In this document: one piece after another, positions 1 to 64,000 of the stretch
Position numbering within the stretch: the stretch's first letter is position 1
Layout of the letters: the number at the start of each line of letters is the position of its first letter
NCBI GenBank assembly: GCA_963833985.1
Contig: CAWIAD010000001.1
Span: 3,040,001-3,104,000, forward strand
Direction: 5' to 3'
Source: an uncultured Planctomycetaceae bacterium
GTDB lineage: Bacteria; Planctomycetota; Planctomycetia; Isosphaerales; Isosphaeraceae
Length of the DNA stretch: 64,000 nucleotides
Notes under the pieces: model-generated
Told to the model about the DNA's origin: nothing
Database searches by the model: none
Seen by the model: the letters and a program-made list of their open reading frames with translations, nothing else
Position numbers and translations under genes: made by a program

Positions 1-562
1 CCTCCCGAGCGTCCAGCACCTGCTCGCTCCAGCCGCGGCTCTGATACACCCGCGCCAGGCGCATCGAACGCGGCGCCTCGACGTGGAGCACAACGTCGCA
101 AAGTCGATCCCAGCCGGCTTCCAGCAGAATCGCCGCGTCCAGCACGACGGCCGGCGCCTTGCCCTGTTGGGTCTGGCGGTCAATCAGCTCTTCGAACCGA
201 GCGAACATCCGCGGGTGAACGATGGATTCCAGGTCGCGCAGGGCGTTCCGGTCGGCAAAGACGATGGCTGCCAGTGCCCGGCGATCCACCCGCCCGGTCA
301 GCCCGGCCACACCTGCCGGATGAGCTTCCACGCACGCGCCGAAGCGGTCAATCACCCGGCAGCGAACGTCGGGCTCTTCCAGAACCAGATGGCCAACCAT
401 GTCCGCATCGATGACCACGGCCCCACGCCGCTGGAGCAGGCCCGCCACCTGGCTCTTGCCAGCGCCGATCTCGCCGGTCAAACCGATCACGGGAACCGAA
501 TCGTTTTTCCAACGGCCCGGCAACTCCGTCAACCCGGTCGCTTGGGCAATGGTCGCAGACAT
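1..562 (-). CDS. coaE: Dephospho-CoA kinase (partial, runs off left edge)
   Basis: Manual minus-strand translation from ATG at 562: MSATIAQATGLTELPGRWKNDSVPVIGLTGEIGAGKSQVAGLLQRRGAVVIDADMVGH. Has the IGLTGxIGxGKS P-loop and VIDAD motif; lies downstream of polA. Not in the ORF track. Confidence 0.9.
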   Translation of the reverse strand, partial: MSATIAQATGLTELPGRWKNDSVPVIGLTGEIGAGKSQVAGLLQRRGAVVIDADMVGHLVLEEPDVRCRVIDRFGACVEAHPAGVAGLTGRVDRRALAAIVFADRNALRDLESIVHPRMFARFEELIDRQTQQGKAPAVVLDAAILLEAGWDRLCDVVLHVEAPRSMRLARVYQSRGWSEQVLDARE

Positions 563-1035
563 CGTATTCCTGAATGCAAGCGAGTCGTTCGCCGAGATTG
601 CGCCAGCACGCCCGGTCTGGCTGATCAACGGCCGCGGGCGGCCCGCTCCCTTCATCCCAGGAACCACCGCTCGTTGATCAAGTGAGGCATCGCCGCGTGA
701 ATGACTTCACCCGTGAGATTCGTACGAACTACGGAGATCAGACATTCGCGCCGGGGGCCTCCTGGACAAGGCCATGCGCACGCGTGATCAAGCAGGTGGG
801 GTCCTGGTGGTACTGGGTATCGTCATCTCCCGTCCCGTGCAGTTTTTCAGGGGTAAATTCGCGGGAGGGAAATGATGCGGGTGACGGGTAATCGCCAGTC
901 TCGGCAGCCGATCCGTTTCGATCGATCTCTTATCTTATACGTCATGCAGGCACCGCCTGCAATGGGCCTTCGCACATTTGACTCGAAATATTCAGGCTTC
1001 TCATCGGCACGACACGCCGCCGGCCTTTACCGGTC

Positions 1036-3729
1036 TCAGGCGTCGAGATCCGCGACATCGAGCCAGTTGGGACCGGCCCCGATGTCCACCTTCAAGGGCA
1101 CATCGAGATCGAGCGCCGAGTTCATCTCGAGGCGCACCAGCGCGGCTAGGTCGCCAATTTCCGCCTCGGGCGCCTCGAAGACCAGTTCGTCGTGGATCTG
1201 GAGGATCATTCGCGCCTCCAGCCCCCGTGCGCGGAGACGGGCGTCGATCCTGATCATGGCCATCTTGATGAGGTCGGCGGCGGACCCCTGGATCACGGTA
1301 TTGACGGCGGTGCGTTCCGCGAGGTTGCGGCTGCGGCCGGTGGTGTTCTTGATCCCCGAGATTGGCCGCCGCCGTCCCAGGATCGTTTCCACCTTGCCCG
1401 CGGCGAGCGCGGCCTCGAGTGTCCTGGTGATGAAACGGTCCACACCGGCATACTCGCGGAAGTAGGAGTCGATGAAGCTGGCCGCCTCGGCCTGCGAGAT
1501 GCCCAGGCGGCTGGCCAGGCCGTAGGCGCTCAGGCCGTAGATCACGCCGAAATTCACGGTCTTGGCCACGCGCCGCATCGACCCGTCGACCTGGGACTCC
1601 GGAACGCCGAAGATCCGGGCGGCAACAACGCTGTGAATGTCATGATCCAGCTCGAAGGCGCGCACCAGCGCCGGGTCGGCCGAGAAGTGGGCCAGAATGC
1701 GCAGCTCGATCTGCGAGTAGTCGGCCGTGAGCAGCTTCCACCCCGGACGGGCAATGAAGGCCTGGCGAATCTGCTTCCCCTCCTCGGTGCGCACCGGGAT
1801 GTTCTGGAGGTTCGGGTCACTCGAGCTGAGCCGCCCGGTCGCCGCCACGCTCTGGTTGAACGACGCGTGGATCCGCCCGTCTTCCGGGTGGACCAGAGCG
1901 GGCAGAGCATCGAGGTAGGTGCCCTTGAGCTTGGAGAGCTGGCGATGCCGCAACAGGAGCGCCGGCAGCGGATGCTTGAGGGCCAACTCCTCGAGGACCT
2001 CCTGCGCGGTGCTCTGCTCGCCGCCGGGAGTCTTCTGCACGGTCGGCAGCTTGAGCTTCTCGAAAAGCACCTCGCGGAGCTGAGCGCTGGAGTTGATGTT
2101 GAACGGCCCGCCGGCCTGCTGGTACACCTCGTCCTCCAGGGTCGCGAGCTGCACCGCGAATTCACGCGCGAGCACGCCCAGCCGGTCGCAGTCCACCTTG
2201 ACCCCGACCTGCTCCATCCCCGCCAGGATGGAGATGAGCGGCCGCTCCACGTCCGTGTACAGCTTCCAGAGCCCCTGCGCCTGGACCTGTGGGACGAGAA
2301 TCTCGGCGATCCTCCAGGTGGCGTCGGCGTCCTCGCCGGCATATTCGGCCACGCGGGCCACGTCCACCTGATCCATGCGCAACTGCTTCTTTCCCTTGCC
2401 GATCAGGTCGGTGATGGGAATCATCGCGTGGCCCAGCAGGCGGCTGGAAAGCTGGTCGAGGTTGTGGTTCCGCTCGCCGCTCTCCAGCAGATAGCTCAGC
2501 ACCATCGTGTCCGTGATCGGTCCCGCGATGGACACTCCCGCACGCCCCAGGGCGAGCATGTCGTACTTGATGTTCTGGCCAATTTTTTCCACGGCCGGAT
2601 CCGCCAGGATCGGGCCCAGGGCCTGGAGGACCCGCTCTGGATCGAGCAGCCGGCAATCGATCGGTCCGCGCACGGGGAGATAGTAGGCCTCCCCGCTGTT
2701 CCAGCTGGCGGAGATGCCGACGAGCGATGCGCGCAACGGATCGACATCGGTGGTCTCGGTGTCGATGCAGAAGCGCGGCTGCCGTTTCAGCTCCGCCAGG
2801 AACTGCTCGAGGCGCTCGGGGGTATCCACCACCTGGTAAATGGATTCCCAGGCGGCCGTCTGGTCCGGCTCCTGGGCTTTCAGCTCGTCGATGAAGCGAT
2901 GGAACCCACATTCCATGCAGAGGGATTTGAGAGCCGATGAGTCTGCCGGGTTGACCTTGAGCGTGTCCCAGTCCAGCGGGAGCGCCAGGTCGTCCCTCAG
3001 GGAAACCAGCCGCCGGGCCCGGCGGGCGGTCTCGGCATGCTCGCGCAGGCTTTGCTGCTTCTTGGGCCCCTTCACCTTGTGGACGCTCGCCAGCAGGGTC
3101 TCGAGAGTGTCGAACTCCCTGAGGAAGGCCGCGGCGTACCCGCCGCCGATACCTGGAACGCCTGGCACGTTGTCCACCGAGTCGCCAGTGAGCGCCAGGT
3201 AGTCCACCACCTGGTCGGGGCGGATGCCCCACTCCTTCTGGAGCACCTCCGCGTCGATGAAGGAGTTCTTGCGCAGATTGAGGATCCGCACGTGGTCGGA
3301 GATCAACTGCCGCGCGTCCTTGTCGGCCGTGCAAATCACCACGTCCAGCCCCCGCTCCTCGCCGCGCCGCGCCAGGGTGGCAATGATGTCGTCAGCCTCC
3401 ATCCCCGGCTCGATGAGCACGGGAACGCGGAACCCCTCGAAGACCCGGCGGATCAGCGGGATCTGGGGAACCAGGTCCGGCGGCATCTCCGAGCGGTTGG
3501 CCTTGTATTCGGCATAGATCTCCGACCGGAAGACCGGCCCCGCGCCGTCGAAGGCCGCGGCCAGATAGTCGGGCTTGCGGTCGCGGAGCAGGTTGAGCAT
3601 GTCGCGGAAGATGCCGAAGACCGCCTGGGTGGGCTGGCCGGCCGGCCCGGTCATCTCGGGAATCGCGTGGAAAACCTGGAAGATGAGCGAGAAGGCATCC
3701 AGGATGTAGAACGTGGGTCGCTGCGCCAT
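1036..3729 (-). CDS. polA: DNA polymerase I
   Basis: 897 aa; 5'-3' exonuclease (ILDAFS, EADD, GDSVDNVPGVPGIG), 3'-5' exonuclease (DTETT), polymerase motifs TGRLSSSDPNLQNIP, DYSQIELR, AKTVNFGVIYG, QIHDELVFE. Confidence 0.98.
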   Translation of the reverse strand: MAQRPTFYILDAFSLIFQVFHAIPEMTGPAGQPTQAVFGIFRDMLNLLRDRKPDYLAAAFDGAGPVFRSEIYAEYKANRSEMPPDLVPQIPLIRRVFEGFRVPVLIEPGMEADDIIATLARRGEERGLDVVICTADKDARQLISDHVRILNLRKNSFIDAEVLQKEWGIRPDQVVDYLALTGDSVDNVPGVPGIGGGYAAAFLREFDTLETLLASVHKVKGPKKQQSLREHAETARRARRLVSLRDDLALPLDWDTLKVNPADSSALKSLCMECGFHRFIDELKAQEPDQTAAWESIYQVVDTPERLEQFLAELKRQPRFCIDTETTDVDPLRASLVGISASWNSGEAYYLPVRGPIDCRLLDPERVLQALGPILADPAVEKIGQNIKYDMLALGRAGVSIAGPITDTMVLSYLLESGERNHNLDQLSSRLLGHAMIPITDLIGKGKKQLRMDQVDVARVAEYAGEDADATWRIAEILVPQVQAQGLWKLYTDVERPLISILAGMEQVGVKVDCDRLGVLAREFAVQLATLEDEVYQQAGGPFNINSSAQLREVLFEKLKLPTVQKTPGGEQSTAQEVLEELALKHPLPALLLRHRQLSKLKGTYLDALPALVHPEDGRIHASFNQSVAATGRLSSSDPNLQNIPVRTEEGKQIRQAFIARPGWKLLTADYSQIELRILAHFSADPALVRAFELDHDIHSVVAARIFGVPESQVDGSMRRVAKTVNFGVIYGLSAYGLASRLGISQAEAASFIDSYFREYAGVDRFITRTLEAALAAGKVETILGRRRPISGIKNTTGRSRNLAERTAVNTVIQGSAADLIKMAMIRIDARLRARGLEARMILQIHDELVFEAPEAEIGDLAALVRLEMNSALDLDVPLKVDIGAGPNWLDVADLDA

Positions 3730-4180
3730 GATTCTTCGGGCCAGGCGGCTGGTTCAGTGAGTACCTCATGCCGGACACGAATCTTAACACCCGCCAGCCG
3801 GCCCGGCCATGAGCGCGCGTCGGCAGCGGGCTTGCATCATCCCTCCACCTGTCTTTTCACTGAGGAATTCCGGGAACCGCCGGTCACCGAAATACGTCAA
3901 AGAATCGGCAAGCCTGTCGCGGCCGGGCCATTCATGCTCGCGCCCTGCCTGTCCACGGGCCCGTCGAACGCTCGCGTCGAATCGATTTGATTCCCGGCAT
4001 GGCGGCTTTTACAATCAAATCAACCGTGCCGTATCTATCGAAGAAACGAGCCGGGCGCCACGGCCCAATTGCTTTTTTCCAGGCCCGTTTCCTCGCGACC
4101 TCTCTCATGTGACATATTTCTACAACCGGCGGACCGCAACAGCAGGTCGCTACCGCTCTGCCCGGAGGGAGTCATGACCC

Positions 4181-5815
4181 ATGGCCGCAGCTAATGATTC
4201 GCAAGGGCTGAAGATTGCCGTCGCCGCGTTCGTGGTTCTCACGGTGGCCCTGGCAGTCACGTCGTATTTCCTGTACTCGTCGTATTCACGCAGCGAGGCG
4301 CAACTCGAGGCCGAGCGAGACAAATCAAGCAAGGCGCAACGGGCGGCCAGCGACGCGGTGAACCAGTACGATGAGTTCCGCAAGCTTGCTGGCGCGCACG
4401 CCGAGGAGTTTGACCCGGCAAAGGCCGAGGTGGCGACCTTCTTCAAGAAGAACAGCGACCGGATCACCAACCTGGCCAGCGCCGTGAATGCGGCGATCCA
4501 GAAGGCTCAGCAGGCCGGCGCCGATGCCAAGGAGCTGGAAGACGCCCGGGCACGCGTGCAGACGATCATCAACTCCTACCAGAGCGAACCCAACAAGAAC
4601 TTCCTGTCCACCATCGACCGGCTCACCGAGCTACTCGAAAACGTGAGCTTGCTGAGCACCGAGATGAGCGTCAATTACCTGGGCCTGCGGAAGAGCCTGG
4701 AATCGACCACCACCGTGGCCAAGCAGGCCAACGACGTCGAGGCCAAGGCCGCCGCCGACAGCAAGGCCGAGCTCGAGGCCGAACACACCAAGCACGAGCA
4801 GGCACGGCAAGAATTGCTCACCAAGGTGGACCAGCTCCAGACCGACAACGACAAGAAGGCCACCCAGATCGCCAACCTCGAGAGTGATAACCGGAAGCTG
4901 CGGGAAGATTACGATCGCAAGCTCGAGCTAGCCAATTCCATCATCCGCGAGAAACAGGACATTCTCGACAAGAGCGAGAACGTGCTGGACCGGCCCGACG
5001 GCTACGTCACCTTCGTGGATGAAACACGCAATGAGGTTCAGGTGAACCTGAACCGCCGCCAGGGTGCCCGCCCGCAGATGAAATTCACCATCTTCAGCGC
5101 CAACTCTCCCGGGATTCCGACCGAGAAGCCCAAGGGGAACATCCAGCTCATCCAGGTCGGCGAGCAGTACAGCGTGGGTCACATCGACAAGGTGATCAGC
5201 GACATCGACCCCATCCGCGTGGGCGACATCGTCTACTCACCGGCGTGGTCTCCCGAGGAGCCCATGCGGTTCGCACTCATCGGCAAGATTGACGTGAACC
5301 GCGACGGCAAGGACGATCGCGAGGAGCTCAAGCGGATGATCCAGGAGGGTGGCGGCGTGATCGACTACGACCTCCCCCCGCCCAACTCGGGCAAGGAGTC
5401 CGGCAAGCTCACCGCCCGTATCGCCTGGTACGTGACCGACGAGCGGATGCCTCTCCGCGCGGTCTTCGACACCCGCAGCGACGCGGGCATCGCCGCCCAG
5501 AGCCTGTTCGATAAGAAACGCGGACAGGCCATCAAGGAGGCACGCGCGGAGGGCATTCGACCCATGCCGATCGGCCGCCTGCTGGCTTACCTGGGCTACG
5601 ACCTGGGCACGCCCGTGATCGGCCGCACCGAGGCGGTCAATACCGACGCACTGCGGCGCCTGCTGCTGCCGCGCAAGAGGTTCGAGGCCACCAAGCCCGA
5701 GACCGATGCCACCAAGGCCGGCACTCCTGCTGATGCCGCCAAGCCCGAGGCCGACGCCGACGCCGCCAAGCCCGAGGCCGATGCGGCCAAGCCCGATGAG
5801 GACCCGAAATCCTGA
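4181..5815 (+). CDS. Hypothetical membrane-anchored coiled-coil protein with possible BRCT-like C-terminal segment
   Basis: 544 aa; N-terminal TM helix, ~230 aa helical/coiled-coil region, beta-rich segment, RFALIGKID..ELKRMIQEGGGVID segment, low-complexity AAKPEADA tail; strong coding bias. Confidence 0.75.
   Translation: MAAANDSQGLKIAVAAFVVLTVALAVTSYFLYSSYSRSEAQLEAERDKSSKAQRAASDAVNQYDEFRKLAGAHAEEFDPAKAEVATFFKKNSDRITNLASAVNAAIQKAQQAGADAKELEDARARVQTIINSYQSEPNKNFLSTIDRLTELLENVSLLSTEMSVNYLGLRKSLESTTTVAKQANDVEAKAAADSKAELEAEHTKHEQARQELLTKVDQLQTDNDKKATQIANLESDNRKLREDYDRKLELANSIIREKQDILDKSENVLDRPDGYVTFVDETRNEVQVNLNRRQGARPQMKFTIFSANSPGIPTEKPKGNIQLIQVGEQYSVGHIDKVISDIDPIRVGDIVYSPAWSPEEPMRFALIGKIDVNRDGKDDREELKRMIQEGGGVIDYDLPPPNSGKESGKLTARIAWYVTDERMPLRAVFDTRSDAGIAAQSLFDKKRGQAIKEARAEGIRPMPIGRLLAYLGYDLGTPVIGRTEAVNTDALRRLLLPRKRFEATKPETDATKAGTPADAAKPEADADAAKPEADAAKPDEDPKS
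5689..5800 (+). repeat. Imperfect coding repeat (A/T)KPE(A/T)DA
   Basis: Recurring gccaagcccgaggccga units in the C-terminal tail of 4181..5815. Confidence 0.7.
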
Positions 5816-5950
5816 CGCGCGCCGGGGCTGGGGCGAACAGACGCCCCAGCCCGCAACGCAGCGCCGCCTGGCCGAACCCCGCAGCCTGTTTCCCCGCCCG
5901 ACCGCGCGCGGCCTTGCCACGGTGGTGTTGTCTCGGTTCCGGAGGGGCTT

Positions 5951-7096
5951 TTACCGCTCCGGATCACGGCTTGCTCGACGTGTCGGGCCAATGTAACGGC
6001 CGCGAGGACGCATCAGCCGGTTATGGTCGATTTGCTCGATGCAGTGGGCCGACCAGCCGACGACCCGCGCCATCGCAAAGATCGGCGTGTACAGCCGCAC
6101 CGGCAGGCCGATGTAGTGATACAGCCGGGCGCTCGGCCAGTCCACGTTCGGCGGCAAGGTCCTGCGCTCCCGAACGGCCCCCTCGATCGTCGCCGCGATC
6201 TCCTCCCAGCGCTCCTGGTGCAGCTCGGCAGCGAGTCTGCGGCAAAACATCTTGAGGATCGCAGCGCGGGGATCAGATCGCTTGTACACGCGATGGCCAA
6301 AACCCATGATCCGCTGGTGCTGATCGAGTGCGCGGTGGACCCAGCGGTCGGCATTCTCCGGGGTTCCCACACTCTCCATCACACCCCAGGCTTCCTCGTT
6401 CGCGCCGCCGTGCAGGGATCCCTTGAGCGCTCCGATCGCCGCCACGACGCCCGATGCCAGGTCCGACATCGTGGATACCGTCACCCGGGCTGCGAACGTC
6501 GAGGCGTTGAATTCGTGTTCGGCGTAGAGCACCAGTGAGCCGTCGAAGGCCTGGTGCACAAGCGCGGTCGGGACCTTACCCGTGGCCATGAACAGGAAGT
6601 TTGCCGCGTGATCGAGCTCCGGATCCGGGGCGAGCGCAGGAAGCCCCGCGGCGATTCGCTCACGCGCGGCAACCGCCGTGGCCATCCGGGCGATCAGCCG
6701 CTCTGCCTTGCGGACGTTCGCCGCATGGTCCGCGGGGTCGGAGCCGGCTTCGGGATCGAAATGCGAGAGCACGCTCACGGACGTCCGCAGTACATCCATG
6801 GGGCGGACGTGCGGTGGAATCATCCGCATCAGCTCGAGCAATGGCTCCGGAAGCTCTCTCCAGCCTCGAAGGCGGGCATCGAACGCAGCAAGCTGCCGTT
6901 CATCGGGCAGATCGCCGTGCAAGAGCAGGAAAGCGGCTTGCTCGAAGCTCACCTGGCCGGCAAGGTCCTCAATGCGGTAGCCACGGTACTCGAGAATCCC
7001 GGTGCCCTCGCGCTCCTCGATGTTGGAGATCGCCGTGTCGGCGGCGATCACGCCTTCCAGCCCCGGGTAATATCGATCGATCACGGGCTCGGGCAT
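5951..7096 (-). CDS. Citrate synthase / 2-methylcitrate synthase family protein
   Basis: Start MPEPVIDRYYPGLEGVIA; motifs LEYRGY, YAEHEFNASTF, LKGSLHGGANE, IMGFGHRVYK, PNVDW, IFAMARVVGWSAH. Confidence 0.92.
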   Translation of the reverse strand: MPEPVIDRYYPGLEGVIAADTAISNIEEREGTGILEYRGYRIEDLAGQVSFEQAAFLLLHGDLPDERQLAAFDARLRGWRELPEPLLELMRMIPPHVRPMDVLRTSVSVLSHFDPEAGSDPADHAANVRKAERLIARMATAVAARERIAAGLPALAPDPELDHAANFLFMATGKVPTALVHQAFDGSLVLYAEHEFNASTFAARVTVSTMSDLASGVVAAIGALKGSLHGGANEEAWGVMESVGTPENADRWVHRALDQHQRIMGFGHRVYKRSDPRAAILKMFCRRLAAELHQERWEEIAATIEGAVRERRTLPPNVDWPSARLYHYIGLPVRLYTPIFAMARVVGWSAHCIEQIDHNRLMRPRGRYIGPTRRASRDPER

Positions 7097-7577
7097 TCCA
7101 GACCTCCAGCCAGAACGACGGCGTTGGCAATCTGAAGCGGCCGCGAGTTGCTCCAGCGGCACGCGCACTCCTGCGTCCCGGCGCAGCCGCCGGTGGGCCG
7201 TACGTCTCGGCCTTCTCGTCTCCAAGCCTACACCATTCCCCACCCATCAAGGATGAGGAAGTCCTTGCAAGGAAGGCAAGGCGCAAGCGGGCGTGCTCAG
7301 AAAGTACAGCCCGGAGGAAACCGGCAGGAAATGTGGAATGTGCTCGGGAATCCCATCGAAACACAACCGGCGGGGACAGGGCTACACCTTGCGGTGAGCC
7401 CAGCCCCGGCCGGGCACGCCCTGAACAGGCCTCGCCACCGAGGCGAGTGTCCACGCCTTCCGCCCAAAGGTGCGCAGACAGCCTGCCCAGTCGTCTCCTT
7501 GATGTCCTCGCGGAGCCGGATCCCTGGCCTGACGACCTTGTTTTAGTCTCTGGAAGTGCATCGAAAAGGGGGGGTGA

Positions 7578-8171
7578 TCAGGTTTGATCGCGAAGAGCTT
7601 CGCCGTCAGCCCGATCCGGTGCGTCGCCTTGCAACAATGCACCCAGGTCAGCCATCTCGCGCGGGTCCAGGGCGAGCAGGCGGATGGCCACCGAGTCAAT
7701 CAGTGCGAAGAACTGGCGCAGGGACTCGACGCGGGACTTGAGATCGCGCAGGGCAGGGTCGGTCTCCGCCAGCCGGCTGATATGATCCAGGACTCCCAGC
7801 GTAGGATCCAGTTCACGTCGCTTGCGTTCCTTCAAGATGCGCCGGAACAGCGTCCAGACATCGGCTTCGGCGCGGTAGAGCTCGCGGCGTTCACCCGGGC
7901 GGTGGAGCTTGCGGACCACGCCCCAGGCCAGGAGCTCGCGGAGGTTCATGCTCACGTTCCCGCGCGAAACTCGTAGCCAGGCCCGCAGTTCCTCGGCCGT
8001 CCAGTCGGTGCCCGTGATATAGAGGAGCGCGAAGATCTCTCCCATGGTGGGGTTGATGCCCCAGGTGCGGGCCATCATTCCCCAGTGTTCCACGAACTGC
8101 CGCACCAGGGGCTGGGGCGAGCTCCCATCGGCCGGGCCATCCGGAAGGGGATCCACGCGCGGGTCATCCAT
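7578..8171 (-). CDS. GbsR/MarR-family transcriptional regulator
   Basis: FVEHWGMMARTWGINPTMGEIFALLY..SRGNVSMNLRELLAWGVV..GERRELYRAE, a typical GbsR-type winged helix. Confidence 0.88.
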   Translation of the reverse strand: MDDPRVDPLPDGPADGSSPQPLVRQFVEHWGMMARTWGINPTMGEIFALLYITGTDWTAEELRAWLRVSRGNVSMNLRELLAWGVVRKLHRPGERRELYRAEADVWTLFRRILKERKRRELDPTLGVLDHISRLAETDPALRDLKSRVESLRQFFALIDSVAIRLLALDPREMADLGALLQGDAPDRADGEALRDQT

Positions 8172-8652
8172 AATTCAATGCCTGCCTCGTCATCATGACG
8201 GATTTCGCCGGAAAAAAGCATGCCGCGGCACCAACCGCGATCACATCGCCAGGCAGGGGCCGCGAAGGTCCCGCGCCACGCCGCGAATTCAGGCTGGACA
8301 CAACTTGTGGTGTTTATTCAGGCAACCGTGCCGGAATCCAATCATCAATCCGAGGGTCCTTGGTTCGATTGCTCCACAGCATCGCGTGCTGGCGGGCCCA
8401 CCGGCAGTCCAGCCGACAAAACGATGTCGCACCGCACACTCACTGCTTGCAAGTTGGATTTGAGTGCACACAATGGGGTGCCAGTCAGACGGTATCATTT
8501 CATCGGGAATAATGAAAGTTCTCGCACGGTTTCGGGTAAGATGGTAGGTATGTCTTGCTTGCCGAGAACTGATCAGGACTTGAGGCTTTGGTATTCGACG
8601 TGCTGATCAGGTCTGGCGGTTTGTCTTTTCACGCTGTTGAGGAGCCAGTTCC

Positions 8653-8814
8653 ATGCCTGAGACAGTCGTCCACTTCCAGATTCGCATGCCACCCGTGTTG
8701 CACGAGCAACTCGCGAGCTGGGCGAAAGAGGATAAAGCATCTCTCAACGCCTTGATCGTGGGAATTCTCGAAAAGGCGATCGAGCAGCACGAGAAAGCTG
8801 TCCGCACGGCCTGA
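8653..8814 (+). CDS. Small Arc/ribbon-helix-helix DNA-binding protein (53 aa)
   Basis: RBS GAGGAG then ATG; MPETVVHFQIRMPPVLHEQLASWAKEDKASLNALIVGILEKAIEQHEKAVRTA fits the Arc pattern FxxRxP..L...A......SxN.LI..L. Below the ORF-track size cutoff. Confidence 0.85.
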   Translation: MPETVVHFQIRMPPVLHEQLASWAKEDKASLNALIVGILEKAIEQHEKAVRTA

Positions 8815-8984
8815 GACCAGGCGGGTTCTGACGGCTGCCTTGAGATATGCGATACGACACTGCGGCAGGTCCGTGGCGGATTGATCCCAGGGACACCGGG
8901 GCGTTCCGGGTTCTCTCCACGGCTTTCCTTGCCTTTGTTTGCCCTTGAGGACGGCATCGCCCGGCGGTACGATGGGGCGTCGAT

Positions 8985-9057
8985 TCCCCGATAGCTCAAT
9001 CGGTAGAGCGAGCGGCTGTTAACCGCTAGGTTCAAGGTTCGAGTCCTTGTCGGGGAG
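8985..9057 (+). tRNA. tRNA-Asn(GTT)
   Basis: Acceptor stem TCCCCGA/TCGGGGA, D-arm GCTC-AATCGGTA-GAGC, anticodon arm AGCGG-CT-GTT-AA-CCGCT, T-arm with GGTTCGAGTCC; CCA not encoded. Confidence 0.97.
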
Positions 9058-9342
9058 CTTCCGACCCTTCCCGCATCGCCGGGCTGTGCCCCACGGGCTC
9101 CTGATCATCGCGGCGACAAGACCAAACCCGGCGCAGGGAGCCTCGCGGGGTTTCCTGGCCTGTCGCGGGTCATCACCAGACACGTCATACTGCCGCTCGG
9201 GGTGCGTGAGTGCTCACAATGGAGCAAATGCCTGCGCATCTGTGCCGCCGAGCGACATCCAGTTCATAGGCTCGCGCTCTCAGACAACATCCGCGGGTGA
9301 TTGCCCAGTTCTTTGCAAGCTGGCAGTTTTCTCCTTCCCACC

Positions 9343-11472
9343 TCATTTTTTTGAGCCGACGGGTTTGCCGCGCTCCGTGACCAGGATGATCATGGAGTGG
9401 TCCTGTACCCGGTACGAATGAAGGACAGGGATCGGTGCGTCCTGGGGTTTCTCCAGAAAATCTTCGGGCGTGGGCAGGGCCGTGTCGACGACCCTGTACC
9501 AGGGCCGGCCCGTGGGTGAGGCGGGGATTTGAAAATCGAGAGGGCGTGAGCCGCTATTCATGGCAACATAGAGGTCGGAGTCGATCCCGCCGTCACGTTC
9601 CGCGGCCCGCCCATCGAGAGCGAATGCCAGGGCGACGCTGGACGAGGAAAAATCGGGTTCCGCGGCTTTCACTCCGTGCCAGAGTATCTCCGGCAGCGCG
9701 TCGCCTGACTGGAAAAACGAGCGCCGGCGTAGCACGGGGTGCTCCTTGCGCAAGGCGATCATGTTTCGCACGAAGCGCAGGAAGCCCAGATTGCGCTCCT
9801 GGAGCGCCCAGTCTATCCAGCTCGTCTTGTTGTCCTGGCACCATGCGTTGTTGTTGCCGTTCTGGGTGCGGAGGAACTCGTCGCCGCCCAGGATCATGGG
9901 TACGCCCTGTGAGATCAACAGCGTGGCCATCAGGTTCCGCACCTGCCGGGCGCGGAGGCGGTTCACGGTCCGATCCTGGGTCGGCCCCTCGGCCCCACAG
10001 TTCCAGCTAAAATTCGCGCTATTCCCGTCCCGGTTTCCTTCGCCGTTGGCCTCGTTGTGCTTGTGGTGATAGGAAACCAGGTCGTTGAGCGTGAACCCAT
10101 CGTGGCAGCAAATGAAGTTGATCGAATGCAATGGCCCCCGACCGGCATAAAGATCGTCGCTGCCGCAGATTCGCGTGGCCAGGGCGGAGGTCATCCCCGG
10201 CTCGCCGCTCCAGAACCGGCGGACATCGTCGCGGTAGCGGCCATTCCAGTCGGACCAGCGAGCACCACCGGGAAACGTGCCGACCTGGTATAGCCCGGCC
10301 GCATCCCAGGGTTCGGCGATGAGCTTGCTGCCGTACAGCAGCGAGTCCTCGGAGATCCGGATCACGGCCGGGGGATTGACAACCACGTTGCCGCGGCGGT
10401 CGCGTCCGAACACGGAGGCGAGATCGAACCGGAACCCATCAACCCCGGCCGCGGCGACCCAGTTTCTCAGGCAGGCGATCAGGTAGTTACGGACGACGGG
10501 GTGATCGCTGTTGAAGGTGTTGCCGCAGCCCGAATAATTGAGATAGCGGCCCTCGTCGTCCAGCATGTAATAGAGCGAGTTGTCCAGGCCGCGGAAACTG
10601 TAGGTCGGCCCGCTTTCACTCCCTTCGGCCGTGTGGTTGAAGACGATGTCGAGAATCACCTCGAGGCCGCGCCGATGGCACGATGCAACCAGTTCGCAGA
10701 ATTCATGCCAGGGCTCTGACCGCTCCGGGTACTGAGCATATGCCGATTTCGGCGTGCCGAACGACATCGGGTTGTAGCCCCAGTAATTCTTGAGCTGCTC
10801 CCCTGTGAACGGGTTGACGAACGGGCAACCATTCTCGTCGAACTCGTCCACCGGCAGCAACTCGACCGCCGTGATTCCCAGCCACTTCAGATAGTCGATC
10901 TTCTCCGCGAGCCCTGCATAGGTTCCAGGATGCCGCACCTGGGAAGAGGGGTCGATGGTGTAGCCCCGGACATGAAGCTCGTAGATGATCGTATCTTCGA
11001 GCGGGATCCGGGGATTGAGGATCCCCTCGCGTTCGGCCATCGATTCGTTCATCAGGCTGCGCCGCGGGGGGTCTCCCGGAGCGCCCCAGGGCCGGCCGCA
11101 GGAAAGCGCCCGGGAATAGGGATCGAGCAGGATATTCCGCGGATCGAAGCGATGCCCGCGATCCCGGGGCCCCTCCACGCGGTATCCGTAGCAGAACTCC
11201 TCGGGGAGGCCGTCCACGCGGATGTGCCAGTGATCTCCGGTCCGGTTGTAGAGATCGTCGAGTGGGATCTCGGTGAGGATCTTGCTGTCACACGGCTCCG
11301 AGAGCACCAGCCAGACCGCCGTGCCGTGCCGGCAGATCAGCGAGAAATTCACCCCGCCGGGCATCGGGTTGGCACCCATGGGCAGCGGGCTGCCTCGACC
11401 CACGATGAGGATCCGGTCGCGATAGGTGTATTCCGTTTTGAAGGGCTGCCGCGTTGCAGTCTGCATGATCAT
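9343..11472 (-). CDS. glgX: Glycogen debranching enzyme (GH13 isoamylase)
   Basis: [66 protein letters not shown]. Start 11472 or 11466. Confidence 0.95.
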
Positions 11473-11969
11473 CCGACCGTTCGCTGTGCCCGACCCACAC
11501 TGGGAAAGACGCCGGCATCGTGTCAACCCGCTGACGGCGTTCCATCTGCTGCCGAAGCCGTCTGGCTCGTCTGCGATGCCGTCCACCGGCTACCGACGCG
11601 GAGCAGGCCTGGCGCCGAGACGCGGTTCGATTCCTGGATTTTAACGTCCCCCGAACCGGTTCTCGACTGGTGCAACGCTTCTGCCATGGTTTTTGGTGAG
11701 AAACTTCGACTCAAGACGGGCCGAGTGCAACGCCTGCTGCGGCGCGGGACCTCCGGGACTCTCCATCGCGACGCCCTCCACCCGGAGGGGACCGGCGCTG
11801 CCCGCTCGCACTGGGACCCCGGACAGCCGTCCTCTCCTGGTTCCCTCCCGCGATCGGAAACTCTGCTCCAGGGTGCCTGGCCATGCCACGCTGCGCGGTT
11901 CACCGTGCCAGCAGCGGGTTCAGAAGGCGCGTGAGCGCTGGGCTGCGCCTGCGATAGAGGCTCTGACGC

Positions 11970-14024
11970 TCACCAGATTCGCACTCTCTGCTCCGGCGGC
12001 AGCCAGAGCCGGTCTCCGGGCTTGACGCCAAACGCGGAGTAAAACTCCGGCAGGTTGCGGAGCACGCCGTTGCAGCGGAATTCCGGAGGCGAGTGCGGGT
12101 CGGTTGCGAGCCGGCGCGACAGCTCGGCGTCGCGGTACTTGCTCCGCCAGACCTGTGCCCATCCCACGAAGAAACGCTGCTCGCCGGTCAGCCCATCGAT
12201 CACGAGAGTCTGCTGACCCTTCAGCGACCGCTTGTAGGCCTTGTAAGCAATCGATAGCCCGCCGAGATCGCCGATGTTCTCGCCGATCGTCATCGCCCCG
12301 TTCACCCTTTGACCACGAAGCTGCGACGGCTCGAAACCGCCGTACTGGTCGATCAACCGTCGGGTGCGGCCATCGAATTCCTTGCGGTCTGCGTCGGTCC
12401 ACCAGCTCACCATGTTGCCGTTGCCGTCGGATTTCGACCCCTGATCGTCAAACCCGTGGCCGATCTCGTGTCCAATCACCGCACCGATGCCGCCGTAGTT
12501 CACGGCGTCGTCCACCGCCATGTTGAAGAATGGGGGCTGGAGGATCGCGGCGGGGAAGACGATCTCGTTCATTCCCGGGTTGTAGTAGGCGTTGACGGTC
12601 TGCGGCGTCATGTGCCACTCATCCCGATCGACCGGCTGGCCAAGCTTGGCGAGGTGGCGCGCCACCTCGAACGCCACCGAACGGCGGAAGTTGCCCAGCA
12701 GGTCGTCGCGATGAATGACAAGCTTCGAGTAGTCGCGCCACTTGTCGGGATAGCCGATCTTGGGGTGAAACTTCGCAAGCTTCTCCAGGGCCCGCTCGCG
12801 GGTCTCCGGGCCCATCCATTCCAGAGAGGAGATCTCGTCGTGATAGGCGTCGATCAGGTTTGCCACCAGCTGCTGCATGCGCGACCTGGCCGCCGGTGGA
12901 AACCGCCGCGATACATAGATGCGGCCCACGGCCTCGCCCATCGCCTCGCCCACAAGCGCCACCCCGCGCTTCCAGCGGGGACGAAGTTCCGGAGCCCCGG
13001 TCAGTACCTTGCCAAAGAACGCGAAGTCCTCATCGACGAAGGGCTTGCCCAGGTAAGGTGCGAAGCGGTGCAGGAGGTGCCAGGTCAGCCAGTTTTTCCA
13101 GTGATCCAGCGGCAGTTTTCCCAGCGTGGGAGACAGTGCGGTGAAGAAGTCGGGCTGGCGTACGATGACCTCGTGAATCTCCGGCTCCCGGGCGCCGTAA
13201 GCTTGCAGCCAGTCCCGCCAGTCGACCCCGGGGACCATGGCCTCCAGCTCGTGCCGATCCTTCTTGTTGTAACTTAGCGTGCGGTCACGCCGCTTGACCC
13301 GATCCCAGTGGTGCTTCGCCAGTTCGGTCTCAACAATCAACACGCTGCGGGCAGCCGCCTGGGGCGAAGGGACGCCGGCCAGAGCGAGCATCCGTTCCAG
13401 GTGCCCGGCGAACTGCTGGCGGATCGGCTGGAACTTCGGGTCGCGGTAATAGGCTTCGTCCGGCAGCGAGATCCCGCTCTGGACAAGACTGAGGATGTAG
13501 CGGTCGGACTGCTTGTCGTCGGTATTGATCGAGATCCCGAAAAGGCCGCCAACCCCGTCGCGCTGGAGCTCGGCAATCAGGTGCAGCAGGCCCGGCATGT
13601 CGCGAACCGCGGCGATTCGCTTCAGGTCCTCGGCGATCGGTTGCAATCCGCGCCGCTGGACTCCTTCCTCATCCATGAAACTGGCAAAGAGGTCGCCGAT
13701 CTTCCGCGTGTCCGAGCCGGGGCTGGCGATGGCCTGCGACGTTTCCAGGGCGATGGCGTGCAGGTCCGCCTCGCTCTTCTCGATGAGCTCCACGAAAGAC
13801 CCGTAATAGCTGCGATCGGGCGGGATGTCGACCCGCCCGAGCCAGGCTCCGTTGACATGGCGAAAGAAATCATCCTGCGGTCGGACGTTACGGTCGAACC
13901 CCTGGAGGTCGATCCCCGAGCGGGCTGCGGTACCGGCAGGTCGGTCCCCTCCCCTGACGACCGTCGCGAGCCCGAACGAGAGACAAAGAATTCCCAGAAC
14001 GGCGCGGCAAGCAGGTGATCTCAT
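11970..14024 (-). CDS. M13 family (neprilysin/PepO-like) secreted metallopeptidase
   Basis: Signal peptide; VRPQDDFF, VNAYY, HEIGHGFD, ENIGDLGG, DPHSP. Confidence 0.95.
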   Translation of the reverse strand: MRSPACRAVLGILCLSFGLATVVRGGDRPAGTAARSGIDLQGFDRNVRPQDDFFRHVNGAWLGRVDIPPDRSYYGSFVELIEKSEADLHAIALETSQAIASPGSDTRKIGDLFASFMDEEGVQRRGLQPIAEDLKRIAAVRDMPGLLHLIAELQRDGVGGLFGISINTDDKQSDRYILSLVQSGISLPDEAYYRDPKFQPIRQQFAGHLERMLALAGVPSPQAAARSVLIVETELAKHHWDRVKRRDRTLSYNKKDRHELEAMVPGVDWRDWLQAYGAREPEIHEVIVRQPDFFTALSPTLGKLPLDHWKNWLTWHLLHRFAPYLGKPFVDEDFAFFGKVLTGAPELRPRWKRGVALVGEAMGEAVGRIYVSRRFPPAARSRMQQLVANLIDAYHDEISSLEWMGPETRERALEKLAKFHPKIGYPDKWRDYSKLVIHRDDLLGNFRRSVAFEVARHLAKLGQPVDRDEWHMTPQTVNAYYNPGMNEIVFPAAILQPPFFNMAVDDAVNYGGIGAVIGHEIGHGFDDQGSKSDGNGNMVSWWTDADRKEFDGRTRRLIDQYGGFEPSQLRGQRVNGAMTIGENIGDLGGLSIAYKAYKRSLKGQQTLVIDGLTGEQRFFVGWAQVWRSKYRDAELSRRLATDPHSPPEFRCNGVLRNLPEFYSAFGVKPGDRLWLPPEQRVRIW

Positions 14025-14086
14025 GTCCCAACCCGAAAGTGACTGATGGCCTTTACTCGATGCCATTGAAGGCCATCCTAGCTTAG

Positions 14087-14785
14087 TCACTGAGACGGCG
14101 GACCGCCAGCAGGAGGGCCGCCAGCACCAGGAGGTCCACCAGGGCCGCCAGGAGGACCACCGGGACCGCCAGGGCCACCAGGAGGGCCACCAGGACCGCC
14201 AGGGCCACCAGGAGGGCCACCGGGACCGCCGGGGCCACCAGGAGGTCCGCCAGGGCCGCCGGGACCGCCAGGAGGACCTCCTGGTCCGCCACGACGCATC
14301 ATGCGATGTTCACGGTGGCACGCCATGCACGAGCTGGACAGGCTGTCGAGCGATTCCTTGGTCCTGGCCGCGTCCTTGGCCTGCGCCGCTTGATCGAGCT
14401 CGGTGGCCGCTGCCGCGAAGGCCTGGCTCAGCTTGGCCCAAGAATCCTTCGAACCCCGGGGGGGGTCCAGCTTGCCGGCTTCCCCGGCGAGCTGCGCAAA
14501 CTCCCTGGTCTTGGGCTGGATGGAGGACCAGTCAGGCTCCGCCTGCTTGAGGGCCGTCGTCAAGGATCCCTGGAGCGCCTGGGGCCCGCGGCCCACCTTC
14601 TCCATGATCTCCTTGAGCCGCGGATTCGATTTGGTAGCTTCCCGCGCTCCCGGCCCAGGGGCGTTCCCGGGTGCGCCTGCACCCAGATTCGGGGCTTCGT
14701 TGGGGCTCTCCTCTGCGCAGCCCGCGGTGAAGAGCAGCGAAATCGCAAGCGATGTCGTCGCAAGGAGCAGGCGAGTTCCGACCAT
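14087..14785 (-). CDS. Cytochrome c'-like (class II) lipoprotein with Gly/Pro repeat tail
   Basis: Lipobox-like FTAGC, helical body, C-terminal CMACH haem motif, then (GGPGGPP)n tail. Confidence 0.75.
   Translation of the reverse strand: MVGTRLLLATTSLAISLLFTAGCAEESPNEAPNLGAGAPGNAPGPGAREATKSNPRLKEIMEKVGRGPQALQGSLTTALKQAEPDWSSIQPKTREFAQLAGEAGKLDPPRGSKDSWAKLSQAFAAAATELDQAAQAKDAARTKESLDSLSSSCMACHREHRMMRRGGPGGPPGGPGGPGGPPGGPGGPGGPPGGPGGPGGPPGGPGGPGGPPGGPGGPPGAGGPPAGGPPSQ
14100..14290 (-). repeat. Coding tandem repeat, GGPGGPP / GGPGGPGGPP units
   Basis: Visible gggccgccaggagg/ggaccgccagggccacc repeats; ~60 aa of almost only G and P. Confidence 0.9.
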
Positions 14786-15866
14786 GCAAGAACCTTTCGA
14801 GCTGAGAATCCGAGAATCGGCCATGAAAGACGGTTCATGGCCCCGGGCGTCCTGCGATGAGAGCGTCAACCGCCCGCCTGGCGGTACGGCATTCGCGATC
14901 ATTGCCTGGTTCTTTACAGAGCTTTACGTGCCAGCGGCGGAGAGGGCTCTTCGCGTTCGGCGGCTCCACGCGAAGTACCAACAAAAATGCCGATCCTCGA
15001 CTTCCGAAATTTTCGGAAGGAGGACCGGCCTGAATTCCTCGGACACCAACGATACGGTATGGACTCGACGTAGCTTGACCTGGCAAACGACGGCGATCGT
15101 GAGAGATCCGATCAACCCGGAATGGGCTCAACGCTCGAAGGGCACACGCTCGCCGATGCGGCCGCCCCGAGTGGAATTGGCGTAAGTGGCGGTGAGCATT
15201 CCCAGCAAGGCGGCACGCCGGCCGGCGCGGGTGGACTTGCCACCACGCCGCACTCGAGCGACTGCGCCCGCCCATTCAAAACCGGCATGCGAAGGTGCAG
15301 CTTTCTTGGACTTCGGTTCATTCATCGACAAAAACTCCCCACGAGCAGAAACGCGACCTCAAAGAGCAGGTCAACGCTCCAGCACTCCCTTGGCCCGGCA
15401 GGAACCCGAATTCCCCCGGAATCGCCATCCTGGCTCTGGTCAGTGCGAGCCGCCTTGATCGGTGGCGGCTCCCGTCTCGATGAGCCAATGCTCGGCTGTC
15501 TACTTCTCAACCGCGGCGACTTGGCGGTTCGCCGCGACGATGACCGGCGACAGTCCTCGCAAGTTCCCATTTCATCGGATCAACCGCGTGTCCATATTGA
15601 CCACGATTGAAACCGACCAGGACAGTTCATGAAGCAGGGAAATGGGCGGCGACCTCCAGACTGCGCGAGTTTCGATCGCCGAACCATGTCCTCCTTCCAG
15701 ACACTGCCCAAACTGTATCAGCCCGGACAGCCTGCGTCTAGAAAAAAAAAGAGCCCTTGCGCGATTTCCGAAGCCCCGTTCGCCCGCAGCGCCTTCCCCG
15801 TTTGCCGGACTGCCGCGAGAGTGCGGTAATCACGCAGCAAATTCACCACGCTCCGGCCCGACCCTT

Positions 15867-17129
15867 CTACCTAAAGCCAATCAGGGCCAGCCAATCGGTC
15901 AACGATGATGACCCGGTAACGCCACCCGCGAGACCACCCAGTTGCGGGTGCAGCCGGTGGGCCAGAGCGGCGAGCAGAAGCAACAGGGTGTTCAAACCAT
16001 TGAACGCGGAATGCATCGTCACAACGGCCAGCAGGCTACCGGTTCGCTCAAACAGCAGTCCCAGCGCCACGGAAAGCGGGAAGATCGCGATCGGCGCAGG
16101 CCATTGGGGCAAATGCATGCCTGCAAAGATAAGTGATGTAAGCAAGATTGGCAGGAACAGGGTCCGCGATGAGGCGCGTGGTGGTGGTTGGCCTGGTGCC
16201 ACCGGATCGCTTTGTGCGCTAGCCGGCGGATCTCCGAGGCTCACCTCGCGGAGCTCCCGCGAATCTCCATCGCCGCCGGCAGAGGCATCGTTTGCCAGGG
16301 TGCTGGTTCCGGCTGGGGACGGTTCCGGCAGCCAGCGCGCAACCCAGCGCTGGAACATGCCTCGGAACAGCAGCTCCTCGATCAAGGGGGCCAGGACCAT
16401 GGTGGAGACCACCGCCAGGAGAGCCACAGGAAGCGTGAGCCCGTCCAGGACCATCTGCTCCACGGGGTGAGATTGCGGCGTCCAGATCCGGATCGCCGCG
16501 AGCTGGATTGCACAGACCAGGGGCGTCATCAAGAGCGCGGCCGTGAGCCCCTCCTGCACCTGAAGCTGCCAGCCGCGCAGGTCCAGCCCAAGCTCCAGGA
16601 GCCCGGCGCCCGAACTGAACCGCACACACATCGGAACCAGGACGAGCAGCAAAGCGTTGCTGATGGCAAACTGGAGCATCATCTCGGCCAGCGTCTGTTC
16701 TCCGGACGCGTTCTTCCCGGGCTCCGCGCCAGCCGCTTTCTCGGGCCGGACGTCGCGGCTGGCCTCTGCCTCAGGCGCTGAACGGTCATCCGCCCGATCC
16801 CGTTCGCTGGCCTTGGCCGGCTCCCGAGGGCCGTGGTCCGGCGGCTTCGCCTGCTGTGCGGCACGGGCCGGACGCCGGTGGGTGGCCGTATAGTAAACCT
16901 TGGCGACCGAGAGGTTCACGCCCAGGTAAAGCAGCACGACGGCGAAGATGGTCAGGCTGCCCCACGAGGCCGGCCGAAGACGGTTGCCAGGGCGGCCCGC
17001 AAGTATTGGCAGCCCCTTCCAGACCCGGCCCAGCGCCCAGACCCAGGTGCCAAGCATTGCCGCCAGCGCCGTGGCCAGAACCAGGGAGAGCACCGAAAAG
17101 GCAAGGAGTTCGGGGGAGAAACGGTCCAT
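15867..17129 (-). CDS. CPBP (CAAX/Abi) family intramembrane glutamic endopeptidase
   Basis: Multiple TM helices; APLIEELLFRG, FAGMH, MHSAFN motifs. Confidence 0.9.
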   Translation of the reverse strand: MDRFSPELLAFSVLSLVLATALAAMLGTWVWALGRVWKGLPILAGRPGNRLRPASWGSLTIFAVVLLYLGVNLSVAKVYYTATHRRPARAAQQAKPPDHGPREPAKASERDRADDRSAPEAEASRDVRPEKAAGAEPGKNASGEQTLAEMMLQFAISNALLLVLVPMCVRFSSGAGLLELGLDLRGWQLQVQEGLTAALLMTPLVCAIQLAAIRIWTPQSHPVEQMVLDGLTLPVALLAVVSTMVLAPLIEELLFRGMFQRWVARWLPEPSPAGTSTLANDASAGGDGDSRELREVSLGDPPASAQSDPVAPGQPPPRASSRTLFLPILLTSLIFAGMHLPQWPAPIAIFPLSVALGLLFERTGSLLAVVTMHSAFNGLNTLLLLLAALAHRLHPQLGGLAGGVTGSSSLTDWLALIGFR

Positions 17130-17306
17130 GAGACGGATGGAGCCCTCAGAACGGTGGCGGCGACAATCGGTCCATCCATCGTACCCGCCGCAAGCCGGTT
17201 CGGCCACCTTGTCCGGACCGGGCCCCCGCTCTAGAATCGCCCTGCGTGTACCGACGCGCGAACAGTGCTGATGCACGATAAACCCGAGCGGGAGCCAGTC
17301 CTGACG

Positions 17307-18522
17307 ATGCCCGAGATTGATGACCAGCTTCGCGTCCTCTCCCGGGGAGTGGACCAGATTGCTCCGGAAGACGAGTTCCGCAGGAAGCTGGAGCGGTCAC
17401 TCCGCGATCGCCGTCCCCTGCGCGTCAAGTACGGTATCGATCCGACCGGCATCGACGTGCATCTCGGCCACACCGTTCCCCTGCGCAAGCTCAGACAGTT
17501 TCAGGACCTGGGACATGCTGCGGTCATCATCATCGGCAACTATACGGCACTCGTCGGAGATCCCTCGGGCCGCGACGAGACCCGCGCGGTTGACGCAAGA
17601 GCAGGTGCAGGCCAACGCCCGCGACTACCTCCAGCAGGTCGGCCGCATCATCGACCTCCAGCGCGCCGAGGTGCATCATAACGGCGACTGGTTCTCGCGC
17701 TGGTCGTTTCTCCAGGTACTCGACCTGATGCGGCACATGACCCTCGGTCAGATGAGCGCCCGTGAGGATTTCGCGCAGCGGATCGCCGCCGAGAAGCCCG
17801 TCTATTTGCACGAGTGCCTGTACCCCCTCATGCAGGGGTGGGATTCAGTCGAGATCAAGGCCGACGTGGAGTTGGGCGGAACGGAGCAGCTCTTCAGCTT
17901 GCTTGTCGCTCGGGACTTGCAGCACTCCCAGGGACAGGAACCGCAGGTGGCGATGACCATGCCGATTCTGGTCGGCACCGACGGCGTCCGCCGCATGGGG
18001 AAGAGTCTGGGGAATTACATCGGCGTGGGCGAGACGCCTGAGAACCAGTTCGGCAAGGTGATGAGCGTACCCGACGAGCCGATGCGCCAGTATTTCACGC
18101 TGCTGACGGACCTGCCGATCTCCGAGATCGATCGCCTGCTCGCTCCGGAGGTGAATCCCAGGGACGCCAAGGAGGTTCTCGGCAAGGCCGTCGTCACCCA
18201 GTATCACGGGGCCGAAGCCGCCGACCAGGCGGCCGCCGAGTTTCGCCGCCGGGCCGCGGGGGATGATCCTGACGAGATTCCTGATGTCACACTCTCCGCG
18301 GACAGGCTCGACGCCGAAGGCCGGATTCCCGGACCCATTCTCATCAAGGAACTGGGGCTCGAAACCAGCACGTCCAACGCGCGCCGTGTGATCGAGCAGG
18401 GCGGTTTCAACGTCGGCCCTCACCGGGAGGCCGTCTCCGACCCGAAAGCGCTGATCCAGGTGTCCGACGGCTTGATCGTCCGGGTGGGCAAGCGCAAGAT
18501 CGCAAGAGTACGGCTGGTCTGA
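17307..18522 (+). CDS. tyrS: Tyrosine--tRNA ligase (apparent frameshift near 17585, likely sequence error)
   Basis: First frame [25 protein letters not shown]; second frame [39 protein letters not shown] plus C-terminal S4 domain. Confidence 0.93.
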
Positions 18523-18561
18523 TCGAGGGCGCAGTCACCGAGGGGCGGGGAAGTTCTGGCC

Positions 18562-19623
18562 ATGGCTCAGCACGGTTTCGGCATCATCGGCTGCGGCATG
18601 ATCGCCGAGTTTCATACCCGGGCGATCCTGGAGATCCCCGGCGCCCGGGTGGTGGCCGCCTGTAGCCGCAACCGTGCCAACGCCGACAAGATCGCCGGCC
18701 TCGCCGGCGGCTGCCGGGTGTTCGACCACCTGGACGCGATGCTGTCTCTTCCCGAGATTGACGTGGTCTGCATCTGCACGCCCAGCGGCGCCCATGCCGA
18801 GCCGGCCGTGCAGTCAGCCCGGGCTGGAAAGCACGTGGTCGTGGAGAAACCGCTGGAGATCACCCTGGCCCGATGCGACGCGATCATCGAGGCCTGCGAC
18901 GCGGCCGGCGTGCGGCTCTGCACCATCTTCCCCTCACGCTTCACGCCCGCCAACCTGCGCCTCAAGGAGGCCATCGAGGCTGGCCGGTTCGGCCGCCTCA
19001 CCCTTGGCGACACCCACGTCAAATGGTGGCGCACCCAGCAGTATTACGATTCCGGCGGCTGGCGCGGCACCTGGGCGCTGGACGGCGGCGGAGCGCTCAT
19101 GAACCAGGCCATCCACAACGTGGATCTGCTCTGCTGGCTGATGGGCGACGTCCAGTCGGTGGCGGCCCACTCGGCGACGCTGGCGCACCTGCGGATCGAG
19201 GTGGAGGATACCGCGGTGGCCAGCCTGCGGTTCGCGAATGGCGCGCTGGGTACCATCGAGGCGGCCACAAGCGCTTACCCGGGGCTGCTCAAGCGCACCG
19301 AGATCCACGGCGACCGGGGCTCCGCCCGGGTCGAGCAGGACGACATCACACTCTGGGAATTTCAGGAAAAGGTCCCCAGCGACAACGAGGTTTATTCGGC
19401 CATGGCGGCCGTCTCGGGCTTCAAGGCTGGCGCCAGCGATCCGCGCGGCATCACCCACGAAGGGCACCGTGACCAGATCCTTGATTTCCTCACGGCCATC
19501 GATCACAACCGGGCCCCCCTGGTGGACGGGCGCGAAGGGCGAAAGTCGGTCGAGATCATCCGGGCAATCTACCAGTCGGCCGGATCGGCACGGACCGTCA
19601 CGCTGCCATTCCACGAGCAATGA
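18562..19623 (+). CDS. Gfo/Idh/MocA family oxidoreductase
   Basis: GIIGCGMIA, GKHVVVEKP, GGGALMNQAIH, EVEDTA. Confidence 0.93.
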   Translation: MAQHGFGIIGCGMIAEFHTRAILEIPGARVVAACSRNRANADKIAGLAGGCRVFDHLDAMLSLPEIDVVCICTPSGAHAEPAVQSARAGKHVVVEKPLEITLARCDAIIEACDAAGVRLCTIFPSRFTPANLRLKEAIEAGRFGRLTLGDTHVKWWRTQQYYDSGGWRGTWALDGGGALMNQAIHNVDLLCWLMGDVQSVAAHSATLAHLRIEVEDTAVASLRFANGALGTIEAATSAYPGLLKRTEIHGDRGSARVEQDDITLWEFQEKVPSDNEVYSAMAAVSGFKAGASDPRGITHEGHRDQILDFLTAIDHNRAPLVDGREGRKSVEIIRAIYQSAGSARTVTLPFHEQ

Positions 19624-20018
19624 GCCGCTTCGGCGGACCAGGCCTGCTTTCGTCCGCCGGCCATTGATCCGGACCTTCCCCTGGAACCGAATTCCGGCGC
19701 ACCCAGCCCGGTCGCCATCGCTCCGCGACGGAGCGCGCGGGGAATTGGAGGGGTCCTCCTCCGACTGGCATTCCGAGCAAGTATGGCTCGTGATCCAGCC
19801 AGACAAGACGCTCGGTCGGCAGCATGCCGCATGATCGTGCCTGGAATAAATTCATTTTAAGGTCCTGCGGACAATTGATGGCAGAAATGCCTAGTTTGGG
19901 ATAATCTAAGAGATACGCGCGGGAATGTCGCCTGATTCCCAGCTTGGATCGTGAGTCCGCAACACGTCGTTCAGTCAATTCGCTCGAGACGAGCCGATGC
20001 GCCTTTGGGAGGCGAGTG

Positions 20019-20933
20019 ATGCCCAAGTCCGTCTTCATCAGCTACAGCCGCGCGCAGGGCGACTGGGTATTCGACCGATTGATCCCTCTCCTGCAAGCGG
20101 CGGGGATCGAGATCTTTGTGGATCGAGAACGGTTCAAGGCCGGCCGACCGCTGATCCCGTCGATGGAAGAATGGCAGGACAAGGCCGACATCAACGTGCT
20201 GGTGTTCTCGCCGGATTATCTTGAGAGCGAGTATTGCCAGCATGAGATGAACCGGGCCATCAGGCGGGATCCGAAGTTCGCGAAAGGAATCATCATTCCG
20301 GTGATGCGCGCCGAGTGCGTCCTTCCCCCCAAGATCAAGAAGGCGAATCCGCTGTTCGTGGACCTCGCTCCTGACAGGGAGGCAGAACCCTGGAAGAAAC
20401 TGCTTGAAGCCTGCGAGGGGTCACTGGGGACTTGCCCCCGGGAGTGGCTGAGCGCCCGGGATTCGATGCGCAAGCACCTTGAGAAGAAAGAGTCCGTCAA
20501 CCTGGTCGTCAGCGGAGGCGCGAGCTGGCGTCAGCTCATCGAGCACCTGCACAAGGACAGGGGCAACGATCTGGGCCTGGTTGACCTTCAGAACCCGGCC
20601 ACCTTTTCGAGAAAGGGACTGGTGCAGGCAATCCTCAGCGCTGCCGGCTCGACCATGGAGCCTCCCGAGGAGCCCGCGGACCTGATGCTGCTTGGAGATG
20701 TCATCGAGAGCCGCAAGCTGACACGCATTGCATTGACGCATTTTGATCTGATCGCGAGACGCAGCCTTGGCAACAAGGATGACCTGTTCTGCGCCCTCCG
20801 CTACTGGCTGATGGAGACGCGCAAGCTGGTGCTGCTGGTGCAGTCGCGCGAACCGTTCAATCGCCTGGTCTCGGCCGACCACCCGCTATCGCCCATCTCG
20901 TTGAAGATTGTCGAGCTGAAGGAGCAGGCATGA
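20019..20933 (+). CDS. TIR-domain protein with C-terminal degenerate STAND/P-loop-like domain
   Basis: RBS GGGAGG; VFISYSR..IFVDR..VFSPDYLESEYCQHE (TIR, catalytic Glu position retained); C-terminal SVNLVV..LVDLQ..IALTHFD..LRYW..LVLLVQSREP..SP resembles a STAND core lacking GK[ST] and DE. Confidence 0.82.
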   Translation: MPKSVFISYSRAQGDWVFDRLIPLLQAAGIEIFVDRERFKAGRPLIPSMEEWQDKADINVLVFSPDYLESEYCQHEMNRAIRRDPKFAKGIIIPVMRAECVLPPKIKKANPLFVDLAPDREAEPWKKLLEACEGSLGTCPREWLSARDSMRKHLEKKESVNLVVSGGASWRQLIEHLHKDRGNDLGLVDLQNPATFSRKGLVQAILSAAGSTMEPPEEPADLMLLGDVIESRKLTRIALTHFDLIARRSLGNKDDLFCALRYWLMETRKLVLLVQSREPFNRLVSADHPLSPISLKIVELKEQA

Positions 20934-23900
20934 ACCTCCTTAGCGGCCAGGCAGACGCGAGTGATCGCCGCTCGTGGCTCTCGTGGCTTCTCTTGCTGTA
21001 TCGCCGCCCTGGATCGTTTTGCGACGCCTGGGATAATCTGGCGGCGAGCCAGCAGTGGCGGCTTGGCATTCAGCTTGCCTTCCTCACGATCCCCTGCTTC
21101 TTCCTGATCAGCGTCGCATTCAACCAGGTCGTTCAGTTCCTCATTCCTCGACTTCATGCGCTGTTCAACGAGAGCGATGCCTTTCGAAACCCTCGCCGAG
21201 CGCGGCTTCTATGGCATTGCCGCTGTGGCCTGCCTCGAACTCCTCGTCTGGCGGCGCCGTGATCCGGTCGAGCTGGAGCATTCTGGAACCGAGCGGCTAC
21301 GCGCCGCCAGGCTCTTGACGATGCGGCGTATCGCCTTACTGGCCGCGGTGTTGCTGTCCCTCGTCTACACCGCGTCCACGTTGAGAACGGCGGACGGGAG
21401 TCCAGAGGTCCAGAATCTCGTCTTCCGGACAGTGATCACCGCGCTGGCGGCCTGCACGATGCCAATGGCTCTGGAACTGTACTTCTGGATCCACCGCAGA
21501 CCGACCGGAACCGAGGAGCCGATGATCGGAGACCGCTCGCGAGCCTCGGCGCGGATCGCGGGGCGTTTGCTTGTCTATTTGCCGGTGGTCTGCATACTGT
21601 ACCTGGTCGTCTTCTCCTACGTCGGACTGCCCATACCCTCCGGCGTGCCTGAAATTCAGACTCGGGCACAGTTTGCAAAGATCGTCGAGGCAGCGCTGGA
21701 AGGTGTGGTCAAAGGCGTGACGGTCGGAGCCGTGGCAGGGATGCTGGTCGGCTACCTGGCCAGCCCCACGCACGGGATCGCCCTGGGCTTCATCGGGGCG
21801 ATGGCCGGCGGACTGGCACTCGGCACAACGTCTCGTAACGCACCGACGTTACTGCTCATGATTGCGCTCTTCATCGCGCTACTCTGGCCACTGTTGACCG
21901 GAGGCATGCGCAAGGAACTCTCCGCCGGACACCTGGCCGCAGCGACCGTCGTTCTGGTGGTTCTCGTGTCGATCTACGCGCAGATCGAGAAGGGAGTCAA
22001 ACATCAGGATTTTCTCCAGACGGAAGGCCTGATCCGTGGAGTCGCCCTGGGGCTGATACTGGGACTGTGCCGTGGAGCGGCCGAGTCCGTATTGCTACGT
22101 AAGCGAATGAAGTACCGGATGGGCCTGCTGGGAGCGATGATCGTCGGCACGATCGTATTCTTTTCCACGCTGTCGGCCGAGCAGAAGGCGGCAGCGCATT
22201 CCTCTTCCGGGCCGATTGCTAGCCAGACAGCCACAGCGGACTCCGCTGCCAGATCGTCCGCCAGCCACACGGCGACAGCAAATCGCTCCGCCAGAGCGTC
22301 GCAGCGCTGGTTACCCCTGCTCGCCGGTCTCGTCCTGGGAGCCTCGTACCTGGTTGGAGTGCTTCGCATCTACTACCACGCGGTCCACCCGCTCTTCGTC
22401 ATGCCGAACCCCACCGGCGCCTGGTACCCGCGCCACCCCGTGGCCTGGGACGACCTGTGCTCGGTTTCGTTTCCCGGCCTTCATCGCCTGCTCGTCGCCT
22501 ATGCGGAACTCGAGCCCGAGGCCGCCTCGACCGAGATCAGCAGGCTCATTGCCGGCTATGACAGCCAGAAAGCGCAGGCCCTGCTGGCACGTGCGGTCCT
22601 GCTCATGCGTCAGTCGGGCCGGGTTCAGAACCTCTCGGAACTTGGGCCGATTTTCGCCGAGCTTGCCCGAGACGATTTCGAGTTCCTGCGCAAGCCGCCG
22701 AAGCTCAATGCCCTGATTGGCGAGATCGTCAGCCTCCACAACCGGCTGCGCACCATCGACCGGCCAACCTTCCGCGAGCCGACGGCGCGCGAGCTCTGTA
22801 CGATGATCGACAGGTTCCGCTACCAGGTGGACAACTTCCAGGAGCCATGGGCGACCGAGTTCCGACTGGCCGCCGAATGCTGGCTGCGCATCGCCCGGAA
22901 ACTGCTCGGCGAGGCCGCGGCCGTCGTGGAGAAAGAGCCGACTCCCCAGGTCTTTGCGCGGGCGACCCCGTCGATCGCGAGACCGAGGCATTCGTCAACC
23001 GCGCAGGGGTCATCGGCGATCTCGAGCGCCTGGTGATGCTGAACACGGGCTGCCCCGGAATCGTCCTTTACGCCCGCCGCAGGATGGGAAAGTCGACCGT
23101 CCTGCGCAACCTCGGCGGATTCCTTCCGCCCTCGGTCCGACCGGTGACCATTTCCATGCAAGATCCTCGGGCATTTTCCTCGTTCCCGTCTTTCATGGGC
23201 CTGGCAGCCAGGCTTCTGAGCGAGGCTGCTCCCGGCGGCAATCATGCGTCCCCTGCTCACGACCTGCCAAGCTTCTTCACGTTCCTGGACAGGTGCAACC
23301 ATACGCTCGAGTCCGAGGGGCGGCGCATCCTCCTAAGTATTGACGAGTACGAGTACATTGATTCCAAGATCGCCGCCAATGTATTCCCCGAGGATTTCTT
23401 GAACCTGGTGAGGGAATCGATCCAGTCCCATCGGTCGCTCACGTGGATCTTCGCCGGCAGTCACGAGATCAACGAGCTCACGAGCGCACCCTGGGCTTCC
23501 TCGCTGGTCAGCGCGCGGACGATCGAGATCCCGATGTTCACGGAGGAAGAAACCCATCTCTTGCTCACCGACCCTTTGAGACACTCGCAGACCTTCGCAC
23601 GCAACGGCGCCGCGCGGCCTCGCCCGTGCTTCAGCGAGGAGTTCTGGGGAAATGGCGGAGTCCACCGCGTCCACAGGGAGGCAGGTGGCTGGCCGCACCT
23701 GGTCCAGCTCATCGCCGAGACGGTCGTCGACATGCTCAACGACGAGAATGGCAGCCGGGTCGACGATCGGCTCATCGACCGTGCGCTGGACCGTGCCGTC
23801 GTGAACGGACACAACGTCTTCTACGAGCTACTCTATAGCGAGTCGCAGAAGAACCCAGGCGAATGGGATTACGTCTCCGCCTTCCGCCGTGCCGAAACTC

Positions 23901-24025
23901 AGACTCCTCCCGCCGACGACCTCATCTGGCGGTCGCTACGGCGACGCAAGCTGGTCGTCGAGGAGGGCGGCCTGTGGCGGCTGCGGGTCCCGATGATGCA
24001 GCGCTGGCTTTGCACCCGCGGCTGA
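20930..24025 (+). CDS. Multi-pass membrane protein fused to STAND-class ATPase (two apparent frameshifts, ~21185 and ~22955)
   Basis: ATGA overlap with the TIR stop. ORFs 20930..21262, 21156..23036 and 22847..24025 join with single-base corrections into ~1030 aa: many TM helices, a helical region, then AGDPV..FVNR, Walker A ARRRMGKST, Walker B LLSIDEYE, GGWP helical motif and a WH-like end. Confidence 0.75.
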
Positions 24026-24208
24026 CACCCTTCAAATACCCGGTGTTCCGCGTCCGCGAATGCGCACCCGATTTCGCGACTCTTCCCGACCAGGCCGATC
24101 TTCTGCTTGATCGAGGTGCCTGAAGCAGGATATAAGACGGATCAGCCCCGGAGGGTCAGCGCGGCATTCCGAACCGCAACCGGCGCCACTGGTCAACGGA
24201 GTGACACC

Positions 24209-25204
24209 ATGCCCCGCCACAAGAAACGCAGGCCCGCGCTCGATTACCTCGTCTATTCCGTCGTTCGCCTGGTGGTGGCGTTCGCGCAAACGCTCACCAT
24301 CGGCCAGTCCTACGCGTTGGCCCATGCCCTGGCCTGGCTGATGTACCAGGTGGACAGACGCCACCGATCCGTCGGCATCGAGAACCTTCGCCTGGCCTAC
24401 GGGCCCTGTCTGGACAATGCCCAGCAAGACCACATCGTCCGTTCGGTCTACCTCCACTTCTGCATGATGATCATGGAGCTGTTGCACATCCCGCGCAAGG
24501 TGCACCTGGCCAACTGGAGACAGTACGCCACGCTGGTCGGGCACAAGCCGGTGCTCGACCGGTTCATGACCGGCGGACCGGTGATCCTGCTTACCGGCCA
24601 TTACGGCAACTGGGAGCTGGCCGGCTACCTCTTCGGCCTTTTCGGCTACCCCACGTATTCCGTGGCCCGCACGCTCGACAACCCCTATCTCGACCGCTAC
24701 CTGCGCGACTTCCGGGAGCGTACGGGCCAGAAGTTGATCCCCAAGTCGGGCGGCTACGACCAGATCCTCGAGGTGCTCCAGTCGGGCCGTGCTCTTTCCA
24801 TGCTGGCCGACCAGGACGCCGGCCAGCGCGGGATGTTCGTCGATTTCTTCGGCCGTCCGGCCTCGACGCACAAGGCGATCGCGCTCTTGTCCATCGAGCA
24901 CCAGGCGCCGGTGGTCGTGGGGGTGGCCCGGCGCGTCGGACCTGGGTTCCGCTACGAGATCCGCTGCGCCCAGATCATCCAGCCCGGGGAGTTCAGCGGA
25001 ACCGCCGACGACGCCCGCCTGCTGACTCAACGCTACACCTCGGCGCTCGAGGAGCTGATCCGGCAGGACCCCACGCAATACCTCTGGCTGCATCGGCGAT
25101 GGAAGCACCAGCCACAGCCGCGCAAGGCGAGAACGGCCGGCGCTCACGAATCGCTCACGGCGACTTCTCAAACATCTGCTGGACCGGCACAATCTTCACC
25201 GTGA
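24209..25204 (+). CDS. Lipid A biosynthesis / lysophospholipid acyltransferase (LpxL/HtrB-like)
   Basis: GHYGNWE, LADQDAG, FVDFFG, PTQYLWLHRRWK. Confidence 0.9.
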   Translation: MPRHKKRRPALDYLVYSVVRLVVAFAQTLTIGQSYALAHALAWLMYQVDRRHRSVGIENLRLAYGPCLDNAQQDHIVRSVYLHFCMMIMELLHIPRKVHLANWRQYATLVGHKPVLDRFMTGGPVILLTGHYGNWELAGYLFGLFGYPTYSVARTLDNPYLDRYLRDFRERTGQKLIPKSGGYDQILEVLQSGRALSMLADQDAGQRGMFVDFFGRPASTHKAIALLSIEHQAPVVVGVARRVGPGFRYEIRCAQIIQPGEFSGTADDARLLTQRYTSALEELIRQDPTQYLWLHRRWKHQPQPRKARTAGAHESLTATSQTSAGPAQSSP

Positions 25205-26678
25205 CTCCCTTGAGCGGAAACGCGGCGATCTGCCCGTCCTCGGCCAGGATACTCTCCGGCGTTCCCTGCGTGTCGTAGGTGATCGGCGACGGCGTGCCTT
25301 TGGTCAGGGTCACGCGCAGTTCCTCGGCGTTCTGCGCCACGATGGCGACCTTCATGCCGCCTGGCTTCAAATGCTTACGGACGGCCGCGTTGACTTGCTC
25401 CACGGTGAGCTTTGGCAACTGGCTCGCCAGCTCGGTGACCAGGTCGTTGCGGCCGTAGAACCGGCCATCGATCGCATAGCCCAGCCGGCGCGACAGGGTC
25501 TGAACCCAGAGCTTGCTGTAATTGAGCAGGAAAGCGCGCGTGGCCTCGAAATCGGCCGGGCTCATGCCGTCGTTCACCAGCCGGTCCAGCTCCCAGAGTG
25601 CCGCACGAAGAGCGAAGGCCGCCTTGTCTTTTGGAACGGGCCGCACCCAGATGGAGAAGTACTGCTGTCTTCTCGGGTTATTCGCAACCTCGAACGTGCT
25701 TCGACCTTCCTGGATGAAGTCCTCGATGTACGAGTAATCGCCGTAATTCAGCCCGCGCTTGCCGCGCAGGTCCTGCATCAGCTTGCCATTGAACGTGCGG
25801 TGTTCGCCCAGGTACGAGTTCGCAACGGCCAGCGCGTAGAAGTCGTCGTCGTGACGGGTGACGTCGATCGGGAAGCCGATCGAGATGGCGGTGGCCTCGG
25901 CCGGCTTGGCCACGATCGTCACTTCCAGTCCCGCGGGCGGGGCCGGGCGGCCGAGTACCGGCAAGGTCCGCTCGTGGCGGGGCAGCGCCGCGAGCTTTGC
26001 CTCCACCAGCGCGGCATCGTCCGATTCAAAGCCGCCCGCCATGCCCAGCGTGAGCGCCTTGCGCGTGTAGAACCGCTGGTGAAACGCCTTCACATCCTCC
26101 AGCGTGATCGCCTTCAACCCCTGCACGGTGCCAAGGTCGGGATGGCCGTAAGGATGGCCCTGGTACAGCTCGCACTGGAGCGTCCACTTGCCAAGCTCTT
26201 CATCGTTATTGCCGCGCAGGCCCTTGCTGACGTAGTCGATCGCCTCGTTGCGCAGCCGCTCGAAGTCGTCGGGAGCGAAGCGGGGGGCCGTCAGCAGCTC
26301 GGTGACCAGGGGAATATAGGCCCCGAGGTTGTCGTGATGGATGGTCCCCTCGAAGACCGTGACTTCCTTATGGCAGACGCCGTCCAGGCTTGCGGCCATG
26401 GGGTAGAACTTCTCCAGGAGTTGTTCGTACGAGAAGCTTGTCGTGCCTCCCTGCGCGATCATCGCCATGGCAAGCGCGGCCAGGCCCTCCTTGCCTTTGG
26501 GGTCATCCTGCGAGCCGACGCGGAACACGAATCGAAACGAAACCAGCGGGCTCGACGGCGAGGGAAGCAGGATCGCGCCGCGATTCCCACCCTCGGCCAG
26601 CGGCGCCGCCGCCAATCCGGCGGCCGGCATCGTCAGAAGCAGCGCGAGTGCCAGCAACAGATGGGGCTTTCCGCTCAT
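25155..26678 (-). CDS. M16 family peptidase, non-catalytic subunit
   Basis: Signal peptide; GSQDDPKGKEGLA with no HXXEH; LRGKRGLNYG motif; start overlaps the partner gene's stop. Confidence 0.88.
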   Translation of the reverse strand: MSGKPHLLLALALLLTMPAAGLAAAPLAEGGNRGAILLPSPSSPLVSFRFVFRVGSQDDPKGKEGLAALAMAMIAQGGTTSFSYEQLLEKFYPMAASLDGVCHKEVTVFEGTIHHDNLGAYIPLVTELLTAPRFAPDDFERLRNEAIDYVSKGLRGNNDEELGKWTLQCELYQGHPYGHPDLGTVQGLKAITLEDVKAFHQRFYTRKALTLGMAGGFESDDAALVEAKLAALPRHERTLPVLGRPAPPAGLEVTIVAKPAEATAISIGFPIDVTRHDDDFYALAVANSYLGEHRTFNGKLMQDLRGKRGLNYGDYSYIEDFIQEGRSTFEVANNPRRQQYFSIWVRPVPKDKAAFALRAALWELDRLVNDGMSPADFEATRAFLLNYSKLWVQTLSRRLGYAIDGRFYGRNDLVTELASQLPKLTVEQVNAAVRKHLKPGGMKVAIVAQNAEELRVTLTKGTPSPITYDTQGTPESILAEDGQIAAFPLKGVTVKIVPVQQMFEKSP

Positions 26679-28035
26679 TTCTGCTTCTCCGTCTCGAGGG
26701 TGACCACTGTTTCGTTGGCCAGGGTGAAGTACCTGGCGGCCACACGCTGGAGGTCAGCGGGCGTGAGCCGGTCGAAGGCTGTGAAGAGATCGTTCATGGC
26801 GTCGGGACGGCCTGTGATGGCGATCGATTCGCCCACGGCACGCGCGACTGCATCGGCGCTGCGGAGCGAAGCGGCAAAATCATATTTCAGGTGCGATCGG
26901 ACCGCGTTCAGCCGCGCGGCGTCGATCGGAGTTCGGGCCGCGTCCGCCAGAGCCGCGGAGATCTTCTCCCGCACGGCCGCTAGATCGGCCGGCGTCCGCA
27001 CCCGCGCAGGATCGTGAAGAGGCCCGGATCGCGGTGCTCGGAGGGGTCGGCCATGAGCGTCACGACCTTTTGCTCCTTGAGCACCAAGTCCTGGTACAGC
27101 GGGCTGGTCTCACCGAAAAGCACCTGCTGCAACGCCCCCAGCGCAGCGGTGTCCGGATGGGTCGGATCCGAGGCGGGAACGTGATAACCCAGGTAGAGGA
27201 TCGGCAACGTCGGCACGGGCCAGGTGACCCGTGCGCTGCGGGGCTGGGTCTGCGGGGGCTCCGTGGGAACTTCCACGCTGGCCTTGCCCCGCGCCCACGC
27301 CCCGTAATGGGTCTTGACCAGCGACACGAGCTCGGCATGCTTGATGTCGCCGGTCACCACGATGGTGCAGTTCTCGGGACGGTACCAGCGATCGAAGAAG
27401 ATCTTGCTGTACGCATACTGATTCGGCATCTCCTTGATGTCTTCCAGGAACCCGAGCGTCGTATGCTTGTACGTGTGCCGCGTGAAGGCCGTGTCCTGCA
27501 TGGCCTCTTCGAGCTTGAGAAAGGGCGACGAGGCGTTCTTGTTGTACTCTCCTAAGACCGCGCGGGCTTCTTTCTGGAACGATGGCTCATCGTACTTCAG
27601 GTTCTGGAACCGATCTGACTCGAGCTCCACGGCCGTCTCCAGCGCCGAGGCGGGAACCGTCATGTGATAGCACGTCCAATCATCGGTGGTGAAGGCGTTT
27701 GAATCCGCACCCAGCGACTTCAGGACGTCGTTGTATTTCTGTTGCGGATACCGCTCTGTACCGCGGAACATCATGTGCTCGAAGAAGTGGGCGAAGCCGG
27801 AGAGCCCCTTCTCCACCTCGTTGCGCGAGCCGGTGCGGACCACCGTGTAGTAGGCGATGATCCCCGGCGAGTCGAACGGGATCGAGACCACTGTCAGCCC
27901 GTTCTCAAGAGTCGTCTGCCGGATCGGAAACGGGAAGATCGGCTTGTCGCTGGCCTGCCCTGGTCCGGCCCCGGCAACCAGCCCCGCCAGAGCCAGCACG
28001 ATCAAAGGCGCGAATTTTATACTTTGATATCTCAA
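26675..28035 (-). CDS. M16 family zinc peptidase, catalytic subunit (apparent frameshift ~27000)
   Basis: RBS AAGGAG + TTG at 28035; GSRNE..GFAHFFEHMMFRGT (HXXEH), NAFT; C-terminus continues in ORF 26675..27001. Confidence 0.87.
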
Positions 28036-28076
28036 CAGAAAGAACTCCTTGATGAATTGCGGCTCGCGGCCGGACA

Positions 28077-29141
28077 TCAGCGCGACGTGAACTCTCGCTT
28101 CGCGCCGTCGGGCCCGATCTGCACGCTGAACTTTGCACCGCCTGGTGCAACCGCGACGTGAATGAACTGGCCGCCGGCGACATCGGTGTTGGCGATCAGA
28201 GCCGGCTCGGTGTTGTCCTCCGAGGACGTCATGGCATTGCGATGAAGCTGGTAGGCCGCCTGGATCGAGGCGATGGACCGCAACAGCTTCACGGTCGCCG
28301 GCGATCCTCCCTTGCGCGGGCCGTTGTTCATGATGGCCACGGTCGGCTGGATGCTCCTCAGGAGGACCGGGTTGTTCGAGATATCCATGCCATGATGCGT
28401 GACCTGAAAGAGGTCGATGTTCCCCAGCAGGTTCGAAGGGCACACAAGCTGGCGCTCGATGTTCCAGGTCAGGTCGCCACAGTCCAGGAAATCGAACGCG
28501 CCGAACTCGAACCGGATTGCCAGGCTGCGAGCGTTATCGGAGGAATCGACGGGCAAGTCGGGCGGTGCGCTCGAACATTCGGGATTCGCCAGCGCCGTTG
28601 CAGGCTGACGCATCACCTTGCCGCCCGAGGCCACCACCAGGGCCTTCAGATTGCCCGGTAGAGGGATCGAATCGCCGGCCTTGAGGGCCGTCCGCTTGCC
28701 ATGGGAAGCGGCGCGGTAAGCGACTCCGAGCGGGTCGTCTGCCCTGGGACCATCCGGAAAATCGAGGTCCGGATTGGCGTCCTCAGGCAACCCTCGATCC
28801 CAGAAGTGCCTGATCTCGATGGCCTTCGCCAGTCCGGCCACGCCGCCGAAGTGGTCCATGTGCCAGTGCGTCGTGACAAGGTGGTCCAGGTGGTCGCACC
28901 CGGCCAGGTCGCGCAGGACGTGCACGATCCGGCGCGGATCGCGGTCCTCAAAACCGGGCCAACCGGAATCGATCAGCACAGATTCCTTCTCGGGAGACAC
29001 CACCAGGGTGGCCGCTCCCCCCATCACGTCGATGAAGTAAAGATCGAGCGACCGCGAGGCCGGCTCTTCCCCGTATGCCGGTCCCATCCCGAGGAGACAT
29101 CCGGCGAGAAGTGCGAAACCGGCGCGCTTGCTAAGATTCAT
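28077..29141 (-). CDS. Secreted MBL-fold metallo-hydrolase (ComEC/Rec2-like)
   Basis: YFIDVMGGAATL, LIDSG, THWHMDHFGG, GDL, HHG. Confidence 0.9.
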   Translation of the reverse strand: MNLSKRAGFALLAGCLLGMGPAYGEEPASRSLDLYFIDVMGGAATLVVSPEKESVLIDSGWPGFEDRDPRRIVHVLRDLAGCDHLDHLVTTHWHMDHFGGVAGLAKAIEIRHFWDRGLPEDANPDLDFPDGPRADDPLGVAYRAASHGKRTALKAGDSIPLPGNLKALVVASGGKVMRQPATALANPECSSAPPDLPVDSSDNARSLAIRFEFGAFDFLDCGDLTWNIERQLVCPSNLLGNIDLFQVTHHGMDISNNPVLLRSIQPTVAIMNNGPRKGGSPATVKLLRSIASIQAAYQLHRNAMTSSEDNTEPALIANTDVAGGQFIHVAVAPGGAKFSVQIGPDGAKREFTSR

Positions 29142-29377
29142 TGATGTTTGCTCCCTGTCGTCCGTTCTGGAGTCGTGGCGGCACTGCATTCAGAATACGG
29201 CCGGACGCGTGCGCAGCAATGATCCGCTGGTTCGGACGACATCCAGGAGGGATGCTTCATCAAGACGTCAACGTTGAAAAAAAGAAACATGCGTTGGTCA
29301 AAGCGGCGGTATCGTTCGCTCCGTCGCTGCTTCCCGCCTTTCGTTGAAGATCGCCTAAGTTTTTTCAAGATGATTCT

Positions 29378-29397
29378 TTAGAGAAAGCTTAGAGAAA
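29378..29397. promoter_or_regulatory. Direct repeat TTAGAGAAA x2 at 11-bp period in an AT-rich divergent promoter region
   Basis: TTAGAGAAA at 29378-29386 and 29389-29397. Confidence 0.4.
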
Positions 29398-29661
29398 TCT
29401 TATGGTCCCGGAAGTTCTCGTTCGTCGCTGAGATTTTTTAAGGTTGATGTTGCAGGCGGGCCTTCAGGCGGCTAGGGATACTCCTTCAGATCTGCAAGGA
29501 GGTGTCGTGGCTTGCGATCGATTGCGGTTCCTCTCGTAGCGAGGGACCAGTCGTCGAGGTATGGAAATCGGCGGGCGAAGTCGCCTGATCCCAAGTTCCG
29601 ATCGCGACGAACTTCGGTGCTGAACAGGTCGCGCTTATCGCACGCACGGAGTGTGCCACGC

Positions 29662-30147
29662 ATGATCGACGTGACGATCCTGGCGGTGACAGAAGATTCT
29701 TACTGGCTGGACTTCTTCTGGGCCGAGTTGAGTTCGGTGCAGGGAACCCGGCTTGTCGTGACGGGCTCGGTGGAGGAGGCATGCAACCTGCTCGATTGTG
29801 CAGGGGCGAGCCTGATTGTGGTTGACTGGCAAGATGCCATGACCTCCACCGGTCAGATGGATCGCTTGCTGTGGACGAACTCGATACTGCCCCGGCCGGC
29901 GGCGGTCCTTGTGATCGACGAAGCGTATCGGGCCGATCGAGCGATGTCCTTGTTCCAGATGGGCGTGGACGAGTACGTCGGTTTCGCCGAGCACGCGGGG
30001 CAGTTGCAGGAAGTCCTTGGCACCTGGCTGGGACGCAGGCCCATGCCGGCGCTTCATGGCGGGGCAGCGAGCGGGGCGGCCGCCAGGCCGGTGCAGGAAC
30101 CGGCGTCCCTGTCCGAGCGCTGGGCGGCCACGGCGAACTCGGCCTGA
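29662..30147 (+). CDS. Stand-alone receiver-like (CheY-fold) protein, atypical
   Basis: ILAVTED..SVEEA..LIVVDW..VLVID..LFQMGVDEYV; the conserved KP is replaced. Confidence 0.65.
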   Translation: MIDVTILAVTEDSYWLDFFWAELSSVQGTRLVVTGSVEEACNLLDCAGASLIVVDWQDAMTSTGQMDRLLWTNSILPRPAAVLVIDEAYRADRAMSLFQMGVDEYVGFAEHAGQLQEVLGTWLGRRPMPALHGGAASGAAARPVQEPASLSERWAATANSA

Positions 30148-30189
30148 AACCCAACCCGCTGCCGGATCTTGTGCCCGGGCGCCTCGAGG

Positions 30190-33100
30190 CGCGGCTGGAG
30201 ACGGTGATGCCGCGGCGTGCGCGGGCATCCGCGCCGGGGTGGTCGCGGGCCGGTCCAGGCCCAGAGGGGCCGTTCCGGATCGGACTTCCTCCAGCCTGCG
30301 CAGATACTTCGCATAAAGCTGGGTGTGGCGGCTCTCGGGCGTCAGGTGCTTGCCATCGATGAAGAGGGCGAGCACCGAGGTTGTCGGCTGAAGCAGATGG
30401 CCGGCGGTGACCACCAGGTTGGCTCGCTTGCCGGTTTCCAGCGAACCCAGCCGGTCGCCCACTCCCAGAATCTGTGCCGGGGTCAGGGTCACCGCTCGCA
30501 GTGCCACGTCTTCCGGAAGGCCGAAGGCGACTGCGGTCGCGGCCTCGTAGGGAAGGTTCCGCGCGTTCGTCGCGTTCGCGGCCCCTCCCCGCCTGGAGCC
30601 GATCGCGAACGTGACGCCCGCGGCGTGCAGCCTTGCGGGGTTCGCATACGCGGAATCGTACGGGTCGTGGTCGTGCGCGGGCACGTTCAGCGTTCCGGCC
30701 ACGATCACCGGTACTCCGGCCTCCTTCAGCTCTGCGGCGACCTTCCACGCCTCTTCCGCTCCCGAGATCACCGCTTTCAGCTTCAGTTCCCTGGCGATGG
30801 CCAGGGCATCGAGGATCTCGGTGCGGTGATTGGCCATGAAGATCACCGGCTTCTGGCCCCGTGCATAGGGGACCAGCGCGGCCAGGCGGGGGTCGAAGGG
30901 AGGTGGCACCGCGCCTCGCGACCGCGCCTGGTCGACGATCTCGCCGTACTTCAGCCCCCTGCGGAAATGCTCGCGGATCGATTCAAGCTGCTCCTTCCGC
31001 CGCGCCTGCGGGTCAGCCCCTGCGCCAGCGGGTCCCTGGCCCGGGATGCGCCGGCGCGCCTCGGGAGACCTCGGGACGAATGCGGGGATGGTGACATCCA
31101 GCGCGGCACAGTCCGCCACGACAAGTTCACGTGGCACCCAGCCGCGCAGATTGACCACGCAGCCTTGCCCGGCAATGAATCCGCCCGTGGGCTGCACGTA
31201 CGCAGCCAGCACGCCGTTGGCGCGGGTCACGGGGATATGCTCCGAGTCCGGCTTGAGCGCCGTGCTGGCGCGGAGCTCGGGCTCGAAACGGCTGGCGTCG
31301 GCGAAGTCCTGGGTCACCGGCAGGCTATCGATCTCCGAGAGCCCGACCGTGGTGCCGGCGTCCACCAGACCGGGCCAGAGGTCCAGACCGGCCAGTTCGA
31401 TGGTCTGCGCCTCGGGCGGTACGCGTGTGCCCGCCGGGCCGATGGCGGCGATCTTGCCGTCGGCCACGACCAGCGTGCCGTGCGGGATCGCCGGGCCGGA
31501 CACCGGATGCAGTGTCGCGCCCACAAGGGCGAAGGTGCGCTTCGGCTGCGTGGCGAGCTCGATCACCCGGTTCCGTGCCGATTCGCTCGCCTGGGGCATG
31601 GCATGATGGTCGCCCGGCCGCGCGGCCAGCTTGCCGCCCGGCTCCACGCGCTGGAAGTAAACCTCACCGTCGATCAGGGCCAGCTCGCACCGCGAGAAGG
31701 CGTCGAAGGGGTGGGCGTTGAACAGAGCGATGTCGCCGTCCTTGCCCACCTCGATCGAGCCGAGACGGCGCTCCAGCCCGAGCTCGCGCACGGGTTGAGC
31801 GTGATCATCGCCAGGGCCTGAACCTCGCTGACGCCGCCGTACTTCACCATCTTCGCCGCTTCCAGGTTGAGATGGCGGTTCAACTCCTCGCTGTCGCTCT
31901 TGATGCAAACGTTCGCGCCGGCTTTGGTCAGCAGCGCGGCATTGAACGGAATCGCGTCATAGGCCTCGACCTTGTACGCCCACCAGTCCGAGAACGTGGA
32001 TGCGCTGGCGCCGTGGTCGCTGATCTCGGCCGCCACCTTGTACCCTTCAAGCACGTGCTGGAGCGACTGCACGCGAATGCCGAAACGCTCGGCGGTACGC
32101 AGCAGCATGAGGATCTCGTCGCTGCGGTAGCAGTGGCTATGAATCTTGATCGAGCCCTCGACAATCTTGCCCAGCGCTTCCAGCCTGAGGTCCCTGCGCG
32201 GGGGCGGACCGGCCTTGTCGCCGGCTTTGTTCACGGCATCGTCGTACCGCTTCCATTCGGCCAGGTAAGCCTTGCCTTCCTCGAACGCGCGCTCGATGAC
32301 CGACTCCACGCCCATCCGGGAGTTGGGGAACCGCCCCGGCACACGCGTGACGTTCTCTCCGAGGGCAAACTTCACCCCTTGTGGCGCGTCGCGGAGGATC
32401 AGCTCCCGGCCCGGCTTGCCGTAGCGCAGCTTGATCACCGCATCCTGGCCGCCAATGGTATTCGCCGAGCCGTGCAGCAGACGGGCCGCGGTCGTTCCTC
32501 CGGCCAGTGCCCGATAGATCGACACATCATCGCCGGTGACCACATCTTTGACCCTGACCTCGGGGACGATGGACAGCGTTGCCTCGTTGACGCCGCCCTG
32601 GATGGCGATATGCGAATGGGTATCGATGATCCCGGGCATGGCGACAAGTCCCTGCGCCTCGATCACCGTCACGCCCGGCCCGGCCTTCACGTCCTTGCCC
32701 ACGGCCGCGATCTTGCCGTGCTCGATGAAGATGGAGCCGCGGTCGATCGTTCCCTGCGTGACGGTCAGGATCGTTGCGTCCTTGATCAGCACGCTGCCGC
32801 CGGTCTTCAGCCTGGGCGTGCGGTCCGCGTCGAACTCGGTGGCCACGTCGATCAGGGGCCTGGGCGCCGTTTTCTCCGCCGGTTTGTCGGACGGTTTCTC
32901 CGCCGGTGCGTCGGACGGCCTGGCTGCGGGAGCCGGCTTCGAGGGGCCCGCGGGTTCGCTCTGCTTCTGGGCGGCCGCGTCTGCCCTGGTCTTCTCATCC
33001 GGCTTCGAGCCGGGCTTCGACGCGTCAGCCTGAGCGGGATTCACAGCTTCCTTCTTCGCCTCAGTCTGCGACGCATCAGCCTGCGGAGGCTTCACGCTTT

Positions 33101-34875
33101 CCTTCTTCGGCTCCGCCTGAGACGCGTCACCTCGAGAGGGCTTCACACTTTCCTTCTTCGCCTCCGCGGGAGTGTTGTCCCTGGGCGGAGCGGCGGGTGG
33201 CCTTGGCGCGGGCCGCGGCTCGCTTTCGGCGCGCGGTCCGCGCCCGGTTCCCTGGCCCGTCCGTCCCGGTCCGCCGGGTCCGCCGGGCCTGGCCTCGCCG
33301 CGCGGGCCGGCCCCACCACCGCGTCGCGCTCCGGGACGAGCCTCGGCGGCGCCAGCGTCCGGCGGCTTGACCTCGAACTTCAGGCCGTCGACCAGCACGA
33401 GCTTCGCTCGGGCCGCCTCGTCCTGGAAGGCGGCCGTGAACGCCACCACGTGACCTAGCTTGCCGGGCTCCAGCGTGCCCAGCCTGCGATCCACGCCCGC
33501 GATCCTGGCGGCCTGGACCGTCAAGGCCGATAGCGCCTGGTCGGCCGTCAGTCCGTGCGCGATCAGCGCGCGCAACTGGGCCGGAAACGTGTCCAGCCGC
33601 TCCAGTCCCTCGGTGGCCAGCGCGAAGGGAATGCCCGCCTTCACCAGCGCCGCGGCCGTGGCGACCTGCTCTCTCCAGATCTCGCGGCGATGCACCAGCA
33701 GTTTCAGAGCGTCTTCCCGCTCGAGGGCCGGGCGATTGCGATACTCCTCCTCGGTGGGCACCTTGGGTTCCTCGGCAAAGCTCATGGGCAAGACGACCGC
33801 GACATGCTCTGCCTTGAGCCGGTCGCTCACCTTGGCGGCCTCGCGGCCGCCGACGATCACCGCCGTGGTGCCGAATTCGGCCGCCAAGTCGAGCGCGCGG
33901 TGAATCTCGTCGCGCGTCTCGGCCTGCCACCATACGGGCAGCTTCTTGTTCCGTGCCCGCCACAGCGCCTCGAGCGCAGGGTCAAAGGGCGCGCGCACGG
34001 AGCCGCCGTCCTGATCCAGGGTGATCAGCTTCTGGTGATACTCGGAGTCAAGCATGGCCTGCCGCAGGTGGGCCACAACACCCATCAGCGCGGGGATACG
34101 GGTTCTCGGTGCCGCCCGGCTCGGCGGCCTGCCGGCGCCGGAACTGGCCCTGAGGCACTTGCGGCTGTCCCGGTGCGGCCGCGCCTGCGCCATCGGTTGG
34201 CTGCGAGAGATGGATGCGCAGCGCGACGGGCGCCTTGATCAGGGCCTCGCGGCGTGGCAGGCCGCTCAAGCTCACCAGTGCGCTCTGGCCCGTTGCGATG
34301 GCTCCTCCAGGGGCGGAGAGGAAGTCGGTGAACCCCAGCCTGCGCCGGGGCTCTGCAAGGGCCTCGTTCAGCTCCAGGGCCCCGGCCGCCTCGAATTCCG
34401 GGGTCAACCCGCGGCGATTGTCGGCCGGCGTGGCGGCCAGGGGAGACTCGCCCAGGTCAACCGGGCGCCCACGTCCGGTCGCCGAGCGTTCGACGCCGGG
34501 ACGCTGGCCGATCGTGGTGAACAGGTCGATGAAGCCGGGGTAGACCACCAGCCCCTTGCCGTCGACCACCTCCGCGTCGAAGGGCACCGTGACCTCCCTG
34601 GCTGGCCCGACCGCCTCGATCACCCCGCGCCGGACCACGATCGTTCCCGGCTCGAAGACCTTCCCGGGTGCCGCGATGATCTTCGCATCACGGATGGCGT
34701 ATGCGATCGGGTACCCGTCGCGCGGCCGCGCCGGGTCGTCGTCGCCCCGCGCCGTCGTGATCACCGGCCGGCCGGCCGCAAGCCATGCCATCGTCATCAG
34801 CAATGACACGGTGTAAAGCAAGAAGCGGCCCAGCGCTGCCGCGGAACGCGAGACGGGACGGGAGGATCGTCGCAT
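30190..34875 (-). CDS. Large secreted triple-amidohydrolase-domain protein (apparent frameshifts ~34085 and ~31790; 3' end uncertain)
   Basis: ORFs 34048..34926, 31674..34193 and 29635..31908 abut. Three amidohydrolase units: PGFIDLFT..GTLEPGK; PGIIDTHSH..KFALGEN..HSHCYR..QHVLEG..IKSD..GSIEVGKDGD; PGLVDAGT..GSLETGKRAN. Confidence 0.8.
33019..33167 (-). repeat. 51-bp coding tandem repeat x3 (xExKKExVxPxxxDAS)
   Basis: Units begin at 33019, 33070 and 33121 on the + strand; they lie in the linker between amidohydrolase domains. Confidence 0.85.
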
Positions 34876-35306
34876 GGTGAAGGTCGCTCCGGATCGAATT
34901 CCAGCGGAGTGCCGGCACAGTGGCACCGGCCTGGTGGACGAGCGGAAACCGGGATCGGGCGGGAGAGGTTACGCCCGGGCAGACGTGCCTGTCTGCACCG
35001 GAATGCTACCAGAGATTGGACCCAACATGGCCTCAGCCATCAAGCCCCGACTCCGCTCACTCCCTGGAATGGCGTCTTTTCTCGGTTCGATGGACCGGGT
35101 TCTCATGGAACCTGGCCGTCTCGGTCTGTCGCACGCGCCCGGTTCGGTCTCCGATCCGCCCACGCCAGCCTGACTGCGCACCGGTCATGCCCCCGTTTCT
35201 TGTGGCCAGCCGGCACCCGGCCACGACAGAATGGACGTCCCGTGAGACACTTTCAGTCTTTCTCTCACAGCAACCCACACACTCCTTCAAAACGTCGGGA
35301 GGTACC

Positions 35307-37126
35307 ATGAGCGTCGACGAGGCACAGAAATGCGCGGTTCGAGGGCGGGCATGCCGAGGTCCGGCCGAGCTGGCGGTCGCTCTGGCGGCATGCCTGCTGC
35401 TCATGGGTTCCGGGCACGCCGAGGACGTGTGGACCTACCACAATGACAACCTCCGCACAGGCGTGAACCCCGCCGAGACCGAGCTCACGCCCGAGCGGGT
35501 CAGGACCGCGTTCGGCCGACTCTTCTCCCGCACGGTCGACGGCTACGTCTATGCCCAGCCGCTGTTCATGCAAGGCATCGAGGTCATGGGCCAGGGGAAG
35601 CACAACGTCGTGTTCATCGCCACGCAGCACGATAGTGTCTATGCGTTCGACGCCGATGCGGCCCCGCCTGCCGGCTCCGCGCCGCTCTGGATGGCTCGTT
35701 TTGTCGATCCCGCGAACAGGATCACCACGGTTCCCGCCAATCGTACGGAACGGGAGGGCCCCAATGACCTGGGTCCTTGCCACTGCGTGGACATCGTTCC
35801 AGAGATCGGTATCACGGGCACTCCCGTCATCGACCGTGCTTCCGGAACGCTCTACGCGGTGGCCAAGACCAAGGAGATCTACGGCGGCCATACGCACTAC
35901 GTCCAGCGGCTGCACGCCCTTGACATCCGTGATGGCTCCGAGAGGTTCGGCGGCCCCGCCACGATCGCCGACACCATCAGCGATGACGGCAAGACATTCC
36001 AGTATGTTCAGGGACCCACCGTGCCGGGAACCGGCGAGAGCAACGATGGCAACGGCCACGTGTACCTCAATGCCCTGCGCGAGAACCAGAGGCCGGGCCT
36101 TGCCCTTGCGCGCAGAGCACAGGGGGAAAGATGCGCAAGGTCGTCTATGTTGCCTGGGCATCGCACTGCGACACCGCCCCCGCGCATGGTTGGCTCGTCG
36201 GCTATGACGGCGCCAGCCTGGAGGTCGCGGGCGTCTTCTGCACCACGCCCAACGCCACATCCTCGCGAACCTGCTTGCCCGACGATTTCGCCGCGGGCGG
36301 CATCTGGCAGTCCGGAGGCGCCCCCGCGATCGACGCCGCGGGTGCCATCTACTTTTCCACAGGAAACGGCGTCTTTGATCCACTCGATGCCATGGGATTC
36401 CCACGCTCGGGAGATTACGGCGATTCGGTCCTGAAACTGGTGGCCGACGCCTCCACCGCCGCCGCCCCGAACGTGGGCGGATGGGGACTGAAAGTGGCCG
36501 ATTATTTCACGCCCTTCGACCAGAACACCATGGAGGAGCGCGATGCCGACCTGGGGTCCGGCGGAGTTGTTCTGGTGAACGATCAGCCCGTGCCGGGAAA
36601 GCAGATCGTGCTCGCCGCCGGCAAGGAGGGAACCATCTACGTGCTCGACTCCGCGAACATGGGTAAGTTCCATGCGGGCGACAACAGCCAGATACTCCAG
36701 TCGCTGCCGGCCGCCACTCACGCGGTCTTCGGCACGCCCGCCGTCTTCCAGGGCAGGGTTTACTATCTCGCTTCCCGCGACATGCTGAAGGCGTTCCAGA
36801 TCAAATCCGGGATGCTCTCGCCCTGGAACCCCACGCAGCAGAACCAGGTTTTCCAGTTCCCCGGCGCGACGGTGAGCATCTCTTCCCAGGGTGCGGCCCA
36901 TGGCATCGTCTGGGCCCTGCGCACCGACAGTTACAGCACGGTGGGCGGGCACGTCTCGCTGTACGCCTTCGGCGCCGACGATCTGAAACCTCTCTACAAC
37001 AGCGATGCGACACCCAACCAGGGGCTCCCCGGCGGGGCCGTCAAGTTCGCCGTCCCGACCGTGGCCAACGGCAAGGTCTACTTCGGCACCCAGTCCACGC
37101 TCGAGGTCTTCGGCCTCTTGAAATGA
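35307..37126 (+). CDS. Secreted PQQ-like beta-propeller repeat protein (apparent frameshift ~36120)
   Basis: RBS GGGAGG; DVWTYHNDNLRTG, VYAQPL, EIGITGTPVID, NQRPGL, then GGIWQSG, DADLGSGG, KFAVPTVANGKVY in the next frame. Confidence 0.82.
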
Positions 37127-37207
37127 CTGCACGACCCGAGAGAGCTACGGGCGCATCAAACCGCTTCTGAGGACCGGCCCGTCGGCCTGGTCCCATCCTC
37201 CCCAGGC

Positions 37208-38512
37208 CTATTCGTTCGCGGACTTCTCGAGCTCCTGGATCTCCTCCCGGACCTGGTAGATCAGGTCCGGGCGATGCAGCCTCGGGAGGATGTCCTTCAG
37301 CACTTTCAAGGCACCCGGCGGGTCGTCCTGGTCGTCTCGCTTCAGTTCGGCCAGTAGCCGGGCAGCGCGGCACAGCGGGAACTCCGAGGTCTCGGCGGCC
37401 AGGGCTGCCCGCAGCAGCTGCTCGCCCTTGTCCGCATGATCGTCGCCGCGCAGGTCCTGCACCCGCCGCTCGCGAACCACCACCCGGGCCATGAGCGGCA
37501 GTGCGGGTTCGCCAGCCAGCTTCGCCAGCATCTCTCCAAACGCGCCGTCGTCCGGCAGGGCGTCCTCAAGCTGGTCCAGCAGTCCAGCCAGCTCATCCTC
37601 GGAATCGCCCAGCGACTTCCGGAGCGTTGCGATGAGCAGATCGCGCGACCGCCCGGACTGGTGCTCGCGGGCGAGCATTGCGGCAGCACGGAGGGTCAAG
37701 TCCAGCCGATCGCTCCGGTCCAGGTCCGGAAAATCCGCATCGAGCGCCTCGATCGACCGCAGCGCCGCCTCGCTGCGCCCCGACCGCAGGGCGCGCAGGG
37801 CCTCAAGGATCCGCCGCCAGCCGGCCGCCTCGGCATCGTCCGGCCGGAACCAGCGGTCCATCCAGCGATCGGCCTCCGCGTAACGCCCCAGCGCGATGCA
37901 GCAATAGGCGCCGGCGTAGTGCACCTCGGCGATGCCGGAAAAATCGGCTGCCTGCTCGACCATCCGCTGGCAGTAGGGAAGGCAGGCGGCGTAGTCTTTT
38001 CTGTCGTCGAAGAGCACGTCGATGATCTGCATCGTGGCCTCGGCCCTCCATACCGAATCTCCGTGCTTCTGGACCAGCTCATTCCAGACCTCCAGCGCGT
38101 GGGAGTCGTCCTCGAGCCCCCGGTAGGCGTGACCAAGCTGGAGCAGGGCGTCGTCGGCCCATGTGTCGGCCGCCAGCTCGGTCCGGAACGGCGCCAGCTC
38201 CTCGACCGCCCCGTCAAACTCCTCGGACTTCACCAGGCAATACCCGGTCCAGAACCGCGCCTCGCGGCCGCGCGGGTCTTCCGGGTGTTCCCGGCGGAAC
38301 TCGCGGAACTTCGCGACGGCCTCGGACCAATCCTCCCGCTCGGAAAGCGATTTCGCCACGGCGAAGCGAGCCGCGGCCGCGGCCGAGCCCGCGGGCGGTG
38401 GATCTTTCTCGTTCCCACTCAGTCCTGCCGCCAGTAACGTTGCCGGCCCTGGCCCCAACTCCCCCGCCGGTGCCACTGCGAGCAGGGCGACGACCAACCA
38501 CGATCGCTTCAT
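37208..38512 (-). CDS. Secreted tetratricopeptide-repeat protein
   Basis: Signal peptide MKRSWLVVALL; TPR patterns EARFWTGYC, ADDALLQLGHAY, EVHYAGAYC. Confidence 0.8.
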   Translation of the reverse strand: MKRSWLVVALLAVAPAGELGPGPATLLAAGLSGNEKDPPPAGSAAAAARFAVAKSLSEREDWSEAVAKFREFRREHPEDPRGREARFWTGYCLVKSEEFDGAVEELAPFRTELAADTWADDALLQLGHAYRGLEDDSHALEVWNELVQKHGDSVWRAEATMQIIDVLFDDRKDYAACLPYCQRMVEQAADFSGIAEVHYAGAYCCIALGRYAEADRWMDRWFRPDDAEAAGWRRILEALRALRSGRSEAALRSIEALDADFPDLDRSDRLDLTLRAAAMLAREHQSGRSRDLLIATLRKSLGDSEDELAGLLDQLEDALPDDGAFGEMLAKLAGEPALPLMARVVVRERRVQDLRGDDHADKGEQLLRAALAAETSEFPLCRAARLLAELKRDDQDDPPGALKVLKDILPRLHRPDLIYQVREEIQELEKSANE

Positions 38513-38556
38513 CTCTGGATCTCCTGCGACATTGCGGACCAGTTCCGCACGCCATC

Positions 38557-39189
38557 TCAGGCGCCTGGTGGGACGGATCGGACGGTGCGCGCGTGCCTTG
38601 CCATGCGGCTCCGCCCGCCAGGGCCCGGCTGCTTCAGGAAGGCCAGGGGCTCGAGCCGCGCCGCGCGGTCTGGATTTGTGTTGGCCAGCTCGATGGCGAG
38701 CATCTCGACGGAGGGTGGACGCTTTCCCGGCCGTGTCCGCGCCAGCACCAGCGCGCTCATCGCGGGATCCGCCCGGTCCGATCCGCAGTTGGCCCACTGG
38801 TACAGGGCGATCTCCGGGCCGGCAAGCCGCGGCCCCGAGGCCAGGAGATGCCGCCTGGAAGCCAGGGCAGGGGCCTTGATTTCCGACGGCCGTGAAAGAA
38901 CGGCTCCCGAAGGACTTCTTTGTGATGGACGGGACAGAACCAGAATCGCCGCCAGGCCGGCAGCGGCCGCCAGCACTCCAGCCGCGACCACAGCCAGCCC
39001 GCGCCGTGAACCGCGCCACGCCACGCCGGGGCGGTGGCGACGGGCCAGGCCGCGGAGCACGGCCAGCCGGTCCAGGTAACGCTGTGCGTCCTCGCTCTCC
39101 GCGGCGAGATCGGCCGTCTCGGCGTGCCGTGTTGCAGGCAGCTCGCCGTCGAAGTATTGCTCCAGGGTGAAGCGCAGCTCGTCGTTCAT
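38557..39189 (-). CDS. Anti-sigma factor (single TM, no zinc motif)
   Basis: LEQYFDGEL N-terminal ASD pattern and one TM helix; start overlaps the ECF sigma stop. Confidence 0.75.
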   Translation of the reverse strand: MNDELRFTLEQYFDGELPATRHAETADLAAESEDAQRYLDRLAVLRGLARRHRPGVAWRGSRRGLAVVAAGVLAAAAGLAAILVLSRPSQRSPSGAVLSRPSEIKAPALASRRHLLASGPRLAGPEIALYQWANCGSDRADPAMSALVLARTRPGKRPPSVEMLAIELANTNPDRAARLEPLAFLKQPGPGGRSRMARHARTVRSVPPGA

Positions 39190-39752
39190 GGCAGCCGCTC
39201 CTCGATCTGCTCCTTGAGATCTTCCAGCAGCCGGGCGCGGGCCCGGTGCAGCCGGCTCATCACGGTTCCCAGCGGGCAGCCCAGCGCCTCGGCCACCGCC
39301 TGGTAGCTCAGACCCTCCGCCTCATGCATCAGGAACACCGCGCGCTGTTCCGGAGAGAGCCGCCCAAGCGCCTGCTCGTAGGCCCGGACCAGCGCGGTCT
39401 CGCTCAGCCCCGGCCGGGACGCCAGGGCGGCACCGGCCTGTTCGGAAAGCGGCACCATCCTGCGCCTCTGAGCGGTGCCTCGGTGCGTCAGGTTGATGGC
39501 GATCCGCGTGATCCAGGTACTCACGCGGCTTTCGCCGCGGAACCGGCCGAACCCGCGCCAGGCGCGGAGGTAGGTCTCCTGCACCACGTCGTCCACGTCA
39601 CAGCCGCGCAGGCCGAGCCGGCCAAGGAACCGACGCAGCCCAGGCTCGGAGCGTTCCACGATCCGCGCGAACCGGTCTGGATCGCTCGCGGAGCCATCAC
39701 CGGACGGGCACACCGGCTCTCCCATCAGCGCGTCTCCCGGACCGTCAGCCAT
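39186..39752 (-). CDS. ECF RNA polymerase sigma factor
   Basis: DDVVQETYLRAW..FRGESRVSTWITRIA; LSPEQRAVF..SYQAVAEALGCPLGTVMSRLHRAR. Start 39752 or 39725. Confidence 0.92.
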   Translation of the reverse strand: MADGPGDALMGEPVCPSGDGSASDPDRFARIVERSEPGLRRFLGRLGLRGCDVDDVVQETYLRAWRGFGRFRGESRVSTWITRIAINLTHRGTAQRRRMVPLSEQAGAALASRPGLSETALVRAYEQALGRLSPEQRAVFLMHEAEGLSYQAVAEALGCPLGTVMSRLHRARARLLEDLKEQIEERLP

Positions 39753-39898
39753 GACCACTGGCCCGGGCCATCCGCACGAATGGAGCCGGCCGCCAGATCG
39801 TAGCAATCTGACCCCCTCATCGTGCCGCATCGGACCCCCTCCGGGAAGGGAGCAATCGAGCGAGAGTGGAACGAAGCAAGCGGCAGAGGCCTGAACCC

Positions 39899-40849
39899 TC
39901 AAGCGTCGTCGTCATCGTCATCGTCATCGTCGTTCGCCTCGACGTCGATCGACTTGCCGTCCGCCGACACCGAGACCGTGACCCCTTTGCCTTCCTTGTC
40001 TTCGCCCTCCAGCTCGTAACTGGTGACGACCTGCCGGCAAACGGAGGCGGCCGAGCCGGGCTGGAAGGTTGGCAGCCTTTCCTTGAGCGCATTCGAGATC
40101 GCTGCCGGCACGTCCTCGATTTCCAGCTCGGTGCGGATTGATCCATCTCCGTTCTCGTCGATCAGTGCCGTCACGTCGTGCTCCTGCGCGTCGCTGCCCG
40201 CGGCCTCGAACGTCGTCTCCTCGCCCACCTTGCGGACGGCCTTGTTCCACGTCACCCCGGAGACCGATTTCACCAGCTCGGCCAGCGGATGTGGCAGGTT
40301 CTTCAAATCCAGGGCGGTTTCCACCGACGCCACGTGTAGCTTCAGCTCCACCGCGACCTCCACGGCGGCTCCCTTCGCGTCGGTGCCCTTGAGGGTGTAG
40401 GTCGTCTCCTCCTCGTCCTCCTCGGTCCGGATGACGGCCTCCGACCACGTCGCGCCGGGAACGGCCTTCTCGGCCTGAGATCGCACGCCCGCAGGTAGCT
40501 CCGCAAGCGCCTCGTGGCCGAGACTGATTTCCAGGGACTGCACCTTCCCCTCGGCGGAGATCTCCACCTGGGCCTCATGTCCCCGGGGGTTGGTCCCTTC
40601 CAGACGGTAAACGGCGCCGTCGTCCTCGGTCTCCTTCACCGCTTCGGTCCATTTCGCGCCGGGGAGGGCCTTGTCGGCCGCCTGTCGCACCGCCGCCGGC
40701 ACCTCGGCCACCTCGAGGCGCTGGTCATCGTCATCCCGGGCGCCGCCCAGGCCCATCAGTCCGAGCACGCAGATCATGGATAAGGCTCCGGCACACGCCG
40801 CTGACATGGTCTGTCTCCTTTTTGAAAGGGACTCCTTCTCACTCGCCAT
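39899..40849 (-). CDS. Secreted PepSY-like/BLIP-like repeat protein with poly-Asp tail
   Basis: Four repeats of xPxxV...PG..W..A..E.....YxLxG.D..G..V.V; ends DDDDDDDDA. Confidence 0.75.
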   Translation of the reverse strand: MASEKESLSKRRQTMSAACAGALSMICVLGLMGLGGARDDDDQRLEVAEVPAAVRQAADKALPGAKWTEAVKETEDDGAVYRLEGTNPRGHEAQVEISAEGKVQSLEISLGHEALAELPAGVRSQAEKAVPGATWSEAVIRTEEDEEETTYTLKGTDAKGAAVEVAVELKLHVASVETALDLKNLPHPLAELVKSVSGVTWNKAVRKVGEETTFEAAGSDAQEHDVTALIDENGDGSIRTELEIEDVPAAISNALKERLPTFQPGSAASVCRQVVTSYELEGEDKEGKGVTVSVSADGKSIDVEANDDDDDDDDDA

Positions 40850-41052
40850 CGAAGAGTCGTGAGCTTGGAGCCGCGGGCGTGTCGATTATTCCGCCACATC
40901 GAAAAAGAATCGACAGTCGCTACGGCGGATCGGACGGGAGGACGGCGCACCAGGTACATTCGACAGGATGCTACCGGTCCGCGGCTGCCGGCACAGGGGC
41001 CGCAACGGGGTCACGGCCCGTGCGGCTCCGGCCGGGACGGGTCGTCAGGCCC

Positions 41053-41436
41053 TCATGTGCGCCGGGCGGGCTCGCCGGTGGGCGGAAACGCGTAGACCAC
41101 AATTCGATGGCCGTCGCTGTCACTCAGCTCGATAGCCTCTCCCCAGCCCATCGATTGCTCGCCAAAGTTCCGGATGCCGCTGGCCGAAAGGTGGGCCTTC
41201 ATGGCCGCCATGTCATCCACTTCAAAACCCAGCTCGATCGTGCGCGAGGGCTCCGCGCCGGTGGCCTTCGGAGGCGTGGCAAGGGTGACGTCGCACCCGT
41301 CCGAGCGTAGGTACACGAAGTCCGGCGGATGGGACCGGTCGGGATCCTCGACCATGCCGAACGCGTTCAGGTACAGTTTTTTTGAATACTGGGGGTTGGC
41401 GACCTGCAGGTTGATCGTCGCGAGCCTGATGTTCAT
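41053..41436 (-). CDS. VOC (glyoxalase/bleomycin resistance) family protein
   Basis: INLQVAN..LGFEVDD..GWG....DSDGHRI. Confidence 0.88.
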   Translation of the reverse strand: MNIRLATINLQVANPQYSKKLYLNAFGMVEDPDRSHPPDFVYLRSDGCDVTLATPPKATGAEPSRTIELGFEVDDMAAMKAHLSASGIRNFGEQSMGWGEAIELSDSDGHRIVVYAFPPTGEPARRT

Positions 41437-41489
41437 GGCGGCCTCCGGCGGGAGCGGGCGTGGGCGGTTTCGCTCTCCACGCGGACATC

Positions 41490-42367
41490 TTACGCGACAG
41501 GGTCCGGCCCGTCTTGAACGAACGCGACATCGTGCGCTGCCAGCCACGCTTTCCTTGCCGCGCAGTCACGGGCGAACCGGGCCGGCGTCATGCCGCTGTA
41601 CCTGCGGAATGGCGGGTCATGTGCGGCTGGTCCGCATAGCCGGCCTCATGGGCCAGCCGGGACAGGTCCGTGTCCGGGTCGTTCCAGATCGCGTCGCGCA
41701 CCTGCTGGAACCGAGCGAGGCAGGCAAGCTGCCTGGGCGACGTTCCCGTGAGCCTGCGGACTTGCCGCTCGAGCTGTCGGCCGGATGTCGCGCGTTCGCC
41801 GGCGACCGCAGCGGTCGGGCGCCGCAACGGACCCAGAAAGGGCCCGACCATCCGATCGCCGGGAGTCGCGCGTCCGAGCCGCTCGACGAGCACCTCGTCG
41901 AAAACACCGGTGAGGGAAATCCAGTCGCAGCGCTGGACTCGCTTCAGGATGTCCGCACGCCGGGAGCCGAACACGTCACTCGCGTCCAGCCAGCCACGGG
42001 CGGGAACCTTGAGGTCCCGAGCGTCCGGCGCGAAGGTCCCGAGTGTCCAGGCGTAAATCCGGGCGGCCATGCAGTGGACGACACCAGCCGCCTCGAACCG
42101 AAGCGGCTCCGTGAGCAGCCCCACCAGGAAGCAGGCCGGCAGCCTCTCCCTGCCTCCCTCGCCCACTGCGTAGAGTTCCTCAGCACAGCAGACCAGCTCG
42201 CCGTAGCAATCCGGCGTGATCGTGAGCCCGCCCATCGCCGCCAGGTCGCGGGCACTCGCCCAGTATTCCACCACGAACGGCCGGAGCACGGGGTGCGGCT
42301 GGCAACTGAACCGTCCCACGGCCGGCGCTGGCTTCCCGGTTGCCTCGTGCGAGACCTTTCTCGTCAT
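41490..42367 (-). CDS. AraC-family regulator (two apparent single-base deletions at the 3' end)
   Basis: PHPVLRPFVVEYW..ITPD; HTH SGRQLERQVRRLTGTSPRQLA..LAHEAGYADQPHMTRH. Restoring two bases gives FRRYSGMTPARFA..DVAFVQD with stop at 41490. Confidence 0.8.
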
Positions 42368-42699
42368 CAAAGAATTGCCCCCCGACAATTGTCGCGGTCC
42401 CCGTGATTCGCCGTCTGCTCCGACCCCATGGTATACAGACGAGGCGGAATGAGTGTCCGGGAGGGCGCTGCATGGCCCAAGGTCAGTTGTCACCCGGCTC
42501 TCAAGCGCCTCGCAACCCCTATCGATGTCATTCTGCAAGCATACTTTGTTTCTGCCCGCAAGCCATTTCAGCATTCCCCATCGAAGGTGATAAGATCTTG
42601 GCGGTGCGCGGCGATCCCGCCAGGACCAGGCCCGCGTGTATTTGGAGGCGGCGATCTGCCGGGAACGGGATCGGAGTACACGTGCCGGCCTGACGATCA

Positions 42700-44343
42700 T
42701 CACGGTTTGATATCCTGGCCCCAGTCCGTATGATCCGGGCCGGGCCACTCATCCACGAAACTGCGCCGAGCCCAGTCGTTCCAGGCGGCTACCAGCTTTG
42801 CGGCACGCTCGGGCTCCTGCGTGATCAGGTCGTGCTGCTCGGTGCGGTCGGCCTCCATGTCGAAGAGCTGCCAGGGCTGCCGGTGACGCAGGACCAGCTT
42901 CCACTTCCCATCGCGCACGGCCTTGTTTCCCTCGTGCTCCCAGAAGATCGGCGCGGTGCGGCCAAGCGGTTTTCCCTCGAAGGCGGGGCGCAGGCTCACC
43001 CCCTGCATCGGCTCGATGGCCTGGCCGCCATAGGCGCGCGGGTAGGAGACGCCGGCAAGTTCGACGGCTGTCGCCATGACGTCGATCAGGTGCACCGGCT
43101 GCTTCTTGAGCGTTCCGCGACGCTGCGCCGGTATCCCCGCCGGCCAGTGGGCGATGAGCGGCGTGCTGATACCCCCCTCGTGCGTGAAGTGTTTGTAGCG
43201 GCGGAACGGCGTGTTGGCCAGCGTCGCCCAGTCCATGCCAAGAAGCACGTAAGACTGCGGGCCGCCAATCGGACCCTCACCACGCGTGACGCCGGGCGGA
43301 CCACCTTCCGCGTTGCCGCCGTTATCGCTCAGGAACAGGATCAAGGTGTTCTCGAGCAATCCCCGCGGCTCCAGTCCCGCAACCAGGTTGCCCAGGGCAA
43401 GGTCGATCCGTTCAATCATCGCCGCGTAGACGGCCATGATCTCATCGAAGCGCTGTCGCCGGTCGTCAGCCCGCGTCTCCCAGGCAGGCACGTCCGGCGG
43501 GCGCGCCGTAAGGCTCCAGCGCGGGTCGATCAGGCCCAGAGCGAGCTGCCTTGCGTAACGCTGATCGCGGAGCGCGTCCCAGCCTGCGAGGTAACGGCCC
43601 CGGTATTTCGCGATGGTCTCCGCCGGTGCGCGGAGCGGGAAATGCACAGCCCCTTGCGCGAGGTACAGGAAGAAGGGCTTCTTCTCCGCGCGTGCCTCAT
43701 CGATGAACTTCAGGCCCCACTCGGTGAAGAGGTCCGTCGAGTACCAGTCCTTGCCGAAGACCGGCGAATCCTTCGGCAGTTCCCGGCCGTTCAGGTAGAG
43801 GTTCACCGTCCCCGGCCGGTCGGACTCCCTGGGGAAGTAGATCTCACCAAAGCGCGAGTTGAGCGAGCGCTGAAAGCCCCGGTTCCAGGGAGCGCAACCG
43901 TGCTGCTGGCCGAGGTGCCACTTCCCCGCCATCGCCGTGAAGTAACCGGCGTCGCGGAGGACCTCGGCGATCGTCACTGACCGTGGCAGGAGCCGGCCTC
44001 GAATCCCCTTCGATCGCGGCTCGACCCGGGTATCGAGCCAGCCCATGCCGGCCTGATGCGGATAGAGGCCCGTCAACAGCGACGCCCGCGAAGGGCTGCA
44101 CCGCGCCGCGTTGTAAGCCTGCGTGAAGCGAACCCCCCGCGCGGCGAGCCGGTCAAGGTTGGGCGTGGGCACCTCGCCGCCGTAGCAGCCGATGTCGGAG
44201 AAGCCCATGTCGTCGACGAGCACGACAATGATGTTCGGCCGCTCGGCCGCGCTGGCCGGACAGTTCAGTCCAGAGCAGCCGCTCAGGAGAAGCAAGCAAG
44301 CGATCGACGTTCGCATGGTCCTGGTACCTGGTTGAGCCTTCAT
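42700..44343 (-). CDS. Arylsulfatase (formylglycine-dependent)
   Basis: PNIIVVLVDDMG, CSPSRASLLTG, GKWHLG, SDNG. Confidence 0.95.
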   Translation of the reverse strand: MKAQPGTRTMRTSIACLLLLSGCSGLNCPASAAERPNIIVVLVDDMGFSDIGCYGGEVPTPNLDRLAARGVRFTQAYNAARCSPSRASLLTGLYPHQAGMGWLDTRVEPRSKGIRGRLLPRSVTIAEVLRDAGYFTAMAGKWHLGQQHGCAPWNRGFQRSLNSRFGEIYFPRESDRPGTVNLYLNGRELPKDSPVFGKDWYSTDLFTEWGLKFIDEARAEKKPFFLYLAQGAVHFPLRAPAETIAKYRGRYLAGWDALRDQRYARQLALGLIDPRWSLTARPPDVPAWETRADDRRQRFDEIMAVYAAMIERIDLALGNLVAGLEPRGLLENTLILFLSDNGGNAEGGPPGVTRGEGPIGGPQSYVLLGMDWATLANTPFRRYKHFTHEGGISTPLIAHWPAGIPAQRRGTLKKQPVHLIDVMATAVELAGVSYPRAYGGQAIEPMQGVSLRPAFEGKPLGRTAPIFWEHEGNKAVRDGKWKLVLRHRQPWQLFDMEADRTEQHDLITQEPERAAKLVAAWNDWARRSFVDEWPGPDHTDWGQDIKP

Positions 44344-44706
44344 GAGATGGGCCGCTCGCGGGGAGAAGCAGGATCAGCCGGCTTCCGTTTGACACGACCT
44401 TCGAGAGACGCCCGCATGGCCGCGATCCGGATCGCGGATGCCCGAAGATCGACAATCGATCAGCCGACGACGATACCGGTGCGGCGGAGGCATCGAAAGC
44501 CCCTGACCGGCCTTCGCCCTTTGTGGAGATCCTTGACTGAGCGGAGGGCCACAGTATGATAGCCCAAGGCTGGGTCGGCCGTGGATTCTCTTGTCGCGAT
44601 TCCGATTCCCCAACACTTCTGAAGTCGCCTCGGACGCCGCGAGACACTTGTCTGCATCTCCTTCGTCTTGCCGCAGGCTCTTCGGAAGAGAGGAGAGGTC
44701 GCTGCT

Positions 44707-46545
44707 GTGAGCGTACTGCACTTCCACTTACTCGATCAGGCTCGACCGCGGGCGCGCAGTCGTACTCTCATCACGATTACGGGGCTTGCCTGCTGCCTGG
44801 TCCTGAGTGCGTGGGCGCTTCAGGCCGTCGCACCAGCGGCCCCCAGTCAGCCGCCCGGAGATGAACCGGTCGGCGCCGTCGACAACGAAGATCTCTTGAA
44901 GGCCGGCACCAACAATGGCAACTGGCTGATGTACGGCCGCACCTACAACGGCCACCGTTACAGCTCATTGAAACAGATCAACACCACGAACGTCTCCCGG
45001 CTCGTTCCAGCCTGGACGTTCCAGACGGGAGTGCTCGACGGCTTCGAGTGCTCGCCGCTGGTCATCGATGGGATCATGTATCTCACGACTCCCTGGAATC
45101 ACGCTTACGCGGTGGATTGCAAGACTGGCTCCCAGATCTGGCACTACCAGAAATCGCTGCCCGAGAACCTCGCGCTGTGCTGCGACGCGGTGAACCGGGG
45201 ATTCGGGGCCTGGGGCGACCGCCTTTACATGGCAACGCTCGACGCTCACCTGGTTTGCCTTGACATGAGGACCGGCGAGGAGGTGTGGGACACGCCCATC
45301 ACCGTCCGCGGCGAGGACGGCAAGGAGACCGGCGACATCTACAAGATGGCCTACAGCGCGACTGTCGCCCCGCTGGTCGTCAAGGGCAACGTGATCATCG
45401 GCATCAGCGGCGCGGAGTACGGTATCCGGGGATTCATCGACGCCTACGACGCGAAGACGGGGAAGCGGATCTGGCGGTTCTTTACCGTTCCCGGCGCGGA
45501 AGACACATCCGAGCCGGCCCGCAAGGCCCTGGCGACGTGGGAGGGCAATTCCTGGCTGACCGGAGGCGGCTCGGCCTGGGTGACCGGCACCTATGACCCC
45601 GAACTCAACACCCTTTACTGGGGAATCGGCAACCCCTCGCCGGACTTCAACGGCGAGGTGCGAAAAGGGGATAACCTCTTCACATGTTCCATTCTGGCTC
45701 TGAACCCGGACGACGGACGATACAAGTGGCATTTCCAGAACAGTCCCCACGATGTCTGGGACTATGACGGTGTGAACGAACCGGTCCTGGTCGACATCAC
45801 CAGAGACGGCAAGGCGACGAAGGCGCTCATCCAGGCACATCGAAACGGCTACTTCTACTGCTTGAACCGCGAGAATGGCGAGTTCCTTTTCGCGAAGCCA
45901 TTCTGCGAGGTCACCTGGACCGACCGCAGCAAGGGCGTGGATGGTCTCGATCCCAGGACGGGCCGGCCGTTCGTGAACCCGGCGGCTCTCCCGACCAGGG
46001 AGGGTGTCCGCGTCTGCCCTGGGGCCTCGGGCGGCAAGGAATGGAACCCGATGGCGTTCGATCCCACGTCGAACACGGCTTTCGTACCCGTCATCAATAA
46101 CTGCGCAAAGTTCACCTCGGGGAAGGCCTTCTTCATCAAGGGGCAGCCCTACTGGGGCAGTTCCCTGACACTCATCGACAACCAGGCCTCGGGCGCCTTC
46201 AAGGCCATTGATGCGACGACCGGGAAGATCAAGTGGGAAGTGGCCACACGATCGCCCATGGTGGCCGGTGCGCTCGCAACCGGCGGCGGCCTGGTTTTCA
46301 CCGGTGATGCCGAAGGTTTCTTCACGGCGTACGATTCCCAGACAGGGAAAACGCTCTGGAGCTTTCAGTGCGGCTCGGGACACCATTCCGGCCCCATCAC
46401 CTACAGTCTCGACGGCCGGCAGTACATCGCGGTGTCGGTGGGCTGGGGCGGCTGGACGGCCGGGTTCGCGGGTGACGGCGCTCCATGGCTCAAGAATGCA
46501 CGCCGCGGGAATACGCTCTTCGTCTTCGCACTACCCGAGAGTTGA
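44707..46545 (+). CDS. PQQ-dependent alcohol dehydrogenase, methanol/ethanol family, lanthanide-type motif
   Basis: NWLMYGRTY, vicinal CC (LCCDAVNRG), SGAEYGIRG, YWGIGNPSP, WDYDGVNE (45757-45780), CPGASGGKEW. Confidence 0.93.
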   Translation: MSVLHFHLLDQARPRARSRTLITITGLACCLVLSAWALQAVAPAAPSQPPGDEPVGAVDNEDLLKAGTNNGNWLMYGRTYNGHRYSSLKQINTTNVSRLVPAWTFQTGVLDGFECSPLVIDGIMYLTTPWNHAYAVDCKTGSQIWHYQKSLPENLALCCDAVNRGFGAWGDRLYMATLDAHLVCLDMRTGEEVWDTPITVRGEDGKETGDIYKMAYSATVAPLVVKGNVIIGISGAEYGIRGFIDAYDAKTGKRIWRFFTVPGAEDTSEPARKALATWEGNSWLTGGGSAWVTGTYDPELNTLYWGIGNPSPDFNGEVRKGDNLFTCSILALNPDDGRYKWHFQNSPHDVWDYDGVNEPVLVDITRDGKATKALIQAHRNGYFYCLNRENGEFLFAKPFCEVTWTDRSKGVDGLDPRTGRPFVNPAALPTREGVRVCPGASGGKEWNPMAFDPTSNTAFVPVINNCAKFTSGKAFFIKGQPYWGSSLTLIDNQASGAFKAIDATTGKIKWEVATRSPMVAGALATGGGLVFTGDAEGFFTAYDSQTGKTLWSFQCGSGHHSGPITYSLDGRQYIAVSVGWGGWTAGFAGDGAPWLKNARRGNTLFVFALPES

Positions 46546-46547
46546 GG

Positions 46548-48931
46548 ATGATGCTCTCCCCCTGCCGAGCCGCCGTGTTGCTGATCGCCTCTGGTGCGTT
46601 GTGCTCCCATTGCATGGGGGACGACGACGGCCCGCGGGATGCTGCCGCCACCACGGGACAGCGGCCGCTGACGGTCTGTGCCTTGCCAGCCGCGATGCCT
46701 CGGACCGGCAAGGCGCCCGACGGCTCTCCGCGGGGGCTCGATGTCGGCGTTGCGCAGCGCCTGGCGCGCATCCTGGGACGAACCGTCGAGTTTCACTGGT
46801 GCGCCAGCGCGGAGTGCGGCTGGCATTGCCTGCCCGAGGGCCGGTGCGACATGGTCGTCGGCCAGCCGCAGGATTCCGGCCCCCGCGCGAGGTGGCCTGG
46901 AGCGTTCCCTATGCGGGTGCCCAGTTCGGGCTCCTGGTTCCGAACGGTACTCGGGACGTTCACTCCCTGACCGACCTCGGAGGCAAGCGCGTCGGCATCG
47001 TGGCCGGCACCGTGGCTCTCTCCGAGAAAGACCACTCAGTGGTTCGATTCAAGACACGTGAAGACTTGCTGAACAGCTTCGCAGGGGCGTCGCTGGACGC
47101 CGCGTTCGTTGACGCCGACTTCGCCGCCTGGTTCCTGCACGGGCACCCCCAGCTCGGGCTCCGGCTCGTGACCGAATACACTCCGCGCGAACGCTGGAAC
47201 ATGGCACTGGCCGTGCGCGCCCGAGATTCCCAGCTCATCGTGGAACTGAACCGGGCCCTGGCCCAGCTTGCGGAGTCGGGCGAGCTGCGGCGGGTTTACG
47301 CCGAGCACGGGGTGCCGTTCCGTCCACCGTTCACGGCTTCGGCCCAGCGGCCGGCAACCGCTGATGCCTGGCAGCAGATCAGCAAGCGCCGTCAGCTCGT
47401 GGTCAGTATGGACCCTGCCAACTTGCCCTACTCCAGCGCCAGGGTGGATCGGCCCGGGTTCGACGTCGAGCTGGCACACGCCCTGGCTGATCAGCTCCGG
47501 GTCGAGCTGCGCATCGACTGGCTGGATATCCACCACGAGACCGCGGTGGGGCGTCTCCTCAAGCGCGAGTGCGACCTGGTTTTCGGTGAGGCCGTGGCCC
47601 CCAATATCGTCGCCGATGAGGAGGAGCTGGCGGGCAAGGTCCTCTACTCACGGCCCTACTACGGGACGGGCTATGTCCTCGTCCGGCGCAAGGCCGGCCC
47701 CCACGTGCGGTCGCTGAGGGATTTTCAGGGAGCGAATTCGCAACGCCTCGGAGCCGAGGCTGGCTCGGTCGCCGACTACAACCTGCGTCAGAAAGGTTTC
47801 CTGCGCCGTCTCTACCGCAACCAGCTCGCCACGCTCAAGGCCCTGAGCGACGGAGACCTCGACGCGGCCTACCTCTGGGCCAACGTGGGCTGGACCCTGC
47901 ACACTTCCCCGGATTCTCCACTGGAAATCGTGCCGGATTACGTGCCGGAGGATCACTGGAACATCGCGGTGGCCATGAGCGCGGGGAACGGCGAGCTGAA
48001 GCGCCATGTCGACGAGGCCCTGGACCGTCTCATGTCGGACGGGACCGTCGCCCGCGCCCTGGACCGTTACCACGTGCCTCATCATGCCCCCTTCGAAGAG
48101 CGCCTCGGCGCTGCCCGGGGGAGCGCCGAGGCACCGATTCATCACGCAGTCGCCAACCGGGGTCCTGAACCCCGTATGCAGAAGATCACGACTTCGAGAC
48201 ACCCGTACTCCGCACTCTCCCGGGTCCATTCGGCCGGAGAATTGGTCGTGGGGCTCGACCCCAACAACCTCCCATTTTCGGCGGCCTATCCGCAGCCGGC
48301 CGGGCTCGATCACGAGATCGCGGGCCTGCTCGCCGCACAACTGGGCGTCCGCTTGCGCGTGTACTGGGCCTACTCCGCACATGATTCTTACCCGTCGAAG
48401 CTGGCGGCCAGGCAGCTTTGCGACGTGATCCTGGGCGTCATGCCCGACGATCGCTTCGGCCAGCGCGTCCTCTTTTCCCGACCCTACCACATCGCGAAGT
48501 ATTTACTCGTCGTGCGTCGTGGTGCAAGCCAACCTGCGGCCACGGAGCCCCTGGCCGTGGAGGAAGGCGTTGCGGTACGTGGCATGAAAGGCCACGAAGC
48601 GCGGTTCTACCCGAGTACCGAGGCCGTCCTCGAAGCCGTCGTGAAAGGACGCGCAAACAGCGGCTATGTGATCTCGACGCGCGGTCAGTGGCTGGCAGCC
48701 CAGCGCTGGCCGGGGTGCCTGACTTTTTGCCCCGCCTCTCCCTTCGAGGCCGCGGATTGCTTCCCCATTTGCGCAGCGGTTCGCAAGACGGACAGTGACC
48801 TGAAGGACGCCATCGACCAGGCCTGGGGTGAGCTCGAGCGCTCGGGCCGCCTGGCGCAGGTCTTCGCTCGCTGGCACCTCCCTTATGAGATCGTGGCCGT
48901 GTCTGACGAGTCGAAAGCGACGCACCCGTGA
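46548..48931 (+). CDS. Triple-domain MxaJ/XoxJ-like substrate-binding protein (apparent frameshift ~46885)
   Basis: Three SBP type 3 units starting LTVCALPAAMP, LVVSMDPANLPYS and LVVGLDPNNLPFS; begins 2 bp after the dehydrogenase stop. Confidence 0.82.
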
Positions 48932-49854
48932 AGCGCCGTATTCCTGACACACATCGCGGTGGTCGATGGGCCGTGCTGAGCGCCGGGCTGCTCATCTGTG
49001 GAGGCGTGGTGGCGGCCAGCACACCGGATCACGCACCACGAGCGGCCCTCGCCATGAATCCTCCTGCACTGCCTGAGACTGCCAGGTACATTTCCCTCGC
49101 AGTGCCAGCCGCCCAGGCCAAGGAGGTCGCCGCGGCCACGGCTCAGAACGCGGAGGAGCTCGAACAAGGCCAGTCTCTGTTCCGCGGTCTGTGCAGCGGT
49201 TGTCACGGAGGTGCGGGTCGCGGTGGTAAGGGACCCGACTTGACGGACGACCGCTGGATTCACGGCGGCACCGATGACGAGATCGCCCACGTCATCCAGA
49301 ATGGAGTGCCCAAGACAACCATGAAGAAGATGGGCGATTCCCTCAAGCCAGACCAGATTCGCAAGGTCATTGCCTACATCCGGAGCCTGGCACGCGCTCC
49401 TGGCGAGACGCAGTGGAAGCCATACATGAGCGGCGAGCCGGCGGCCGGGCGTAAGCTCTTCTTCGATCTCAAGAGCAAGGTCCAGTGCGCCAGGTGTCAT
49501 AACCTGGAAGGCGAGGGCGGCCGGATCGGCCCCAGCCTCGATCGCATCGCCAGCCGTCGCGCTCCGGAGTTCATCATGGAATCGATCCTCCAGCCCTCCA
49601 GGGAGATCGCCCCCGAGTACGAGGCGGTGATCGTTGCCACGAGAGAGGGCCGGATCATCACAGGTCTGCGCATCAACGAGACCAACTTCAGCATCCAGCT
49701 CACCGAGGAGAACGGCCGCTTCCACTCGTTCCTCAAGAAGGACCTGGAAGAATTCAAGGTCACGAAGAAATCGCTGATGCCCGACAACTTCGCGGAACTT
49801 CTCAGCGTCAAGGAGCTGCACGACCTTTTCGCGTTCTTGATGACGCTGGAATGA
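48928..49854 (+). CDS. Di-haem c-type cytochrome
   Basis: CSGCH..GPDLTD..W.HG and CARCH..IGPSL..ESILQPS..SLMP; GTGA overlap with the upstream gene. Confidence 0.9.
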   Translation: MKRRIPDTHRGGRWAVLSAGLLICGGVVAASTPDHAPRAALAMNPPALPETARYISLAVPAAQAKEVAAATAQNAEELEQGQSLFRGLCSGCHGGAGRGGKGPDLTDDRWIHGGTDDEIAHVIQNGVPKTTMKKMGDSLKPDQIRKVIAYIRSLARAPGETQWKPYMSGEPAAGRKLFFDLKSKVQCARCHNLEGEGGRIGPSLDRIASRRAPEFIMESILQPSREIAPEYEAVIVATREGRIITGLRINETNFSIQLTEENGRFHSFLKKDLEEFKVTKKSLMPDNFAELLSVKELHDLFAFLMTLE

Positions 49855-50340
49855 GAGCGGTCAAGCCCCTTCATGCTCTCGACCGAGGCCCGCGCCTCGC
49901 GTCCCTGGGGTCGTCGCGGTGCTCCCGGTTCTCGAACTGCGCAAATCACAACAAAGGCGCGCGAAGCATCGCGGGAGTGGCCAGCCGCCACTGCTCCGGT
50001 ACTCCATACATCAGATTTGTTGATTTATGAAATTTCTGAAAAAAAGATATACTTGCAGACACCTTGCTGAAGCGTACTCCGTATGTTTGAATTCCGTACA
50101 TAGGACCTCGATGATCTCGGTTCTGTGCCGCCCTTCCAAGGCACATCTGCTGAAGCGGAATCCAGCGCGGCCGGAGGCGGTCCGAGATAACGCAGACCAG
50201 GCCAGGCTGATAGGTGACAGCGATCACGACGAGACCACAACGATGCGTGGGTAGCATGGTTCCTGCCCGATGACAAGGATGGCCGCCATCACTGCTGCCT
50301 GAGACCACGCAGCGGAACGGAACCGATGCCGGGAGGTTCA

Positions 50341-52614
50341 TTGAAGGTGGATCAGCTCATCTCCCCGTTTCGGCCCTACGTGCAGCTGAACCCGGCCTCA
50401 TTGCCGTTTTTCCTAGCCGCGGTCCTGTCGTTCTGCCTGGTCGTGCTCGCCTGGGGGCGTCGCAAAGAACCCTCGGCGCCTCCCCTCATCTCGCTGCTCG
50501 CGTTCGAAGGGATCTGGTCGTTATGTGAAGCGATGAAAGCGGTCTTGATCGACCCATCCGCACAGGCGGTGATGTACCGCCTGAAGCTGTCGGCCGTGGC
50601 CCTCGTACCGCCTTCGCTCCTGTTCTTCGTCCTCGAGTACACGAGCCGGACGGGTGCCCCGTCCTCGCGATTCAGGGTGTTGATCCTCGTCGTGCCGGCG
50701 GTCACCATCAGCCTCATTGCAACCTCCGGGGAACACCATCTCTTCCTCACGGGTATGGAACAGGTCGACATCTGGGGCTATCGGCTGCTCTCTCCCAGCT
50801 ACGGCCCTGCATTCTGGATTCATACCAGCTACTGTTATGCCCTGTTGTGCCTGTCGGCATGGCTGCTCGCCCGCTCCGCCATGGCGCTGAGCGGGGTCTT
50901 GAGGATCCAGATGCTCTTCTTATCAGCGTGCCTGTTCATCCCCCTCATCACCAACGTGGGAGACCTGCTGAAGATCATCCCGGAGCCCTACCGCCAATAT
51001 GACCTTACGGCCGCGACCTTCCTGGTGACGGGCGTGTTCGGCCTGATGCTGCTGCGGCGGTTCCATCTCATCAACACGGCGCCGGTGAGCTATTCCCTGG
51101 TGCTGCACGAGATGCTCGACGCGATCATCGTGCTCGACGCCTGGGGACGGATCGCCGGCGTGAACCGGGCCGCCCTGCGCCTCATGGGACGCCTCGATCA
51201 GGACATCGCGGGCTTCCCCGGCACCGTGATCCCGGCATGGCTTCAGATTCCTGAACATCTCTCGAAGCTGGAAGGAGCCGCCGAGCTATCGTATCGCCTG
51301 GTCCTGGACTCGCGTGATCCCGGTGCCACCTATGATGTCCGGGTCTCGCGCTTCCCGCACGGCCACGAACCGGGATGGCTGGTGATCATCCGCGACATCT
51401 CCGCGCAATCGCGCGCGGAAGCGGAGCGGACGGCCCGGATCGCAGCCGAGGAGGCCAACGGGGCCAAGGACGCGTTCCTGGCCAAGCTGAGCCATGAGCT
51501 CCGGACCCCGCTCACGCCTGTGCTCGCGATCGTTTCCGCGGCCCTCGATCGCCGGTCGATCCCCTCGGAATGGCGATCGTCCCTGGAGATCGTCCAGAGA
51601 AATGTCCGTCTCGAGGCGCGTTTGATCGACGATCTGCTGGACCAGAGCCTGATCTCGCTGGGGAGATTACGCCTGCGGTCGGAACTTGTCGAAGCGCACC
51701 AGCTCTTGCGGCAAAGCGTGGAGAACTGCGCGGAGTTTCTGCGGGATGCCGGCCTGGTCACCCGCCTTGAGCTTGGCGCGACGAGCAGCCGGCTCGCTGC
51801 CGATCCGGGCCGGCTCCAGCAAGTCTTTTGGAACCTCATCATCAACGCAGCGAGGTATTCGCACCCCCACAGCGTGCTGACGATCCGCACGCGAAACATC
51901 GCCACGGATACCATCGCCATCGAATTTCAGGACGAGGGGCGCGGCCTGTTGGCGTCGCAACTGGAGGAGATCTTCGAGCCCTTCATCCAGGGTACAACCC
52001 ACGGCCGCGAACGAGGTCCGGGCCTGGGCCTGGGGCTGTCGATCGGCCGGTGGATCGTCGAGGCCCACGGGGGAACCCTTGTCGCGGAGAGTCCGGGGAC
52101 CGGGAAGGGCGCGACGTTCCGCGTCGTCCTGCGCACGGCGGACCCCGCCGAAATGGGGCCCCTTGATCGACCGAGTCTCAGGGACGAGACCATCGAGCAG
52201 CCCTCCGCCGTAGAGCCCGCTGAAGTCCGAGAATCGAGCAAGCACACGACGATCCTGCTGGTCGAGGACAACGTGGATTCCCTGAACGCTCTGGCGATGT
52301 CTTTGTCGCAACTCGGCTACGAGGTGCACCCCGCGAACAGCGTCCGCACCGCCCTGGCCGCCGCCGAAACGGGAGACTTTGATATCATTCTCAGCGACCT
52401 GGAACTGGGGGACGGTACCGGGTTGGATCTGTTGCGTTCCATGGGCCCCGGCCGTTCGGTCCCGGCGATCGCCTTCACCGGATACGGGTCCGAGCAGGAT
52501 CGGAAAATGTGCCTGGATGCCGGCTTCGAGATACACCTCATCAAGCCCGTCTTGACCAGGCAGCTCGACGAGGCGATCCGGAGCCTCATCGAGAAACCAT
52601 CACTCAAGGCATGA
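50341..52614 (+). CDS. Hybrid histidine kinase (7TM sensor-PAS-HisKA-HATPase-REC)
   Basis: 7 TM N-terminus; SHELRTPLTP, NLIINA, DEGRG, GLGLGL, REC LLVEDN..SD..KP. Confidence 0.93.
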   Translation: MKVDQLISPFRPYVQLNPASLPFFLAAVLSFCLVVLAWGRRKEPSAPPLISLLAFEGIWSLCEAMKAVLIDPSAQAVMYRLKLSAVALVPPSLLFFVLEYTSRTGAPSSRFRVLILVVPAVTISLIATSGEHHLFLTGMEQVDIWGYRLLSPSYGPAFWIHTSYCYALLCLSAWLLARSAMALSGVLRIQMLFLSACLFIPLITNVGDLLKIIPEPYRQYDLTAATFLVTGVFGLMLLRRFHLINTAPVSYSLVLHEMLDAIIVLDAWGRIAGVNRAALRLMGRLDQDIAGFPGTVIPAWLQIPEHLSKLEGAAELSYRLVLDSRDPGATYDVRVSRFPHGHEPGWLVIIRDISAQSRAEAERTARIAAEEANGAKDAFLAKLSHELRTPLTPVLAIVSAALDRRSIPSEWRSSLEIVQRNVRLEARLIDDLLDQSLISLGRLRLRSELVEAHQLLRQSVENCAEFLRDAGLVTRLELGATSSRLAADPGRLQQVFWNLIINAARYSHPHSVLTIRTRNIATDTIAIEFQDEGRGLLASQLEEIFEPFIQGTTHGRERGPGLGLGLSIGRWIVEAHGGTLVAESPGTGKGATFRVVLRTADPAEMGPLDRPSLRDETIEQPSAVEPAEVRESSKHTTILLVEDNVDSLNALAMSLSQLGYEVHPANSVRTALAAAETGDFDIILSDLELGDGTGLDLLRSMGPGRSVPAIAFTGYGSEQDRKMCLDAGFEIHLIKPVLTRQLDEAIRSLIEKPSLKA

Positions 52615-53081
52615 TGCGAAGACTCGTCGGGATCTCGAAGAGAACCAGGTCCAGCCGCTTGCCACCGGGAACCGATGGACCAGCCGCTGGAAACGAAGCC
52701 TCAGGAATGCGGGGCAGCCATTGAGAGTCTGTCCCACATGGGGAACAATCAGAGGCCGACGGCCCTGGCCAGGTATGCGGAACAAGGGGATGAGACCGGT
52801 GAAACGGGCCTGCCGCTGGCGAGCCTCACGGGTTGACCCTCAAGCCTCTCGCGTGGGACAAGATTCCATTCTTGTCTCTTCAAATCTTCTGATGATCCTC
52901 TCGTTTCGTGACAAGATGTAGAGTCGAGGTGTGGCGCGGTGGGCTCGAGTCGATGGCTCGGCTGGGCCTCGTTTCCACACCCCGCTCATCAAACTGGACG
53001 GGCGGTGTTCCCGCATCCAGCTTTCGGACAAGGCTTGTCTCATCGGTTGAGTTCACACGTTCGCTCACGAAACCATCGCGG

Positions 53082-53681
53082 CTAGGTTCGTTGCAGCTGG
53101 TAAAGATGCAACTCCTGGTGCAGGTATCTGTCAGGGTAGCGTCTGAGCCCCTGACCCGGCACCTTGAACTTCGCACACAACCACTGACGTACCCGGTAGC
53201 GGACGTGGTGGTTGACTTGGCGATAGGCTGGGCTCACCGTTCCGATGCGAAAATAGTTGGACCAACCGCGGAACTTGCGATTGATCCGACCAATCTGCAT
53301 CTCGACGTCCTGTCCAGTGGTCTGGCGCGTCGTCATCGCACTGATCTCGCTGCACAGCCGAATGATCTTCTTCCGCGATGGGCGTGACCCTATGTAGGAT
53401 CGGCCCGTTCGTCGGTCGTAGTTCCGGCCGAGGGTATAACCCAGAAAGTCGAACGTCTCCTCAGGCAGGTGGCACAGCCGCGTCTTGGTCTCGTTCACCG
53501 TTAACTTCAGCCTGGACATCATCTTCCGCATCACCGTCATGGCCTCTTCGGCCGTGCCGCGACAGCAGATGACGAAGTCGTCCGCATAGTTGACGATTCG
53601 CGCGACCAGACGCCGCTCGTGTCCACCAGTCTTCCATCCCTTCACAAATCGTCGCATGTAGATGTTGGACAACAATGGTGA
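53082..53681 (-). pseudogene. Group II intron RT/maturase, C-terminal part (interrupted)
   Basis: SPLLSNIY..YADDFVI..LKLTVNETKT..FDFLGY, then maturase X domain (RGWSNYF); no endonuclease domain. Confidence 0.92.
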
Positions 53682-55335
53682 GATCACGCCCCCAACAATG
53701 TTGCGAACTACGTTGTTGGGGGCCTTTCTCAAAAGGGGACGGACTGACCCGATACACGATGCGGACCTCCTGCTCGTCGATCTCGACCTTCTTCACCAAG
53801 GCCCGAACCACCTCCCGTCGCGTGGCCCAGTCCGGCTCTTGCAACCCTTGCGAGACGCGACGTGCGAACTCCTCCAACTGACCGATCACCAGTCGCAATT
53901 CCGCCTCTTGGGCGGCCTCGCCGATTCGTTGTCGATGCTCCTCCGCCAATCTCGAGAGGCGCGTCCTTGCCGCCGAGATCCGGGGCTCGAACTCCGATTT
54001 GTCGAGCAACCCGTCGCCGTAAGCATCGATTAATCGAGAAATCATCTTTTTCACATTATTTATCAATTTGCCGAGATGCTCCACCTCCTGATTCGGCCCG
54101 CCCTGGGCACCCTGCAGCCGCCGCTCGTACTCCTCCCGGACCCGCTCCGGCTCGGACAGGAGACCTCGTAAGTCCTCCCAGACGGCAGCGTCAAGGATAT
54201 CGGTGCGGATCTGCTTGTTCCAGCAGAGGCGCTGCCCGCCGAAACGATAGGCGTCAGAGCCCGTGCAACGGTAGTACGCGTAGCGGACCCTACCCTTGCC
54301 CTCGAACGCGGCTCGGCTCGTCGGCTTGCCGTAGCAGCCGTAGCCGCAGCGCTTGCAGACGACCAGGCCCTGGAGCAGATATCGGCCACCGCCGGGCCGG
54401 TCGCGACGGCGTTGCCGGTTCTCTTCAAGCTGGGCCTGGACAGCCAGGAAGAGGTCTTCGCTCACCAGCCCGGGGACTTCAATGAAGATTTGATCTTCCG
54501 AGGATGTATCAACCCGTGAGACCGGTCGCCGGGAGTGTTCGGGGCGGCCTCGCTGCGGGCGGAGGCGTTGAGGTTTGAACTCACCTGAGCGCGTCTTGCC
54601 GAAGGCCGCGGTCCCCTTGTAGGCAGGGTTCTTGAGGATCAACCAGACCGTCGCGCGATCCCAGGCCGATTTCCCGGTCCGCGTCGGGATACTGTCGCGC
54701 CGGAGGCGTCGGCACACCTCGCCGATCGAGCACCGTTCCTGACCCACCCATTCGAAGATCTTCCGCACGACCCGGGACTCTTCAGCGAGGACCTGATAAC
54801 GCGCCTCGCCACCTCCCTCGTGCTTGCCGATGTAACGGTAGCCGTACGGTGCGCCGCTGAGGACGTTGACCGAACCGCGGCGGGCGGCGTGTTGCTTGCC
54901 CCTGCGGCAACGCTCCATGATCTTGGCGCGCTCGTATTCCGCGATCATTCCCTGGACCTGAAGCAGCAGGTCGGCTTCCGGACTGCGGCCGACGGGGTTG
55001 CGCAAGAAGACGACCTCGACACCGCACCGGATAAGTTCCTCAAGGATCAAGACCTGATAGGCATACTTGCGTGAAAGTCGATCCGGATCGAGCATATAGA
55101 GGCGGTCGATGGCTCCAGCGGCGGCTTGGTCCCGAAGTCGCTCGAGTGCCGGTCGGGCCAGGATGTAACCGCTGACGCCGTCGTCCACGAAGTGCAGTTC
55201 GGGCTCGCATTCCAAGCCATCAGTGGCGATCCGCTGAGTGACCGCCTCGAGCTGGCTGGCGATCGTGTCCTCCTTCTCCTGCTGCTCCCCCGAAACCCGG
55301 GCGTAGAGCGCCACGCGGAGATTGTCCGTGATCAT
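53461..55335 (-). CDS. Large serine recombinase (resolvase + recombinase + Zn-ribbon + coiled coil)
   Basis: ALYARVS (catalytic Ser), DDGVSG..RPAL, DRLSR, AEYER, APYGY, LKNPAYKG, LLQGLVVCKRCG..YYRC. The last 73 aa are encoded outside the element. Confidence 0.95.
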   Translation of the reverse strand: MITDNLRVALYARVSGEQQEKEDTIASQLEAVTQRIATDGLECEPELHFVDDGVSGYILARPALERLRDQAAAGAIDRLYMLDPDRLSRKYAYQVLILEELIRCGVEVVFLRNPVGRSPEADLLLQVQGMIAEYERAKIMERCRRGKQHAARRGSVNVLSGAPYGYRYIGKHEGGGEARYQVLAEESRVVRKIFEWVGQERCSIGEVCRRLRRDSIPTRTGKSAWDRATVWLILKNPAYKGTAAFGKTRSGEFKPQRLRPQRGRPEHSRRPVSRVDTSSEDQIFIEVPGLVSEDLFLAVQAQLEENRQRRRDRPGGGRYLLQGLVVCKRCGYGCYGKPTSRAAFEGKGRVRYAYYRCTGSDAYRFGGQRLCWNKQIRTDILDAAVWEDLRGLLSEPERVREEYERRLQGAQGGPNQEVEHLGKLINNVKKMISRLIDAYGDGLLDKSEFEPRISAARTRLSRLAEEHRQRIGEAAQEAELRLVIGQLEEFARRVSQGLQEPDWATRREVVRALVKKVEIDEQEVRIVYRVSPSPFEKGPQQRSSQHCWGRDLTIVVQHLHATICEGMEDWWTRAASGRANRQLCGRLRHLLSRHGRRGHDGDAEDDVQAEVNGERDQDAAVPPA

Positions 55336-55700
55336 GGTTTGTCAAACCCCCCCGACCTTGGACTGGATAGTGTGGACCACAGTCGCGTGGTTGCGGCTGG
55401 GTCGCGGCCGATCCAGGCGCTGCGAAACGACCGGGATCAAGACCTGATATGCACGCGCGATCAATTGCTCCTGAAGCCGAGTGAACTCGAAGTGGCGGGT
55501 GACAGGAGGACTGAACGTGGGCCTCCGTGGGGACGTGATCATGTCGACTCCTCCTCTCCGAGAGCGCGGCCGCCAGCCTGCCTTGGATCGGGATCGAGTC
55601 GGGGCTGCCATCCGTGCCCGTACTTCGGTCGAAGCCGCGATCTGGAAATGACAGAGTCAGGAATCAGGGACGATTTTGCAACATTGTTGGGGGCGTGATC
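53682..55700 (-). mobile_element. Minimal large-serine-recombinase element with 23-bp terminal inverted repeats
   Basis: GATCACGCCCCCAACAATGTTGC (53682-53704) and its perfect reverse complement (55678-55700). Removing 2015 bp leaves one GATC and restores the RT frame (GTPQGAPI-SPLLSNIY). Confidence 0.92.
55342..55542 (-). CDS. Small accessory protein upstream of the recombinase (66 aa)
   Basis: Strong RBS GAGGAGGAG 5 nt before ATG; MITSPRRPTFSPPVTRHFEFTRLQEQLIARAYQVLIPVV..; stop 6 nt before the recombinase ATG. Confidence 0.7.
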   Translation of the reverse strand: MITSPRRPTFSPPVTRHFEFTRLQEQLIARAYQVLIPVVSQRLDRPRPSRNHATVVHTIQSKVGGV

Positions 55701-56395
55701 GGTGCACCTTGCGGTGTACCCATCCCCTGGTCTTTATTCCGGGTCGTTCGATGGCGCTGCCCCTTCCCGTCGGTTTCTTCCACCGGTGTTTCCAGCCACA
55801 TCTTGATCAGCCGCAGGACGCGACCGTCGCTGATGCGCCGTGACGCCGATTTCATTAACTCGGAATGGGGTATGCTATCGAAATATCCAGATAAGTCCGC
55901 GTCCACCACCTCGGTGTGCCCCGTCTTGAGCAGCCGTTCGACTTCGCGGACGGCGTCCAGGGCGCTGCGCTCCGGGCGGTAGGCGTGTTGTTCCGGCTCC
56001 AGGTCGGCCTCGAAGATCGGCTCCAAGACCAGCACCGCAGCCATCTGCACCACACGATCCTTGATGCAAGGAATGCCCAGCGGCCTTTGCTTGCCGTCCC
56101 CTTTGGGGATGTACACGCGCCGCACCGCCTGGGGTTGATACGTCTCCTTACGAAGTTGTTCCGCCAGTTCGTCCAGCCATCGTTCCTTCCCGGACGCCTC
56201 GATGTCGGCGAAACTCTGGCCGTCGATCCCCGGTGCGCCGCCGTTGGCACGGCAGCGTTCGTAGGCGAATCCCAGAACGTCACGTCGATAAATCTTGTCG
56301 TACAGGACGTAGAACCGATAGTTGGGCGCGTTCTTCGCTTTGGTGTGCAACGCCGTCTGCAACTTCCCGACCTTCAGTGGAGGTGATAGACTCAC
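55697..56395 (-). pseudogene. Group II intron RT/maturase, N-terminal part (interrupted)
   Basis: RFYVLYDKIY, GAPGIDG, RVYIPKGDGKQRPLGIP..DRVVQ, YRP.RSA.DA, VVDADLSGYFDSIPH, GTPQGAPI. Confidence 0.93.
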
Positions 56396-57061
56396 GCCAA
56401 TCTCCCGGCTGTCTGCCGCTTGTTGCGTTGACCTTGAACCAAGGCCCCTTCCCTCGACCGGAGTTACCCGGCGTCGACGGTACTACGGGCCTCTCCGCCA
56501 CCCCAGGCAGCCCGGCCGGTCCCTCGCGGGCGTCCGGTTGAGGGTCACGCGCCCTCACCGCTTGGGGTTTCCCGTGTTGTGTTGATCTCCGTGTGCCGAC
56601 ATGCCGTCGTCAATACCCCGGTGGCCCGCTGGGTTCTGATCGCTCGTGGGGCGGCCTATTCCAACCGTTTCCCTTTCATCCCCAGCGACGGCGGCCTTCC
56701 CCATATTCCAGCAAGGTCGGCGACCACATTGGACTTTTCGAGGCCTGCTCAACGTTCACTCGCGTTACGGCCTGTCGGTTCGCTGCATCGCCAAGCGACA
56801 CATCTGTCTCGAAGGCTCCGACGGTTTCGTCTCCTCCACCGCCGCTCCGATAGCTACCGGCTGGAGCGACCCAGTTGCCGGGTGGGAGTTACACCCACTG
56901 AAGACCAACACCTTTCCACGGCGCACCGGAATCGTGTCCCACGAGGCCGGACCTCATTGCATGGACTCTGAGAAGTTTGACGCAGATGAACGAACGAATC
57001 AAGAGTACAGGTGTTCCGAACCACGTGCTGTCTTTCATTCAGCACAGACCGGCCGCGGGGC

Positions 57062-60000
57062 TCAATCGCCTTGGGCAAAGGGCCTGGCCGGGAAGGCCAC
57101 GTCCATCATCAAGAGCTGGAAGTCTAGCCGGGTGCGGAGCGGCTCCAGTGAGGACTCGCCGTGGAGCTCGGGGGTCCGGAAGCCCTCGGCGGTGACCCGG
57201 CGGAGGACCGCCATCGCCTTATCGGCCTCAACCTGCCGTTCACCGGCCGGGATGCCCGAACCTTTCATGCCGGCGATTTGCGACAGCATCGCGTGGCAAC
57301 CGGCCTCGAACATCCCGAGCTCACCCGAGCGATCCGGCAAGCTCTCTCTCGCCACGAGCGCCAGGCGGAACTCAGCGACGGCGCCAGGGATGTCGCCGGC
57401 GGCGAGCCGGACCTGTCCCGATCGCAACCGGCACTCGCACATCCGGTAGCGATAGGCCCGGACCTGCGGGAAATCCCGGACCACCGCCTCCCTCATCGCG
57501 ATGGCCTCGTCACAGTTCGCCCGCGCCTCGGCCAGCCGTCCTTGAATGCGCTGGATCTCGGCGATGTTGATGAGGATGTTCGACAGCTCGTTCCGGGTCC
57601 TGGCCAGGACGTCGGGAGGATAGGTGTCGATGAGCTTCTGGAAGACGGCCCGCGCCGCCTCGTATTGCTCCAGGGCCTCATCCAGCCGGCCCAGGCCGAA
57701 GAGCAACCAGCCGAGGCGGTTGTACGAGATCCCCAGGTCGACGGGCTCGCCATATCGACCCGGATTGTCGTCGACCACCTTCTTCCAGGCGGCCACCGCC
57801 GCGCGGGAGTCGGCGATGGCCTCCTCCGCACGCCCCAGCTCGCCGGCAAAGTCGCCGCAGCCGCCGAGGCACTTGGCCAGGAACCGGCGATAGTCGACGA
57901 TGCCGGGATACTCATCGGCGAGTTTCCCCGCGATGTCCGCCCCCGCGCGATACGCCGATAACGCGTCGGACCACCGGTCCTGACTCCGCAGCGATCCGCC
58001 CATGTTGAAGTAGCTGACCGCATGGCTGATCCGGACCTGGGGGTCGTCGGGATCGGTGGCGGCGAGTTCCCGCGAGATCCGGAGCGCCCGCTCCTGATCG
58101 GGCAGCGACTCGGCGGCCCTCCCGAGAGCATTCAGCGGGCCGCTGAGCGCGTGGAGCATGCTCGCCAGGGACAGGAGCGCCTCCTTGTCCTGGGCGGAGA
58201 CGGGCCCGCGCGGCCGGGACGCGAGACCTTTCTCGACGGTTTCGCAGGCCCTTCGGAGCCAGATCACCGACTCTTTCTCGTTAGCCGACGCGTGGTACCA
58301 CCAGCCGATGCTCTGGAGGATCCGGCCTGCGACGAGGTAGACGGGCTCGGTCATGCCGTCCGCGGGCCGGAGCGTTTTGACGATCGCCAGGGCTTCGTCG
58401 TAGCAGGCCCTGGCCGCGGGCCGGTCGGACATCCCTTCCATCCCGAAGCCGGCGGACCTCAGGTTCCGCGTCAGGTCGAGCTTGATCGCGTCGGTCGCCC
58501 CTGGTCCCTCCGCGAGGGCGCGTCGGACCTCGATCGCCTTGCGGTAGATGGCCAGGGCGTCGCCGATGGAGAACGTGAGTTCGCCCAGCTCCTCGTAGGC
58601 GCGGCCCAGTGCGGCCCGCGATTCCGCGTCCGTCCGCTGCCTGAGCAGTCCCTCGAGCCGGCCGTAGAAGTCGGCCGCGCCCCGGAGCAGCTTGCCGCGG
58701 AGCTTCTGGAACTGGCCCTGCTTCAGCAGCAAGTCCTTGCTGATCTCGCCGTGGAACAGCTTGATCGCGTCCATGGCCAGGTTGAACCGCTCGCGCTCGC
58801 GGAGATTTGCGGCCTGGAGATCGGTATTGGCCCGGGTGACGTTCTCGTTCGCCTCCCTGAGCTCGGAGTTAGCCTCGACGACCCGGGCATTGGCCGAGGA
58901 CAGAGCCTTGTTGACCCGTTTCAGCTCGCCGTTGGCCTGGGCCTGGACGCCCGAGACTGCTACCAGGCCGGCCAGGGCCATCAACATGGCGGCAGCACAG
59001 GCGGTGACACCGGTACGGTGCCGCGTCAACCACCGCATCAGCTTGCGGCTCCACGGCTCTCTCCAGGCCACGACCGCCTCGTCGGCCATCCAGCGCTCGA
59101 TGTCGTCGGTCAGAGACTTGCAAGAATCGTAGCGGTCTTCCGGGTTCTGCGACATTGCCTTGAGGCAGATCGCCTCGAGTGCCCTGTCGATTGTGGCGTA
59201 GAGCTTGCGAGGAGACGGGAAGTCGCCCCGCTGTACCGCGCGCGATATCGCGACAATGTCTCCGCCTTCGAACGCTGGCTTCCCGGTCAAGAGACAGTAA
59301 AGGCAGGCGCCGAGACTGTAGACATCGGAGCGAGGACCGAGCTGGTCGATCTCGCCCCGGGCTTGCTCGGGGCTCATGTAGGCCGGCGTCCCCAGAGCGC
59401 TGCCGGGCAGAGTGTCGGCGCTGCCGCTGGCCGAGCTCGGCACGAGCATCCGCTCTTCCGGGTGGATCGTCGGCTCGGCCCGGCCCAGCGGCTTGGCCAG
59501 GCCCCAGTCGACCACCAGGGTCTCGCCGTGCTTGCCGACGATGATGTTGGCCGGCTTGATATCCCGGTGCAGGACGCCGCAGCTGTGTGCGTAGCCGATC
59601 GCGTTGCAGACATCGATGAATCGCCGCAAGAGCTTGCGGAGCTCCAGCGACCGCTGGCCAGGATCGTTCTTCAGCGTCTCATCGCCGTGGAAACTCTCGA
59701 TGGCTTCCTTGAGACTATCTCCCCGGATGAACCGCATGGCGTAATAGGGACGGCCGGTGCCGTACGTGCCCAGGCCATACACCGGGACGATCCCGGGGTG
59801 TTCGAGCCCGCCGGTGATCTCGGCCTCGATCAGGAACCGCTGTCGGCTGGTGGGGTCGTCGGCGTGGTGGTCGAGGATCTGCTTGAGCGCCACCTCACGA
59901 TTCAGCTCGGCATCCAGGGCCACGAAAACAGCCCCCAGCCCGCCGCGGGCATGCGGCCGGAGCACGCGGAACCGCTGACCGTCGCTGGTGGCTGTGCCGA

Positions 60001-60382
60001 CGGAGATGCTGCCGGTGCGTTCGGGATCATCGTCTTCCTCGCGGGTCAGGGGATGCGCCGACGCGACGTGGCCGAGTGTCGCCTCGATGTCCGGGTCGCC
60101 AATACGCACCAGGCTCTGCTGCGTCGACCTGGCGGCCGGGACCGCGGCCAGGCTTTTCTCCACGTCGCCGCCGTGGCGATTGAGGTGCCGGGCTACCAGT
60201 GCCTCGACCGCCACGCGGTCGTCCGCGTCCAGGTCGCCGCGTGCTTCCAGGTGCTCTGCCAGGCTCCTGGATTTATCGAGTGTCCAGCCCTGGAAGGCGG
60301 CCACAAGCTGACCCTGGTTGATCAGGCCGTTCTGTAGAGCGAGCAAGCCGAAGAGGAGGTGGCGGTCGGCAGCGGCAGTCAT
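57062..60382 (-). CDS. Ser/Thr protein kinase with TM, coiled coil and TPR repeats (planctomycete type)
   Basis: DRHLLFGLLALQ, HARGGLGAV, VALK, HRDIKPAN, DWGLAK, GTPAYMSPEQ, SDVYSLG; TPR-rich C-terminus. Confidence 0.95.
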   Translation of the reverse strand: MTAAADRHLLFGLLALQNGLINQGQLVAAFQGWTLDKSRSLAEHLEARGDLDADDRVAVEALVARHLNRHGGDVEKSLAAVPAARSTQQSLVRIGDPDIEATLGHVASAHPLTREEDDDPERTGSISVGTATSDGQRFRVLRPHARGGLGAVFVALDAELNREVALKQILDHHADDPTSRQRFLIEAEITGGLEHPGIVPVYGLGTYGTGRPYYAMRFIRGDSLKEAIESFHGDETLKNDPGQRSLELRKLLRRFIDVCNAIGYAHSCGVLHRDIKPANIIVGKHGETLVVDWGLAKPLGRAEPTIHPEERMLVPSSASGSADTLPGSALGTPAYMSPEQARGEIDQLGPRSDVYSLGACLYCLLTGKPAFEGGDIVAISRAVQRGDFPSPRKLYATIDRALEAICLKAMSQNPEDRYDSCKSLTDDIERWMADEAVVAWREPWSRKLMRWLTRHRTGVTACAAAMLMALAGLVAVSGVQAQANGELKRVNKALSSANARVVEANSELREANENVTRANTDLQAANLRERERFNLAMDAIKLFHGEISKDLLLKQGQFQKLRGKLLRGAADFYGRLEGLLRQRTDAESRAALGRAYEELGELTFSIGDALAIYRKAIEVRRALAEGPGATDAIKLDLTRNLRSAGFGMEGMSDRPAARACYDEALAIVKTLRPADGMTEPVYLVAGRILQSIGWWYHASANEKESVIWLRRACETVEKGLASRPRGPVSAQDKEALLSLASMLHALSGPLNALGRAAESLPDQERALRISRELAATDPDDPQVRISHAVSYFNMGGSLRSQDRWSDALSAYRAGADIAGKLADEYPGIVDYRRFLAKCLGGCGDFAGELGRAEEAIADSRAAVAAWKKVVDDNPGRYGEPVDLGISYNRLGWLLFGLGRLDEALEQYEAARAVFQKLIDTYPPDVLARTRNELSNILINIAEIQRIQGRLAEARANCDEAIAMREAVVRDFPQVRAYRYRMCECRLRSGQVRLAAGDIPGAVAEFRLALVARESLPDRSGELGMFEAGCHAMLSQIAGMKGSGIPAGERQVEADKAMAVLRRVTAEGFRTPELHGESSLEPLRTRLDFQLLMMDVAFPARPFAQGD

Positions 60383-60724
60383 GGTGCGGTTCCTGGCGAC
60401 GGACCGTCCGCGGCACGACCCAGGGCACTTCGTCGGATCCAGTTCAAAAGCGGAGGCGCACGTCGCGTCGGAGGCATTATCACAGGAACGCACAGGACCG
60501 TTTAATCCTCACCGGGCAGGCGCCGTCGTGCCGCGCGGTTTGCAAGATTCCCCCGCGGGGGACGCGGTTCTCACCTGGCAAGGAATTGCGAGCGCCTTCT
60601 GGATAGCGAAACCGCGGCAGCCAGTGTCTATGCAAATGCATGCTAATGTCAACACATTGCTCATAATTCGTCCCACCAGTCTGATGGTCGTGATCATCGA
60701 AGAATTCGTGATCGACCGCGTGCC

Positions 60725-60915
60725 TCAGTCGCCGATGCCGATTTCCCGATATTGCTCGCCCGGTCGGTGCTGGCTGATGCGGATGGTCATCCACTTGTCG
60801 AGGCGTTTGAGAAAGTCGAGAAGCTCTCTGGCGGTGAACCGGCTGAGATGACCGTTCATCAGGTGCGACACTTCCGGCTGCTTGAGGCCCAGAAGTGCCG
60901 CGATTCCCTGCTGCT
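60725..60915 (-). pseudogene. XRE-family HTH protein fragment (antitoxin-like), N-terminus missing
   Basis: KQQGIAALLGLKQPEVSHLMNGHLSRFTARELLDFLKRLD..IRI; upstream sequence does not resemble the usual N-terminus. Confidence 0.6.
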
Positions 60916-61083
60916 TCGGCGACGGTCGAACCCGATCCAGGGCTCGGACCGGACGGTGTCGGCGATGCACAGGGCGGTTGCCCGCAGGGGCTCCGCCTGG
61001 CAGACTGAGGGGCAGGCTGGGTCGTTGGGCGAAACTTCCGGGTGAACAGCCGAGAAGACAACACTGGCGAGGAGATAAGTCTC

Positions 61084-62529
61084 ATGCAGCGGATCCCGAG
61101 TTTGATGTTGGGACTGGTACTGGTACTCGCACCAGTTGTTCGCGTGCCGGCACAGACGGTCGCTGACTTCGCCCAGACGGCCGCTTTTGCGGCGGCGCAG
61201 CAGAATGCCGACGGCGGGTTCGCGGGCAGCCCGGGACAGCCGTCGACCCTCGGGGCCACGAATACCGGCCTGCGCGTGCTGGACTACTCGGGAGGCTCCG
61301 TGCTCGATGAGGCGGGTTGCATCCGCTTCGTCAACTCCTGCAAGGTGCCCGGCGGCGGGTTCGCCCAGCGCCCGGGCGGCCAGGCCGACGTCGTCACCAC
61401 GGCGCTCGGGCTCATGGCCGCGGCCGAGCTGAAGATCGCCGACAAGTCCATGGTCGATGACGCCGTCGCCTACTTCGGCAAGAACGCCAGGGCCTTCGAG
61501 GAGGTCCGCATGGCTATTGCCGGGCTGGAGGCCGTAGGGGCCCGGTCGCCGGACAACGCGAAGTGGGCCAGCCAGCTCGAGGCCATGCGCGCCGCCGACG
61601 GCGCGTTCGGCCAGGAGGGACCCAGCCGGGCATTCACCAGTGGGGGTGTGGCCGCGTCGTTCCTGCGCATGGGCATGCCCCTGAACCACAAGGAGCCGGT
61701 CATCGCCGCCATCAAGGCCGGTCAGCACGACGACGGGGCCTGGTCGAAGGACGATGGACCGACCGACCTGAGCAGCTCGTACCGCGTCATGCGGGGGCTC
61801 TACATGCTCGGAGAAAAGCCCGACGTCGCTCGGCTCAAGGGTTATATCGACCGCTGCCGGCACGCCGACGGCAGCTACTCGAACACGCCCGGCGGTCCCG
61901 GCAGCCTGGGCGGCTCTTACTTTGCCACGATTATCCTGCGCTGGCTGAGGCTGCTGGACAACGCTCCACCGGTGCTGGAGGCGGCGCCCTTTACTCCCCT
62001 GTTCAACACGGCGGACCTGACCGGGTGGGAAGGCCACTCGTCGCTCTGGTCGGCGCGGGACCGCATGCTCGTGGGTACGTCGCCGGGTCTCGACCACAAC
62101 GAGTTCCTGGCGACCCGCCAGCCCTACGGCAACTTCATCCTCTCGCTGCGCTTCCGCCTGGTGGACGGCCAGGGGAACAGCGGCATCCAGTTCCGCAGCG
62201 TGCGGGTGCCGGGCACCGAGATGTCGGGCTACCAGGCCGACCTCGGCGAGAGCTACTGGGGCTGCCTGTACGATGAATCGCGGCGCAACCGGGTGCTGGT
62301 GAAGGCTTCGAGCGACGCCCTGGCCATGCTCAAGAAAGACGACTGGAACCAGTACGTGCTCTGCGCGGTGGACGACCGGATCACGCTCTTCCTGAACGGC
62401 GCGGCCTCGGTCATTTATCAGGAAGAGGGGCAGAACATTGCGCGCGACGGGCTGATCGCGGTGCAGCTGCACGCGGGCAAGCCGATGGAAGCGCAGTTCA
62501 AGGACGTCCTCATCCGCAAGCTGCCGTGA
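61084..62529 (+). CDS. Secreted prenyltransferase/squalene-oxidase-repeat protein fused to DUF1080
   Basis: Repeats QNADGGF, GGGFAQRPG, DGAF, QHDDGAW, HADGSY; C-terminal LFNTADLTGW..NSGIQFRS..GYQAD..WNQY..G.IAVQLH. Confidence 0.85.
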   Translation: MQRIPSLMLGLVLVLAPVVRVPAQTVADFAQTAAFAAAQQNADGGFAGSPGQPSTLGATNTGLRVLDYSGGSVLDEAGCIRFVNSCKVPGGGFAQRPGGQADVVTTALGLMAAAELKIADKSMVDDAVAYFGKNARAFEEVRMAIAGLEAVGARSPDNAKWASQLEAMRAADGAFGQEGPSRAFTSGGVAASFLRMGMPLNHKEPVIAAIKAGQHDDGAWSKDDGPTDLSSSYRVMRGLYMLGEKPDVARLKGYIDRCRHADGSYSNTPGGPGSLGGSYFATIILRWLRLLDNAPPVLEAAPFTPLFNTADLTGWEGHSSLWSARDRMLVGTSPGLDHNEFLATRQPYGNFILSLRFRLVDGQGNSGIQFRSVRVPGTEMSGYQADLGESYWGCLYDESRRNRVLVKASSDALAMLKKDDWNQYVLCAVDDRITLFLNGAASVIYQEEGQNIARDGLIAVQLHAGKPMEAQFKDVLIRKLP

Positions 62530-63857
62530 TCAAACACGAGTCCATGAGGTTACTCAAACGTGAATATCCGCGAACGGGAGCTGCGAACATGAGCTCGATC
62601 GGGGGCGTCCCAGCAGGTGCGGTACGCAAAGGAATTTCTGATGGTGGGTTGCGCTGCGCCGACTCGCCTGGCGAGTCGTGGCGTCCGGTTCACGGGCTGT
62701 TGCTTTTGCTCGTGAGGCTGACGCTGCTGGGGGTTGCCGCCTGGCGTCCTGTACCCGTCCACGGCCAGGACTTCACGCCGCGGACGCTCCGGGCCCCGCT
62801 CCAGGAAGAGACCGGCCGGCGGACGCCGCCGGAGATGAACCACGTGCCCTCGGACGTGCGCGACAACGCGGGGCTGTTCTCGCCCACTGCGGTGGCGGCC
62901 GCGCGGGCCGCGCTGGAGAAGCTGGAGCGCACGCTGGGCGTGCCGGTGCTGGTTGAGACGGTGGAATCGCTGGGGGGCGAGAGCGTCGACGAGGCGGCAC
63001 TGCGGCACGCGCGGCGGGCCGGAGCGCAGGGGGTGTTCATCCTCATCGCCCGCAAGGAGTCGAAGATCGAGGTACTGGCGTCGCGGCGCTATAGCGAGGC
63101 GCTGTCGCGGCCGTCGCGACTGGGCGTCCGCTCGGCGTTCGTCGATGCGTTCCGGGAGAAGGATTTCGACGGCGGGCTGCGTGAGGGAATCTCGACGCTG
63201 GAGACCGCGCTCGCCGCGGCCAGGCGGCAGGGCAAGCTGCCGCAGGCGGAGCAGCCGGCCGGCCGTGATGAGTCGCCGGAACAGCCGCGCCGGATCCTTC
63301 CCCGGTCCAGCGCCGGCGCAGGTTCCGCAGCCAGCTTCGAGGGGACCGGCGGGCACGAGACAGAGGCAGGCAACGAGCGGGATCGGGGCAGTTCGTTGAT
63401 CGTCCGCAACCAGGTCCGACTGACGCTGGACGGGGCGCGGACGATGATGGCGGCAGCCGCGCGGCAGGCGGCAGCCATGAACCTGAAGATGAACATCGCC
63501 GTGGTGGACGACGGCGGGCACCTGCTGACCTTTGAGCGCATGGACGGCGCCCGGCCGGCCAGCGGCTATACGGCCATCACCAAGGCGACGACCGCGGCGA
63601 CCTTCCGCCAGCCCAGCGGGCCGATCCCCGCGGGCACGGCGAGCCCCGACCTACTGTTGAACGTGAGCCTTCAGCTCGCAGCCCAGTCGAGCGGGGGCAA
63701 GCTCACCACGCTGCTGGGGGGAGTGCCCGTCGTCGTGGAGGGCCAGGTGATCGGCGCTCTGGGCGTGGGAGGCGGCTCGGGCGAACAGGATGCTCAGGTG
63801 GCTCGCGCCGGGGTCCAGGCGCTGCTCGATGCGTTGCGGACGCAGGAGCCACGCTGA
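62526..63857 (+). CDS. TPM-domain + GlcG/HbpS (haem-binding) fusion protein; start uncertain
   Basis: VRDNAGLFS..GVFILIAR..F...DFDGGL (TPM); LTLDGAR..IAVVDDGGHL..RMDGA..KATTA..GGVPV..GALGVGGG..QD (GlcG/HbpS). Confidence 0.82.
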   Translation: MIKHESMRLLKREYPRTGAANMSSIGGVPAGAVRKGISDGGLRCADSPGESWRPVHGLLLLLVRLTLLGVAAWRPVPVHGQDFTPRTLRAPLQEETGRRTPPEMNHVPSDVRDNAGLFSPTAVAAARAALEKLERTLGVPVLVETVESLGGESVDEAALRHARRAGAQGVFILIARKESKIEVLASRRYSEALSRPSRLGVRSAFVDAFREKDFDGGLREGISTLETALAAARRQGKLPQAEQPAGRDESPEQPRRILPRSSAGAGSAASFEGTGGHETEAGNERDRGSSLIVRNQVRLTLDGARTMMAAAARQAAAMNLKMNIAVVDDGGHLLTFERMDGARPASGYTAITKATTAATFRQPSGPIPAGTASPDLLLNVSLQLAAQSSGGKLTTLLGGVPVVVEGQVIGALGVGGGSGEQDAQVARAGVQALLDALRTQEPR

Positions 63858-63898
63858 GCGTCATTCGCCCTCTGCCGCTCGGCCGCCACGTACGTAGT

Positions 63899-64000
63899 CT
63901 ACGGGTTGATCTCCAGGCCGGACCATCGGCCGCGGTCGTCCATGGAGTATTTCCAGCGGTGCTGGGGGTTACCCTGAAGCTCCAGGTGATCGACGTCGCG
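63899..64000 (-). CDS. C-terminus of a pyridoxamine 5'-phosphate oxidase-like flavoprotein (partial)
   Basis: Manual translation RDVDHLELQGNPQHRWKYSMDDRGRWSGLEINP*, matching the VD.L.L...P..R..Y....W....NP terminus of PNPOx-type proteins. Confidence 0.6.
   Translation of the reverse strand, partial: RDVDHLELQGNPQHRWKYSMDDRGRWSGLEINP

Follow-up and report, generated by a model that had tools for sequence, protein, structure and literature searches.

Class F (variety g3) group II introns such as Ni.ha.I1 and D.a.I1 encode an RT-X protein of about 430 aa without an endonuclease, in an intron of about 1,990 nt (Toro and Martinez-Abarca 2013, PMC3552965; Nagy et al. 2013, PMC3753933). In Table S2 of PMC3552965 their loci are entered as non-coding sequence or transposase genes, with no repeat family named as target, and the accessible text of PMC3753933 gives a 5-nt domain V loop and a long domain VI as class F / g3 features and describes EBS2 as dispensable for splicing, proposing that it acts in homing. 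Insertion at one position of a REP-type repeat, with many neutral sites, is known from the insertion sequences ISPsy8, ISPa11, ISPpu9 and ISPpu10 (Tobes and Pareja 2006, PMC1525189); of the nine copies of a Pseudomonas putida group II intron in a table of the same paper, only two lie at REPs. Class C (IIC) introns occupy repeated, extragenic, hairpin-forming sites at terminators or attC, inserting behind the hairpin with an EBS1 of 3-4 bp and no EBS2 (PMC7923331, PMC12584367). RmInt1 of Sinorhizobium meliloti (class D, PMC4075523) is endonuclease-less and IIB-type, with fork-dependent priming and a strict need for EBS3-IBS3. GGGG(A/T)(C/G)A(C/G) terminal repeats characterize TIRtrons/TIRYT (Di Nocera et al. 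2013, PMC3733652; Quentin et al. 2018, PMC6006769), and site-specific large serine recombinases have Resolvase, Recombinase and Zn-ribbon domains and a 2-bp core and, in diverged hosts, keep to a single conserved target gene (Durrant et al. 2022, PMC10083194).

The locus described here, within a 64,000-nucleotide stretch of an uncultured Planctomycetaceae genome (the window), shares traits with all of these systems. Its intron is of the class F g3 type but, unlike the published g3 introns as far as their descriptions are accessible, its target is a defined multicopy palindrome and its EBS2 pairs over 4 nt after a 3-nt gap. The REP-targeting insertion sequences are DNA elements, whereas here an RNA-guided retroelement uses the repeat. 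The 6-nt EBS1, the presence of an EBS2 and the insertion inside the hairpin exclude membership of class C, and RmInt1 differs in its RT class and in a target that, where described, is no 24-bp palindrome. Each layer of the locus resembles known biology; what is new is the combination and the likely hitch-hiking of a recombinase element. A literature search made without most subscription journals returned no REP- or TIR-homing IIB-type intron and no RT-targeting recombinase.

The window intron and its class

The intron lies on the minus strand, with its first base at 56926 (GTGCG) and its last at 52918 (..CTCTAC), 135 nt downstream of the stop of a co-oriented kinase gene. Its parts and surroundings are as follows.

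52918..56926, minus strand: group II intron of the class F / variety g3 type, with a length of 4,009 nt against 1,994 nt in two intact genomic copies
56927..56942, minus strand: 5' exon, positions 1-16 of a REP-like arm; IBS2 GGAC at 56939-56936, IBS1 ATTCCG at 56932-56927
52910..52917, minus strand: start of the 3' exon, positions 17-24 of the same arm
52853..52876, plus strand: second REP-like arm of the inverted doublet, empty
56731..56734, minus strand: EBS2 GUCC, pairing with GGAC at -13..-10
56710-56705, minus strand: EBS1 UGGAAU, assigned by covariation with IBS1
56653..56668, minus strand: clade-specific hairpin with a second UGGAAU (56663-56658) within its loop; not an EBS
55700..56395, minus strand: RT gene, 5' part as far as the GTPQGAP motif
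53082..53682, minus strand: 3' part of the RT gene, with SPLL.., YADD and the maturase X domain; no endonuclease domain matched
52918..53023, minus strand: domains V (53023-52991, AGC triad at 53022) and VI (long stem, bulged A)

The hallmarks of IIB-type introns are present (5' GUGYG, 3' AY, the AGC triad of domain V and the bulged A of domain VI), as are the class F / g3 features, namely a 5-nt domain V loop (GAACA in the window copy, GAAAA in 9 of 11 aligned copies) and a long domain VI. A CUGGGU/ACCCAG pair is a mere candidate for the alpha' contact, which class F has at the tip of a stem-loop in DId3; the covariation scan was noise there, as it was in columns over the whole of domain I. 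The energy fold of domain I (z -0.87) was of no use, and promoter and terminator predictions stayed at chance level. The RT/maturase of an intact copy, encoded in domain IV and split in the window copy, reaches 356 bits with TIGR04416, above the cut-off of 300, and is 50.6% identical to Ni.ha.I1, 46.9% to an A. caldus g3 entry, 35.6% to g2 and 29.8% to g1. In an RT tree built without a class E reference it clusters with Ni.ha.I1 (support 0.968) and away from g2 and g1. The RT also falls inside a clade of sister introns (support 0.959); both supports are FastTree local values, computed on pieced proteins. Judged by these sequence features, the window intron belongs to the class F (g3) type of group II introns and lacks an endonuclease.

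The absence of an endonuclease, already read from the window alone, holds for the family, as the two intact genomic copies encode a 432-aa RT-X protein. What that reading missed is that the RT frame of the window copy is itself broken at codon 233, where a recombinase element of 2,017 nt (55699-53683) is inserted. Because its RT gene is interrupted, this copy should be unable to move alone.

The palindrome and its intron copies

Rejoining the exons (56942-56927 + 52917-52910) restores an arm that matches the second arm (52853-52876, plus strand) at 21 of 24 positions across 33 nt, both arms beginning with the GTGG head, as first described from the window. The palindrome is far from single-copy: the genome holds 171 intact units in 75 clusters at a matrix score of at least 20, and the reversed genome none. 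Head bases are conserved (G163 T165 G164 G165 over the 171 units), at least 7 of 8 stem pairs are kept in 147 units, and one stem pair is compensatory, C-G in 130 and A-T in 27. Doublets are almost all head-out (37 versus 2 of the other kind), and the family is mostly extragenic, with 31 of 171 units within long ORFs although these cover 75% of the genome. It occurs in 9 of 13 same-genus genomes and in none of 27 others.

With its 8-bp stem and 4-nt loop the palindrome fits the REP rule of PMC6006769 (GT(A/G)G head, stem of 7-20 bp, loop of 2-5 nt); the search rule given in the accessible part of that paper takes at least three G/C in the first four stem bases, and the main arms, which begin GACA and GGTA, have two each. 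A RAYT transposase belonging to this repeat, raised as a prospect by the sequence-only reading, was not found: the nearest unit to any of the seven Y1 matches in the genome is 10.7 kb away, and none of the 29 + 56 + 13 Y1 loci scanned contains a cognate RAYT flanked by the palindrome, one doublet lying 1.3 kb from a Y1 gene. We therefore file the family as REP-like rather than REP. Palindromes that share this layout and differ in sequence flank one genomic RAYT and its homologues.

All 13 genomic copies of the intron are inserted in one exon register, after position 16 of the palindrome; 12 lie in clear units, and copy g occupies a degenerate site outside any recognisable unit. Beyond the repeat arrays the flanks differ between copies, so the insertions are separate and segmental duplication is rejected as their origin. 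The copies are 99.8-100% alike, a near-identity that points to a recent burst, and their SNPs are mosaic, indicating recombination between copies or an assembly that mixes them. The sites lie outside long ORFs on the 5' side in 12 of 12 cases tested and on the 3' side in 11 of 12. This one register, the 171 units and the location of the sites together support the earlier proposal that the intron homes into a multicopy, intergenic repeat. On the leading strand, which we assign on the assumption of a KOPS motif, 9 of 13 copies are found, a bias that is not significant, with noisy GC skew.

Elsewhere, the palindrome-intron junction gave two metagenome matches, both by chance and without the intron, and was found in none of five repeat-bearing same-genus genomes. 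Four DNA and four RNA contig sets, in which the source has a small share and relatives dominate, contained no exon-exon, element-free or circle joint.

Target recognition by the intron and its sisters

Both occurrences of UGGAAU in the 5' region of the intron had been put forward as EBS1, and only the first stands. The sequence at 56710-56705 is located within the EBS1 loop and covaries with the target: over 32 distinct EBS1 sequences the paired fraction of EBS1/IBS1 is 0.896, against 0.442 +/- 0.036 (maximum 0.578) in 2,000 shuffles. The second occurrence was rejected, since the same hairpin loop is present in 29 relative rows with unrelated targets and pairs at 0.339. We take delta to be 56711 (minus strand), adjoining EBS1, on an assumed IIB layout. 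Within the genome, covariation through a diverged copy was uninformative, as its EBS1 is unchanged and its exon has decayed.

IBS1 is fully paired at 10 of 13 sites, at 4/6 positions in two and at 3/6 in an old deleted copy. For EBS2/IBS2, GUCC/GGAC here corresponds to GACC/GGUC in relatives, and GGAC is present in all 13 occupied sites, whereas of the 171 empty units 51 have it (Fisher p 4.6e-7). The EBS2 pairing is clear within the clade and this genome; over the whole relative set the covariation of EBS2 is weak (best cell 0.68), with the register shifting by one in several relatives. The base 3' of the intron is A at eight sites, T at three and G at two, so that an EBS3-IBS3 pair would mostly be absent if EBS3 is, as we assume, the nearly invariant A of GAAGGC.

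Repeat units make up 25 of 75 empty GGAC-N3-ATTCC(A/G) sites and, with a G added at -14, 27 of 53. Pairing rules alone therefore do not restrict the intron to the repeat, and something further must contribute, be it contacts made by the protein, the state of the DNA or the loss of insertions in genes. That such loss explains everything, the intron inserting at any GGAC-N3-ATTCC-like site and surviving only in extragenic repeats, would agree with the half to four-fifths of rule-matching empty sites that are non-repeat, with the 75% of the genome in long ORFs and with the site of copy g. It is nevertheless unlikely: clear units hold 12 of 13 copies, and EBS1 and EBS2 fit the repeat consensus exactly, as those of sister introns fit the repeats of their own hosts, a fit that requires repeated adaptation to repeats. 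Still less probable is a class C-like guidance by structure, in which the RNP would recognise a single-stranded hairpin or the cruciform of the doublet and the EBS match would be secondary. The target is indeed a conserved hairpin in an inverted doublet, the pairing rules under-explain specificity and some sites pair poorly; yet no intron copy lies in any of three further palindrome families, which number 55, 72 and 75 copies in this genome and one of which shares the 4+8+4 layout, and within the targeted family only GGAC arms are used. As the cut falls at the loop end, and IBS2 and part of IBS1 lie within the stem, recognition is likely by sequence and not by the hairpin.

Retrohoming guided by EBS1 and the 4-nt EBS2 is, in our assessment, the probable route by which the intron came to lie after position 16 in all 13 cases, the shared position being likely due to the pairing of both guides with the palindrome. 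EBS1 UGGAAU would pair with ATTCC(A/G) and EBS2 GUCC with GGAC at -13..-10. Intron RNA would be made by read-through transcription, splice, reverse-splice into single-stranded target DNA and be primed at the replication fork, by analogy with endonuclease-less RmInt1. RmInt1 reportedly homes into a multicopy IS. The window copy, with its split RT, would have to be mobilised by RT supplied from the two intact copies.

Among 23 other rows of the clade, from 11 assemblies, 16 match GGGG(A/T)C(A/G) at the same register, as against none of 27 outside rows (initially 28, the one match being a second copy from a clade locus). The sister target 15-mers flank Y1 transposase genes on both sides as inverted pairs and resemble the TIRYT consensus in the available parts of PMC3733652 and PMC6006769, the published GGGGWSAS being matched strictly by 7 of 23 and in relaxed form by 16 of 23; one sister TIR pattern is rare in its own genome, with 11 matches. 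Such terminal repeats host most sister introns, a relationship that the available text of PMC3733652 ('intron' 0 times) and the relevant passages of PMC6006769 do not mention. In the closest relative, whose domain I is 91% identical, EBS2 reads GUCC and EBS1 AGGUAU, and the target is of the TIR type. Since sister introns mostly target the TIRYT terminal repeat, the window intron has likely, by sequence comparison, been retargeted within a class F (g3) clade that homes into repeats. Ancestral homing would have been into TIRYT terminal repeats with GG(A/T)C at the same register; a change of EBS1, two letters from that of the closest relative, with EBS2 kept, may then have opened the palindrome as an abundant, mostly extragenic target.

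A serine recombinase element in the RT gene

The element that splits the RT frame consists of the following parts.

53683..55699, minus strand: large serine recombinase element; 2,017 nt including both AT cores, 22-bp perfect inverted ends at 55699-55678 and 53704-53683
53461..55335, minus strand: recombinase ORF with Resolvase, Recombinase and Zn ribbon; it passes the right end of the element, its stop lying in RT gene DNA
55342..55542, minus strand: small ORF of the element encoding 66 aa, without a Pfam family and with matches in 25 of 30 related loci

Its domains, 2-bp core and precise insertion fit the description of large serine recombinases. It differs from those in the accessible data of PMC10083194 in its 2-kb size, perfectly inverted ends, occurrence in both orientations and target, a codon of a group II intron RT; no match to 'reverse transcriptase', RVT_1, GIIM or 'group II intron' turned up in eight supplementary files of that paper. 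The 66-aa ORF, for which Atlas matches were below 0.9 and unnamed, could at a guess be a directionality factor. Related elements end at the RT codons PQG-x-x|SP (46 of 49 ends, in 26 of 27 loci with an end) and are oriented 11:12 in relatives. The same nesting in an intron RT occurs in 21 other assemblies and a Pseudomonas putida plasmid, and the element appears, from these sequences, to be a parasite of intron RT genes. Three of four distant plasmid homologues examined (of 48 records) are not in RT genes, and 300 phylum-wide genomes gave no recombinase at E <= 1e-120 with this query, four candidates being scored per genome. An excision circle (attP joint) was absent from the contig sets compared, which show presence only.

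A long-read mis-assembly or segmental duplication could be suspected, given that the assembly breaks at one intron copy and that mosaic SNPs could be polishing noise. Both element junctions are spanned, with no differences, by short-read contigs that are possibly from the source sample, the flanks are individual to each copy and the nesting recurs in other assemblies; an artefact is largely refuted and very improbable.

The element hit, or once hit, 11 of 13 intron copies. All seven same-orientation copies carry one SNP allele, and two inverted and two intact copies the other (Fisher p 0.028), which suggests that the element spread as intron cargo: its entries into this intron were likely few, and it would then have been copied along with it. 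The chances are nearly balanced, however, that the element spread by gene conversion among introns already placed or by separate hits, without the 4-kb form ever moving through RNA. The mosaic SNPs would agree with this, as would the near-identical DNA beside the element (1.2 kb on one side, 0.75 kb on the other), the solo copies, of which there are two, and the occurrence of both orientations, which mark it as active by itself, and a C allele that may be ancestral, being also in the old deleted copy. Separate hits should give roughly equal orientations, as in relatives, yet orientation tracks the SNP allele, and flanks were not seen to be exchanged between sites; gene conversion remains plausible.

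Somewhat more tentatively, and short of an even chance, spread as intron cargo may belong to a wider arrangement. The class F clade would live on repeats scattered by HUH/Y1 transposases, having passed from TIRYT to REP-type targets through two EBS1 letters, and the recombinase element, which kills the RT at its PQG codon, would ride the crippled intron RNA and multiply by reverse transcription with RT supplied in trans, so that parasites would be nested in three tiers and the RT would carry a switch that can be reversed.

The locus offers a natural example of a group II intron switching targets between two transposase-made repeat families, and adds retroelements to the users of REP-type repeats. 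With the closest relative only two EBS1 letters away, both the retargeting and the role of the short class F EBS2 are directly testable. The recombinase element provides a small integrase that has a symmetric site and targets a conserved RT codon, and may act as a control on intron bursts and a source of inter-intron rearrangements.

An endonuclease-less intron at a REP-like palindrome

The window locus comprises the following features:

56926-52918, minus strand: group II intron of 4,009 nt; Rfam recognises its domain I
55699-53683, within the intron: serine recombinase element of 2,017 nt; its ends form a perfect 22-bp inverted repeat and its core is AT
56734-56731, within the intron: EBS2, GUCC, pairing with GGAC at -13 to -10 of the target
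ending at 57062: kinase gene, neighbour of the intron site, co-oriented with the intron
ending at 52614: histidine kinase gene, the other neighbour, convergent
8985-9057: tRNA gene, elsewhere in the window

Removal of the intron rejoins a 24-nt arm which, as the sequence-only reading had noticed, mirrors a second arm (52853-52876), 33 nt away, at 21 of 24 positions. That reading also proposed homing into a multicopy repeat, and the proposal holds: a weight-matrix search of the whole genome recovered 171 intact units, grouped into 75 clusters; the reversed genome gave none. Each unit consists of a GTGG head, an 8-bp stem and a 4-nt loop; at least seven stem pairs are kept in 147 units, and one pair alternates between C-G (130 units) and A-T (27). 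Adjacent units form 37 head-out doublets against 2 pairs of any other kind, and long ORFs, though they make up 75% of the genome, enclose 31 of the 171 units. The palindrome is present in 9 of the 13 genomes examined from the same genus and in 0 of 27 others.

We class the palindrome as REP-like; it does not conform to one REP search rule of PMC6006769, which requires three or more G/C among the four bases that open the stem. A REP-associated tyrosine transposase (RAYT) belonging to it, which the same reading suggested looking for, did not appear among the seven Y1 (tyrosine) transposase matches of this genome, none of them closer than 10.7 kb to a unit, or among 29, 56 and 13 further Y1 loci, where a single doublet lay 1.3 kb off. 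Palindromes that share the 4+8+4 layout but differ in sequence flank one RAYT of the genome, and likewise its homologues. Three other palindrome families (L001, L005 and L007, with 55, 75 and 72 copies) flank their own Y1/RAYT genes, and none of the three contains the intron.

The genome holds 13 intron copies: seven of 4,009 nt in the form of the window copy, two in which the inner recombinase element is inverted (one of these also contains an ISAs1-like transposase), two intact at 1,994 nt, one split across two contig ends, and one older, deleted form (95%). All 13 are inserted after unit position 16, where the loop ends; the unit is clear in 12 cases, and the remaining copy occupies a degenerate site. 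Since the flanks shared between copies stop at the repeat arrays, two copies being merely neighbours, these are separate insertions in a single exon register. The sites lie outside long ORFs in 12 of 12 tested on the 5' side and 11 of 12 on the 3' side. The ISAs1-like transposase (family assigned by eye; G000:C2:2147530-2148836) is inserted in copy h, in the 3' portion of the intron. Two contig ends (G000:C2:1-1245 and G000:C1:1-747) break at a recombinase-element end within an intron copy, where the contigs are likely to join.

The intact reverse transcriptase (RT; 432 aa) passes TIGR04416, contains RT and X domains only, and is 50.6% identical to that of Ni.ha.I1. It groups with Ni.ha.I1 in a tree that includes no class E reference, apart from g2 and g1 references drawn from Table S2 of PMC3552965. 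The 5-nt domain V loop, a IIE/IIF feature, and the long domain VI, a IIF feature, are shared with class IIF introns as described in PMC3753933. The sequence of this loop (53010-53006) is GAACA in two copies, that of the window and copy a, and GAAAA in the other nine aligned copies; with GAACA a tertiary contact may be weaker. The genome also has another group II intron, unrelated to this one (G000:C2:4725768-4726874; RT 36% identical, PQG motif intact), which lacks the recombinase element and lies behind a hairpin, one arm of which resembles a TIR-type target.

Target recognition by EBS1 and EBS2

Guide pairing was assessed across 75 related loci, in which 56 intron starts were placed, our own copies included; dropping tandem copies left 54 rows (51 unique). 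The sequence-only reading offered two EBS1 candidates, and both UGGAAU motifs are present (56710-56705 and 56663-56658). The first lies in the EBS1 loop, between GCCGAC and GGAAG, and across 32 distinct sequences the paired fraction between this loop and the six bases that end the 5' exon is 0.896, versus 0.442 +/- 0.036 in shuffles. The second was rejected as an EBS because it is a hairpin loop identical in 29 relative rows of differing target (0.339 paired). EBS1 and this fixed loop agree over seven letters in this genome only, which may be chance or copying.

Relatives with GACC at EBS2 carry GGTC in the target; taken over all relatives, EBS2 gives a weak signal, with 0.68 in the best cell, and several of them show a register shifted by one. 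Within this genome, the intron selects among arms: GGAC is found at 13/13 occupied sites versus 51/171 empty units (p 4.6e-7). Other features fit less neatly: IBS1 pairs fully at 10 of the 13 sites, and the +1 base is A in eight, T in three and G in two. Of the empty sites satisfying the stricter pairing rules, only between one third and one half are repeat units.

A serine recombinase element targeting the RT gene

Besides its large serine recombinase gene, the recombinase element carries a conserved ORF of 66 aa, and it splits the RT at GTPQGAP-I-SPLL. Both junctions are spanned by short-read contigs, possibly from the source sample. The element targets this codon: considering the two best places per genome, matches occur in 22 of 120 family genomes, and 27 of the 29 loci examined retain an end, 26 of them at the same RT codon (46 of 49 ends), in RTs 30-83% identical to that of the window. 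One of four distant plasmid homologues (P. putida pDK1) is also at this codon. Two solo copies in the genome indicate that targeting is not absolute. Two same-side RT flanks at L218, L220 and L241 (two upstream or two downstream) are a sign of recombination or rearrangement between intron copies. Related RT genes contain other insertions too (L046, L048, L054-L056): about 2.4 kb of sequence at residue 172 and, at residue 267, a nested second intron.

Element orientation in relatives is 11:12. In this genome, an intron SNP common to 7/7 same-orientation copies and absent from the two inverted and two intact ones (p 0.028) suggests few insertions into this intron followed by copying. As the SNPs among copies are mosaic, two routes were weighed. 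We lean towards copying by retrohoming with RT supplied in trans; gene conversion or separate hits, which the mosaic pattern favors, is a somewhat less probable but serious alternative. Under retrohoming, the element would hitch-hike with the intron. It may also be able to excise. A literature search of incomplete coverage found no RT-targeting recombinase, nor did the available supplements of PMC10083194 give a match.

Sister introns and retargeting

With a support of 0.959, the RT falls inside a clade that has 23 other rows from 11 assemblies. In 16 of these 23 rows the target carries GGGG(A/T)C(A/G) in an identical register, versus 0 of 27 outside the clade, and seven of 23 match the strict published TIRYT consensus. 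Inverted pairs of the target 15-mers flank Y1 transposase genes, and in one genome they reach 101 copies versus 4 for the control; one target type is rare in its genome. This repeat is the TIRYT terminal repeat described in PMC3733652 and PMC6006769. Thermoguttaceae introns outside the clade (L022-L024) have a TIR-type repeat as target too, on its opposite strand, possibly a separate arrival; in L023 two copies are separated by 3 kb. Tandem introns occur at L043, L057 and L058, one beginning directly where another ends.

REP-targeting IS elements are known, as are a P. putida intron at REPs in 2 of 9 copies (PMC1525189) and class C introns that use hairpins (PMC7923331, PMC12584367); our incomplete literature search found no REP- or TIR-homing class F intron. 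The intron would be transcribed by read-through, spliced, and reverse spliced into single-stranded DNA with priming at the fork, as RmInt1 is described in PMC4075523; a test for replication-strand bias of the copies was not significant, and four DNA and four RNA contig sets, in which relatives predominated, showed no exon-exon joint.

The closest relative (91% in domain I) keeps EBS2 GUCC and has EBS1 AGGUAU, two letters different from the EBS1 here, and a TIR-type target, and no palindrome-intron junction was found in the metagenomes and same-genus genomes searched. These patterns suggest TIR-homing as the clade default and palindrome-homing as a recent retargeting via EBS1, the presumed direction of the switch being from TIR to palindrome.

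Follow-up and report, generated by a model that had tools for sequence, protein, structure and literature searches.

How serine integrases keep to one direction of recombination is a central question, both for the enzymes themselves and for their use in genome editing. The genes of classical phage serine integrases remain whole in the integrated state. The integrase of phage Mx8 and those of SSV-type archaeal elements belong to the tyrosine family, the latter with tRNA genes as targets. According to the accessible text of the reports on Mx8 and Mx9, attP lies within the integrase gene, host residues replace the C-terminus of IntP on integration, and a regulatory switch has been proposed on these grounds (PMC6070905, PMC4383910). 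Likewise, the accessible account of SSV-type integrases describes an int gene that is interrupted upon integration by its internal att site (PMC5861418). We describe here a minimal element in which the gene of a serine enzyme is cut in a comparable way, and we follow the displaced part of that gene from a planctomycete to the Wolbachia phage WO.

The locus lies in the window, a stretch of 64,000 nucleotides from the genome of an uncultured Planctomycetaceae bacterium. Positions 53683-55697 form a 2015-bp element composed of terminal inverted repeats, a 66-aa ORF and the gene of a large serine recombinase (LSR), and its insertion point is the PQGxxISP motif encoded by the reverse transcriptase (RT) gene of a group II intron, a gene that it splits as GTPQGAP/ISPLLSN (Table 1). 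Its ends are a 26-nt inverted repeat (53682-53707 and 55675-55700, 96%). In silico excision of the 2015 bp reopens the RT frame (432 aa, again reading GTPQGAP/ISPLLSN), and in the integrated state the frame of the RT 5′ half continues to a stop at 55664. The Rfam matches within the host intron are RF02003 at 56760-56900 and RF00029 at 52943-53025, the latter below its gathering score. The 5′ exons of the intron, in the window (56927-56945) and at its genome copies, share the consensus GTGGGACAcGAtTCC, which is common to 12 copies and is likely the intron target. In the integrated state, the LSR reading frame (55335-53461, minus strand) encodes 624 aa; at codon 551 (..QHCWGRD) it runs through the right repeat, and the 73 aa that follow come from the RT 3′ half, read in a frame other than that of RT. 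The circle obtained in silico gives the same gene 603 aa, with 52 extra codons and a TGA at 55541-55539 that overlaps the ATG of the small ORF at 55542. Both states had been proposed by a sequence-only reading of the window, and both were reproduced. The circle would be coding over 2009 of its 2015 bases (1812 + 201 - 4, plus a 6-nt gap).

Table 1. Features of the element and of its host intron in the window (RT, reverse transcriptase; LSR, large serine recombinase)
Feature	Position	Strand	Basis
Group II intron (host of the element), 5′ GTGCG to 3′ ..CTCTAC	52918..56926	-	Rfam RF02003, RF00029; flank divergence among genome copies
Intron RT gene, 5′ half, up to PQGAP	55700..56395	-	RVT_1 positions 1-127
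Left crossover dinucleotide AT (inferred 2-bp core)	55698..55699	-	
Left terminal repeat (attP half), also circle-tail codons 1-8	55675..55697	-	
Displaced recombinase 3′ end, 52 codons + TGA, attached to the LSR in the circle only	55539..55697	-	
Small-ORF Shine-Dalgarno (GAGGAGGAG), source of the tail's EEE	55548..55556	-	sequence
Conserved 66-aa ORF, motif FE.xR..L..AY..xP; candidate recombination directionality factor (RDF)	55342..55542	-	
Large serine recombinase, 551 codons within the element, without stop	53683..55335	-	Resolvase, Recombinase, Zn-ribbon domains
Right terminal repeat (attP half), within the LSR frame	53685..53707	-	
Right crossover dinucleotide AT, codon 551 positions 2-3	53683..53684	-	
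73-aa tail of the integrated LSR, incidental and host-derived (from an alternative RT frame)	53461..53682	-	
Intron RT/maturase gene, 3′ half	53082..53682	-	RVT_1 positions 121-205, GIIM

The recombinase has the features of its class, i.e., an N-terminal resolvase domain with the catalytic serine, a recombinase domain and a zinc ribbon with a coiled coil; S15 and the cysteines C327, C330, C357 and C371 are invariant in 57 aligned LSR rows, and Foldseek matches the enzyme to serine integrases. The crossover is also that of an LSR: imperfect inverted arms flank a 2-bp core, excision is precise, and one genome has both empty and filled sites. In addition, attP lies within the integrase coding sequence so that integration changes the protein. 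In the structural model the three domains finish at about residue 530, and residues 532-551 are predicted with a pLDDT below 50, as a disordered linker; the tail-less enzyme is therefore probably intact and the tail an add-on module. The tail-less form is plausibly active, since its zinc-ribbon domain would be complete by residue ~530. Several other assignments were considered and rejected. Membership of the Mx8/SSV type fails on the family of the enzyme, tyrosine there and serine here, so that the resemblance is one of working. An IS607-family serine transposase is excluded by the NF033518 score (26 bits vs. a cut-off of 110) and by the 551-aa LSR architecture; the multi-targeting LSR clade with DUF4368 (PF14287) gave no Pfam match, its sole lead being a weak Atlas feature (0.76); and the best NCBIfam profiles for SCCmec CcrB/CcrC and XisF scored about 100 bits, far under their cut-offs (900 and 375 bits).

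The source genome holds 11 full copies of the element with 99.9-100% identity. Seven of them occupy the intron in the same orientation as the window's copy and encode an LSR of 624 aa with the 73-aa tail. Two more occupy the intron in the opposite orientation (LSR of 598 aa, tail of 47 aa). Of the other two copies, one lies at a different site (LSR of 573 aa, tail of 22 aa), and the second is frameshifted and lies at a further site outside the intron. The enzyme had initially been credited with two tail variants, one for each state. This does not hold for the integrated tail, which simply follows from the flanking DNA (73, 47 or 22 aa in this genome, 0-372 codons in homologues); the 73-aa tail is thus a property of the site and not of the element. 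The same genome has two intact intron copies without the element, and contigs that skip exactly 2015 bases were found in seven of eight sequencing runs, in related organisms of 82-85% likeness. To judge from these genomic traces, the element is active. The occurrence of filled introns at different sites suggests, in addition, that the intron has spread with the element inside it, RT being supplied by intact copies. At window position 53667, a synonymous site (base 15 of the RT 3′ half), a C is found in the same-orientation filled introns examined (six full and one decayed), and an A in both empty introns and in the opposite-orientation copy examined. The copy outside the intron (G000 C2:5865418-5867434), in which the LSR is frameshifted, has AT as its left core and TT as its right core. 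In a decayed intron with an internal deletion (G000 C2:4627300-4628480), the same site in RT holds the right end of an element that is older and 81% identical.

Homologous loci were gathered in two scans (the best 79 of 548 and the best 80 of 577 confirmed candidates). They provided 136 loci that span nearly the whole LSR, or 137 with the window; both repeats were placed in 101 elements (the window's and 100 homologues), while 36 were dropped with an end off the contig or weakly scoring. By the flank rule, RT fragments adjoin 60 of the 101 elements (23 in the same orientation, 33 in the opposite one and four flanked on both sides by a 5′ half); by eye, the same PQG/ISP flank is present in many of the remaining elements. 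The elements insert preferentially at the PQGxxISP motif of RT genes in group II introns and do so in both orientations, and the family parasitises group II introns across Planctomycetota, Chloroflexota and Pseudomonadota. The core dinucleotide is variable (AT in 87 of 202), and the left and right cores are identical in 49 of the 101 elements; part of the mismatches may be assembly chimeras of multi-copy elements. The codon that holds this variable core begins with T in a single element of 101, so that the core can hardly ever create a stop. Other arrangements were observed around the elements. In L007, L055, L081, L084, L051, L119 and others, the same RT half is found inverted on both sides, with exact inverted flanks in L007 (152 nt) and L055 (76 nt); such arrangements are inter-copy rearrangements or assembly artefacts. 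Some left-end insertions yield in-frame fusions of an RT 5′ half with the recombinase tail, as in the proteins P0022, P0062, P0358 and P0359. A second, distant LSR gene lies at most 3 kb from the element in L006, L011, L037, L038, L053, L057 and L160.

The read-through noticed in the window's element is kept in all 101 elements: when circularised in silico, none contains a stop ahead of its right end, and the LSR-to-tail junction is in frame in 100. Beyond that junction, 100 of the 101 elements lack stops in the LSR frame over the first 96 nt of their left end; for the other two forward frames the figures are 2 and 37 (among the 66 non-redundant elements, 65 for the LSR frame and 2 and 27 for the others). 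Two elements depart from the pattern, L026 with an early stop and L104 with a frameshift. The median length is 52 codons for circle tails (IQR 52-70, range 7-111) and 28 for integrated tails (IQR 12-65, range 0-372, n = 81; a further 20 ran off the contig). Across phyla, the circle tails align on NNVAK, a hydrophobic strand and I.R..LR..YG, and the conserved part corresponds in the window to about the first 36 codons (55590-55697). Over nt 25-108, dN/dS is 0.28 (0.22-0.35; 37 disjoint pairs) vs. 1.24 and 1.69 in the other forward frames. The value for the window's clade is 0.41 (0.56 past nt 45), that for the other clades 0.23; the last third of the tail is weakly constrained (0.58-0.63), and the LSR body is under stronger constraint than the tail (0.13). 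No ATG or GTG precedes the conserved part in the tail frame at the window's left end, which makes the joined form the best explanation for the selection. Free of stops in the LSR frame and under purifying selection as protein, the left end is a displaced recombinase 3′ end.

Selection on this stretch could also act on the DNA, as an att arm or a promoter, in which case the open frame would be a by-product and the tail functionless. Promoter-like motifs do occur in clades other than the window's: an extended -10-like TGnTAGAGT stands at +31 of the left end in 20 of the 66 non-redundant elements, and elements of the L091-L130 type have a sigma70-like promoter (TTGCAA / TACACT) made only across the circle junction (12 of 66). 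AlphaFold gave the tail alone a pTM of 0.26 and no elements, hence no confident fold, and the tail profile had no matches in Pfam or the PDB. In the window region a sigma70 promoter search returned no match, and the left end of the element gave no signal of RNA structure (z +1.67). A functionless tail is nevertheless very improbable. Third codon positions are the most variable (0.42 vs. 0.63 and 0.66), and dN/dS is 0.27 without the promoter-like stretch; together these two patterns largely refute it. Furthermore, the tail is kept in phage WO at 40% LSR identity.

The joined protein exists. In the metagenome protein P0333, QHCWGRD leads straight into the circle tail within a single chain, with 84% identity to the window's LSR over 422 aa and 77% to its tail over 52 aa. 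It is the only joined protein among the 120 closest listed of 875 relatives, the rest of which carry arbitrary flank tails; as one of 120 listed, and from one 1509-bp contig, it may reflect a circle, a dimer joined head to tail, or a faulty assembly. The recombinase of the Wolbachia phage WO (WOVitA1; KX522565.1 and HQ906662.1) is a homologue with 40% identity over 99%. It measures 579 aa in the particle genome and 550 aa in the prophage, with 534 codons common to both, and the two forms diverge at an AT core in the same repeat motif, the particle form into a homologous tail and the prophage form into 16 host residues. Part of the WO tail DNA is found at the far end of the prophage record. The match of the WO tail to the tail profile is modest (11.4 bits, in a targeted search of nine sequences), and the BLASTP alignment of the protein to P0333 spans the tail. 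The WO attP was sequenced from purified particles and confirmed by Sanger sequencing, as the accessible text relates (PMC5062602), and the WO literature, in the text accessible to us, maps attP and makes no remark on an altered C-terminus.

Other searches returned no further joined form. The joined junction of the window's element was found in none of the viral contigs, none of 401 genomes, none of the 159 loci and not in its own genome, and there was no back-joint in the contigs of the eight runs; the junction is a near-perfect palindrome that assembles poorly, so that its absence says little. In a protein search with the tail profile, no LSR C-terminus lay upstream in the 120 listed of 202 matches, which are flank read-ins at left ends, nor in the 117 new identifiers among the 150 listed representatives of a further search. 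A search with the P0333 junction produced 55 matches, and the seven examined included no additional joined protein. The earlier proposal that recombination rewrites the tail of the enzyme is strongly supported, as the tail is a conserved and selected peptide that is present in real joined forms; the same evidence rules out the coincidence of frames that had been held possible.

The small ORF is the sole other gene of the element, and its product is the only candidate for an RDF. Its dN/dS is 0.28 (11 pairs), its product belongs to no Pfam or NCBIfam family, and its Atlas leads are below 0.9; that it might be a free copy of the tail was rejected (profile comparison probability 0.3%). A small element-encoded protein adjoining the integrase gene is the context of an RDF, and a homologue, gwv_1155, is located upstream of the WO recombinase too. 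This gene (L161, KX522565.1, 1814-2089) was detected with 19 bits in a targeted search and is a candidate directionality factor of WO.

The sequence-only reading had also proposed that the ATGA overlap couples translation of the small ORF to that of the recombinase in the circle only. With small-ORF starts placed by motif, the overlap is real in 38 of the 101 circularised elements (20 of the 66 non-redundant ones) and limited to these. It marks two separate clades (2 changes in a quick-search tree of 57 rows without frameshifts), so that local selection for coupling is possible, and codon 2 of the small ORF keeps its A although the residue may be I, T, S, K or N. It is nonetheless improbable that the read-through exists for the sake of coupling. 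Among the other tails, 37 run 15-65 nt into the small ORF and 6 run further (thus 43 of 101 enter it by 15 nt or more), 10 stop upstream and 10 are unresolved, and the small ORF starts steadily 130-175 nt from the left end with a Shine-Dalgarno of its own. In WO the tail is followed by an unrelated gene on the opposite strand, gwv_1155 is far from the tail and the ATGA is absent. In addition, coupling requires no conservation of amino acids, yet the tail is constrained as protein. Limited to two clades and absent from WO, coupling is not a general switch.

We lean towards a role of the attP-spanning tail in setting the direction of recombination. Under this proposal, an integrated copy, with its 551 residues and an arbitrary host tail, would make only the tail-less enzyme and would have to excise. 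The tail-less enzyme, with the 66-aa protein as RDF, would release the 2015-bp circle, which would then encode the full enzyme, lengthened by a conserved peptide of at least about 35 residues. The tail is predicted to be a hydrophobic strand that follows a flexible linker; by docking on the zinc-ribbon domain it would close off the RDF site. The tailed enzyme would integrate, and integration would strip the tail again. This exact route, in which the tail shields the circle's enzyme from the candidate RDF, is put forward tentatively. Extra C-terminal β strands have been proposed, speculatively, to block the RDF site in some LSRs, and Ccr enzymes have been modelled with extra C-terminal strands, according to the accessible text of the same paper (PMC12286644). 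A complex prediction with the LSR, the small protein and the tail (partner = tail) scored 0.00 and carries no weight either way. In its widest form, which we regard as possible and advance with reserve, the proposal extends to the whole LSR clade, from 2-kb elements that parasitise introns to phage WO: direction would be set by gene surgery, the tail acting as an anti-RDF and its loss turning the enzyme into an excisionase, and the minimal element would be a fully coding 2015-bp loop that also hitchhikes within mobile group II introns.

The same anatomy would fit a dial of activity or stability, as in Mx8, with the tail giving a more active or longer-lived enzyme, its loss on integration damping recombination and limiting copy number, and the small protein alone setting direction. 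We consider this unlikely, although the new 3′ end alters the activity of the Mx8 integrase without abolishing it, in the accessible text (PMC6070905), and although arbitrary host tails of 0-372 codons could promote degradation. Host tails are too variable for a uniform effect, and in five of the 101 elements the frame closes at the junction itself (0 codons in L035, L055, L098 and L144, 1 codon in L148); moreover, the integrated form would still have to excise to begin the cycle.

Whichever part the tail plays, two natural forms of one enzyme that differ by a defined peptide make the question of direction directly testable. The database entries for proteins of this clade are based on integrated copies, and their tails are arbitrary; the real tail is found in 1 of the 120 closest listed relatives. 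Cloned members of the clade may be the wrong form, including the phage WO recombinase, which has been suggested for Wolbachia transformation in the accessible text of one report (PMC9203015).

Full-text literature searches returned no attP-split LSR and no LSR element that targets intron RT genes, nor did the accessible text of PMC10083194, PMC12884075, PMC4853749, PMC9203015 and PMC13439711, although ISfinder, TIGER or the supplements of papers may list one; the main text of PMC10083194 does not contain the words "reverse transcriptase." With the integrases of phiC31, Bxb1 and A118/LI and the multi-targeting LSRs, as far as the accessible text describes them, the enzyme shares its domain order and crossover at a 2-bp core, together with inverted att arms of ~50 bp and relaxed targeting of multiple sites (Durrant et al., PMC10083194). 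Phage WO shares a homologous recombinase, the same repeat motif, an AT core, a tail across attP and a small ORF upstream, and it differs as a 65-kb prophage with a non-coding target. In comparison with the SSV-type integrases, the loss on integration is limited here to the tail beyond the linker, and all three LSR domains stay intact. Mx8 is a phage, whereas the present element is a 2-kb unit of two genes, encodes an LSR and receives an arbitrary host tail across many sites and in two orientations. An att site within the integrase gene is already known in tyrosine enzymes; here it lies in the gene of a serine enzyme, for which the literature searches gave no precedent.

Follow-up and report, generated by a model that had tools for sequence, protein, structure and literature searches.

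A minimal serine recombinase element probably specialised on group II intron reverse transcriptase genes, with an integrase gene apparently split by its own attachment site

What kind of 2-kb insert interrupts the reverse transcriptase (RT)/maturase gene of a group II intron in an uncultured Planctomycetaceae bacterium, and how does such an insert reach its place? The initial annotation of the window (the whole stretch of 64,000 nucleotides analyzed here) had described a 2019-bp unit whose two ends form a perfect inverted repeat of 23 bp, which was seen at positions 53682-55700; among the 25 longest pairs in the 7 kb examined, this repeat is the sole inverted pair of at least 20 bp with more than 90% complementarity. 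As had been claimed, deletion of 2015 bp yields an open 432-aa RT with GTPQGAP-I-SPLL and YADD, and the ORFs of the insert are indeed those of a 66-aa small protein and a large serine recombinase (LSR) with Resolvase, Recombinase and Zn-ribbon Pfam domains. Comparison of target and off-target copies places the outermost G and C of the 23-bp repeat in the target DNA and not in the element. As off-target copies have only AT in common, the element proper comprises positions 53685-55697 (minus strand) and one AT, that is, 2013 bp between two 2-bp cores or 2015 bp with one core, according to the 11 copies compared. Its arms begin with CAC, and are identical over 20 bp and in 22 of 23 bp overall. 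They correspond to putative attP half-sites: the 23-bp left arm (55675-55697, minus strand) also forms the first eight codons of a tail frame discussed below, and the right arm (53685-53707, plus strand) lies within the recombinase reading frame. The crossover core AT occupies 55698-55699 at the left junction, where it provides bases 1-2 of RT codon Ile233, and 53683-53684 at the right junction (both minus strand). Besides the recombinase, the tail frame and the small ORF, no other genes were found in the 2 kb, and a promoter scan gave no signal above shuffled sequences.

The host intron measures 1994 nt minus the element and has the ends GTGCG...AC (52918-56926, minus strand). The 5' half of its RT/maturase gene (55700-56395, minus strand; codons 1-232) ends in PQGAP, and the 3' half (53082-53682, minus strand) carries SPLL, YADD and the GIIM domain; the two halves match TIGR04416, RVT_1 and GIIM. 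Among the intron RNA domains, Rfam models recovered a D1-D4 piece at 56760-56900 and domain V at 52943-53025, the latter with an E-value of 1.4e-5 and under the gathering score. With an RT/maturase ORF containing YADD, ribozyme domains (domain V being sub-gathering) and GUGYG...AY ends, the host presents the features of a group II intron; it is itself inserted in a short repeated palindrome.

The source genome proved to hold further copies of the element and uninterrupted introns, as anticipated: 11 full copies, 99.9-100% identical, and two empty introns, together with one 398-bp remnant of the element at 81% identity. Nine of the 11 copies lie at the identical codon of one group II intron RT (seven forward, two reverse), and two lie elsewhere, with junction cores AT/AT in one and AT/TT in the other. 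The 13 intron 5' ends comprise two empty and nine interrupted copies, one that is cut off within an element arm where a contig begins, and one degenerate copy with the remnant. A second, different group II RT of the genome is unoccupied. All interrupted RTs are otherwise open, one of them with a later IS near its end, and an element match was found in 10 of 61 relatives of the source genome.

Relatives of the element were found via recombinase or arm sequence, not via the RT. A GTDB contig protein search returned 548 relatives, of which the best 80 were used (79 loci kept); an exact arm pattern search gave 83 stretches, and the set was completed by the 11 copies of the source genome and two loci from plasmids. 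Consisting of the best 80 of 548 relatives and 83 exact-arm matches, the sample leans to Planctomycetes. End calling resulted in 73 distinct sites, 64 of them with both ends and flanks, while 43 loci, truncated or with too divergent a tail, gave no call; related loci are not statistically independent, and many MAG copies are frameshifted. Family record titles name Planctomycetota, Chloroflexota, Acidobacteriota, Spirochaetota and several Proteobacteria, and 48 plasmid records also match. Within the called family LSR identity ranges from 47 to 100%, and ends and size (1920-2058 bp) are conserved. Arm positions 3, 11-13, 19, 20 and 23 are invariant in 102 of 102 arms, chosen by at most four mismatches to the window's left arm. 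Overall, the element is real, recently expanded, and a member of a wide family.

We then considered where members of this family insert. The proposal that the element uses the intron RT motif as its target stood as a preference and fell as an exclusive rule: 45 of the 64 resolved sites lie exactly between PQGxx and xSP, and 19 lie outside the RT pattern. The former comprise 38 sites with RT 5' and 3' halves, four with two 5' halves, two with two 3' halves, and one with an RT 5' half and a duplicated arm. The RTs hit are diverse, and clustering at 60% identity divides the 23 with long enough 5' halves into 13 groups, with a median identity of 41%; matches to group II RNAs of several Rfam families were found at 11 of 17 loci scanned, and distant loci from Pseudomonas and the Burkholderia group, as well as plasmid pDK1, show the same RT motif at their junctions. 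Elements that are 96-100% identical occur in different RTs, which argues for targeting and against co-inheritance alone. Insertion in either orientation, also proposed earlier, is borne out by 16 forward and 22 reverse cases among the 38 clean RT sites (p = 0.42 versus 50:50), as follows from a palindromic attP. Comparison across unrelated introns and many phyla shows the element inserting, in both directions, at bases 1-2 of the codon that separates PQGxx from SP. We are highly confident that the element targets group II intron RT genes, and consider it probable, with a little more reserve, that it is an IS-sized mobile element moved by an LSR specialised on such genes.

Among the 19 non-pattern sites, L041 is an RT by Pfam; three are IS256 transposase motif sites and one an IS5 motif site, and the others are a Fic gene, a sulfatase gene, intergenic or unassigned. 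Three further IS256 sites came from a second search, and L049 has the IS5 motif; at some of these, one junction alone is in view. In a tree of 100 LSRs (FastTree, midpoint-rooted, without outgroup), the eight IS256/IS5-targeting LSRs group with L161, which lacks flanks, in a single clade (support 1.0), and this clade has changed arms; RT targeting is spread widely over the rest of the tree.

The crossover point was less rigid than first thought. GATC, initially given as the centre of the palindrome, is rejected as target, as the off-target copies and the table of 64 sites show a variable 2-bp core only; it is from the two bases that the off-target copies have in common that the core length of 2 bp follows. 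Cores are unequal at the two ends in 26 of the 64 sites, 21 of these with AT on one side. Mismatched cores include sites in single continuous genes (L002, L027 and L147), for which the best reading is a donor core at one end and a target core at the opposite end. Of the two copies in the cultured carrier Singulisphaera acidiphila DSM 18658 (L004 and L135), one shows the cores CT/CT and its counterpart CT/AC, which would fit a core transported between successive sites. Some mismatches can also be chimeras from recombination between copies. According to the available text of PMC11722253, serine recombinases as a rule fail to rejoin ends that do not match, and their outer binding motif lies 5 bp nearer the centre in attB than in attP. 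When the outer arm of the element was compared with target halves, the best inward shift was 5 bp for RT 3' and non-RT halves and 4 bp for RT 5' halves, with z-scores inflated by coding constraints.

Counted from the core towards the flanks, the two RT halves alike show C at position 3, CC at 5-6 and G at 14, and the element arm shows C3, C5 and C6. These bases of the RT halves stem from fixed positions in Gly/Pro codons on one side and in Ser/Pro/Ala codons on the other. In non-RT halves, G14 was found in 22 of 30 (p 1e-6) and C3 in 19 of 30; their retention there makes it probable that the enzyme reads them. Conserved codon positions 1-2 (G/P on one side, S/P/A on the other) would thereby yield a pseudo-palindrome resembling the element arms, and conservation of the RT protein would keep the DNA target available.

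From the chemistry of LSRs, excision would release a 2015-bp circle with a 42-bp palindromic junction and restore the RT gene, and reintegration would follow even with unmatched 2-bp cores; mobility through such a circle is very likely. Two metagenome contig scans and one viral contig scan, with exact and degenerate patterns, gave no match to the circle junction, and neither did the contigs of four sequencing runs, none of which corresponds to the source genome (best word share 0.48). As palindromes assemble badly, this negative result is a weak one. A circle-form protein was found neither among the 110 LSR C-termini examined of 120, nor in the best 150 of 364 tail matches.

The recombinase itself is of a recognizable kind. 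Pfam places PF00239 at residues 8-155, followed by PF07508 and PF13408; the motif Y11-A-R-V-S15, with the catalytic Ser, is invariant in 45 of 45 sequences, as are four Cys residues. The predicted model contains helices at 414-440 and 446-495, in keeping with a coiled coil, and most resembles in fold the integrases of SPbeta, phiC31 and Bxb1; the junctions likewise show the serine recombinase feature of a 2-bp crossover in the middle of sites of ~50 bp. What sets the gene apart is its end. It spans 550 codons in the element (53686-55335, minus strand) with no stop; in the window the frame reads on into the RT 3' half and stops at 53461 (624 aa), and homologues in databases terminate after another 1-373 residues of unrelated sequence. 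With the element joined into the predicted circle, the frame would pass through attP and gain 53 residues from the opposite end of the element, 603 aa in total. In the integrated element, this C-terminal tail of the predicted 603-aa form is a conserved frame of 52 codons without start codon (55539-55697, minus strand), and its stop shares bases with the start of the small ORF. Recombinase and tail keep phase in 64 of 64 sites (right ends having been chosen by DNA match regardless of frame), a count limited to loci with a recognizable tail, since 43 loci gave no call.

Several observations concern the coding nature of the tail. In left ends chosen by DNA arms alone, the frame is open for at least 45 codons in 42 of 44, versus 0 of 44 and 5 of 44 for the other frames; one relative, L026, has a stop in the tail, and another, L029, a 33-codon tail. 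Its motif is about F..I.R..LR..YG.GF, and the conserved Arg, Leu and Gly use six, six and four different codons, respectively. The tail pN/pS is 0.42 (95% CI 0.18-0.90), against 1.09 and 1.24 in the other frames; the last 60 LSR codons have a pN/pS of 0.24, and the distal half of the tail is poorly conserved (0.70). A structured, bridge-RNA-like RNA at the left end was also considered and rejected, with a mean z of -0.3 over 40 left ends and no common fold. A tail profile search gave 364 protein matches, and no unsplit LSR with the tail occurs in the best 150 of them. Given the lack of a stop in the element and the conserved, in-phase tail across the circle, the integrase gene appears to be split by its own attachment site, and the tail likely belongs to a circle-form LSR. 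In the predicted structure, the core fold extends to residue 528 and confidence is low for the linker that follows (531-550), so that the integrated form would retain every known domain.

If so, an integrated copy would make a 550-aa core with a target-derived end, and the 603-aa tailed form, legible in the sequence, could be made on the circle only. The most likely direction switch would have the tailed enzyme integrate, and the tail-less enzyme excise together with the small protein; that the tail sets recombination direction is a reading we favor by a narrow margin over its being without such a role. The small protein (66 aa; 55342-55542, minus strand) has AGGAGG 7 nt upstream of its ORF. 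Residues R22 and Y32 are invariant in 22 of 22 sequences, and 159 homologues were found; no Pfam or PHROG family was matched, Atlas matches were below 0.9 and unnamed, and the model is a single helix, weakly predicted (pTM 0.23). From its size and position, we would guess at a candidate directionality or accessory factor, and the opposite role is possible as well, as its start is coupled to the tail stop.

The element may also spread with its host. Residing in the intron ORF loop, it could be carried along by retrohoming, with RT from intact copies, or by gene conversion. All seven forward copies have C at an intron position 16 bp from the core, and the two reverse and two empty copies have A (Fisher p 0.028 among the nine interrupted, 0.003 among 11); every intron copy is set in flanks of its own, with precise intron ends. 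From this orientation-linked SNP and the separate flanks, the nine copies may go back to a minimum of two insertions. They may have multiplied via retrohoming with RT in trans or via gene conversion, and the other intron SNPs, mosaic among copies, separate neither. Copies of the element would moreover recombine mutually and exchange RT halves: in an inverted pair 15 kb apart, the RT halves are swapped (L082 and L022/L132). As read from the sequences, this pair and the sites with two like halves reveal inter-copy recombination joining halves of different RTs.

Other explanations were weighed against this picture. Both contigs of the source assembly begin at or beside an element junction, as they might if the element were an artefact of two repeats falsely joined. 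The same junctions recur, nevertheless, in dozens of independent assemblies (e.g., the closed genomes NC_019892 and NZ_CP186274, and plasmid pDK1); nine copies sit in distinct genomic flanks with two empty introns within the same genome, and the empty site is visible in a relative, as a contig from sequencing runs without the 2015 bases. Judged on these sequences misassembly is unlikely, and the chance we would grant it is negligible. The insertion pattern might instead come from a relaxed LSR transposon with a loose motif, which accumulates in introns as harmless, copied sites without any evolved RT specialisation. Such a transposon would fit the 19 of 64 sites off the RT pattern (Fic, sulfatase and intergenic sites among them), the loose motif discernible in off-target halves, and the orientation-linked SNP as a mark of copying along with the intron. 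Yet harmless sites are plentiful in introns, IS elements and intergenic DNA, while one codon is used, across at least 13 RT clusters and most of the LSR tree, and the clade with changed arms inserts at one IS256 codon; we regard this explanation as improbable.

Less probable still is a domesticated on/off switch, in which the host or the intron would govern restoration of the RT by excision or inversion, as with the skin and fdxN elements. The interrupted RTs are undecayed, excision would be precise, and the best NCBIfam matches of the recombinase include XisF and CcrB, far under cut-off; but near-identical multiple copies, a patchy distribution (10 of 61 genomes) and off-target insertions form the pattern of a recent selfish expansion, and two empty introns already provide RT. 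The strongest of the competing readings, although still rather unlikely, leaves the targeting as described and takes the left-end frame for a separate peptide (through a frameshift or flank read-in) or for the by-product of a DNA or RNA signal. The searches of LSR C-termini and tail matches, in which no circle-form protein was seen, suit this view, as do an ATG in the arm, in another frame and beside an A run, and the ORFs reading in from flanks that gene callers report. On the other hand, the arm ATG is missing in relatives L021, L037 and L041, no in-frame start is conserved, and the left ends show no RNA folding signal; synonymous codon use speaks for selection at the protein level, and the LSR lacks its own stop with phase kept throughout the 64 sites. 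A split integrase gene whose tail is joined on the circle is thus the reading we retain.

Among known systems, multi-targeting LSRs of the TndX/TnpX type, as described in the available text of Durrant et al. (PMC10083194), likewise have a 2-bp core, many sites and several target gene clusters. The operational definition given there, one 90% LSR cluster with more than three kinds of target, describes the present element too, whose 96-100% identical copies were seen in RTs of three kinds, in a sulfatase gene and at two further sites. DUF4368 is reported in 63% of that clade (PMC10083194, available text), whereas the element is without it (no Pfam match at E 0.1), and it further differs by being 2 kb without cargo, by its symmetric attP and variable core, and by having as target one motif of other mobile elements. 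The family motifs were absent from the supplementary files examined for Durrant et al. (PMC10083194).

The phage LSR integrases SPbeta, phiC31, Bxb1 and A118/LI share the domain order and fold at 16-18% identity, a small adjacent gene and possibly the attB/attP geometry with its shift (best at 4-5 bp here); phage LSRs also target conserved genes, such as those of magnesium chelatase and prolyl isomerase (PMC10083194, available text). In contrast, the element has no phage genes, inserts in both orientations, has its attP within the integrase gene, and shows unmatched cores at 26 of 64 sites, that is, ends of the sort said to be generally left unreligated (PMC11722253, available text). Site-specific LSRs are expected to have one to three target clusters at 50% identity; family-wide there are eight RT clusters among 23 RTs, plus other targets; the cores, identical at both ends in the phage type, differ at the 26 sites noted, and there is no phage or ICE carrier. 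The IS607 family is also IS-sized, with serine chemistry and a circular intermediate joined via an overlap dinucleotide (the circle being only predicted for the element), according to the available text of PMC4058570. There it is described as having a small TnpA with an N-terminal HTH, a fixed GG core, little target specificity and TnpB, unlike the 550-aa LSR, terminal inverted arms and strong target motif found here; the recombinase scored 25.9 bits against a cut-off of 110, and there is no fixed GG core.

A closer parallel in gene layout is offered by the suicidal integrases of SSV1, pTN3 and pT26-2, which likewise have the attachment site in the integrase gene, such that integration alters the protein, and for which an all-in-one direction control has been proposed (PMC8371274, available text). 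These are tyrosine recombinases, called exclusively archaeal in that text, and their split removes a catalytic part. The element, by sequence and on the predicted circle, shares an attachment site in the integrase gene and none of the tyrosine or archaeal features: it has a bacterial serine integrase, keeps the whole core and loses the C-terminal tail alone. Still closer in logic than the archaeal cases is the integrase of Myxococcus phage Mx8, a phage tyrosine integrase with the attachment site in its gene and an exchanged C-terminus. In twintrons, and with IS elements in group II introns, a mobile element likewise resides in the ORF loop of a second one and travels with it; here, by contrast, the guest is an element with a DNA recombinase, and it chooses a fixed codon in introns of several classes. 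The element lacks defining features of IS607, of phage-type integrases and of archaeal suicidal integrases, and by analogy it works like an LSR transposon that would combine an IS607-like life cycle with a suicidal-integrase-like gene layout.

The literature searched, with ISfinder, the group II intron database, figures and bioRxiv supplements, which may hold a mention, lying beyond its scope, gave no account of LSR elements that insert into the RT genes of group II introns, and a search of the same scope gave none of a serine integrase split by attP. Taken together, we lean towards a so far undescribed, multi-phylum family of minimal serine-integrase elements that would parasitise mobile elements via codon-imposed pseudo-palindromes (RT genes, and IS256/IS5 in one clade), tolerate mismatched cores, and set direction via a permuted gene whose tail is joined only on the circle. 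If true, this adds a parasite of group II introns, one that may limit intron spread, as 11 of 13 intron copies are affected in the source genome, and that may shuffle RT halves between intron classes. It would also bring together, in 2 kb, three testable departures from serine-integrase rules: an attP that is symmetric, acceptance of cores that do not match, and control of direction by means of a split integrase gene, the last of these reported so far, in the literature examined, for tyrosine integrases. Moreover, sister clades with small arm changes and other targets would be natural material on how LSR specificity is reprogrammed, which is relevant to genome-insertion tools.

Members of the family are also carried by well-known TOL plasmids, as both pDK1 (locus L080, NC_014124.1:98865-100462) and pWW53 harbor one inserted at the RT motif, annotated in either case solely as recombinase fragments. 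In Azospirillum brasilense (L161 and L057/L160), a 2011-bp contig consists of the element alone, and comparable element-only contigs were found at loci L029, L046, L058, L136 and L196. The A. brasilense element contig has a coverage of 403x, as compared to the 116x stated in a neighbouring contig's name, which suggests that this genome holds several copies of the element.

At L138:4600-4642 the right arm, i.e., the right terminal inverted repeat, is duplicated in tandem. At L055:3078-5161 the two flanks of the element are one sequence in inverted orientation over 76 bp. The inverted flanks may result from recombination between two copies, or a palindrome may have been the insertion target. Moreover, L006, L010 and L011 form a lineage with arms beginning with GAC, located in repeated, REP-like sequence that is similar to the RT 5′ half, the target side ending at PQGxx. 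A Planctomycete clade (L211, L213, L214, L222, L073 and L077) has non-RT targets and shorter tails of 25–35 codons, the tail being the left-end frame in phase with the recombinase across the predicted circle junction.

Regarding the source genome, the host intron is inserted in the middle of a short, REP-like palindrome (window 52840-52960 and 56926-56945) that recurs throughout the genome: approximately 31 matches are obtained when 2 mismatches are allowed, and 101 when 4 are allowed. Elsewhere in the window, a tRNA gene lies at 8985-9057. One of the off-target copies, i.e., those outside the host intron (G000:C2:5865418-5867437), has a 1-bp insertion that shifts the recombinase frame at codon 463. 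In one reverse-orientation copy (L224, G000:C2:2147500-2148860), an ISAs1-family element, present in three copies in this genome, interrupts the RT close to its C-terminus; this locus comprises three mobile elements, one nested in another. Finally, a degenerate intron at G000:C2:4627300-4628500, approximately 95% identical, contains the 3′ end of an 81%-identical element, and would represent the same site invaded earlier by a relative.
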